Source: Macrostomum hystrix (Eukaryota > Animalia > Platyhelminthes). Taken from it: a stretch of DNA of 64,000 nucleotides. The stretch spans positions 124,001 to 188,000 of the forward strand of contig CATNEN010000007.1 of the NCBI GenBank assembly GCA_950097015.1. Reading direction: 5' to 3'. The notes under the pieces were generated by a model, which was given only the letters and a program-made list of their open reading frames with translations, did not search any database and was not told where the DNA came from. A program made the translations under genes and the position numbers. Positions 1-64,000 of the stretch are shown here, in pieces. Every line of letters starts with the position of its first letter. The first letter of the stretch is position 1.

Positions 1-83
1 CAACTCATTAGACGATGCGACAAATGCCAATCGAAATTTAAGAATCGGAATTTGAGTTCTATCAGAATTAACAAAACACTCAC

Positions 84-12799
<12,716 letters not shown>

Positions 12800-15304
12800 C
12801 CTTCTATTTGAGAGGCTGCCAAAGCTGTTGGACTTGCAATTTTTTTGTCACAGTTCTTAAATAAAAATGTGTGGACGCCAAATTAGAATAGTTGTCAAGA
12901 CATAGGAAAGCTGAGAGTGAAAAATGTAATACAAGTTCAACAGAACACATTAGATAAAAATTTATATGCTAAGTGTGTGACAATATATATATTTGAATGC
13001 CAAACAAATCATTAATAGCTTACCTAAAAAATCTACAATCTAGTTTCAAAGTCATAACTTTTAATCATCTATTGAAGTGCATAATCACACATAATAACTT
13101 GTTTCTGGTCCTCCTTCAGACTCACATTAGTTTTGCTAAGGGAATTTTTTTAATTTTCTTTTAATACAATACATAACAATGCATTTCATAAACACAAAAA
13201 ACCTGTCAATTAGCTTTATTTTCAATGAATAGATACCTTTGTATTTGTATAACACTAAGAAATCTGAATACAGATTATATAACTAAGAGTAATGACAAAG
13301 CAAGATTTGAAAAATTCGATAACTTAAGTAAAATGTGATACTAATAAAAAATTGGTCAAATTACTTATGAAATACATATATTCAGTTAAAAACTACAGTC
13401 CTACTTAGACTCTATCAATCCTGTTTAATAATAGAGTTCAATATTTAATAAGGAAACCACTGTTTCAATCTAGAATATTATAAAACTCAGAAACAAAATT
13501 AAGCAAAAAATTAAAGTATTAATGTTAAACATTTCTAGCATGCTTAATAGACAAAAGTATGATAGCCTATGCTAATAGCATTTATAAAAACAAAAAAAGT
13601 AACAAAAATATTCTATTGCAGGTGTTGGACCTTTTAAACAGTAAATGTGAAAATAGTCAAAAGTGTAGCCAGGTAGATAAAATAAAACGAAAATATGTTA
13701 AAATATTCAAAATAAAAAAATTTAAATACTATACTGCAGACTTGAATAAAATCTAAATGTAAATGAATTTATAGTAGTCTAAAGATTTAAGAAGTTGACA
13801 GGATGAATCACTTTTATTTTAAGCTTGTGGTTGAAATCATTCAGATAGTGTATATAAAAATCGTGATACAATTATGACACAAGTAATTTCATTTCATTCA
13901 GACACTTCCATATAGCACGGTAAATCAAAATAAGGGAATGACAGTCATCTTAGAAACAAGGAAATTGTATTAGTCAAAAGAGTTGAGTTAAAAATTTAGG
14001 TTTTTATTTAATTAATTTACATGATATAGTTTTAATGTTATCCACACTCACAGAAAAATATTTTGTCGTAGAAAGAAGGTAAAATTTTACTGCCTTTGTT
14101 TTATTACACTAAAGCCGGATATAAGGATCTCTTCTGTGCAACTTAACCTTTCAAAGAAGACATCGTAACCAATTTTGATGTTTACGTTGTTGCTATGTAT
14201 TTAATTCTAATTCCCCGAAAAAAGCTTGCATTTATTAAATAAATGCTTACCAGTTACATTTTCTCATATTGCTTTTTTAAAGTGTGGCGAAGAGAATCGC
14301 GTTTTGTGACATTGATAATGTGCATGCTGCCGAATCTAAAGAGTTGTTATATAATATGTGAATCAACTGCATCTTGAGCGTATGTTTATTGCTTATCCGT
14401 GTACGAAAATGGTTGTTTTTTGGGACGTAAGCGGACTGGATGGCAAGCTTGTATACAATTTTTGATAAAATTATCAACAGAAAGAAAAACCTTGCACCTG
14501 AACATGTATTATAGCATGCAGCATCAGTAAAAATTATTGTGCGTCAATTAGCTGATCAGCGTTTGACGTTCTATGTAAGTGTGGAACTTAAAATTAATGA
14601 TAAAAATTGTTAAAATCACGCTATATAACTGCGTGAGTAGCCATAGCGCCCCCTTGAATTGCATTTTTTAGATGTCTATATGTATTAAGTGCAAATCGAT
14701 TTTCGATTTCCAGCCCAGTTGCTAATTGTTTATTTTACTTCTTTAATTGCTTCTATAAGCAGTTAAGGACAATATTGCTTCAGTCAGGACAACATTTTAA
14801 TGCTAATATATAAAATTACATGTCTATACTACTACATGTTTCCAACTTGCACCGAAAACAATTGCATCCTGTGGTTCGGATCGCTTCCCAACCGATTGTT
14901 TCTTGCCTTAGATGGATTTGTTTCCATTTGCATATTCAGATTAATTGCTAATTAGTTCGTCTAATTTCAGTCGTTGATCAGAGAGCCGCCCTGTAGAGTA
15001 ATACTAGCCTCAGCAAATCTAATACATCAAACTGTAACAGGGTGTGAACTGTAAATAAGTGCTAATGTATAATGAACACGGTTGCCATGCAACGTGTGGT
15101 TGGTCGCCATGCAGGTGAAAGGTCTCCAGAGCCAAGTAATAACGACACCCTATAAGTTCACGTTTTAAAGGTAACACCATTATTGTATGCAGTTCGATCA
15201 GAGCTATATGAGAGTTTATTGCCATAGGAAAAGTCTCCGACTATTAATGACTCGGTCAGAATAAAAAATAATAGTAAAAAATAAAAAATATATTACCAAA
15301 AGTC

Positions 15305-18300
15305 ATGCCGCATTATACTGAAAAAATCTCAAATAGATCTAAAAGGCAATCGTTTGATTTGACTCAACAACTTGTGGTAATAATTTTGCTGCAACTATTC
15401 ATCGTATTTACAGGTGAGTTCCAACTATTTCAGGCTGCAACATTCGTTGCTAACTAAATTTTTTGACGTTGTTGCCGTGAATTGGATAAAAAATATATTC
15501 ATGTACAGATAAGATCCGCGGAAGGTTAAAACTCCAAGAAGGCGAGATTCTAAGAAAAATAGACGCAAAGAAGGATAGACTCCAAGAAGGATAGACTCCA
15601 AGAAGGATAGACTCCAAGAAGGATAGACTCCAAGAAGGATAGACTCCAAGATGGATAGACTCCAAGATGGATAGACTCCAAGATGGATAGACTCCAAGAT
15701 GGATAGACTCCAAGATGGATAGACTCCAAGAAGGATAGACTCCAAGAAGGATAGACTCCAAGATGGATAGAACTCAAAAAAGGATAGAACTCGAAGAAGG
15801 AAATAGACTCAAAGAAGGAAATAGACTCAAAGAAGGAAATAGACTCAAAGAAGGAAATAGACTCAAAGAAGGAAATAGACTCAAAGAAGGAAATAGACTC
15901 AAAGAAGGAAATAGACTCAAAGAAGGAAATAGACTCAAAGAAGGAAATAGACTCCAAAAAGGATAGACTCAAAGAAGGATAGACTCAAAGTAGGATAGAA
16001 CTCAAAGAAGGATAGAACTCAAAGAAGGATAGAACTCAAAGAAGGATAGAACTCAAAGAAGGATAGAACTCAAAGAAGGATAGAACTCAAAGAAGGATAG
16101 AACTCAAAGAAGGATAGAACTCAAAGAAGGATAGAACTCAAAGAAGTATAGAACTCAAAGAAGGATAGAACTCAAAGAAGGATAGAACTCAAAGAAGGAT
16201 AGAACTCAAAGAAGGATAGAACTCAAAGAAGTATAGAACTCAAAGAAGGATAGAACTCAAAGAAGTATAGAACTCAAAGAAGGATAGAACTCAAAGAAGG
16301 ATAGAACTCAAAGAAGGATAGAACTCAAAGAAGGATAGAACTCAAAGAAGGATAGAACTCAAAGAAGTATAGAACTCAAAGAAGGATAGAACTCAAAGAA
16401 GGATAGAACTCAAAGAAGTATAGAACTCAAAGAAGGATAGAACTCAAAGAAGGATATGCTCAAAATAGGATACACTCCAAGAAGGATAGACTCTAAGAAA
16501 GGATAGATTCCAATGAGAATGGACTTCAATGAGGATGGACTACACGAGGCATAGACTCAAAGGAGGAACGCTTGAACTCTTTGAAGAAATAAATTCCGAA
16601 ATGCGGCATTCCAGGCGCTCACGGAGCCGAGTCCTCCGTGCTCATAACGGGTGCGTTCTACAATCGGCACTCGGCCACAATACCCAGTACCATTGAGATG
16701 CCTTTGAGCACGCGCAGCTGGCAGTTCGCCTGCCGTTGGACGCGACGAAACGCGAAAGAGAACACCCTGCTGGCCATACAGGCCCCGGTGAGTGGCCCCG
16801 GTTACTGCCCCGATGGCAGTAAAATCTATAGGTCCGAGAAGGTCACTGTGCTGTCTAAAATCCTACCGTTGTCTAACTTCGCCTATGCGGCCGTATTCGA
16901 TTTTAAAATATTTAAGTACCACAATTAGTCTAACAGGTAGCACTAGAGTCTAACAGGTAGCACTAGAGTCTAACAGGTAGCACTAGAGTCTAACAGGTAG
17001 CACTAGAGTCTAACAGGTAGCACTAGAGTCTAACAGGTAGCACTAGAGTCTAACAGGTAGCATCCAAGTCTAACAGGTAGCATCCAAGTCTAACAGGTAG
17101 CATCCAAGTCTAACAGGTAGCATCCAAGTCTAACAGGTAGCATCAAAGTCTAACAGGCAGCATCCAAGTCTAACAGGTAGCATCCAAGTCTAACAGGTAG
17201 CATCCAAGTCTAACAGGTAGCATCCAAGTCTAACAGGTAGCATCCAAGTCTAACAGGTAGCATCCAAGTCTAACAGGTAGCATCCAAGTCTAACAGGTAG
17301 CATCCAAGTCTAACAGGTAGCATCCAAGTCTAACAGGTAGCATCCAAGTCTAACAGGTAGCATCAAAGTCTAACAGGCAGCATCCAAGTCTAACAGGTAG
17401 CATCCAAGTCTAACAGGTAGCATCCAAGTCTAACAGGTAGCATCGAAGTCTAACAGGCAGCTAGGCTGCAGACTCGACGGGTGCAATAGGTGGCGCTCCT
17501 GCCTGATCTAAAAGTAGATCTAATATGTTATCGGATTTATTCACAAATCGTTCAGCAAAGCCACCGCTCCATCCGTTTGGCAGACCCAGAGAACCCTGAA
17601 CAACTGCCAGTTCAGCTCATCGAGCGGGCCGGCAGTTTGCACACCGTCCAACATTCAGTTTGCCACCGACACAGCTGGCCAGAACCAGGTCTACAATGTC
17701 AGCTGCCAGGAGGCTGGCAACACCCTCACCTGCTCCATCGACATCCGGGTTGAGTTCAATACGCGACACATCGGAAAATGGTCCTGCAATAGCCTCATGG
17801 ATGAAACTAACGATAGCATACTACTGCAGTACTACAGTGAGTAGGGTGCAATCCAGGGAACGCTTTGCTTTGCTTTCTAAAAACTTCAGGTTGAAAAACT
17901 TCAGGTTGAAAAACTTCAGGTTGAAAAACTTCAGGTTGAAAAACTTCAGGTTGAAAAACTTCAGGTTGAAAAACTTCAGGTTGAAAAACTACAGGTTGAA
18001 AAACTTCAGGTTGAAAAACTTCAGGTTGAAAAACTTCAGGTTGAAAAACTACAGGTTGAAAAATCTTTATTTGAAAATTTCTCTAAACATTTGAACAGTT
18101 AATATCGATTGCTATATTTAAACTACCAATTTCCACAGAGGTACTTCCACAAAACAGTCTCGTCTTAGCTAGCTGGGATCCGATGATGTTTGAGAACAGC
18201 TCAAGCCAAAATGGCTCCCAAACGAATCGATTCGAGTGCTTCACCAAGGAGCGAGTCATCCCGCCGGCAAGGCTGAGCTTCTACCTTGGCAGAATCGAAC

Positions 18301-19420
18301 TCGGGACCAACCAGACGGTGTATCCTGTTGACTTTTTGTCCGAAAATCAGCACTCCACACAGCTAAGCATGTTTGTGCTCAACCAGACAGGAGCTACGGC
18401 AACTCCACCGAGAAAGGATATGACTTGTGAGTCTGAAATTTCATTTATCTAACATGATCCTAGCTATCTAACATGGCCCTAAATATCTAACATTGTCTTA
18501 AGTATCTAACATGATCCTAAGTATCTAACGTGATCCTGAGTATCTAACGTGATCCTGAGTATCTAACATGATCCTAAGTATCTAACGTGATCCTGAGTAT
18601 CTAACGTGATCCTAAGTATCTAACGTGATCCTAAGTATCTAACGTGATCCTGAGTATCTAACGTGATCCTAAGTATCTAACGTGATCCTAAGTATCTAAC
18701 ATGATCCTAAGTATCTAACGTGATCCTGAGTATCTAACATGATCCTAAATATCTAACATGATCCTAAGTATCTAACATTATGATCCTAAGTATCCAACGT
18801 GATCCTGAGTATCTAACATGATCCTAAGTATCTAACGTGATCCTAAGTATCTAACGTGATCCTAAGTATCTAACGTGATCCTAAGTATCTAACGTGATCC
18901 TGAGTATCTAACGTGATCCTAAGTATCTAACGTGATCCTAAGTATCTAACATGATCCTAAGTATCTAACGTGATCCTGAGTATCTAACATGATCCTAAAT
19001 ATCTAACATGATCCTAAGTATCTAACATTATGATCCTAAGTATCCAACGTGATCCTGAGTATCTAACATGATCCTAAGTATCTAACGTGATCCTAAGTAT
19101 CTAACGTGATCCTGAGTATCTAACATGATCCTGAGTATCTAACGTGATCCTAAGTATCTAACGTGATCCTGAGTATCTAACATGATCCTAAATATCTAAC
19201 ATGATCCTAAATATCCAACACAATATTGACACTGAAACACGGTCCCACACATCAGTGAATCAGCAGCTCCTGGCAACTAATCGAGTGCTCAATCTGAGAC
19301 TTCGGCAAAACTATAGCGGCCTGACTCTGAGCTGCTCAGCTACCCAGGACCTGTCGGACAGTTACGAGAAGGCCAGCAGTGCGATTGAAATTCAGTTTCC
19401 CAAAATCCCAACGGATGATG
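15305..19420 (+). CDS. Ig-superfamily secreted or cell-surface protein, paralogue 1 (exons 15305-15413, 16615-16787, 17584-17836, 18139-18426, 19256-19420; 3' end not resolved)
   Basis: Hydrophobic leader LVVIILLQLFIVFTG-AHG; Ig-like Cys motifs WQFACRW, HIGKWSC, RFECFT..PPARLSFYLG, LTLSCSAT; many N-glycosylation sequons; phases 1,0,1,1,1 identical to paralogue 2. Confidence 0.75.
15530..16500. repeat. Compound minisatellite, unit changes 16 to 18 to 17 bp (gactccaagaaggata / aagaaggaaatagactca / aagaaggatagaactca)
   Basis: Directly visible blocks. Confidence 0.95.
16928..17460. repeat. 20-bp minisatellite (gtctaacaggtagcatccaa)
   Basis: About 26 copies; first copies are the cactaga variant. 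Confidence 0.97.
17878..18062. repeat. 15-bp minisatellite (aaacttcaggttgaa)
   Basis: About 12 copies; shares core cttcaggttga with the 23-bp array at 10377. Confidence 0.95.
18448..19215. repeat. 19-bp minisatellite (tatctaacgtgatcctaag)
   Basis: About 40 copies filling intron 4 of Ig paralogue 1. Confidence 0.96.
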
Positions 19421-19942
19421 GTGAGAATTAAGCGTCTGCTCTGAATTTTTCTGTCTCATATTTTGACTAAATTATAGCAAGCAATTACATTGAGTATCCA
19501 ATGTCAACTTTTGGTAACTAACGTCAGCTTTTCCGAAAGAAAACCTGTAGATTGAAGAAATTGATGGACAATTGCATTTACTGTTTTCAACCAGATAAAA
19601 AAATATAATGACCCTTAAATTAATGTAGTTGCAGTCCGATTACACCTGAAGTATATAAATACATACATACATAAATGCTAATAAGCAGGCACAGGTGTAT
19701 CGTTTCCTTTCAAGTCTTATTCGCCTGGGCTGTATGCAGACATGAGAAAACATGCCACGCATTTTTCGTTGCTAATGTAAACAAACACTTGGTTGCGCCG
19801 CAACGGCAGTGTGAAGAGGTAAGGAAAGATTTTCGATGGTCCAAAAGGAATGCTCCGGCTGAAGTTTATTGAGAGAGTTGGCCGTCCCGATCAAGTTGTG
19901 TCTTAACTTTCCTGTGAGTCTTGTTTCGTTAGAAGAAGCACC

Positions 19943-22900
19943 ATGCGTTACACACTGATGTCACTGATGTGGCTTATGGCATTCTTATTAATTAGCCAAC
20001 TGGGTAAGTAATGCTCAACAATTTCCAGTTCAACCTGTGAAATTAGACGTTGTGAAGTCTCCTATCTCAGCAGTGTGATTAGACGTTGTGAAGTCTCTAA
20101 TCTCAGCAGTGTGATTAGACGTTGTGAATTCTCTAATCTCAGCAGTGTGATTAGACGTTGTGAAGTCTCCTATCTCAGCAGTGTGATTAGACGTTGTGAA
20201 GTCTCTAATCTCAGCAGTGTGATTCGACGTTGTGAAGTCTCTAATCTCAGCAGTGTGATTCGACGTTGTGAAGTCTCCAATCTCAGCAGTGTGATTAGAC
20301 GTTGTGAAGTCTCCTATCTCAGCAGTGTGATTCGACGTTGTGAAGTCTCTAATCTCAGCAGTGTGATTCGACGTTGTGAAGTCTCCAATCTCAGCAGTGT
20401 GATTAGACGTTGTGAAGTCTCCTATCTCAGCAGTGTGATTAGACGCTGTGAAGTCTCTAATCTCAGCAGTGTGATTCGACGTTGTGAAGTCTCTAATCTC
20501 AGCAGTGTGATTAGACGCTGTGAAGTCTCTAATCTCAGCAGTGTGATTAGACGTTGTGAAGTCTCCAATCTCAGCAGTGTGATTAGACGTTGTGAAGTCT
20601 CCTATCTCAGCAGTGTGATTAGACGCTGTGAAGTCTCCTATCTCAGCAGTGTGATTAGACGCTGTGAAGTCTCTAATCTCAGCAGTGTGATTCGACGTTG
20701 TGAAGTCTCTAATCTCAGCAGTGTGATTAGACGCTGTGAAGTCTCTAATCTCAGCAGTGTGATTAGACGTTGTGAAGTCTCCTATCTCAGCAGTGTGATT
20801 AGACGCTGTGAAGTCTCCAATCTCAGCAGTGTGATTAGACGTTGTGAAGTCTCCTATCTCAGCAGTGTGATTAGACGTTGTGAAGTCTCCTATCTCAGCA
20901 GTGTGATTAGACGTTGTGAAGTCTCCTATCTCAGCAGTGTGATTAGACGTTGTGAAGTCTCCTATCTCAGCAGTGTGATTAGACGCTGTGAAGTCTCCAA
21001 TCTCAGCAGTGTGATTAGACGTTGTGAAGTCTCCTATCTCAGCAGTGTGATTAGACGCTGTGAAGTCTCCAATCTCAGCAGTGTGATTAGACGTTGTGAA
21101 GTCTCCTATCTCAGCAGTGTGATTAGACGCTGTGAAGTCTCCAATCTCAGCAGTGCGATTAGACGCTGTGAAGTCTCTAATCTCAGCAGTGTGATTAGAC
21201 GCTGTGAAGTCTCCTATCTCAGCAGTGTGATTAGACGCTGTGAAGTCTCTAATCTCAGCAGTGTGATTCGACGTGAAATTTCGAGCTTATGAAGGAGAAT
21301 GTTGTTTAACGATATGAAATTTCGGGTTTGTGAAGCGGCCCCAATCGTTGCTCAGTATTGTATTGTAAATGGTCTCAAACTGCAGATGAGATCATGGCGG
21401 AGCCGGTTCTAAGCATCGAAGGCATGTACGTCAGGAACTACCGAACCGCGCCAAACACCATCGAGATGCGTCACGACAGCCGGTGGAAGTTCGCGTGCTA
21501 TTGGAACAGACGGAATGCTAGCCAGAATCCCCTATTGGCTATCAGTGTTCCGGTGAGCCAGTAGGGAGCAATTAGGACTCTAATGCTCAAACTGGTGTTG
21601 ACTTCGTAGTCTCACTGAAAATTCCCGCTCGCACTTCAGTCCCAGATTGGCGGTCAGATCAACTGTCAGTTCAGCATGGCTGGCCGGCCGCCCCAGTGCA
21701 CCCCGTCCAGCGTGCAATTCCCCGCGAGCAACGGCAACCAGAACCCGCTGAGCTCTAACATCACCTGCGTAGAGACTGGCAACAGTCTCAGCTGCTCCAT
21801 TAACTTGGAGGGCTTCAACTCACATCATATTGGTCTGTGGTCTTGTCGGAGCATTTCGGATGCAAGAAACGACAGCATCCTGCTGCAGTACTACGGTTGG
21901 TGCCTTTAACTGATTGGTTACTTATGCTGAACAGGACATTGTAGGACAGTATTTGGAGCTTAGGACTTTTGACCTGAGAGGTCAGGAGTTCGAATTTCAG
22001 CGCATGGGGAGCTATTTGAATCCTTAGCTCACTGAATAAGGGACAGCTAAAATACTTAAAATCTTAAGATAATTTAGTAACAGTAGAAAGCCCACATTTT
22101 TTTTCATTATTCTTTATCTCGCAAAATATTCTGCCGATCGCCATAGAACCACAAAACATGGGCATCCTCGAGATATTCAAAGATTCTCGTCGAGGTGTCT
22201 GCAGTGGCTAAAACCACCAAAATAGGCATACATTTTCTGCTCACAAAATTTCATCATGTAACTATATATATATAGTTAATCTATATATATGGATTCACCA
22301 TAGACATAGATTTCGTGGCTATTATTTTTTTGTTTATAGATTAAATTGTTCGATTTTATATTATTGAATGAATGTGGATTCACCATAGACATTGATGCAG
22401 AGCATTGTAAGTTGGCCTTGTCACCAGGGTCTTTGACAAGAATCGCTAAATGCCTCGACGATGCTGATGTCGGACGGCTTTGAAAATTAGTTCATCGTAA
22501 AGGGCGAAAAATTTGAATCCGTATTTTGACTTTTTATTTGAAATTTCCCTAGGGGAAAATTAGCGTGGTCGTTCTACTGTTAAAGGCCGCCTTTCGAAAT
22601 GGTTTTACTTATTAACGTATGTACGTATAGAAAGACACTTTTCTCGCTGGGACCTTCAGAGTTGATAGACTAGACAGACCTAATGCAACATGCGTACCGA
22701 GTTAGACTAACGATTTGAAAATATCCGAGCGATGTTACCATTGTTGGAATACACACAGACCGCGGAGACAAGGCATAACAATAACAATAGTTGCAGGGGG
22801 GCTGCAGGCAATGGCACATCATTTGGTGACACCAGACCCGCAGCCAGCGAGGAGGCAATTCTGCCCATTTCGCTGACTCCTGAGCACACACGCACACAGA

Positions 22901-24218
22901 TGCCGTATGCAGACACACGCTGACACAGGTGTGTACATCTGCCCTGCCTTTCCCATTGTAATGGGCGTAAATGGCACGACATGCTCCCAAGCCTTCTCTC
23001 CGCGGCTGCGACCCAACAATGGGACCTCGATGCAGAATCTAGCTCAGGGACATTGGCGCGTGAGGCAATACCAAGCGATAAGCGCTCTGTCACTCGCCCC
23101 CTGAGAAAGAAGGCTGGGAAGCTTGTCGAGAAATTTACACCCTCAAAGACCGAGAGTGTACACTGTCTGAGGATGAGAAAGTCAGGGCAGATGTTCACAC
23201 CTGTGAGTGTGTTGGCTGCTGTACATATCTGGCTTAACTCGGTCAGGTGAAATTTCTATGTACTTCTATGAAGCCGGAATGCCCGAATTGCAGACTTGCT
23301 GACCGAGGCGCATCTCGAGCTGGCCAGCTGGGACCCGATCGAGCCCACGAATGAGACAGGCTCAACTGACAACTCAACACTCGGCAACCGATTCGAATGC
23401 TTCACGACTAGGCCGGTCATTCCACCTGCTCGATTGGCTTTCTACCTGGGCGGAGTGGAGCTGACGCCTGAGCAGACCAGATACCCTGTGGAGTGGCTGG
23501 GAGACACTGACTACTCGCAGGAGCCGAGAATGTACACGCTGAACGCTACCATGACTGCACTGATTTCACCAACAGGATATCTGAGCCGTGAGCAGCCATT
23601 TCTCTGCAATTTTTGCTTAAGGGTATAATTGCGGCAATCTAATTTATTCCTCTTAAAGGAAATCTGTCGCTGAGCCTGAGTTTGATTCCGCGGCGAGGCC
23701 ACATTCATTTGTCGTGCAATTTGCGCTCTTGAGGGCCAACCTCCAAAGCACAGTGAGAGTGTACACTGCCTCACGACGAGAAAGTCAGTGCAGATGTACA
23801 CACCTGTGTCAGCGTGTGTCTGCATACGGTACTGTGTGCGTGCGTGCTCAGGAGTCAGCGAAATGGGCAGAATTGCCTCCTCGCTGGCTGCGGGTCTCGT
23901 GTCACTAAATGATGTGCCATTGCCCGCAGCCCTCCTGCAGTTATTCTTTTTGTTAGTTTGAGCTTTTAGGATGTTTTTAATTTTCTTTTAAGTAAATAAG
24001 TAATCTAAGTAAATTAAGTAATTAAGTAAATTAAGTAAATTAATTTCTACATTTTTGTCCGAATCCTCCGGCAGTGAACCAGCAGAAGCTGTTCAGCAAT
24101 CGAGTCCTGCGCATGCGACTCAGGCGCAGCTACAACAGCCTGCTGCTGGAGTGCCGGGCTACTCAGGAACTCATCGTGTCCTCCGTGGCTTCGGTCAGGA
24201 GTATCATGCTTCATCTGG
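19943..24218 (+). CDS. Ig-superfamily protein, paralogue 2 (exons 19943-20003, 21386-21552, 21640-21895, 23294-23587, 24075-24218; 3' end not resolved)
   Basis: Signal-like MRYTLMSLMWLMAFLLISQL; WKFACYW, HIGLWSC..NDSILLQYY, NRFECFT..VIPPARLAFYLG, NRVLRMRLRRSYNSLLLEC, all collinear with paralogue 1; consistent splice phases. Confidence 0.78.
20040..21275. repeat. 36-bp minisatellite (gtgattagacgttgtgaagtctctaatctcagcagt), about 34 copies
   Basis: Fills intron 1 of Ig paralogue 2. Confidence 0.97.
22080..22580. mobile_element. About 500-bp MITE with imperfect TIRs (ACAGTAGAAAGCCCAC / GTGGTCGTTCTACTGT) flanked by TA, Tc1/mariner-like
   Basis: TIR pair and TA on both sides; related copy starts at 24240 (ta|cagtagaaagtccac, shared through about 24430); internal segment recurs at about 55518-55560. 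Confidence 0.6.
22781..23955. repeat. About 160-bp inverted repeat pair (22781-22942 and 23790-23955) flanking Ig exon 23294-23587
   Basis: Reverse complement of left arm matches right arm at high identity; a further diverged partial copy lies at about 23130-23225. Confidence 0.9.
23665..23745 (+). mobile_element. Short interspersed repeat (tRNA-SINE-like) remnant; related copies at about 40360-40425 and 63425-63500
   Basis: Shared ctgagtt(c)g..ccgcggcgaggccacattt.tttg core with a B-box-like GTTCG; other B-box-like pieces at about 21985, 44705 and 56455. Confidence 0.5.
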
Positions 24219-24239
24219 GTATGCACTTGCGAAGGCCTA

Positions 24240-24430
24240 CAGTAGAAAGTCCACGAGGCTGTTTCAAATAATGAAAATGAAAATCCTGAACACAGACTAA
24301 AATTTTCCGCTCTATCCGATGAAACATCGTCATCGTCGGGATATTCAACGATTTTCGTCGGGGTGTCTGGTGGCAAAAACCACCAATGAAGTCATAATTT
24401 TTCTGCTCGCAAAATTTCATCATGTAACCA
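24240..24430. mobile_element. Partial second copy of the same MITE family
   Basis: Left TIR and internal gatattcaa..ttttctgctc.caaaatttcatcatgtaac shared with 22080-22262; right end not identified. Confidence 0.55.
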
Positions 24431-25879
24431 TGTCGGCTATCAAAGTTTCAAGTCAGGAGTGAAACGCGAATAACCACCTAATTTACATGAAACTGTAGCT
24501 TTTTTGATGTTTTCGATTAAAAGTTGTTTTATTAGGATAGAGCAGAAAATGTCAGCTACTGCTCAGCATTTTCATGTCGATTGGTTGGAAAAATGTAAAT
24601 GTCCCTCGTGGTCTCTCTCTCTCGGTTAACTTATGTCAACCGATGAAACTTTTCGGTTTTCCCTGAAAAAAATCCACCGCCATTCCAGACCCGAAGGGAA
24701 GCAACTCAAATTCGAGTCCTTGCGGCAACAAAGGATGCAGTCTTCCATGGCTCCTGGGTCTTTGCGCGACAATTTTGGCTGCAAAAGTGCGCTTAATTTA
24801 ACAGTTTGCTCACGAAACAATTTCATATAATATTCACTTACTTACGAGTTTAGAAGTGCTTATTTAATATCTACCCATTCAGAAACATTTACGCTACTTA
24901 GCATGCATGTACTAACGTGGAGGGACTCTTTTGTCGCTAGCCTAACAGAACGTCGAGATATTCAACGATTTTTAATGAAGGTCCCACTTTTTCCTTAAGC
25001 GCTATTAATAGCAACAGCAATAAGTAGAACTAACAACTAGCCCAGTTGGGTCAGATGGCAAAGCCGAAGCTGTGTACAGCGGTTCAGTCCGTGGACTTGG
25101 GAGTTAAGGCTGGGTAAACTGCGATACGAACTCCCGACCTGTGGTTCAGAAGTCCGAAGTTCTATCCACTAGGCTACAAGCAAGATCCCCGGGACTTTGG
25201 AAATATATTTCGGTAGTGTTAGCATAGGCTTGATGAGCGATTGGATTTAACAGTGCTGTCATTAACTGTAAACAATTAGGTGTAAAAGCTGGTTTAGTTA
25301 AGTAAGATTTTTGGATTTGAACTTTTATTTGAATATCCCGACCTCCTTTGTTTGACGCAGGCGCCGACAATAGGAGCCACAATGTTAATAACTCGTATTA
25401 GCAGTTACACATAGTAGAAATTGTATGTGAAGTTTTCTTTATATTCTTATTTACTCGAGCTGCTTAGCTGATTCCTCTGTTCATGTTTATAACATTACAG
25501 TAACTAATTCGTATGTTCCGGTACAATGAACAAGTTTCCTTCAATTATCTGTTATTTCTTATTCAAACTCACTATATTTATTCCCAAAGAGTAATACAAG
25601 CAACCCGAACTAAAGTCATAAAAAACAGCTCACGTCCTACAACAAATAAAATGCTCCACTCGTTTTGAATGTCCTTTTCACTGAATAAAATAATTGCACC
25701 TTTTGTCATCGAAGCAACGAAAGTATATTGTTTCAACACAGTAGCTGTGAACTCCGCTTGTGAATTGGTAGCAAGTTCATGTGTTTATTTAGGCCCCAAT
25801 TTTTGGGGTATTTTAAGTGCACAATCTCAAAATGTTCTTTGGGAGGTGGTCAACACATACATTACAACATGGTAGATCG

Positions 25880-28190
25880 GCAATATTGAAGCCAATGAGC
25901 CACAAACAAATATAAAAGAACCAAATGTCACAGAATGGCCATAAGGAGGTGGTGGACAAACTCATAAAAACAACAAAGCCAGATTGTCACAGAATGGCCA
26001 TAAGGAGGTGGTGGACAAACTCATAAAAACACCAAAGCCAGATTGTCACAGAATGGCCATAAGGAGGTGGTGGACAAACTCATAAAAACACCAAAGCCAG
26101 ATTGTCACAGAATGGCCATAAGGACGTCGTCCACAAACTCATAAAAACACCAAATCCAGATTGTCACAGAATGGCCATAAGGACGTCGTCGACAAACTCA
26201 TAAAAACACCAAAGCCAGATTGTCACAGAATGGCCATAAGGACGTCGTCCACAAACTCATAAAAACACCAAAGCCAGATTGTCACAGAATGGCCATAAGG
26301 ACGTCGTCCACAAACTCATAAAAACACTAAAGCCAACATGATTAAAAGGCAATATTGAAGCCATTGACCTACAAACAAATATAAAAGTACATAATGTCCC
26401 AAAATGGCCATAAGGACGTCGTCGACACAACCATCAAGACACGAAGCATTATATACTGACGTCAGGTCGATCAGCAAAGCAAGAGCTGACGTAAATCTTC
26501 AAAGAAATACTGGAAAGCCTTTGTTGCAGAATTGACAAAAGACTGTTTTGAACAGAAACATCAATATAAAAATTGCAACAAAAATATTTTAGGACGAATG
26601 ATTACGTCTCGAGCCGATGTTAAACTTCCATGGCAACAGAGAGGTGGGGAATATTTCATTTTGCGATTTTACACATGGCTGCCACAATTATAAAACATCT
26701 ATCAATATTATTTACGAATGAATCATTTTCCAAAACCGATCATAGTGAAACTGGTCAAAACTGATATGGAGACACAGTTATCAATGACACGAATAAGTTC
26801 CAGGCATCAAAACACTATGAATGTTATGGTGGCCATATCAAACATGATAGTCCGGTAACAAGGAACTCTTTGACGCAATAACATATGTAAGAGAACCTGA
26901 ATGATACAAAATGGCCATAAGGAGGTGGTCGACAAACTCATAATAAATCCAAAGCCAGATTGTCACAGAATGGCCATAAGGACGTCGTCGACAAACTCAG
27001 AAAAAAACACCAAAGCCAGATTGTCACAGAATGGCCATAAGGACGTCGTCGACAAACTCAAAAAAACACCATATCCAGATTGTCACAGAATGGCCATAAG
27101 GACGTCGTCGAGAAACTCATAAAAACACCAAAGCCAGATTGTCACAGAATGGCCATAAGGACGTCGTCGACAAACTCATAAAAACACCATATCCAGATTG
27201 TCACAGAATGGCCATAAGGACGTCGTCGACAAACTCATAAAAACACCAAAGCCAGATTGTCACAGAATGGCCATAAGGACGTCGTCGACAAACTCATAAA
27301 AACACCAAAGCCAGATTGTCACAGAATGGCCATAAGGACGTCGTCGACAAACTCATAAAAACAACAAAGCCAGATTGTCACAGAATGGCCATAAGGACGT
27401 CGTCGACAAACTCATAAAAACACCAAAGCCAGATTGTCACAGAATGGCCATAAGGACGTCGTCCACAAACTCATAAAAACACCAAAGCCAGATTGTCACA
27501 GAATGGCCATAAGGACGTCGTCGACAAACTCATAAAAACACCAAAGCCAGATTGTCACAGAATGGCCATAAGGACGTCGTCCACAAACTCATAAAAACAC
27601 TAAAGCCAACATGATTAAAAGGCAATATTGAAGCCATTGACCTACAAACAAATATAAAAGTACATAATGTCCCAAAATGGCCATAAGGACGTCGTCGACA
27701 CAACCATCAAGACACGAAGCATTATATACTGACGTCAGGTCGATCAGCAAAGCAAGAGCTGACGTAAATCTTCAAAGAAATACTGGAAAGCCTTTGTTGC
27801 AGAATTGACAAAAGACTGTTTTGAACAGAAACATCAATATAAAAATTGCAACAAAAATATTTTAGGACGAATGATTACGTCTCGAGCCGATGTTAAACTT
27901 CCATGGCAACAGGGAGGTGGTGAATATTTCACTTTGCGATTTTACACATCAGGTCAATTAGAAAAGCAAGAGCTGACGTAAATCTTAAAAAAAATACTGG
28001 GAAGTTTCCAAAAAAAATTTTACAATTGTGAGCCTATGTTGCACACATGACAAAAATGAACTGATTTGAACAGAAACATCCCAATAAAATGGGAACAAAG
28101 TCTTGTGATAAATTGATTACGCCTCTAGCCGATGTGAAATTTCTTTGGCAACAGACAGGTGGGGAATATCTTCGATTTTACACACGCCCG
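25880..28190 (+). pseudogene. Decayed ankyrin-repeat sequence amplified into 59-bp minisatellites (25927-26335, about 26905-27600) within a roughly 1273-bp-offset direct duplication
   Basis: Unit reads SQNGHKDVVDKLIK; flanks read KARADVNLQRNTG and ADVKL; unit length 59 is not a multiple of 3; block about 26280-26680 recurs at about 27553-27950 and, diverged, at 27960-28190. Confidence 0.7.
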
Positions 28191-29743
28191 CTACAATAAA
28201 AAAGTTATTGTTTATGAAATAAAAGTAATAGAAAGTATGAAATAAAACTAACTGGAAAAAAGTTTCATTAACTAAAATTGTTTTGTTTATTATATTGATG
28301 CACTCGTTTAAGTCGTTTATTCAGTAATTAGATTTTATCGGCAGGCTTATGTGTGTGCTCACGCAGGTCTGGTTGTTTGTGGGGCGGTGGCGTGTGTGCG
28401 TGCTTTGGGGTGGCTGTGTGCCTGCTTACTCATTTTTTCTTTTGTCTGTGTTGTTTGTTCGTCTGTCCTCTTATCATTATTCTTCGCTCAATAATGTCGC
28501 CGTTTTTTCGTATATTGCAAGCGATATTAATTGAATTCGATGCTAATGCTGTATGGAAGATTGACGTCTAGTCCGAGGTTTTTGTGTTCCGCCTCATCCT
28601 TTCCGCCAAGAAGTTTTGCACAACAGAGGTTTAGTTTAATCGTTGGAGCACAGGCGAATGCACAAGTGGAAAGCTTGTGAAGCGGACGACAGTTACACAA
28701 TCCACAAACAAATCTTGGCTTAGATCGGTGTCCTGCAATGGTAAGAATTGTGTACGTGACACTGATGGTTTCAAATTTCTTTATACAAATTGCAGCAAAG
28801 GTTTAAGCTGAGAAAAAATGTGCAAGGCTAGCTGTTAATTAGTTCAAAAACTGTTATATTTTGCTACTCCTATTGCAACAAAGACAGGCATAGTTTAAAA
28901 CACTAGCGAAGGCAAGACAAAATAAGATGAGCTGAGTATTTCGTAATCATATGCTTTACTAAAAGGTTATTGACGGATTTTCTGAGATAACGATCCTACA
29001 CACACTGTCCGGGATTGCAGGAGTCAACAGTTAAACAGAGAGAGAGAGAGTAAAAGCTGAGCCGTTTGCATTGCGCAAATAGTCTTTGAATGCTGTATAG
29101 CAACTTTGGCAGCAAAGTTTTTAATTTTGATTGTTTAATTAGTTATATTTAATCATTACTAAAGCTTAAGGGCGCAGTGCAGTTTGCATGTGCCATCCAA
29201 AGCGAGTCGCACGCCCTGATAAACAGCGAATTTGTATAATCATTTATCTGAAAGATTCACACGAGCGCATGGCTGTGATGCTAGAAAATTTGCCTGTCCA
29301 ACACAGGTGCTTTTTCATGTGATGATATCATATTAAATAGCATACGGGGCGTTAAAGGAAATGCAGATAATAATGCTTTCAATATACACACGTACGCGCA
29401 CTTCACCAAAGAATTGAAAAAAATCTATCAGGTCTAAGTTGCAAACAAGGAAACCGGAATACACGGACTGGGGGCAGGGAAATTTTCAAGACAAAACAGC
29501 ACTGCGTTTTTCTAAATGACCACAGAGCTTTTTTAACGTTTTAATTAGCGAATTGATAATAGCTGAGCAGAAGCAAACTTTTTTTCTGGTGGGAAAAAAA
29601 CTGTTTTACTTGTGGCGCAACATCAAACAAAAGATTCTAGGACAGTTTTTTAAGTGACAAATCATCTTAAAAGAAATTTATAAGAAAGTAAAGACTGAAA
29701 CGGAAAGATGAGAAGAGGGAAATGACAATAACTAGACTAAAAA

Positions 29744-31599
29744 TCAGAGTTCATCTTTGCGCTTCTTGGCAGCCTCCGGCTCATACTTGGGCAGCAGTTC
29801 TTTCACTAGGCGAATAAATTCGGCTTTCTCTGTGCAACCGCGGCAGACTTCGCCCCAGTTCTCCAGGATTTTCTTCAGCTCCTTCACTTTCAGCTTCTCG
29901 AAGTTGATGGTGGTGAAGTCGACAGATTTCTCTGCAATGGAGTAGATCGATTAGATTAGATTGAAATTAGCAGAAGTAAGAGACAGATGCAACTTACCAT
30001 ATTTCAGATCGCAAATCTGAGAATCCTTAGCTTTGAGTTTCTCGCAGACTTTCTCAGCCGGCATGCCCCAGCTGAGCGGCTTGGACAGCTCGTTGACAAT
30101 GTAAGTGGCTGAGGTCTTCAGGCCGCCGACATAGTAGCACTGCGCAAGTACAGAGAAATAATTTGAAATATTATGAAGTTAATATTTAGAATACAAAAGA
30201 AAAGCTTTTAAAATCTTATGATACACTTACGAATCGCTCATCCTTGCCCTTAGCAGTGAGGCAGAACTTTTTGAAAGCTTCACTTATCTTGTCCATGTCG
30301 CCCTTGGTTGCATCATTTAAGCTGGATTCAAATCTACGAATAAACTTGACACAGACTGTTCAATGGGGGAATGAATGTGGATAGGAGCTCTTATTAATTT
30401 AACAAACAATTATCACATTACTCATTTTTCAAAATGTGAGGTTAAACATCATATACTGGATTTTTAAAAAGTTCTAGACAGAAAATTAAGCCAATGAGCA
30501 ACAATCACAGGGGTAATCTTAAATTACATATATCTAACATTATTCTTTATTTTTATTGACTCATCTCAGATTACTTGCTTATAAGTATTGTACACCTTTT
30601 TTACTTTATGTCCTACAACTTAGCAAATAGACAAGAATTTCAAAACTTATTAATATAGACTTCTTTGAAACAAAGAAATATTATATAACAATAAAAAAAG
30701 AAAGAATATATAGAACAAAAAATAACATCAGCAATTAGACATTACCAAATACCTTAAGTGATAATATAGAAGCTGATGGTTTAAGGAGTAAAATTTCTAA
30801 CCTAAATAAGCTATTCAAAATATTTACTAAATCATACATTTAAATAAGCTTGACTTTTAGTCCATCAATAGTTTTTAAAAAAACCATATTAAGATAGACA
30901 ACTTAGATAAATAGATAATTTATGTTTTTCATGCTAGAAAGTAAAAATATTCTGACAAAAGTGAATACAGTGAAAAAAAATAATTTTCCCTTGGTAACAA
31001 CATTTTGAAAGGTTACTAAATGATGGGGCCTATGTTTTTAGAATTAAAGATAGATAGAAAGGAAATATATAATAACTACTCAGATTTTTTCATACAGATA
31101 GTTATACTTAATTTGTCAAACACCAGCAATGAAAGATAGCTAGAAGTCTTAAATTCATAGTGATTGCAAGCTCAGATTTTTGTTTTAGGTAGGAACTAGC
31201 TTGCTTGTCTAATAAAAAACACTTGCAGATATCAAAAAGCAATATAATAGACAGACAGAAGAATAAGCTAAGACTTTCCTGTTTATTTAGATGGCAGAAA
31301 ATTAATTAGAGTTTTATTTCTATACTTCAATAATTTTATGATTTAGTGTGGCTCCAATGCAATATCCAAGCAAAGAAGCCTTCATGATGTTCTTATTCCA
31401 AGCCACCTGCTGCATTAAATTCCAATATGTTTTATTATTAATATGCTAACATAAATAAATAAGCTCAAATTAAAATAAGCAATTCATAACTATTAGCCCG
31501 CTAGTATAGCAACTTACCTTCGCATGTCTCATCATTTACTTTGGCAGCAGAAGCAAAAGCCACACAAAAAAGGAACGCTGACACAAAATAAACACGCAT
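29744..31599 (-). CDS. MANF: Mesencephalic astrocyte-derived neurotrophic factor / ARMET (exons 31599-31518, 30355-30231, 30139-29998, 29931-29744)
   Basis: Signal peptide; [48 protein letters not shown]; SAP-like [21 protein letters not shown]; C-terminal KDEL; all splice phases consistent. Confidence 0.97.
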
Positions 31600-32526
31600 A
31601 ATATGAAAAATAATATAAATGTTTGATGTTAGAGAACTTTGAAAGAGATTTACTAACTGGAATACACTTGCTATTTCGCTCAATTTACGTTAATCAACCA
31701 GGAAGTAAAGTTCGAGTCTGACGTCGAAGTATTTCGAATAGCGTTAGTGACGTGGGAAACGTGTTGCGACAATAACAAAGTTTGCTATTGCATTTTAGTT
31801 TTTTTAATTTGATGTTAAAATATGTCTTAAGTACTGCTGGTTATTTTTAATTAAACAGGAGAAGATTTGGCTTATTACTAAATTTGTGATACTATCGTAA
31901 ATACAATTCCTGTTAGTTATTAATCATCACGATGGAGGAAGAGTTTAGTTTGACCAGTGGTCCTATGAATGATATGAGGTTATAATAATTTTCCCATACT
32001 ACGCTTTCCGATTCAAGGCTTATGTTATGGAATTAGATTAGTTCTAGTTATTTTTTTTCTGAAATTTAACAGTCACTTTATAAGCTCCATAACTTAAAAG
32101 GGTTTCAATTGTTGACTCCTATGTATGTGATCCGTAGGTGGGTTATTAGCTGCAGTAAGCGTAATATGTGAACGAAACTGAAACAAAAAAGGATTAAAAA
32201 TCTATAATAGCGATTTTAAAGTTTTAATAGAAAAGTTTACAATTTTTCTTTCGTTACTTTCCTAAGTTGATAAATTATATTATTTAAACGTACACTAGAT
32301 TTATTGTGGACCTTTTTTATTAAGGTAGCGCATCAAAAATAGCACCAAAAAAGCTGCACCAATAGTTCGTGTTGAAGGATTATATTATTTAATTTGTTGA
32401 TTCTGAGCAATAAAATAGAGTGCATAGTTACCAGCAGCAGTCGAAAATTCCACGTCCGACAGGCAATGCGATCAGTAATTAAGGGGCGGGCAAAGCAGAG
32501 CTCAGGTGATCAGCGGACACAGGTGA

Positions 32527-34559
32527 TCAAGCCGCTGCCCGGGTCATGTAGGCTTTGTGCCTGCGCCGCGCAGCAATGGCTTTCGGTCCACGGCTGCTCC
32601 CAGAAGCCGCAGCTGCCTCTTCCATCGGGGACACAGCCGCTGAGCCAAGCACCAGGGCGCAGCTGTCCACGGGCTCGAGCTCGATGCCGCTGACGACCAT
32701 GGGGCGCCGCTGATGCCAGGGCGGACTACATGCGCCGCCGCCTCCGATGCCAATGCCATGGACGGCACCGATGTGGACTCTGCAGTTCGGGCGGCCGTCG
32801 GCCTTGGTGACGGTGCGCAGCCTTGCACTTGCTCCGCTCGCCTGCCTGGTCATGTCACTGCTGTACATTACTGCCGCAAATGTTCCGAGGGGGCGAGCTG
32901 CCCTTTTCATTGTAGTTCAGGCTGTCGAAGATGGCGCTCGGCTTGATTGTGGCGGTGGCCGGCACGGACTCGGCCGTGGTCGGCATGGACTGCTTGACGG
33001 TGGCCAGCGATGTCTTCACGTTGGCCTGCATGGGCTTAGCAGGGGCCCGCACGGGCTCAGCAGTGGGCGGCGCGGGCTCAGGAGTGGGCGCTGACTCAAC
33101 GTTGATCTGCGTGGACTTGACAACGACCGGCGCAGACTCGTCCGTGGCCAGCGGTGTCTTTGCGTTGGCCGGGGTGAGCTCAGCATGGGCCGGCGCAGGC
33201 TCAACAGTTCGCGAGGAGTACGGTACGAATACAGTACATAATAATATAATAACATTGTGAACAAAAAAATATGAAATGTAAAATACAAATAATATACATA
33301 TTTTAAAAAAGCAGGAGCATCATACCACACAAGGATCAATATTTGGATATTTAATATTTTCATGTACATGAAAAAGTATGATACGGACCTACAAGTACGA
33401 AAAAAAGTTTGAACCGCTATTTGCAAGGTTCGGCAAAAAAAGTAACAGTTTTTTTACAGTTCCCACGAAATATCGACTGCTGGGTGCAGTATAATCGAGA
33501 GCTTCTGCAGAAATTCAAGATTTTCGCAGTCTCTCAGCTGCATGCCTGCATGGGTGAAGTGTAACCTAGCCCCTCATGTGTTTGCGAAAAAAATCGGGAT
33601 AATATGAAATAGGTAGGTCTTATTTTTCATAAAAACGATACACCGGATAGACTGCATGGTTGCCGGTTTTGCTGGTAAGATAAGCTGCCAGTATGGTGTG
33701 TGTGTGTGTGTGTGAGTGTGTGCGTGTGTGTGTGTGTGTGCAAAATGTGTCAGCCACAAGTGAAGCGTGTCTTATCACTACGACACTATAACAAATACTA
33801 ACTATTTGTAGATCAGTTTTGACTACCTTAGGACTGATACATTTCGTATTACTTCTGTGGTATTATAGCCCGGCCCGATTCACACGAGGCTAAGTGCCTA
33901 TTAATAAAAATCTAAATTATACAATGACGCTTTTGAAATATTTTAGCACAATTTTCTAGTTTTGCTGCCTACAACGTCATTGAAAGTATGCATAGCGTAG
34001 CGTATCTAGACTATAAATTAAAGTATGCCAATTCACAAGGGAAAGGGTGTACAATCTAGATCCACATGTACTTTTTGTTCGATCATTTACTTAATTAGCA
34101 AAGGACTGCAACGGCCGCGGCGTGGCATTTCAACTCACTGACTGTTGGTTGGGGCTAGATTGTTGGGAGCAGAAGAAGGGAGCGAGGTGAAGTCTGAACT
34201 GGATTGCACGAGTCGACCTTCTGCCTGGCAACGTATGTACATTATTCCTATACGGACGGAATTTTTGTTGAGAGTGGGAGGAACCTTTCCAGATTTTCCT
34301 CTTCTTCTGGCCTGCCTATTTGCCTGTCGATCGCGTGCCAGTGAAGAGCCAGACATTGAGAAGAAAGAGAGTGAGGAGAGGAAGGGGAGAACCGCGACTG
34401 CTGATCGAAGATTTCAAATATCTGGTCCGCTCCGGATTTTTCAGTTGGGGAAGAACTTTGGATCCTCTGGAATATTTGGAGGAGGTGGGAGTGGTGGGAT
34501 GAGAGAGAGGAGCGATGGTGTACACACCCTCGCGAACATTTCTCTCTGGGCGCGTACAT
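32527..34559 (-). CDS. Putative unidentified Ala/Pro/Ser-rich protein fragments (about 34559-34250, 34230-34140, 33210-32855, 32910-32527)
   Basis: GC3-biased open frames (e.g. PANAKTPLATDESAPVVVKST, MVVSGIELEPVDSCALVLG); no recognisable domain and no clean exon chain. Confidence 0.3.
33694..33740. repeat. (GT)n microsatellite
   Basis: Directly visible. Confidence 0.9.
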
Positions 34560-35180
34560 TTTTCATGCGCGCACTACTGTGTTTTAAGGCTTTCCGTCAC
34601 TATTGGGCCCACCTCCTCTCAATCTTTCTCTCTCTCTCTCTGTGTGTCTGTCTGTCTGTGTGCCGCTGGTCAAACGATAAAAGCTGGCCCAGTGAAGGCC
34701 TAGGTCTGGGACACACTTCGCACCGCGGCAAGCAGGTACTGCTAAGTTAACACACCAGGTCAGTAGTCTATTGTTTGCTCTAAGTATTCAATAGAGTCAT
34801 TTCCCAGCTTTGAATTGAATTAGCAAGCAAAAGCAGAAGACTTTGATAAGCCTTTCTTTGTCTCTGCGTATAATATAGGGCAGAGCGCAGAGCACGAATA
34901 TTCGAATTTTGCTAATTCTGATTCTAAGAACTCAGCCAGAGTTGTACTCAAGACTGCTGAATATCACTAGTCGTAAGCAGCCAATTCAGACCATTGTTAA
35001 TATCTCTTTTTCCAAAAGGTAAGACAGTATTTTTAGGGCCAGTTGAGGTTGGCCTCTTAAACTTAAAACTCTGCGCTGCGGGGCTTAAAAATATAGACTC
35101 AACTGAAAATTTATTGTAAAATTAATTTCACAGCTTCATTTCTTCCTGTGACCCACAGATTTGTCAGTTGTCTGTTTCGA

Positions 35181-36746
35181 ATGGCGAGCGCTGGTAAGTG
35201 CCGAAGCAATTACAGTTATTTGGGCACGTGTGACAAAGTTAGAGAGTACGTACCGGGAGACATGCGACCAATGCGTAACAACCTACTGCTCAACCGTTTC
35301 AGAGGAGTACACAGTGGTGATGGATCCTCGCCTGCTCGGCGAAGAGTTCCCAAAGATCTCGGCCAACAACAAGAGCATCATGGGTCAGTGCCTCACTGAG
35401 AAGATCTGGAACGACATGAAAGATCACAAGACCAAGACTGGAGACTGGACGCTGAGAAAGGTTTAATCTCTATTATCCATGCTCACTAACAATGCAACCT
35501 AGCTAAAATTTGAAGCTTTATATCTACGCACAAGCTAGCTTAAAATTCATCAAACGATCAAACGACTCACTGTTAAATGAACGGCGCATGTTAAATATAA
35601 AATTCTGCCAGTTATTTGTACGGGCAAGAACTTCCTGACCTGGCCGAATTTGCAGAAATACCTGATTTGTTATGATGTAAAATAGTATAATTTCTGTTCT
35701 GTAGGCCATTAACACCGGCTTCGTGAACGAGGACTCCCTGGTAGGTTGTCACGCGGGCGATCTGGAGAGCTACACCGACTTTGCCGCCCTGTTCGACCCC
35801 GTGATCGAGAAGTACCACGGCGGCTACGGGCCCGAGCGGAAGCACGTCACCGACATGGACGCGGGGAAGCTGCGCGGCGACTTCGCCGAAAAGTCTAACA
35901 TCAAGTCCACCCGCATCAGAGTGGCCAGGAACCTGTTTGGCTTCCCGCTCAACACGGCCGGCACTCGCGAGTCGCGCCTGGCCATCGAGGACCTGATGAA
36001 GCGCGTCTTCGAGACCCTGACTGGCGACTTGGCCGGCACCTACTACTCGCTGGCCAGCCTCACCAAGGAGCAGCGGCAGCAGCTGGTTGACGACCACTTC
36101 CTGTTCAAGCCCGGAGACCGCTTCCAGGTCGCGTCAGGCTACCACGCGTAAGTAGCCGGCGCGGATCATTTATGATTGTAAGAAAGCGTAAAATATTCAC
36201 ATTCTGAACACACTGCTTGAAGTAGAACAGTGCGCTATTTTTAGCTTCTGGCCGGCCGGTCGTGGCATCTTCCACAACAAGGACAAGACCTTCCTGCTGT
36301 GGCTGAACGAGGGCGACCACATCCGCATCATCAGCATGCAGCAGGGCGGCGATGTCAAAGCCGTCTTCGAGCGCCTCTGCCGCGGAGTCCGCGCCATCGA
36401 GGATGGCATCAAGCAGATAACTGGCAACGCCCAGGCCTTCCTGGCCACCGACCACCTGGGCATGATCACCTGCTGCCCGTCAAACCTGGGCACCGGCCTG
36501 CGCGGCAGCGTGCACATCGTGCTGCCCCACCTGTTCAAGACCATGGGGCTCAAGAAGCTGGATGAGCTGGCTCGCAGTCTGGGCTGCCAGGTGCGCGGCA
36601 CTCACGGAGAGCACACCGAGATAGTTGACACCTGCGACATCTCCAACTTTCACCGCATCGGTCGGGCCGAGTACGAACTGGTGCAGAACATGATTGACAC
36701 CGTCAACAAGCTCAACGAGCTGGAGGCCGAGGCTGCTAAGCAGTGA
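35181..36746 (+). CDS. Phosphagen (ATP:guanido) kinase, single domain, about 370 aa (exons 35181-35193, 35303-35460, 35705-36147, 36245-36746); substrate not assignable
   Basis: VGCHAGDLESY, STRIRVARN, DDHFLFK, WPAGRGIFHN, WLNEGDHIRIISMQ, TCCPSNLGTGLRGSVH, RGTHGEHTE; in-phase GT-AG joins. Confidence 0.95.
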
Positions 36747-37469
36747 TTGCGCAGGGACGGCAGGGACAAAATTGACTTTTGCGCTGAATCGGAATCACTA
36801 ATAATTTATTTTCTTAGCAACTTTTGTCTCTTCACCAATTATTAGATTAGCTTGTGAGCCTTTCAATGCACAACTATTGGTTTGCCATTGTCTTAGAAAT
36901 TAGGCAAATGAAGTCGGTTTTATTTAAACGAAAGCATTTCGGCATCAGTTTAAATATTCGGTTAAAGTTAGGTTATAGAGTCGAAAGAAAAATGTGACAA
37001 GCGAAAGAAATCGTTCGACAAAGAACAAAATTACAGTAGACGCAGTTTTAAATCTATTTTCTGTTCTTGTTCTTTAAACTTTTCTCATAGAAAGAGCAAT
37101 ATAAATGAAAACAATATACATTTTTATATTATAGCCTTTTAGCGTCTAGCGCCGATTTGAAACTGTTGTATAAAGTCAGTTTTTAATCGATCTTTTCTGT
37201 TTTCAAGCTTTTTAATCTAAAATTTTCTTTCCTACTTTAAAAAAATTAGATTTACTTGTACTTAGGACTCTTACCCAAGCACACAGTAGTCAATCTTTCT
37301 AGCAATGGCTTCTTAATCGAATTTCATCGTAAATTTGAATAAAATTCCTGAAATCTACTTTCAGAAATAGCAAATATTTTCACTTTATGGGCGACAAGTA
37401 AGAATAAAAACAACTTTATCAAAGTTTGAGTTCTCATTGTGTTTAGATTTCTGCAGAGCATCTGAATCA

Positions 37470-39618
37470 CACTGCATCACACTATGCATCACACTCTGCA
37501 TCACACTATGCATCACACTATGCATCACACTATGCATCACACTATGCATCACACTATGCATCACACTCTGCATCACACTCTGCATCACAGTATGCATCAC
37601 ACTATGCATCACACTATGCATCACACTATGCATCACACTCTGCATCACACTCTGCATCACAGTATGCATCACACTATGCATCACACTATGCATCACACTC
37701 TGCATCACACTCTGCATCACACTCTGCATCACACTCTGCATCACACTATGCATCACACTATGCATCACACTCTGCATCACACTCTGCATCACACTCTGCA
37801 TCACACTCTGCATCACACTATGCATCACACTCTGCATCACACTCTGCATCACACTCTGCATCATACTCTGCATCATACTTTGCATCACACTCTGCATCAC
37901 ACTCTGCATCACACTCTGCATCATACTCTGCATCACACTCTGCATCACACTATGCATCACACTCTGCATCACACTCTGCATCACACTCTGCATCACACTC
38001 TGCATCACACTCTGCATCACACTCTGCATCACACTATGCATCACACTCTGCATCACACTCTGCATCACACTCTGCATCACACTCTGCATCACACTCTGCA
38101 TCACACTCTGCATCACACTCTGCATCACACTCTGCATCACACTCTGCATCACACTCTACATCACACTCTGCATCACACTCTGCATCATACTCTGCATCAC
38201 ACTCTGCATCACACTCTGCATCACACTCTGCATCACACTCTGCATCACACTCTGCATCACACTCTGCATCACACTCTGCATCACACTATGCATCACACTC
38301 TGCATCACACTCTGCATCACACTCTGCATCACACTCTGCATCACACTCTGCATCACACTCTGCATCACACTCTGCATCACACTCTGCATCACACTCTGCA
38401 TCACACTCTGCATCACACTCTGCATCATACTCTGCATCACACTCTGCATCACACTCTGCATCACACTCTGCATCACACTCTGCATCACACTCTGCATCAC
38501 ACTCTGCATCACACTCTGCATCACACTATGCATCACACTCTGCATCACACTCTGCATCACACTCTGCATCACACTCTGCATCACACTCTGCATCACACTA
38601 TGCATCACACTCTGCATCACACTCTGCATCACACTCTGCATCACACTCTGCATCATACTCTGCATCACACTATGCATCACACTATGCATCACACTCTGCA
38701 TCACTCTATGCATCATACTCTGCATCACACTCTGCATCACACTCTGCATCACACTATGCATCACACTCTGCATCACACTCTGCATCACACTATGCATCAC
38801 ACTCTGCATCACACTCTGCATCACACTATGCATCACACTCTGCATCACACTCTGCATCACACTATGCATCACACTATGCATCACACTATGCATCACACTA
38901 TGCATCACACTCTGCATCACACTCTGAATCTCATTCTGCATCACACTCTGCATCACACTCTGCATCACACTCTGCATCACACTCTGAATCTCATTCTGCA
39001 TCACACTCTGCATCACACTCTGCATCACACTCTGAATCTCATTCTGCATCACACTCTGCATCACACTCTGCATCACAGTATGCATCACACTATGCATCAC
39101 ACTCTGCATCACACTCTGAATCTCATTCTGCATCACACTCTGCATCACACTCTGCATCACACTCTGCATCACACTCTGATCTCATTCTGCATCACACTCT
39201 GCATCACACTCTGCATCACACTCTGCATCACACTCTGAATCTCATTCTGCATCACACTCTGCATCACACTCTGCATCACACTCTGCATCACACTCTGCAT
39301 CACACTCTGCATCACACTCTGCATCACACTCTGCATCACAGTATGCATCACACTCTGCATCACACTCTGAATCTCATTCTGCATCACACTCTGCATCACA
39401 CTCTGCATCACACTCTGCATCACACTCTGAATCTCATTCTGCATCACACTCTGCATCACACTCTGCATCACACTCTGCATCACAGTATGCATCACACTCT
39501 GAATCTCATTCTGCATCACACTCTGCATCACACTCTGCATCACACTCTGCATCACACTCTGCATCACACTCTGCATCATACTCTGCATCACACTCTGAAT
39601 CTCATTCTGCATCACACC
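37470..39618. repeat. 12-bp minisatellite (tgcatcacactc), about 175 copies
   Basis: Directly visible; begins about 5 nt after the caspase stop codon. Confidence 0.98.
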
Positions 39619-39623
39619 TGTCC

Positions 39624-42600
39624 TCAGACAGCCCAACTCGGGTCAAGTAAAACCTTCTTCGACAGTTGCGATCGCATCTCTGGCACCGAATGATAAAACA
39701 GCTGATTGTTGCCAGGTCGGCCAGCTCGAACTGGATTCTCCTTCACTCGCCGATTCACCTGGGTCATGATGTCTAGCAGGTGTTCTCGGCGATATTCTCT
39801 CTCTAGCACCGCGCACAGCGTCTGGATGAAGACGGAGCCGCGGCCGGGGTCCCTGTAGGCTGGCCCGGTCTCCGTGTTGGCATAGCAGAACAGGAAGTCA
39901 CTCTCTGTAGGACAGAACAGCGGATCTTTTACCGGGGCTCTGACGGGCACTGAGTCCGTGCTCACAGACGCCTGGCGAAGCTCAGCGGCCTCCGATCGAC
40001 CGCCGCGGCAGGCTTGGACAAAAAATATCTTCGGCTTGTGCTCCAAGCCACTGCAAATGTTGGCCTGCAGTCTGGCGGCCAGGTACCTGCCGATTGATTA
40101 ACCAATCAATCTGTTCAATCAGTTGATCAATCGATCAATAAGAAATTAAGAAGTCAATCAATTCAAGGAATATAACTTTTTATTAAAAAAAATCTATCAA
40201 TGCTCAACTTCTCAATGAATTATTGACCTTTAAATGAAATCCAATTAATAATTATTCAAATTGCGAGTATGCATCTATCTAACAATTGATAAGTTAGGCA
40301 ATCTATTTATCAATTGATGTATGGGGATGACTGTCGGAGCTAAAACGCTCGCTCGAAGGGTCCCAGAACTCGAGTCCGCTACGAGGCAACATTTATTTGT
40401 GGCGCAGCCGCGTTGAGGGCTAGAGTTCTTGGAATGCAATTCGCGCCCATGAGAGCCAATTCCCGATGAGATGAGCCAATGAGATCAGCCAGCCAATGAG
40501 ATTAGCCAGCCAATGGTATCAGCCAGCCAATCAGATTAGCCAGCCAATTGGAGCAGCCAGCCAATCAGATTAGCCAGCCAATGAGATTAGCCAGCCAATC
40601 AGATTAGCCAGCCAATTGGAGCAGCCAGCCAATCAGATTAGCCATGCAGTCGATGAGATCAGGCAGCTAATTAAAAGAGCCGCTTACCTAATCTCTAGCG
40701 GTCTGCCATCGCAGCCGTAGATTGAGTCGGCGGTGCCATGAGCCATGAGGAAGCAGACAAAGCAGCCGTGTCGATTAAGCTCGGCTTCGTTGTTGGCCAG
40801 CTCGTGAATGCAGTTGAGCATGCCATTCACGCTAAGATCTTGCTTCACAACCACCCGAAAGCGCAGCTTCTCAAACAATAGCTGAATTCGTTCGACATCA
40901 AATTCGGAGCCGTCGCGACACTCGAACTTGGAGCTGGCGGTGTACTTGTTGATGTTGATTATCAGGCAGAAGCCTTGCGGGTCTGTAACGCGGTAAAAAT
41001 CTTCTGGGCGGTACCTGGAGGGGAGTTTAAAAGTAAATAAGCTTTTGTTGGGTTTGCGGTTGCACTTGTATGCTTTAGACCTCGTTTACATTCTATGTTA
41101 TCTTACTCCCTTTCTCTCGTGCGCTGTCTCACTCTAGCAGTGTTTACTCACCGCATATGCACCTGCGTGTCAGTGCATGATTTAGCCCTCAACCTATCAA
41201 ATCGTTTCAATAATCAATGTACATTCATCGACCAGTCTGTGCATAATAAATAGATCGCAAGTTTTGGCTCAACAGTTCGTTTGTCAGCTAACATGACCTG
41301 GCTAGTGTCATTCAGCTTGCAGCTTTTATTAATCAAGCATTACTGCCACTCTCTTCCAAACTGTACCAAACTATTAAACTCTACCAAACTCTACCAAACT
41401 CTACCAAACTCTACCAAACTCTACCAAACTCTACCAAACTCTACCAAACTCTACCAAACTCTACCAAACTCTACCAAACTCTACCAAACTCTACCAACAT
41501 TAAACTCTACCAAACTCTACCAAACTCTACCAAACTCTACCAAACTCTACCAAACTCTACCAAACTCTACCAAACTCTACCAAACTCTACCAAACTCTAC
41601 CAAACTCTACCAAACTCTATCAAACCCCGCCAAACTCTACCAAACCACGCCAGACTCTACCAAACCCCGCAAAACTCTACCAAACCCCGCCAAACTCTAC
41701 AAAAACCACACCAAACTCTACCAAACCCCGCCAAACTCTACCAAACCCCGCCAACTCTACCAAACCCCGCCAAACTCTACCAAACCCCGCCAAACTCTAC
41801 AAAAACCACACCAAACTCTACCAAACCCCGCCAAACTCTACCAAACCCCGCCAAACTCTATCAAACCCCGCCAAACTCTACCAAACCACGCCAGACTCTA
41901 CCAAACCCCGCAAAACTCTACCAAACCCCGCCAAACTCTACAAAAACCACACCAAACTCTACCAAACCCCGCCAAACTCTACCAAACCCCGCCAAACTCT
42001 ACCAAACCCCGCCAAACTCTACAAAAACCACACCAAACTCTACCAAACCCCGCCAAACTCTACCAAACCCCGCCAAACTCTACCAAACCCCGCCAAACTC
42101 TACAAAACCCCGCCAAACTCTACAAAAACCACACCAAACTCTACCAAACCCCGCCAAACTCTACCAAACCCCGCCAAACTCTACCAAACCCCGCCAAACT
42201 CTACCAAACCCCGCCAAACTCTACCAAACCCCGCCAAACTCTACCGAACCCCGCCAAACTCTACCAAACCCCGCCAAACTCTACCAAACCCCGCCAAACT
42301 CTACCAAACCCCGCCAAACTCTACAAAACCCCGCCAAACTCTACAAAAACCACACCAAACTCTACCAAACCCCGCAAAACTCTACCAAACCCCGCCAAAC
42401 TCTACAAAAACCACACCAAACTGTACCAAACCCCCGTCAAACTCTACCAAACTCTCCCAAACTCTTATGTCACACAGGCCCCTCACCGGATTTTTGACCC
42501 TGTATCGTCCTCGTCATCCATGCCGGTAGTTGAATTCGGTACATAGTTAACTGGCTCCTGTTCAAATCTATGAATGAGGATTTAAGAATTGAGGATTAAA

Positions 42601-45600
42601 ACCTAGGTTAATGAGCTAGGCAACTCACGCAAACGCTCACTCGTTTTGTTCGTCAGACGTGACGTCGTCGGCAATGGGCAAGATTTTTTGGCTAAAAAAA
42701 AGATTTTTACGATTAAGTTCCACGTTGAGTAAGTCTTTGAGCTTTATTAGTTTCAAAACAAGAGAATAGCTTTTTTGGATCCTCTTACTCATTGCCAACA
42801 TCGAGGCTGAAGAAGTCCTTGCCTTTGTAGCTGGAAATTTTTTGCGGAAATAGAGGCTAAAGCGTTAAAATTTGTAACTTCGAGAAGCATTCATAGAAAA
42901 AATCTATCAATCTGTTTTAAAGCGTTAAAACAGTTCTCAGTTTTGAAAATTTTTGAAAAGTTTCAACAGTTCTTGAAAAGGTCTGCATTTTTTCAAACAG
43001 TACTTTAGTTTTTCTTAAACTTTTCTCAAATTTTTATCCATCTGTTCTCAAACAGTTCTCAATATGTTATCAACAGCTGTCCTCAAATTTCTCTGAACCT
43101 GTTCTCAAACTGTTCTCAAACTGTTCTTAAACTTCTCGGCACCTCTGCAGCAGGGCCAGCGTGTCGGAGCTGCCACTTTTAGCTGCGGCACTCTCGGCTG
43201 TCTGGCCCTTGGCGTCGCGCAGCGTCCAATTGGCCCCCAGCTCCAGCAGAGCCCTGGCTGTCTCGTCTTTGCCAGCCGACGCGGCTTCCATAAGCGGCGT
43301 CCCACCGTCCTGATCGCTAGCGTTGACGAACGCCCCAACGTTAATCAGCAGCCGGACAGCCTCGGTGGCGCCGGCCGAAGCTGCCGCGTGCAGCACCGTC
43401 CACGCCGCTGCGCTGCCCGACGTCGCGTCGGCGCCCAGTTCGTCGATTAGTCGAGGCAGGCTGTCGAGGCAGGCCGGCGACTCGGCGCTGCGCCGAACCA
43501 AGCAGCTCAGGCAGGTGTGAAACCACTGGGCGTGCGGCCAGTCGCAGTTTAACCGGGTGGCGACTCGCAGGAATTCGGCAGGTGGCGCGTAATTTGCCAG
43601 CCGCATCAGGTCTTTGGCCTCCTGCTTCTCCTAAAAGAGGCAACAGCCAAGAAATGAAACTGAAAGAAGCTTTTCCTACTGGAAGAAGATTTCACCCATA
43701 AAATCTATATTTTACCTGTCAAATAAAGATTTGCACGACGGTTCTCAAAATGTTCTCAAACTTCTCTTAACCAGTTTTCCATCTGTTCTCAACCAATTTT
43801 CAATATGTTCTCAAACTGCTCTCAAACTCTTCTCAAACTGTTCTCAAAGTTCTCAACCAGTTTTTAATCTGTCATATTAGGACTTCATATGTTTAAAAGA
43901 CTGTTGAACGCTTTTTAAAAGAAGATTTCGCCTTCTGTTACTCTGCAGACTCACCTTGAATGTCAAGCCGCGAATTTCTCTGAAAGAAGAAAGTTCAGAG
44001 ATTTGAGAAGGATGTAAAACGAAAGTAGTTCAACACGTGAATTCAAGAAGCCCCGTGAAGCGCTCACATTCGAATGACCTCAGCCAGCTCGGCGTGTCCC
44101 GCCGACTCGGCCAAGTCCGCCGCCGAGCAGCCACTTCGATCTTTTGCTCCTAGCAGCGCCTTCCTCTTCTCCCGCCTGCGCCGGTGCCTGAGCAGGTGCA
44201 GCAGGTGGCGCGCGCAGGCCCACTGGCCGGCCATCGCCGCCTCCATCAGCGGCGTTCGACCGGCGAGATTGGCGGCAAACTTCACAGGGCCGCTGGCGGC
44301 ATCATCAAAGGGCAGCGCAGCCAATAGGCGCAGGTTGCCGGCACGGGCGGCCAAATGAGCGGCGTTGTCGCCGGTGGCTTTGTCGGCGGACCTCGGGCTG
44401 GTGCCGCGTTCCAGAAGCAGTTCGACGCATTTGAAATAGCGCCAGCTGGTGCTGACGGCCGAGGCTGCCAGCATCAGCGGACTGCGGCCTTCGGCTCGAG
44501 TGCGGCATCGGCAGTTGGCAGGTAGGGCCAGGCGTCTCAGCTGAGCATAGTTCTCATCGACTGTGAGCTGGCCGAGGCGTTTTGCCATCTTCGTGAATGA
44601 TTTCAAAGGGTCGAAGGCGAAATTGCTGTTAATGTCATTATGCCAGATTTGATTCCAATAGCTACAGTTCGCCCAGCTGTAAAATGAGGTTGCAGCGGTC
44701 CTGAGTTCGAATCCATTATGAAGTCGTTACATCTGGAGGGTCACAATCTACGGCTCAGAGACTGACTTTCAATAAGAAGTAAAGTACGTGTCAGTTTTTT
44801 ACAAAGAAACATTTGTACTTTATCAACGACCATTACATACAGACCACTGGCCTGTTAAGCTGAGCAATGTCCAATTCGACGGACCACTGACCTGTTAGAC
44901 AGACCACTGACCTGTTAGACAGACCACTGACCTGTTAGACAGACCACTGACCTGTTAGACAGACCACTGACCTGTTAAGACAGACTTCTGATCTGTTAGA
45001 CAGACCACTGATCTGTTAGACAAACCACAGATCTGTTAGACAGACCACTGACCTGTTAGACAGACCCCTAATCTATTAGACAGACTACTGATCTGTTAGA
45101 CAGACCTCTGATCTGTTAGACAAACCACTGATCTGATAGACAAACCACTGATCTGTTAGACAAACCACTGACCTGTTAGACAAACCACTGATCTGTTAGA
45201 CAAACCACTGATCTGTTAGACAGACCACGGATCTGTTAGACAGACCACTGACCTGTTAGACAGACCACTGACCTGTTAGACAGACCACTGACCTGTTAGA
45301 CAGACCCCTAATCTATTAGACAGACTACTGATCTGTTAGACAGACCTCTGATCTGTTAGACAAACCACTGATCTGATAGAAAAAACCACTGATCTGTTAG
45401 ACAAACCACTGATCTGTTAGACAAACCACTGACCTGTTAGACAAACCACTGATCTGTTAGACAAACCACTGATCTGTTAGACAGACCACGGATCTGTTAG
45501 ACAGACCACTGACCTGTTAGACAGACCACTGACCTGTTAGACAGACCACTGACCTGTTAGACAGACCCCTAATCTATTAGACAGACTACTGATCTGTTAG

Positions 45601-47325
45601 ACAGACCCCTAATCTGTTAGACAAACCACAGATCTGTTAGAGAGACCACTGATCTGTTAGACAAACCACAGATCTGTTAGACAGAGCGATGACCTGTTAG
45701 AGAGAGTACCAGTTTTTTCAGTTTTTCAGTAACAAAAACACTGACTGCACTACTTAAACAATTTAGTAGTAGCTTTCTTATTTTAAGCAAGTAGCATTTG
45801 ATTCCCAAAGCAGTGTGGCTTTGCCCTCTTGCACTTTCTGGTCGCAGACACTTCTCTATATTGCTAATATATTTTTTATTTTACTTCTTCATTGGCAGCA
45901 AAGGGCTGAGCAATCAGGGCCTCAGTATGTCTAAGTTCGCTCACTGTTTAAGCCTGCGTGAGCCAATTTCCTGCAGCCCAAAGACTGAGGCAGCTGAGAT
46001 GTGCATGTCGGACAGTGTATCGATATGGTGAAATGATTTTCTCCCTCACTTAGAAGAGCAGGAGCAGAACAACTCCTGATTGCCTTCAAGGCCTCTACTA
46101 ATGTCCCCGTCTGCCATGTCCTTTGTAGGCGCCTGAAATGCAATTCTCCCTAATTCAGTGTTCGATCCCAATTTTTTTTGTCGGTCGTCGCAATCTGGTT
46201 TTGGGTGGCCAGCGAGTTGGGGACTTTTGTCCCATTCTGCTCCTCTTTTTTGACAGGCGAATGCGCAAATGTTGATGCACTTTTGTATGTGTTAGAAATG
46301 GTCGATAAGTAATTTAATAGTATCGATCACGAGTCGAAAGTACGCGAATTTTTTTTAAACAGATTTGGCGGAAGTTTTAAAACCTTACTAAACTCAAGAT
46401 CGATATTAATAGACTCAAGAAAATTATTCAGTTCTGCATGTTGGAAATTTGACACATGCCGCTGCGATCACATCTGTTAGATAGATTCGTTACCTGTTAG
46501 ACAGATTCGTTACCTGTTAGACAGATTCATTACCTGTTAGACAGATTCGTTACCTGTTAGACAGATTCGTTACCTGTTAGACAGATTCGTTACCTGTTAG
46601 ACAGATTCGTTACCTGTTAGACAGATTCGTTACCTGTTAGACAGACCACTGACTTGTTAGACATGGGAACTGATAGACAGGGAACTGAGTGTTAAACAAG
46701 GAACTGACCTTTTAGACAGGGAATTGACCTGTTAGACATGGGAACTGACCTTTTAGACAGGAAACGGACCTGTTAGACATGTCTAACTGACCTGTTAGAC
46801 ATGGGAACTGTCCTGTTAGACATGGGAACTGTCCTGTTAGACATGGGAACTGTCCTGTTAGACATAGGAACCAACCCGTTAGTTCCGGGAACTGACCTGT
46901 TAGACATGGGAACTGACCTGTTAGACATGGGAACTGACCTGTTAGACATGGGAACTGACGTGTTAGACATGGGAACTGACGTGTTAGACATGGGAACTGA
47001 CCTGTTAGACATGGGAACTGACCTGTTAGACATGGGAACTGACCTGTTAGACATGGGAAATGACCTGTTAGACATGGGAACTGACGTGTTAGACATGGGA
47101 ACTGACCTGTTAGACATGGGAACTGACCTGTTAGACATGGGAACTGACCTGTTAGACATGGGAACTGACCTGTTAGACTTGGTATCAGCAAGCAGCAGAA
47201 AAGTAATGAAGCCTACAAAAGTAGTTATAAAATCTACCAAAATGTCACATAAAACACACCTTTGTGCCAGAATCTTCCCAGGCTTGCTGTTCGACTTGCA
47301 AATATTCTGCATTGAAGGACGCCAT
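39624..47325 (-). CDS. Ankyrin-repeat/caspase fusion protein model, 727 aa (exons 47325-47260, 46132-46050, 44676-44068, 43979-43955, 43630-43143, 42830-42789, 42567-42487, 41014-40688, 40086-39624)
   Basis: Caspase: GFCLIINI, RDGSEFD, FLMAHG, KPKIFFVQACRG, SDFLFCYA, GSVFIQ (high confidence). Ankyrin: GRSPLMLAA, GDNAAHLAA, GRTPLMEAA, WTVLHAAA, GGTPLMEAA (high confidence). The 9 exons total 2184 nt with every phase matching. Weakest links are donor AG|GTGCCG at 43142 and the two 5' exons. Confidence 0.7.
40485..40645. repeat. About 17-bp CCAAT-containing repeat (cagccaatcagattagc)
   Basis: About 9 copies in caspase intron. Confidence 0.85.
41350..42455. repeat. 10-bp repeat (ctaccaaact) evolving into 20-bp units (ctaccaaaccccgccaaact)
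   Basis: Directly visible. Confidence 0.95.
43040..43860. repeat. Degenerate 11-bp repeat (tgttctcaaac) in both introns flanking exon 43630-43143 (about 43040-43130 and 43740-43860)
   Basis: Same motif visible in both introns. Confidence 0.7.
44875..45705. repeat. 20-bp minisatellite (agaccactgacctgttagac)
   Basis: About 40 copies. Confidence 0.96.
46470..47178. repeat. Adjacent 20-bp (acagattcgttacctgttag) and 21-bp (atgggaactgacctgttagac) minisatellites
   Basis: Both share core cctgttagac with the 44875 array. Confidence 0.95.
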
Positions 47326-47759
47326 GTTTAGTTTTTAAGCCAGAAAAAAATTTCAGATGCCTTTTGTGTCAAATGAGTTCTCTGCGAGAATTGTCTGTGT
47401 AACACCCACCTTTATGCTCTAGCTGGAAGTACCTAGACTGCCCTGCTCAAACTGCTAGTCTACCGCGCAGAGTAGAATATGCACGGAGTTACAAGTACAA
47501 TGAAAAGGCTGGCCAGCCTATGATGAGGCTGAAATGCTGAATAAAATGTACTATTGTGCAAGCAGCAATCTAAAGGCCCAGCATATTTTAATGTACACAG
47601 CTTTTTCTACCACTCTAATCTCACACTAAACTCTTATCTTTTGAAATCCCTCACTCAATTCTCACCTTAAGTTCTTATCTTCTAGAATCTCATCGTATAA
47701 TCTCACCCCAAACTCTGCTAACTTAAAAGCTCATCGACTAATCATACCCCAAACTCTCA

Positions 47760-48170
47760 TAATCTAAAATCTCATAGTCAAGTCTCACCCTAGACTTTCA
47801 TCATCTAAAATCTCATAGTCTAGTCTCACCCTAGACTTTCATAATCTAAAATCTCATAGTCTAATCTCACCCTAGACTTTCAAAATCTAAAATCTCATAG
47901 TCTAATCTCACCCTAGACTTTCAAAATCTAAAATCTCATAGTCTAATCTCACCCTAGACTTTCAAAATCTAAAATCTCATAGTCTAATCTCACCCTAGAC
48001 TTTCAAAATCTAAAATCTCATAGTCTAATCACACCCTAGACTTTCAAAATCTAAAATCTCATAGTCTAGTCTCACCCTAGACTTTCATAATCTAAAATCT
48101 CATAGTCTAATCTCACCCTAGACTTTCATTATCTCAAATCTCATAGTCTAATCTCACCCAAAACTTTCAT
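47760..48170. repeat. 41-bp minisatellite (tctaaaatctcatagtctaatctcaccctagactttcaaaa)
   Basis: About 10 copies. Confidence 0.93.
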
Positions 48171-48639
48171 TACTACCTAAAATTGCATAGTCTAGTCTCA
48201 GCCAAAACTCTCTTCTGTGACAATGTCAGGGGCTGCTGCTGCTGTCTCCCAAACGATCAATCATGCCAGACGCGCACAAAAATGTGAGCCGAAATCTCCC
48301 TTCTCCCTTCGAATTCTCCGCTGAAGCAGCAACGGAAGACGATAAATGCCAGCCGCCAACGTTTTGCTTTTGTTTAGTAACCAAGCGCCGATTTAAGTGA
48401 CGCGTTGCGGCATTCTCGTTTTAACGAATCCGCGGCATTTTTTGCCACAAATGACTGTCATTTATCGGAGACCAAAGTTTATTTACCCCATAATATAATC
48501 GCATACTAATATGTATAAACCTATAGTGCAACACGCCGTCAAGTGACGACCTCAAGAATAGGAAATTGTCAAACTATTTATTTGTTTTGGCTAGATAGGC
48601 TCCACTGGTGCCGTTATCTTCATGAAATATGAATAGTGC

Positions 48640-51060
48640 GAGGCTACTGTCTGTCTACTGTTTCTCCCAGCTGTTTATCTCTCTCCTGCTTATCTATCTC
48701 CTGTTTATCTCTCTCCTGTTTATCTCTCTCTCCATTTTATCTCTCTCTCCTGTTTATCTCTCTTAACTGTTTATCTCTCTCCTGTTTATCTCTCTCCTGT
48801 TTATCTCTCTACTGTTTATCTCTCTCCTGTTTATCTCTCTCTCCTGTTTATCTCTCTACTGTTTATCTCTCTCCTGTTTATCTCTCTCTCCTGTTTATCT
48901 CTCTACTGTTTATCTCTCTCCTGTTTATCTCTCTCTTGTTTATCTCCCTCTCCTGTTTATCTCTCTCTTGTTTATCTCCCTCTCCTGTTTATATCTCTAC
49001 TGTTTATATTCTCTACTGTTTATCTTTCTCTCCTGTTTATCTCTCTCCAGTTTATCACTCTCTCCTGTTTATCTCTCTCTACTGTTTATATTCTCTCTAC
49101 TGTTTATCTCTCTCCTGTTTATCTTTTTCTCCTGTGTATCTCTCTCTACTGTTTATCTCTCTCTCCTGTTTATCTATCTCCTGTTTATCCCTCTCCCTTT
49201 TTATTTCTCTCTACTGTTTATCTCTCTCTACTGTTTATCTTTCTCTACTGTATATCTCTCTCTACTGTTTATTTCTCTCTACTGTTTATCTCTCTCTACT
49301 GTTTATCTTTCTCTACTGTATATCTCTCTCTACTGTTTATTTCTCTCTCCTGTTTATCTCTCTCTACTGTTTATCTTTCTCTACTGTATATCTCTCTCTA
49401 CTGTTTATTTCTCTCTACTGTTTATCTCTCTCTACTGTTTATCTCTCTCCTGTTTATCTCTCTCCTGTTTATCTCTCTCTACTGTTTATCTCTCTCTACT
49501 GTTTATCTCTCTCCTGTTTATCTCTCTTCTGTTTATCTCTCTCTTCTGTTTATCTCTCTCTACTGTTTATCTCTCTCCTGTTTATCTCTCTCCTGTTTAT
49601 CTCTCTCTTCTGTTTATCTCTCTCTACTGTTTATCTCTCTCCTGTTTCTCTCTCTCCTGTTTATCTCTCTCTTCTGTTTATCTCTCTCTACTGTTTATCT
49701 CTCTCTACTGTTTATCTCTCTCCTGTTTATCTCTCTCTCCTGTTTATCTCTCTCTACTGTTTATCTCTCTCCTGTTTATCTCTCTCCTGTTTATCTCTCT
49801 CTACTGTTTATCTCTCTCCTGTTTATCTCTCTCCTGTTTATCTCTCTCTACAGTTTATCTCTCTCTACTGTTTATCTCTCTCTACAGTTTATCTCTCTCC
49901 TGTTTATCTCTCTCTACAGTTTATCTCTCTCTACTGTTTATCTCTCTCTACAGTTTATCTCTCTCCTGTTTATCTCTCTCTACTGTTTATCTCTCTCCTG
50001 TTTATCTCTTTCCTGTTTATCTCTCTCTACTGTTTATCTCTCTCCTGTTTATCTCTCTCTTGTTTATCTCCCTCTCCTGTTTATCTCTCTCTTGTTTATC
50101 TCCCTCTCCTGTTTATATCTCTACTGTTTATATTCTCTACTGTTTATCTTTCTCTCCTGTTTATCTCTCTCCAGTTTATCACTCTCTCCTGTTTATCTCT
50201 CTCTACTGTTTATATTCTCTCTACTGTTTATCTCTCTCCTGTTTATCTTTTTCTCCTGTGTATCTCTCTCTACTGTTTATCTCTCTCTCCTGTTTATCCC
50301 TCTCCTTTTTATTTCTCTCTACTGTTTATCTCTCTCTACTGTTTATCTTTCTCTACTGTATATCTCTCTCTACTGTTTATTTCTCTCTACTGTTTATCTC
50401 TCTCTACTGTTTATCTCTCTCCTGTTTATCTTTTTCTCCTGTGTATCTCTCTCTACTGTTTATCTCTCTCTCCTGTTTATCTATCTCCTGTTTATCCCTC
50501 TCCCTTTTTATTTCTCTCTACTGTTTATCTTTCTCTACTGTATATCTCTCTCTACTGTTTATTTCTCTCTACTGTTTATCTCTCTCTACTGTTTATCTTT
50601 CTCTACTGTATATCTCTCTCTACTGTTTATTTCTCTCTACTGTTTATCTCTCTCTACTGTTTATCTTTCTCTACTGTATATCTCTCTCTACTGTTTATTT
50701 CTCTCTACTGTTTATCTCTCTCTACTGTTTATCTTTCTCTACTGTATATCTCTCTCTACTGTTTATTTCTCTCTACTGTTTATCTCTCTCTACTGTTTAT
50801 CTCTCTCCTGTTTATCTCTCTCCTGTTTATCTCTCTCTACTGTTTATCTCTCTCCTGTTTATCTCTCTCTACTGTTTATCTCTCTCCTGTTTATCTCTCT
50901 CCTGTTTATCTCTCTCTACTGTTTATCTCTCTCCTGTTTATCTCTCTCTACTGTTTATCTCTCTACTGTTTATCTCTCTCTACTGTTTATCTTTCTCTAC
51001 TGTATATATCTCTTAACTGTTTATCTCTCTCTCCTATTCATCTCTCTACTCTTTAACTCT
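48640..51060. repeat. CT-rich 15-17-bp minisatellite (ctctctcctgtttat) with internal higher-order duplications
   Basis: Directly visible; variant block at about 48960 recurs at about 50085. Confidence 0.96.
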
Positions 51061-51536
51061 CTTCTTTTTGTCACCCATGCCCTATCTTTTCTCTCATTGT
51101 CAAACTGTTTGTTTTATATAAAAAAATCAAGAATGAAATCGCTTCACATGCTTTCAATTGCCACAGAAGAGATTGACCAAGACTAGGCCCATTGATGAAG
51201 TGGCCAGAGAAGCTAATTTGAGCACAGAATTAGCATAATGATGGTGTTCTGATTGGCAGGCTTCCCCTTAATCTCTCTTAGGGATTTATTGGGATTCTTC
51301 TGAGATGAAGAAGAGACCAAAGCGGAAGAAAATTCGCAAACAGAAATTGCTGTTGAAGGTTTTGTCCTCTGCACAGACTGCTACCTCAGTTTCCTGGTAT
51401 TCTTGAAGCAGACAATGACATTACAGACTCGTTGAAAACTGAATTTAACAGTTCTGCCGTTGAAAAACAACGAAATAATGCTAAACTGATGGGTCACTAG
51501 GGTCAGAGGAGGGACTTCCATGGCCCAATTCTGCGA

Positions 51537-53960
51537 TTAGAGAATTATAAGCAGAGAGAGAGAGTGAAAGAGGCGGCGGTGCGAGAGAAGACGGGGCGAG
51601 GCGGTAAGAGGAGCGCGAAAAGGATGAATCAATGCGTCCCAGTTTGGGATAAATTCTGCCAGAAGTAAAGACAGCAGGAGATGAAGGTGGAGTTGCTCTG
51701 CCTGAAATCTGCCGAGTGGAAAGCTGAGGAGATTAAATCGATGCCGATCAGCGTCTGGGACAGCTGGCAATGGACGGTTGCCCACCCGTCTGCTCACTTC
51801 CGTTGGCCTTTTAAGGAATTTAAGCAGTTTCTGAGCACAGGATAGATAGATAGAGGCTGCCTGAGATTCTTGGAGGCTGCGAAGTGGAACTCAAATTAGC
51901 TTGGGATGAAGATTTTCTGTCCCAAGATTTGCTGTTGCTGTCGATCGCTCAACAGGAGTCGGCGGCCGCCAGGGGTCGAAGTCCCTCATGGCGGGGTCAT
52001 TTTGAGTTCATTTCTATAGTGTCAATTTTGTTTTACTATACTTGGAGACTTTTTAATGACAGTAGAAACTAAAAAATCTTGATGTGTATCGTCAGACTAA
52101 ATCGCTTCTATCAATTTCAGATGGACTGTAATGTTAGTGGATGGCTGTAATGTTAGTGGATGGCTGTAATGTTAGTGGATGGACTGTAATGTTAGTGGAT
52201 GGCTGTAATGTTAGTGGATGGCTGTAATGTTAGTGGATGGCTGTAATGTTAGTGGATGGCTGTAATGTTAGTGGATGGCTGTAATGTTAGTGGATGGGTT
52301 GTAATGTTAGTGGATGGCTGTAATGTTAGTGGATGGCTGTAATGTTAGTGGATGGGTTGTAATGTTAGTGGATGGCTGTAATGTTAGTGGATGGGCTGTA
52401 ATGTTAGTGGATGGCTGTAATGTTAGTGGATGGCTGTAATGCTAGTGGATGGCTGTAATGTTAGTGGATGGCTGTAATGTTAGTGGATGGCTGTAATGTT
52501 AGTGGATGGCTGTAGTGTTAGTGGATGGCTGTAATGTTAGTGGATGGCTGTAATGTTAGTGGATGAGTTGTAATGTTAGTGGATGGGTTGTAATGTTAGT
52601 GGATTTCTGTAATGTTAGTGGATGGGTTGTAATGTTAGTGGATTTCTGTAATGTTAGTGGATGGGTTGTAATGTTAGTGGATGGGTTGTAATGTTAGTGG
52701 ATGGGCTGTAATGTTAGTGGATGGGCTGTAATGTTAGTGGATGGGTTGTAATGTTAGTGGATGGGTTGTAATGTTAGTGGATGGGTTGTAATGTTAGTGG
52801 ATGGGTTGTAATGTTAGTGGATGGCTGTAATGTTAGTGGATAGGCTGTAATGTTAGTGGATGGGTTGTAATGTTAGTGGATGGCTGCAATGTTAGTGGAT
52901 GGGTTGTAATGTTAGTGGATTTCTGTAATGTTAGTGGATGGGCTGTAATGTTAGTGGATAGGCTGTAATGTTAGTGGATAGGCTGTAATGTTAGTGGATG
53001 GGCTGTAATGTTAGTGGATGGGTTGTAATGTTAGTGGATTTCTGTAATGTTAGTTGATGTTTCTAATGCTATAGCAGGTGTGGCTGATGAATTCAGTCAG
53101 TAGTCCTGCATAAAGGTTAAGCATGTCCACTTGCAGTTAAAAATGCATTTGTTTATTGCTAAAAAACACTATACGCTAACAACTGGTCTCTCGCTATAGA
53201 GCTATGGAGAATGCAGTACAATGACCACTGGCCAATAGAAACGATGCCATTCAGGATGTGCTTGTCCACAAATTTCTCTCTCTCTTGCCAATTTCATCTT
53301 TGAAAGCCTTCATCCAGCGTGAGGGTTCGGGGAGTTTTTCTCCGTTCAGTTCTTCCTCAATCAGCCAGTTGGGCCCCAGATCTGTCGAGAATTCTTATAA
53401 GCTGAGGCAGAGCGAGTGAGCCCTGATAACCCAGGACGTGACCCAGCATCGGGAATCAGTTGCCTGCGTCTCTCTGAGCCAACAGAAGGGTCGCTGTCTT
53501 GAAATCTGGAGCAGGTCAGGGCAGACAGCAATCCACCTGGACGCCCTAGACCTACTCGGAGAACGATGGATGACGAGGGAGCGGCCCTGATGTGACACCG
53601 GTTCACTGACGTCGCAAGTTCCTGTCCCAAAGCAGCCTCTATTATACTCGTCTCAATCTTGCCGGTCAGCTCAGCCATCAGTTCCGGGACATCAGTGCCA
53701 GCGATGTCAGTTCATTGGACTTCCGCATCTGCAGCGGACGCCACCGTCTCCATTGGCGACCGAGTCAACCTGTGCCTCAGAAAGTCCTGCAATAGCGGTG
53801 AGACCACTTTTTACTGGGAAATTGAAACTGACGACGTTTTAATCGGCGTCAGCAAACCAAATTGCATCCATGCAGACGTCACATCACCATTTGCTGATTT
53901 GAAACCATTTGCTGGTGTGACGCCATTTGTTGATGCGACATCGTTTTTTGATATGCATGC
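51537..53960 (-). other. Coding-like Ser/Ala-rich fragments of an unidentified minus-strand gene (about 51537-51830, 53361-53960)
   Basis: GC-richer open stretches (e.g. AELTGKIETSIIEAALGQEL) between arrays, with stops or frameshifts; no domain recognised. Confidence 0.25.
52118..53060. repeat. 19-20-bp minisatellite (gatggctgtaatgttagtg)
   Basis: About 48 copies. Confidence 0.96.
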
Positions 53961-54021
53961 TTTTAACGTAGAAAGATGTTTTTTCTGGGCACTTGACTTA
54001 GCTGCAGGAGCTGCTAAGTCA

Positions 54022-55515
54022 ATCCGAGGTTAATCCGAGGTTAATCCGAGAGGTTAATCCGAGAGGTTAATCCGAGAGGTTAATCCGAGAGGTTAATCCG
54101 AGAGGTTCATCCGAGAGGTTAATCCGAGAGGTTAATCCGAGAGGTTAATCCGAGAGGTTCATCCGAGAGGTTAATCCGAGAGGTTAATCCCAGAGGTTCA
54201 TCCGAGAGGTTAATCCGAGAGGTTAATCCGAGAGGTTAATCCGAGAGGTTAATCCCAGAGGTTAATCCCAGAGGTTAATCCGAGAGGTTAATCCGAGAGG
54301 TTAATCCGAGAGGTTAATCCGAGAGGTTAATCCCAGAGGTTAATCCGAGAGGTTAATCCGAGAGGTTAATCCGAGAGGTTAATCCGAGAGGTTAATCCGA
54401 GAGGTTAATCCGAGAGGTTAATCCGAGAGGTTAATCCGAGAGGTTAATCCGAGAGGTTAATCCCAGAGGTTAATCCGAGAGGTTAATCCGAGAGGTTAAT
54501 CCGAGAGGTTAATCCGAGAGGTTAATCCGAGAGGTTAATCCGAGAGGTTAATCCGAGAGGTTAATCCGAGAGGTTAATCCGAGAGGTTAATCCGAGAGGT
54601 TAATCCGAGAGGTTAATCCGAGAGGTTAATCCGAGAGGTTAATCCGAGAGGTTAATCCGAGAGGTTAATCCCAGAGGTTAATCCGAGAGGTTAATCCCAG
54701 AGGTTAATCCGAGAGGTTAATCCGAGAGGTTAATCCGAGAGGTTAATCCGAGAGGTTAATCCGAGAGGTTAATCCCAGAGGTTAATCCCAGAGGTTAATC
54801 CGAGAGGTTAATCCGAGAGGTTAATCCGAGAGGTTAATCCGAGAGGTTAATCCGAGAGGTTAATCCGAGAGGTTAATCCCAGAGGTTAATCCGAGAGGTT
54901 AATCCGAGAGGTTAATCCGAGAGGTTAATCCGAGAGGTTCATCCGAGAGGTTAATCCGAGAGGTTAATCCGAGAGGTTAATCCCAGAGGTTAATCCGAGA
55001 GGTTCATCCGAGAGGTTAATCCGAGAGGTTAATCCCAGAGGTTAATCCGAGAGGTTAATCCCAGAGGTTAATCCGAGAGGTTAATCCGAGAGGTTCATCC
55101 GAGAGGTTAATCCGAGAGGTTAATCCGAGAGGTTAATCCGAGAGGTTCATCCGAGAGGTTAATCCGAGAGGTTAATCCGAGAGGTTAATCCGAGAGGTTC
55201 ATCCGAGAGGTTAATCCGAGAGGTTAATCCCAGAGGTTCATCCGAGAGGTTAATCCGAGAGGTTAATCCGAGAGGTTAATCCGAGAGGTTAATCCCAGAG
55301 GTTAATCCCAGAGGTTAATCCGAGAGGTTAATCCGAGAGGTTAATCCGAGAGGTTAATCCGAGAGGTTAATCCCAGAGGTTAATCCGAGAGGTTAATCCG
55401 AGAGGTTAATCCGAGAGGTTAATCCCAGAGGTTAATCCGAGAGGTTAATCCGAGAGGTTAATCCGAGAGGTTAATCCGAGAGGTTAATCCGAGAGGTTAA
55501 TCCGAGAGGTTAATC
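54022..55515. repeat. 13-bp minisatellite (gaggttaatccga), about 114 copies
   Basis: Directly visible. Confidence 0.98.
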
Positions 55516-55866
55516 TTTGAATGTCTCGACGATGCTGACGTCGGACGGCTTTGTAGTTTAGTTAATCATAATTGTGTCGGCCAATTTTGATCTATAAGGT
55601 TGACTTTCACGAAAATCAGTCATCGGTTTGGGAGCTGTCGCGAAGTAGGCAGTGGGTGGGCAGTTAAAGGACAAAGATTTCCTTTTCAGAGTGAATTTGA
55701 TCTAGGTAATTTGAATAATGGCTAGTTAATTTGAGACGAGAATATCATTCGGCAGCAAAAAAGTGCACTTTGAGAAAAGGACGTGACGGATTTCAAATTG
55801 GCCGCAGTCGAATAAACTTTTCTTTAGAACGCGCTCGTTTCAGTCCAATTTTATTGATTGATTTGC

Positions 55867-56143
55867 TCCCGGGACTGGGGAATCCCGGGACTGGGGAATC
55901 CCGGGACTGGGGAATCCCGGGACTGGGGAATCCCGGGACTGGGGAATCCCGGGACTGGGGAATCCCGGGACTGGGGAATCCCGGGACTGGGGAATCCCGG
56001 GACTGGGGAATCCCGGGACTGGGGAATCCCGGGACTGGGGAATCCCGGGACTGGGGAATCCCGGGACTGGGGAATCCCGGGACTGGGGAATCCCGGGACT
56101 GGGGAATCCCGGGACTGGGGAATCCCGGGACTGGGGAATCCCG
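55867..56143. repeat. 16-bp G-rich minisatellite (gggactggggaatccc), about 17 perfect copies
   Basis: Directly visible. Confidence 0.97.
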
Positions 56144-56833
56144 GGCGGAGCGGGTTGCGATTCTGCCGATTGGATTAGCAGCAATGAGTGTGCGTCACCT
56201 CCTGGCACTTAATGCGAAGGAGAAAAACGATAAGTGAGCGCCAACTAAGGCTGGGGCGTTCAGCTCGAAGCACCGATACTAGTATCTGGCCAGTCAGGTC
56301 AGGGCAGGAGTGTGACCCTAGTCCTCGCGAATCATTTAACATAAAACTCTTATCTTCCCAATGTCCGATTCTAAAGTCTTGTACTAGGACTTGCTGTTCA
56401 GTCCATGGACTGTGGGTGGCAGCAAATTCACAAAAATCTATTCCCTTGGGCTCAGATTCGAACTTCAGACCTCTTAATTAACCCGCATGAGTGCAAGGAT
56501 TCAATTGAAAATTATTTACATTCTATTTCGCTAGAAGGTCGAAGCGAAAAAAAGTCCAATCAAGAAGTTAGTAAAAAGTTACCCACTCTACTATAAGTAG
56601 GCTAGTTGCAACATCAAGCGCGAAAGTCAAAGCGAAAACGCGAAAATCAGAAAGAAAATTAACAAAAAGGGGAGCGGATAGAACGTACTAGAATCGATTT
56701 GCTGGTCTCCGAACCTCGCAGATTAATTAGTGGCAGCAAGGAAAGAGAAAGTAGGAAGAGAGAGAGCCGTTCCCACACCAGCCAATGAGATCCGAAATCA
56801 ATTGGCAAAGGCGGCCACTCCCAAAGCCAGATT

Positions 56834-57322
56834 CTACGAAGGTTCTGTAATGCGAGAAGTGGAGCTCGGAACAGACCGAGTTTGATCTCCGGAGTTTAGG
56901 CAGACAGCCAGACAGCAGGTTACGCTACAAGCTGTTAGCATAGCCTGAATTAATTCATTGCAGACTACAGCATCGCGAACTGTCAGTCTGGCTTTGCCGA
57001 GCCAGTCAATCTGAGCCTTCAGTCGAGGCCATCCGGTCGGCTTTCTCGTTCCCGCACGCTGGATAGCTACGGATTTGAGCTGCAACAGCAGACGGAGCCG
57101 CTGGTTCAGCAGCCAGTTCAGCAGCAGCGCTTTAGCCGTCATTATTTTCATCAGCAGAGCAGAGCAGGTGGTGGCAGCGGTGGCATCGGGCGAGCAGTCT
57201 GGACTGATAATCGACCCTCGAGCCTGTCTCAGCGAAGCATTCAAACGCTGCTGCGGCAAAGAGGGGCGCCAACGACCACCGGGTCGTTTGCGTCGCAGAG
57301 TGTTGATGACTTTGGCCGACTA
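56834..57322 (-). CDS. Putative exon of an unidentified protein (SAKVINTLRRKRPGG...ELIQAMLTAC...)
   Basis: About 160-codon open frame in GC-richer DNA between arrays; no family recognised. Confidence 0.35.
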
Positions 57323-57390
57323 GTGACAATGTCCGCCTGCAGCGATTGCGAAGCTGTGAGTTTTGGGATTTACATAAAAGCGTTTCCGGT

Positions 57391-59240
57391 AACCACTGCT
57401 AGAACACCAACCACAGCTAGAACACCAACCACAGCTAGAACACCAACCACAGCTAGAACACCAACCACACCTAGAACACCAACCACAGCTAGAACACCAA
57501 CCACAGCTAGAACACCAACCACAGCTAGAACACCAACCACCCCTAGAACACCAACCACTGCTAGAACACAAACCACAGCTAGAACACCAACCACAGCTAG
57601 AACACCAACCACAGCTAGAACACCAACCACAGCTAGAACACCAACCACACCTAGAACACCAACCACTGCTAGAACACCAACCACTGCTAGAACACCAACC
57701 ACAGCTAGAACACCAACCACTGCTAGAACACCAACCACAGCTAGAACACCAACCACAGCTAGAACACCAACCACACCTAGAACACCAACCACTGCTAGAA
57801 CACCAACCACTGCTAGAACACCAACCACTGCTAGAACACCAACCACTGCTAGAACACCAACCACAGCTAGAACACCAACCACAGCTAGAACACCAACCAC
57901 AGCTAGAACACCAACCACAGCTAGAACACCAACCACAGCTAGAACACCAACCACTGCTAGAACACCAACCACAGCTAGAACACCAACCACAGCTAGAACA
58001 CCAACCACCCCTAGAACACCAACCACTGCTAGAACACCAACCACTGCTAGAACACCAACCACAGCTAGAACACCAACCACAGCTAGAACACCAACCACTG
58101 CTAGAACACCAACCACAGCTAGAACACCAACCACAGCTAGAACACCAACCACTGCTAGAACACCAACCACAGCTAGAACACCAACCACAGCTAGAACACC
58201 AACCACAGCTAGAACACCAACCACTGCTAGAACACCAACCACAGCTAGAACACCAACCACCACTGCTAGAACACCAACCACAGCTAGAACACCAACCACA
58301 GCTAGAACACCAACCACAGCTAGAACACCAACCACAGCTAGAACACCAACCACAGCTAGAACACCAACCACACCTAGAACACCAACCACAGCTAGAACAC
58401 CAACCACAGCTAGAACACCAACCACTGCTAGAACACCAACCACCACTGCTAGAACACCAACCACAGCTAGAACACCAACCACTGCTAGAACACCAACCAC
58501 CCCCTAGAACACCAACCACCCCTAGAACACCAACCACCCCCAGAACACCAACCACCCCCTAGAACACCAACCACCCCCAGAACACCAACCACCCCTAGAA
58601 CACCAACCACCCCTTGGACACCACCCACCCCTTGGACACCACCCACCCCTTGGACACCACCCACCCCTAGAACACCAACCACCCCTTGGAAACCACCCAC
58701 CCCTAGAACACCACCCACCCCTTGGACACCACCCACCCCTTGGACACCACCCACCCCTAGAACACCAACCACCCCTTGGAAACCACCCACCCCTAGAACA
58801 CCACCCACCGCTTGGACACCACCCACCCCTTGGACACCACCCACCCCTTGGACACCACCCACCCCTTGGACACCACCCACCCCTTGGACACCACCCACCC
58901 CTAGAACACCAACCACCCCTTGGAAACCACCCACCCCTAGAACACCACCCACCCCTTGGACACCACCCACCCCTTGGACACCACCCACCCCTTGGACACC
59001 ACCCACCCCTTGGACACCACCCACCCCTTGGACACCACCCACCCCTTGGACACTAACCACCCCTTGGACACTAACCACCCCATGGACACCACCCACCCCT
59101 TGGACACCACCCACCCCTTGGACACTAACCACCCCTTGGACACTAACCACCCCATGGACACCACCCACCCCTTGGACACTAACCACCCCTTGGACACCAC
59201 CCACCCCTTGGACACCACCCACCCCTTGGACACCAACCAT
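57391..59240. repeat. 18-bp minisatellite drifting from ctagaacaccaaccacag to cttggacaccacccaccc
   Basis: About 100 copies with a transition zone near 58500-58950. Confidence 0.97.
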
Positions 59241-59919
59241 CACTAAAATAATTTCCACAAAGCGAGATAAAGAAATCTTTCAATTTGAATTTCTTTCTAA
59301 AAATAGAACAATTATTTAATTTTGCTTTTAATTTGACTTAAAATAATTTTCTTTGCTGAATGTAGCAGTGAGAATCGATACTAGCAAATCACAAATCACA
59401 AATCACTGTGTAGAGTATTCTGTAGGGAAACGGAAAATGCAATGCAATTTTTTGTGTCCCAGATCAATAAGACAGTACTCATTCATAGCTAATAATTTCC
59501 ATTTATTTGCCTCAAATGTGTGAAGGTGCAACATAGCGCTATCGGGTCACGACCTTTTTTCCGAATCGGTAATGCAGGAACAGAGGGACAGATTGAAGGG
59601 TTAAGGAGAAACATCTGATGTTACTTATGGCTAACACGGCCTAAAGCTATCAGGATAAGTCTGTGTTCCTTCAAGATATCAAGCAGAATATGGGAAATAA
59701 AATTGTTATAGACCCACCAACCCGTCGAAACTGCACTGCCACCGTATAGTGCCTGTCAATCAGATTTTCTAAAGTTTTTTGTCTAGATTTGTTATTCGTA
59801 GAAAATTGGTTTTATCACAGTTTATTTATAACACGATGCATCAAACAGATCACAAAATATTCCATAGATGCCAGGCATGACATTGACCCCAAAATATCCC
59901 AAACGATCCCCTGACATTC

Positions 59920-60450
59920 CATAGATCCCTAGATATCCCATATATCCCAACATATCCCACAAATCCCTAGATATCCCACAAATCCCTAGATATCCCACAA
60001 ATCCCTAGATATCCCATATATCCCAACATATCCCACAAATCCCTAGATATCCCACAAATCCCTAGATATCCCAAAAATCCCTAGATATCCCATAGATCCC
60101 TAGATATCCCATAGATCCCTAGATACCCCATAGATCCCTAGATATCCCATAGATCCCTAGATATCCCACAAATTCCTAGATATCCCACAAATTCCTAGAT
60201 ATCCCATAGATCCCTAGATATCCCATAGATCCCTAGATGTCCCACAAATCCTTGGATATCCCATAGATCCCTAGATATCCCACAAATCCCTAGATATCCC
60301 ATAGATCCCTAGATATCCCAAAAATCCCTAGATATCCCATAGATCCCTAGATATCCCACAAATTCCTAGATATCCCACAAATCCTTAGATATCCCATAGA
60401 TCCCTAGATATCCCAAAGATCGCTAGATAATCCATAAATCCCTAGATATC
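59920..60450. repeat. About 19-bp minisatellite (atccctagatatcccacaa)
   Basis: Directly visible. Confidence 0.93.
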
Positions 60451-61084
60451 TTACAAATACCTTAATATCGCATCGATAATCATATTTTTCATGATTGACT
60501 GTACATTTCTTTTGATGAGGCATCGAATCCGGAGGCAAAAGTACAAAATTGCTAACATCAGCGGTCTTCTGTCCAATTCTATAAACTCGAAACTTTCCAG
60601 ATCACTATAAATTCATGAGTACGAATAGAGAATACATTGTAAGCAAGATTCCGACTCAATCATATTCTCGACACAATCAACATAAAAGCACAAACTGCAG
60701 AAAGCCTGACTAACGACTTTCCCAGTTTGAGATCCCAATTCGTTCTGTCGACAGTAATCCCACTTAGCTGTAAAAATGATGCCATAATAGTACACTATTC
60801 ATTCCATCAAACTTTTCCTAACAGACAAGGATAAAAATAGAGACTCAAAGAGTGGAGGATACTTGCAATTTGTTATATTATTCCCAGAAATTTGTTTAAA
60901 CTAGGTTAGACTTGGGCACAAGTTTCACTCAAGGGAAATAAATATAATTAATGGAAATTTTCACGCATTACCACTTTGGCAAGGAATATTTAACGGTGGC
61001 ATCAGAATATTAATACTACATCACTAATGGGAGTTTAAATGCTTAGAGTCCTCAAAAGTACAGCTGCATAGCATGCCCCTTACA

Positions 61085-61214
61085 AAATTACCTACAGCAT
61101 ATCCTACAGCATATCCTACAGCATATCCTACAGCATATCCTACAGCATATCCTACAGCATATCCTACAGCATATCCTACAGCATATCCTACAGCATATCC
61201 TACAGCATATCCTA
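61085..61214. repeat. 12-bp minisatellite (cctacagcatat)
   Basis: About 11 copies. Confidence 0.95.
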
Positions 61215-61574
61215 CATGCATGCACTATCTTACTTAGAAGAATGTCACTGAAATGTCCAGCTATGAACGAAAGGAAACATAAAAAATTTCATAGATTTGT
61301 GCACATAAGAAACTGAGAATGAGTAATTTTGTCTTGAGGTGGCAATGCGATAATCTTATCCACTGAGCCGTACTTATTTACTAATCCATCGAGAAGATTA
61401 TGTGCTGCACAGCTACCCACAATGTGGTGAGATTACAAGAAACTTTGTAAATGACTTTGAAAGTCGGGATACACGGTAAGGCTCTCGTAGTTGTGTCTCA
61501 CCCATTCAGCAATGAAGTGAATGATTCTTTCAAATGATTTTTAATGGTTGAGAGATTGTCTTAACATGGTCAGG

Positions 61575-62065
61575 AGGGAGAGGGAGAGGGAGAGGGAGAG
61601 GGAGAGGAAGAGGGAGATGGAGAGGGAGAGGGTGAGGGAGAGGGAGAGGGTGAGGAAGAGGGAGAGGGAGAGGGAGAGGGTGAGGGAGAGGGTGAGGGAG
61701 AGCAAGAGGGAGAGTGAGAGGTAGAGAGAGAGGGAGAGGGTGAGGGTGAGGGAGAGCAAGAGGGAGAGGGAGAGGGAGAGGGTGAGGGAGAGGGAGAGGG
61801 TGAGGGTGAGGGAGAGCAAGAGGGTGAGGAAGAGGGAGAGGGTGAGGGAGAGGGTGAGGGAGAGGGTGAGGGAGAGCAAGAGGGAGAGGGTGAGGGAGAG
61901 CAAGAGGGAGAGTGAGAGGTAGAGAGAGAGGGAGAGGGTGAGGGTGAGGGAGAGCAAGAGGGAGAGGGAGAGGGAGAGGGTGAGGGTGAGGGAGAGCAAG
62001 AGGGAGAGGGAGAGGGAGAGGGTGAGGGTGAGGGAGAGCAAGAGGGAGAGGGAGTGTGAGAGAGA
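61575..62065. repeat. GA-rich hexamer repeat (gggaga/gggtga)
   Basis: Directly visible. Confidence 0.9.
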
Positions 62066-62218
62066 GCTGCAGGAAAGAGGAGTTTGGTGCCATCAGTTCA
62101 GGGAGTAATCGTGAGTATCTAGAGGGACCAAGTATCGACTATTCTCAAATCGGACACGCAGAAGGCCCAAGCAATGCGGAGGTCAGAGTGTACACAAGAG
62201 TATTAAATAGCCCCTCAC

Positions 62219-62458
62219 GCAGAAGACAGCTCTTTGGCCCATCTTCGAAATCGAATCAAGTGGATGACGTTGCGTGGCCTCTCTACCGTCTCCAGCCCAG
62301 CTGAGTTTGAAATAAAATCCCCAATTATTTGCTCCCAACTTGGTTCTCGCAATGTCTCGGGTTTCCTATCCCGGGAGCTGTAGGACGAGTAGGCCGGCCC
62401 TCTAAAAGCTACTTTAGTCAACGAAAAAGGCTGCCCCATGAGAACTGAAAGAAGACGG
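62219..62458 (-). CDS. Putative 240-nt internal exon of an unidentified gene (RLLSVLMGQPFSLTK...WEQIIGDFISNS...AKELSS)
   Basis: Strong polypyrimidine tract plus CAG acceptor, GTGAGG donor, open phase 2-2 frame. Confidence 0.5.
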
Positions 62459-63049
62459 CTGAAAGACAGAGAGAAAGAGGAGAGGGTAGCCAAGAAGAAA
62501 GCACCTTAATTGCACTAAACCTGGGGATCTGAACGATCCGCTTCCATTTTACTCAGAGCCTATACTTGTACCTATCTCTCCTTCTCCGCTATCACGGAAG
62601 CGCATTTTCACTTTACCTGTTCGCGGTCCAGTCTTATTCAGCTCACCCTGCCAGGATTTCAAAAATGGGAATAGAATGTTACCTTCTTAGTTCATGTTTT
62701 CCCATGTCCATAACACTGAAAACTGAAAAGCTTTTCGCAGATTTTTGTCATAACTTTCAGCCCCCCCATTTTTCTGTGCTTTTAAACTAAAAGGCTATTC
62801 TGTGTCATGGTGTTCACACGTGGAAAAAAATCAAATCGTTCACATATCTTTCCGCGCTTTTGGGAATGTGACAAATATTTAGCTTTTTACGTGGATAAAT
62901 TTCCACGTGTGTTTATCTGCAACCAGATAAACACACGTGATGTTTAGATGATTGGGCTATTTTGTATATGAACCTGTTCTAATATTCGAAAAACAGTTAT
63001 CAACATAAATTTTTTTTCAACGACAACCTACCAAAACTCGAATAATTTA

Positions 63050-63345
63050 TTTAATCCAGTCCGACATCTGCAGCAACGCCAGCGACCTGATGTCATCCTC
63101 CATGATTGAGGGTGCCTACGGCAGCTCCGGTGGGTTCGCTGGCCTCGCCAAGGCATCAGATGTCGTGAGACAGTCGAGGGCTTCCATAGCGGCGAACTCT
63201 TCGTCCATTGTTTCGTCATCGGTGACGTCATCGCGAAGAAGAGCTATAGTGGGTCGAAGCAGCAGCAGCAGTGGCGGAGGTGGCGGCGGCGGCAGTGGCG
63301 TCGGCAGCGATGTCGGCAACGATGACCTCGATGCAGTTTGTAAGC
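63050..63345 (-). CDS. Putative exon of an unidentified gene (..LRDDVTDDETMDEEFAAMEALDCL..)
   Basis: GC-rich open frame with acidic stretch; boundaries uncertain. Confidence 0.35.
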
Positions 63346-64000
63346 TGATTGGCCCAGAAATAAAACTTCTGCATTTGTGCATCGTTCGGGGGTGAGCCCT
63401 TGTCTCTTCCCTGCTGTACAGAGCTGAGCATGCTGTTTCTGAGTTCGCACCCGCGGCGAGGCCACATTTATTTCGGGAGCAGTCGAGGAGGGAGAACCCC
63501 CACAAGGTACAGTTGGGCTTGAGAATGAAATATTGATTCGAGTTGTGCTCATGGCTGCTGTTCGACTGTAGCCAAATGAGGCCCGTTGAAGTTACTCGTA
63601 CATTCGTATTTCGATTTTCGATTCGATTTCAATCAAGGACACTATTTTTGTGCTGCACCCGATTGGAACAACTCAAGCACATGAAACTCAAGAACACGGG
63701 CCAACTTTTTGTTGCGCATGTTCTGAGACAAGAATCAAGTTTCCAGCTCTTCCGACTGTCGAGATATTCAATGTTTCTGGCCGAAGGGTGCCTAAGGCTC
63801 CTACACAGCCATCCATCGAGGCCAAAAAAAACTGACGATTGTACATTTTGTTCCGATCATTCGTTTGAACAACACACAATTGTGTGCAGCAAAAACTTCA
63901 ATATTCATTTGATGGAAGCGTGAACTAGCCTTAAATCTGCTTGATAGGGCCCACACCAATAACACCAATAGTACTGCGTAATACAAGTGTAAGAATACGC

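Follow-up and report, generated by a model that had tools for sequence, protein, structure and literature searches.

An expressed gene of the flatworm Macrostomum hystrix joins an ankyrin-repeat module to a caspase domain

Introduction

In Macrostomum hystrix, a member of a free-living flatworm genus, ankyrin-repeat and caspase reading frames lie side by side on one strand, which raises the question of whether they belong to a single gene or to two neighbours and, if to one, where such a combination came from. The frames occupy positions 39624 to 47325 of the window, a 64,000-nt stretch of contig CATNEN010000007.1 (assembly GCA_950097015.1, positions 124,001 to 188,000 of the forward strand) whose own numbering is used throughout. 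A preliminary description made from the letters alone had recognised four minus-strand ORFs, two of them ankyrin and two caspase, and had spliced them into one frame of 727 aa. All four ORFs were present, matching Ank_2 (two ORFs) and the two halves of Peptidase_C14. The locus is one nine-exon gene for a 687-aa Ank-caspase zymogen in three parts, laid out as follows.

Exon 1, coding part: 47260..47325, minus strand; ATG at 47325; 22 codons, MASFNAEYLQVEQQAWEDSGTK
Exon 2, ankyrin block 1: 44068..44588, minus strand; 521 nt; 173 whole codons; Ank_2, E 1.6e-18
Exon 3, microexon (..EIRGLTFK): 43955..43979, minus strand; 25 nt; restores the frame between the ankyrin blocks
Exon 4, ankyrin block 2: 43143..43630, minus strand; 488 nt; Ank_2, E 2.1e-23; in contigs
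Intron 4, the gap between ankyrin and caspase parts: 42831..43142, minus strand; 312 nt; 31% GC; skipped in 4/4 runs
Exon 5: 42789..42830, minus strand; 42 nt, YKGKDFFSLDVGN; joints in 4 runs
Exon 6: 42641..42691, minus strand; 51 nt, QKILPIADDVTSDEQN; joints 42789/42691 and 42641/42567 in 4 runs
Exon 7, acidic linker: 42487..42567, minus strand; 81 nt, FEQEPVNYVPNSTTGMDDEDDTGSKI; in contigs; poorly conserved
Exon 8, N-terminal part of caspase p20: 40688..41014, minus strand; Peptidase_C14 positions 2-97, E 1.6e-17
Exon 9, rest of p20 and p10: 39624..40086, minus strand; Peptidase_C14 positions 107-232, E 2e-22

Results and Discussion

Gene structure and expression

The expression data are contigs from four public runs, all of one study, and carry no information on transcript ends, strand or abundance; the runs are not recorded as RNA, but we take them to be so because their contigs lack introns. 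Intron-less contigs cross joints 47260/44588, 44068/43979, 43955/43630, 43143/42830, 42789/42691, 42641/42567 and 42487/41014, all with GT/AG borders, and a single 1602-nt contig spans caspase, linker and both ankyrin blocks. For joint 40688/40086 the placement rests on GT/AG borders, on a TAA in frame immediately 5' of the acceptor, on the length of the contig and on collinear homology. The resulting model has 2061 coding nt, and its frame is open over all 687 codons.

At the 5' end, exon 1 was located by a loose-end consensus present in all four runs, with a unique match at 47267-47296, and its donor GT lies at 47259-47258. Contigs in all runs cover 44068-44595; the seven nucleotides 47260-47266 differ from 44589-44595 by one letter, which accounts for over-extension by the aligner at the exon 1/2 joint. 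At least ∼30 nt of 5' UTR precede the coding part, and an in-frame TAA stands 12 nt upstream of the ATG. As the contigs splice exon 1 (47325-47260) straight to 44588, there is no room for the additional 5' coding exons of the 727-aa model, and these found no support.

The microexon (43979-43955), the 42- and 81-nt exons and the phase-2 donor after 43143 (CAG AG/GTGCCG) all have GT/AG borders, an open frame and joints in contigs; an in-frame 51-nt exon (42691-42641) lying between the 42- and 81-nt exons had, however, been missed. The microexon has a strong acceptor and the donor AAG/GTGAGT, and its joints were recovered in three runs (44068/43979) and four runs (43955/43630). The first base of exon 5 is polymorphic, so that the split codon reads Ser or Arg. 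A loose end past 42485 maps to 40983-41012, the start of exon 8.

The encoded protein comprises an ankyrin solenoid of ∼360 aa (about ten helical hairpins), an acidic, disordered linker of ∼60 aa encoded by the three small exons, and a caspase domain of ∼260 aa. A candidate site for pro-domain cleavage within the linker is the DD[IV] motif of exon 6 (Asp codons 42669-42664). The M. lignano orthologue does not conserve the MDDEDDTG stretch of exon 7, originally put forward as offering cleavage sites, and the first Asp of that stretch is itself polymorphic (Asp/Ala at 42517, in 2/4 runs).

Orthologues in Macrostomum lignano

The nearest match was M. lignano PAA56209, an Ank+C14 protein that is collinear with all four large exons at 73-81% identity; no protein closer than the M. 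lignano entries was found among 1.8 billion cluster representatives. The orthologues PAA56209, PAA82384 and PAA90489 (BOX15_Mlig000705g2 / Mlig009621g1-g2) are automatic, unnamed models, entered in UniProt as 'ANK_REP_REGION domain-containing protein', and no paper describing them was found in the literature. They share the Ank + Peptidase_C14 architecture, with 73% identity over both ankyrin exons (73.6% for exon 2 against PAA56209/PAA82384) and 77-81% over the two caspase exons (78-85%, depending on the method, for exon 9). They differ in a longer N-terminus (the ankyrin block is preceded by 44 aa rather than 22) and in linker length (33 or 62 aa versus 58 here).

Exon sizes and phases, and the same fused ORF, are conserved at the M. 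lignano locus (L002), which has the microexon (7674-7697), the same donor position (CAG AG/gtgatg), a 42-nt counterpart of exon 5 with the same phases and a 54-nt counterpart of exon 6 containing ESDDI. The counterpart of exon 7 is a 90-nt exon missing from models P0151-P0153. The GK.FF peptide of exon 5 is kept in the older M. lignano paralogues P0172, P0018 and P0058, although identity in their ankyrin modules is only 36-41%. The DD motif of exon 6 is aligned in P0018 (QTDDI), and in P0172 an RDDT stands later in the linker.

One gene, two genes or a second isoform

The ankyrin and caspase parts are supported as one expressed gene, and not two neighbours, because the disputed splice 43143/42830 occurs in intron-less contigs of all four runs, M. 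lignano has the same fused ORF and phases, and paralogues keep GK.FF. The central claim of the preliminary description, a single ORF joining an ankyrin pro-domain to a catalytically complete caspase, is thus borne out, as is its remark on the short gap, a 312-nt intron without AATAAA. Two of the checks that it had proposed agree: contigs are spliced across 43143/42830 in 4/4 runs, and the domain and flatworm homology searches returned Ank_2 + Peptidase_C14 and the same architecture in M. lignano.

Were there two adjacent genes, an ankyrin-only gene would end at the TAA at 43127 and a ∼275-aa executioner caspase with a short pro-domain would start from the MDDEDD ATG (42521), the fused contigs being rare read-through, conjoined transcripts or assembly chimeras. 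Exon 7 does contain that in-frame ATG, from which the caspase would be of caspase-3/7 size, the donor at 43142 (GTGCCG) is weak, and unspliced, low-depth contigs cover both borders of intron 4 (43070-43172 and 42803-42888). Those contigs come from run X1 only, however, whereas the spliced joint was found in four independently assembled runs at a depth equal to that of the flanking exons. No contig with exon 7 stops short of exons 6 and 5 on its upstream side, and each run has one or more that reach the ankyrin exon; no loose end indicating a foreign leader was reported in the contigs at 42830, 42691 or 42567. M. lignano retains the uninterrupted ORF, the position of the donor and the phases of the exons, GK.FF is conserved beyond the joint even in paralogues with diverged ankyrin modules, and the caspase domain falls outside the executioner group. 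We therefore regard two genes as highly improbable. A short-pro-domain executioner of the caspase-3/7 type, as a candidate identity for the caspase, was ruled against by the upstream course of the exon 7 contigs and by tree placement.

A further proposal, compatible with the one-gene reading, is that retention of intron 4 yields a functional ankyrin-only isoform acting as decoy or adaptor; translation would continue to ..RCREV and stop at the TAA at 43129-43127, with a predicted product of 371 aa. The X1 contig 43070-43172 runs over donor and stop (depth 3.4 versus 8.5-9.3 for the exons), and M. lignano has stand-alone proteins with the same module (P0176, P0178). Yet the retained form was seen in one of the four runs, a contig that pre-mRNA explains equally well; no run covers the central part of the intron (42956-43036), and the minus strand of the intron (43142-42831) contains no poly(A) hexamer (AATAAA, ATTAAA or similar). 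Such a functional isoform seems unlikely, while a minor caspase-only or ankyrin-only form may still accompany the fused mRNA.

Taken together, the locus is an expressed Ank-caspase gene, and the reading that we hold very probable is that its product is an initiator-type zymogen, built with an ankyrin cassette shuffled within the lineage and serving as an output arm of a modular family.

The caspase domain

With the caspases (Peptidase_C14, subfamily C14A) as reference class, the two caspase exons scored 64.4 and 80.4 bits against PF00656 (gathering cut-off 21.4) and took in positions 2-97 and 107-232 of the 233-position profile. Both catalytic motifs are intact, as first described: ECRDGSEFD with the S1 Arg and LMAHG (40749-40735) with the catalytic His lie in exon 8, and exon 9 supplies QACRG (40016-40002; Cys 40010-40008), the inter-subunit loop VSTD/S (Asp 39956-39954) and, in p10, AYRD and GSVF before the stop TGA at 39626-39624. 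In caspase-7 and caspase-3 the aligned counterparts of LMAHG and QACRG are SHG and QACRG. In the S1 pocket, ECRDGSE stands against RNGTD, AYRD against SWRS and GSVF against GSWF, with the Q of QACRG kept; alignment to caspase-7 and to an ancestral caspase-3/6/7 found all catalytic and S1 residues present. VSTD/S aligns with IQAD/S of caspase-7, within a loop predicted to be disordered. Asp-directed activity and maturation by a cut in this loop are predicted, with the conserved Asp of VSTD/S as the candidate site.

At a threshold of E 0.01, no exon matched a DED, CARD or other death-fold domain. In the PDB, both caspase exons best matched caspase-7 and caspase-3 by sequence. In trees, the caspase domain lay outside the executioner-like outgroup, in the half that holds DED-type and cnidarian caspase-8-like proteins. 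Its grouping with DED caspases received 96% SH-aLRT in a first quick tree and 80% in a second, and the careful tree does not have it among its starred sets. An AlphaFold2 model, made for the M. lignano orthologue P0151 and not for the present protein, gave a confident solenoid (41-400), disordered segments (404-426 and 561-602) and a confident caspase fold, with a pTM of 0.54.

A Macrostomum ankyrin cassette

The ankyrin module recurs in M. lignano with other partners. Block 1 is 46-49% identical to Ank-only and Ank-kinase proteins (E 1e-32 to 1e-37, collinear). Ank + STE/MAP3K-like kinases such as Mlig017273, Mlig013011 and Mlig015152 share a collinear two-block module of ∼350 aa at 36-49% identity, but their effector is a kinase (best PDB matches MAP3K2 and ASK1), which replaces the caspase or stands beside it. 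In PAA47029 (Mlig018903g3), an Ank-kinase-caspase, the module is followed by a K.FF peptide and a clade B caspase (see below) at the end, and in P0058 the kinase is located in the linker. On the module tree the caspase label required at least three changes, and caspase-bearing modules were monophyletic in 0/200 bootstrap trees, in a comparison that includes automatic M. lignano predictions, some visibly over-merged (P0160, P0164, P0177).

This distribution points to a Macrostomum-specific cassette of ∼350 aa that would be coupled to STE/MAP3K-like kinases, to a kinase plus a caspase, or to nothing; the present gene would be one of several output arms in a modular family of signalling proteins. 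Domain shuffling inside the lineage is the most likely source of the gene, rather than inheritance from parasite ANK caspases. More speculatively, and with rather long odds in our judgement, the cassette might be a lineage-specific equivalent of the death fold, a common module for recruitment or sensing through which one upstream signal reaches interchangeable outputs: a caspase (as here), an STE/MAP3K-like kinase, both together, a stand-alone adaptor or a Cys-to-Gly pseudo-caspase decoy (cf. cFLIP). If true, Macrostomum would possess a self-contained cell-death or immune network based on ankyrin repeats in place of DD, DED and CARD, evolved through repeated effector swapping.

Relationship to parasite ANK caspases

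The preliminary description had called the architecture unusual, which holds among animals generally; it is not new, since 'ANK caspases' have already been published for flatworms (PMC11463336). They were described there as specific to parasitic flatworms, and a passage of that paper traces their first notice, in Schistosoma, to Lee et al. 2014 (as cited in PMC11463336). An Ank-caspase in free-living Macrostomum contradicts this stated restriction to parasites.

Descent from one fusion is a separate matter. A single Ank-caspase could have arisen in an early rhabditophoran ancestor, with loss in planarians and divergence of the pro-domains beyond recognition. Free ML trees separate the present gene, in a Macrostomum-specific clade B (98/83), from the parasite clade, yet a single clade of clade B, M. 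lignano P0149 and Neodermata was not rejected by the AU test (p 0.371, delta lnL 10.0). P0149, itself Ank+C14, joins the parasite clade (99/90), and the M. lignano kinase-caspase, in clade B here, was sister to ANK caspases in PMC11463336. By BLASTP the pro-domain was not recognisably homologous to those of the described ANK caspases: both ankyrin exons matched cestode and monogenean pro-domains at E 0.012-7 (block 1: 0.05-7), and ANKRD17/50 more strongly (E 1e-5 to 1e-11). Cestode and monogenean pro-domains are only 30% identical to each other over 100 aa, and pro-domain similarity could have decayed over the distance to the parasites. The module is nevertheless no closer to the parasite and P0149 pro-domains than to generic ANKRD17/50 proteins, while reaching 36-49% identity with kinase-linked and stand-alone modules of Macrostomum, and clade B also contains caspases with Ras/Roc and LRAT pro-domains, which implies pro-domain turnover there. 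We consider a single origin a reasonable minority view, and favour assembly within the lineage.

Proposed mechanism

Architecture and homology suggest an apical (initiator-type) caspase, its ankyrin module standing in for a DED or CARD pro-domain. By binding a partner or scaffold, the module would pair two zymogens, whereupon Asp-directed cuts would mature the protease, the candidate site being the conserved VSTD/S of the inter-subunit loop; a second cut, probably at the conserved DD[IV] of the linker, would free the ankyrin module. The protein may be a sensor-activated protease, as had been proposed.

The solenoid might instead be an intramolecular inhibitor or a localisation tether on an executioner-like pre-formed dimer, held inactive until an upstream protease cuts at DD[IV] and VSTD. 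Designed ankyrin-repeat proteins, in work cited in a passage of PMC11463336, can bind and inhibit caspases, the best PDB matches are the executioners caspase-7 and caspase-3, and conserved Asp sites occur in both disordered loops. Against this, the caspase domain does not group with executioner-type proteins in trees, the module's occurrence on kinases or alone is better explained by a shared binding function, and the single-chain P0151 model (at the pTM given above) lends docking no support. We hold this alternative to be doubtful, and retain the initiator-type reading.

Comparison with known systems

Caspase-8/10 and cnidarian caspase-8-like proteins, which the caspase domain adjoined in quick trees, likewise have a long pro-domain, QACRG and an inter-subunit Asp; unlike caspase-8/10, the present protein has no DED or other death-fold domain. 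The principle of joining a caspase to a binding or sensing module that is neither CARD nor DED also appears in the DSRM caspases of oyster (PMC7836458) and in annelid caspases with kinase, TIR, ROC and Z-binding pro-domains (PMC11463336); these differ in modules and lineages, and none has the Macrostomum ankyrin cassette. The ANK caspases of Neodermata (e.g. Taenia solium KAL5963490, Echinococcus granulosus 'Caspase-8' and Cichlidogyrus KAL3319427) form their own clade (100/100), whose nearest Macrostomum relative is the other gene, P0149. With the present protein they share an N-terminal ankyrin pro-domain and a C-terminal active caspase (here predicted) on one chain, a similar size (700-800 aa), the same phylum and a place in one broad region of the caspase tree, away from the executioners.

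Gene model and transcript evidence

Four long minus-strand ORFs were found in the interval, of which two were identified as Ank_2 (E 1.6e-18 and 2.1e-23) and the other two as the N- and C-terminal halves of Peptidase_C14 (positions 2-97 and 107-232 of 233) in a Pfam domain search, bearing out the two ankyrin and two caspase ORFs of the preliminary description. The supported model, checked for reading frame exon by exon, comprises 9 exons and 2061 coding nt, and encodes 687 aa with no in-frame stops. The GT/AG borders previously proposed for a 25-nt microexon, 42-nt and 81-nt exons and a phase-2 donor after 43143 were confirmed on the minus strand; the 727-aa frame proposed with them was not, a 51-nt exon having been overlooked and the extra 5' coding exons implied by that length being unsupported.

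Exons of the supported gene model
47325-47260, minus strand, exon 1, coding part
44588-44068, minus strand, exon 2, ankyrin block 1
43979-43955, minus strand, exon 3, 25-nt microexon
43630-43143, minus strand, exon 4, ankyrin block 2
42830-42789, minus strand, exon 5, 42 nt
42691-42641, minus strand, exon 6, 51 nt
42567-42487, minus strand, exon 7, 81 nt (acceptor position set by contigs)
41014-40688, minus strand, exon 8, first caspase exon
40086-39624, minus strand, exon 9, 153-aa caspase exon

The RNA evidence consists throughout of contigs from one study, in whose four public runs 36-41% of the words sampled from 39600-44700 were present, approximately the exonic fraction of that interval. 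Contigs were aligned to 42470-44870, a stretch chosen to avoid long tandem arrays. Every intron in this stretch was missing from contigs, which therefore derive from spliced RNA, though the runs are not recorded as RNA; low-depth unspliced contigs were present at both borders of intron 4 (42831-43142) in run X1 only. The joints 44068|43979, 43955|43630, 42789|42691 and 42641|42567 were all seen, as was the ankyrin-to-caspase splice 43143|42830, for which a junction check had been suggested and which was recovered in the contigs of all four runs. Among these contigs, one 1602 nt long ran from 840 nt of caspase-side sequence through all three exons of the linker, ankyrin block 2 and the microexon into the beginning of block 1. 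Loose contig ends past 42485 mapped to 40983-41012, at the beginning of the first caspase exon, and those past 44595 mapped uniquely to 47267-47296; the overlap at 44595 is only apparent, reflecting over-extension by the aligner across 7 nt with one letter different. As described earlier for the space between the ankyrin and caspase parts, intron 4 contains no poly(A) hexamer. The locus is thus one expressed gene with a fused ORF.

An in-frame ATG (MDDEDD...) inside the 81-nt exon 7 made two separate genes, an ankyrin-only gene and a stand-alone caspase of ~275 aa, a serious rival to this single gene. Against it stand the 43143|42830 joint in all four runs and the GK.FF peptide directly after that splice, whose retention in paralogues with an ankyrin module only 36-41% identical is hard to reconcile with separate genes; we consider the two-gene reading highly improbable. 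An additional ankyrin-only isoform would be compatible with the fused gene and seems decidedly unlikely. Spliced-leader trans-splicing of an operon at 42830 was rejected, as 43143 was joined to 42830 in every run's contigs; the lack of any reported foreign loose end at the linker acceptors in the contigs of the four runs also counts against it. No family matched anywhere in the window in an Rfam scan, which thus gave no hint of a spliced leader or another RNA. Besides this gene, the window contains neither an ankyrin-caspase nor an ankyrin-kinase gene.

Two coding polymorphisms among the four runs were observed in the linker: one at 42830, the first base of exon 5, where a split codon reads Ser or Arg (runs X1 and X2), and one at 42517 (GAT>GCT), which replaces the first Asp in MDDEDD by Ala (runs X2 and X3). 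Separate minisatellite arrays fill several introns and the DNA directly after the stop codon, the longest reaching 1.1 kb within the gene and >2 kb downstream of it. A CTAACAG-like core is common to several of the units, and weaker ~11-nt repeats of the GTTTGAGAACA type occur in introns 3 and 4.

Minisatellite arrays in and near the gene
37437-39640, period 12 nt
40474-40644, period 17/34 nt
41351-42465, period 20 nt
44878-45705, period 20 nt
46474-47182, period 20-21 nt

Orthologues in Macrostomum lignano

With the 153-aa caspase exon as query, a word-based search of proteins, in which a length filter screens out full-length relatives, yielded one 205-aa fragment; its source contig (L001, 923 nt) holds caspase sequence only and says nothing on architecture. 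A length-unbiased HMMER search with the same query identified M. lignano PAA56209, a 723-aa protein with 85% identity and a C-terminal caspase domain. PAA56209 and its cluster mates combine Ank and Peptidase_C14, are named just 'hypothetical protein' or 'ANK_REP_REGION domain-containing protein', and align collinearly, at 73-81% identity, with each of the four large exons, several of the M. lignano models in these comparisons being automatic predictions. The M. lignano orthologue locus (L002) shares with our gene the microexon, the CAG AG|gt donor and a 42-nt exon; the 51-nt exon corresponds there to one of 54 nt, the DD[IV] motif being common to both, and the 81-nt exon to one of 90 nt. The window therefore belongs to a Macrostomum species other than M. 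lignano, and the fused frame is conserved between the two species.

Approximately 10 kb upstream of the gene, 57190-57351 (minus strand) matches the first 52-54 residues of M. lignano A0A1I8IAM6 (P0155, 760 aa) at 67% identity, so the upstream neighbour is syntenic between the species; this UniProt model is probably a merger of two genes. The M. lignano orthologue has as its neighbour, on the opposite strand (L002, 17008-19058), a phosphagen kinase of the arginine/creatine-kinase type (ATP-gua_Ptrans).

Caspase domain and predicted structure

Caspase-7, caspase-3 and an ancestral effector caspase served as references for an alignment of the caspase exons. MAHG, with the catalytic His, and QACRG were both kept, in agreement with the intact motifs of the preliminary description, as were the Arg residues of p20 (ECRDGSE) and p10 (AYRD), and GSVF. 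Judged from these residues, the catalytic apparatus is intact. The Asp of VSTD|S aligns with the caspase-7 inter-subunit site IQAD|S.

An AlphaFold2 model of the orthologue P0151 (mean pLDDT 76) was used as a stand-in for the window protein. It predicts disorder in residues 1-40, a continuous helical solenoid of ~10 hairpins (41-400), a disordered linker (404-426) and then a confident caspase fold interrupted by a disordered loop (561-602). The conserved DD[IV] and VSTD sites are located in the last two disordered segments, the linker and the loop.

The ankyrin module

Ankyrin block 1 is 73.6% identical to its orthologue and 46-49% identical to M. lignano Ank-only and Ank-kinase proteins (E 1e-32 to 1e-37), the latter match being collinear across both ankyrin blocks. 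Caspase-linked and kinase-linked copies were interleaved in a tree of the module, of which only the interleaving of labels was used, as its base is unstable (P0161 branch of 9 changes/site, with a long-branch warning). The linked kinase is an STE-group member whose best solved matches are MAP3K2 and ASK1; in PAA47029 it lies within the linker, following the conserved K.FF peptide. The ankyrin cassette is thus common to caspases and kinases in Macrostomum. One M. lignano paralogue, P0172 (Mlig016858g2), carries the same cassette and a full caspase fold with QAGRG replacing QACRG. This protein is probably a pseudo-caspase that has lost catalysis, and might act as a cFLIP-like decoy.

Phylogenetic placement

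ANK caspases have been described as a monophyletic group, sister to DED caspases (PMC11463336, Genome Biol Evol 2024; preprint 10.1101/2023.12.11.571055), first seen in Schistosoma according to that paper's citation of Lee et al. 2014. The same study regards them as an innovation connected with parasitism and suggests that an ankyrin-binding activator was selected as parasitism emerged; in M. lignano it recognises only a caspase with a kinase pro-domain, placed as the sister of the ANK group, and in flatworms 'no other' unusual pro-domain (PMC11463336). In the literature searched, no other paper used the ANK-caspase terms, and ankyrin was unmentioned in amphioxus and bivalve caspase surveys.

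Trees were built from the caspase domains of search matches, with the two window caspase exons entered as separate partial rows. These exons grouped with PAA56209 (100/99) inside a Macrostomum-specific clade (clade B; 98/83), which also held several Ank-C14 proteins, the Ank-kinase-C14 protein PAA47029, and Ras/Roc-C14 and LRAT-C14 proteins; pro-domain turnover is high within this expansion. The Ras/Roc GTPase pro-domain caspases are M. lignano P0009 and P0170 (757 and 1015 aa), and the LRAT/NlpC-type one is M. lignano P0020 (495 aa). Cestode and monogenean ANK caspases formed their own clade (100/100), to which the nearest rows were M. lignano PAA94436 (P0149) and one fragment (99/90). P0149, a second kind of Ank-caspase (Ank and Peptidase_C14, 599 aa), is named 'Caspase-8' in UniProt. 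Its position in the tree makes it a likely orthologue, in a free-living animal, of the ANK caspases called 'parasite-specific', and this protein alone contradicts their published restriction to parasites.

Proposed function and origin

We propose that the protein would be an initiator-type zymogen in which the ankyrin module takes over the recruiting or regulatory role of a death-fold domain, with maturation at the conserved Asp sites. An autoinhibitory, executioner-like mode appears unlikely by comparison with this initiator role. The cassette was most likely joined to the caspase through domain shuffling within the Macrostomum lineage. Descent shared with the parasite ANK caspases is a possibility that we do not favour: an AU test of a single clade for the two groups gave p 0.371, so that a single origin is neither demonstrated nor rejected, yet ankyrin block 1 matched the parasite pro-domains at only E 0.05-7, weaker than generic ANKRD17/50.

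The gain is incremental rather than fundamental, as the architecture is published and the orthologues are unnamed in public databases. The locus adds a transcript-backed free-living case, evidence that it is part of a separate Macrostomum expansion, and a link through the ankyrin cassette to kinases. M. lignano is used for knock-down work; if knock-down is feasible, the function of the ankyrin pro-domain is testable there, which is hard in tapeworms or flukes. The cassette common to caspases and MAP3K-like kinases suggests a route to finding partners.

The single ankyrin-caspase gene of the preliminary description therefore stands in its main reading, on the contigs and the conserved ORF, with its exon model corrected. 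The architecture that it called unusual is already published; its occurrence in Macrostomum is not, in the literature searched. The published link to parasitism is removed by an ankyrin-caspase with transcript support in a free-living Macrostomum, as it is by P0149, and the architecture is either older than parasitism or has arisen more than once in flatworms.
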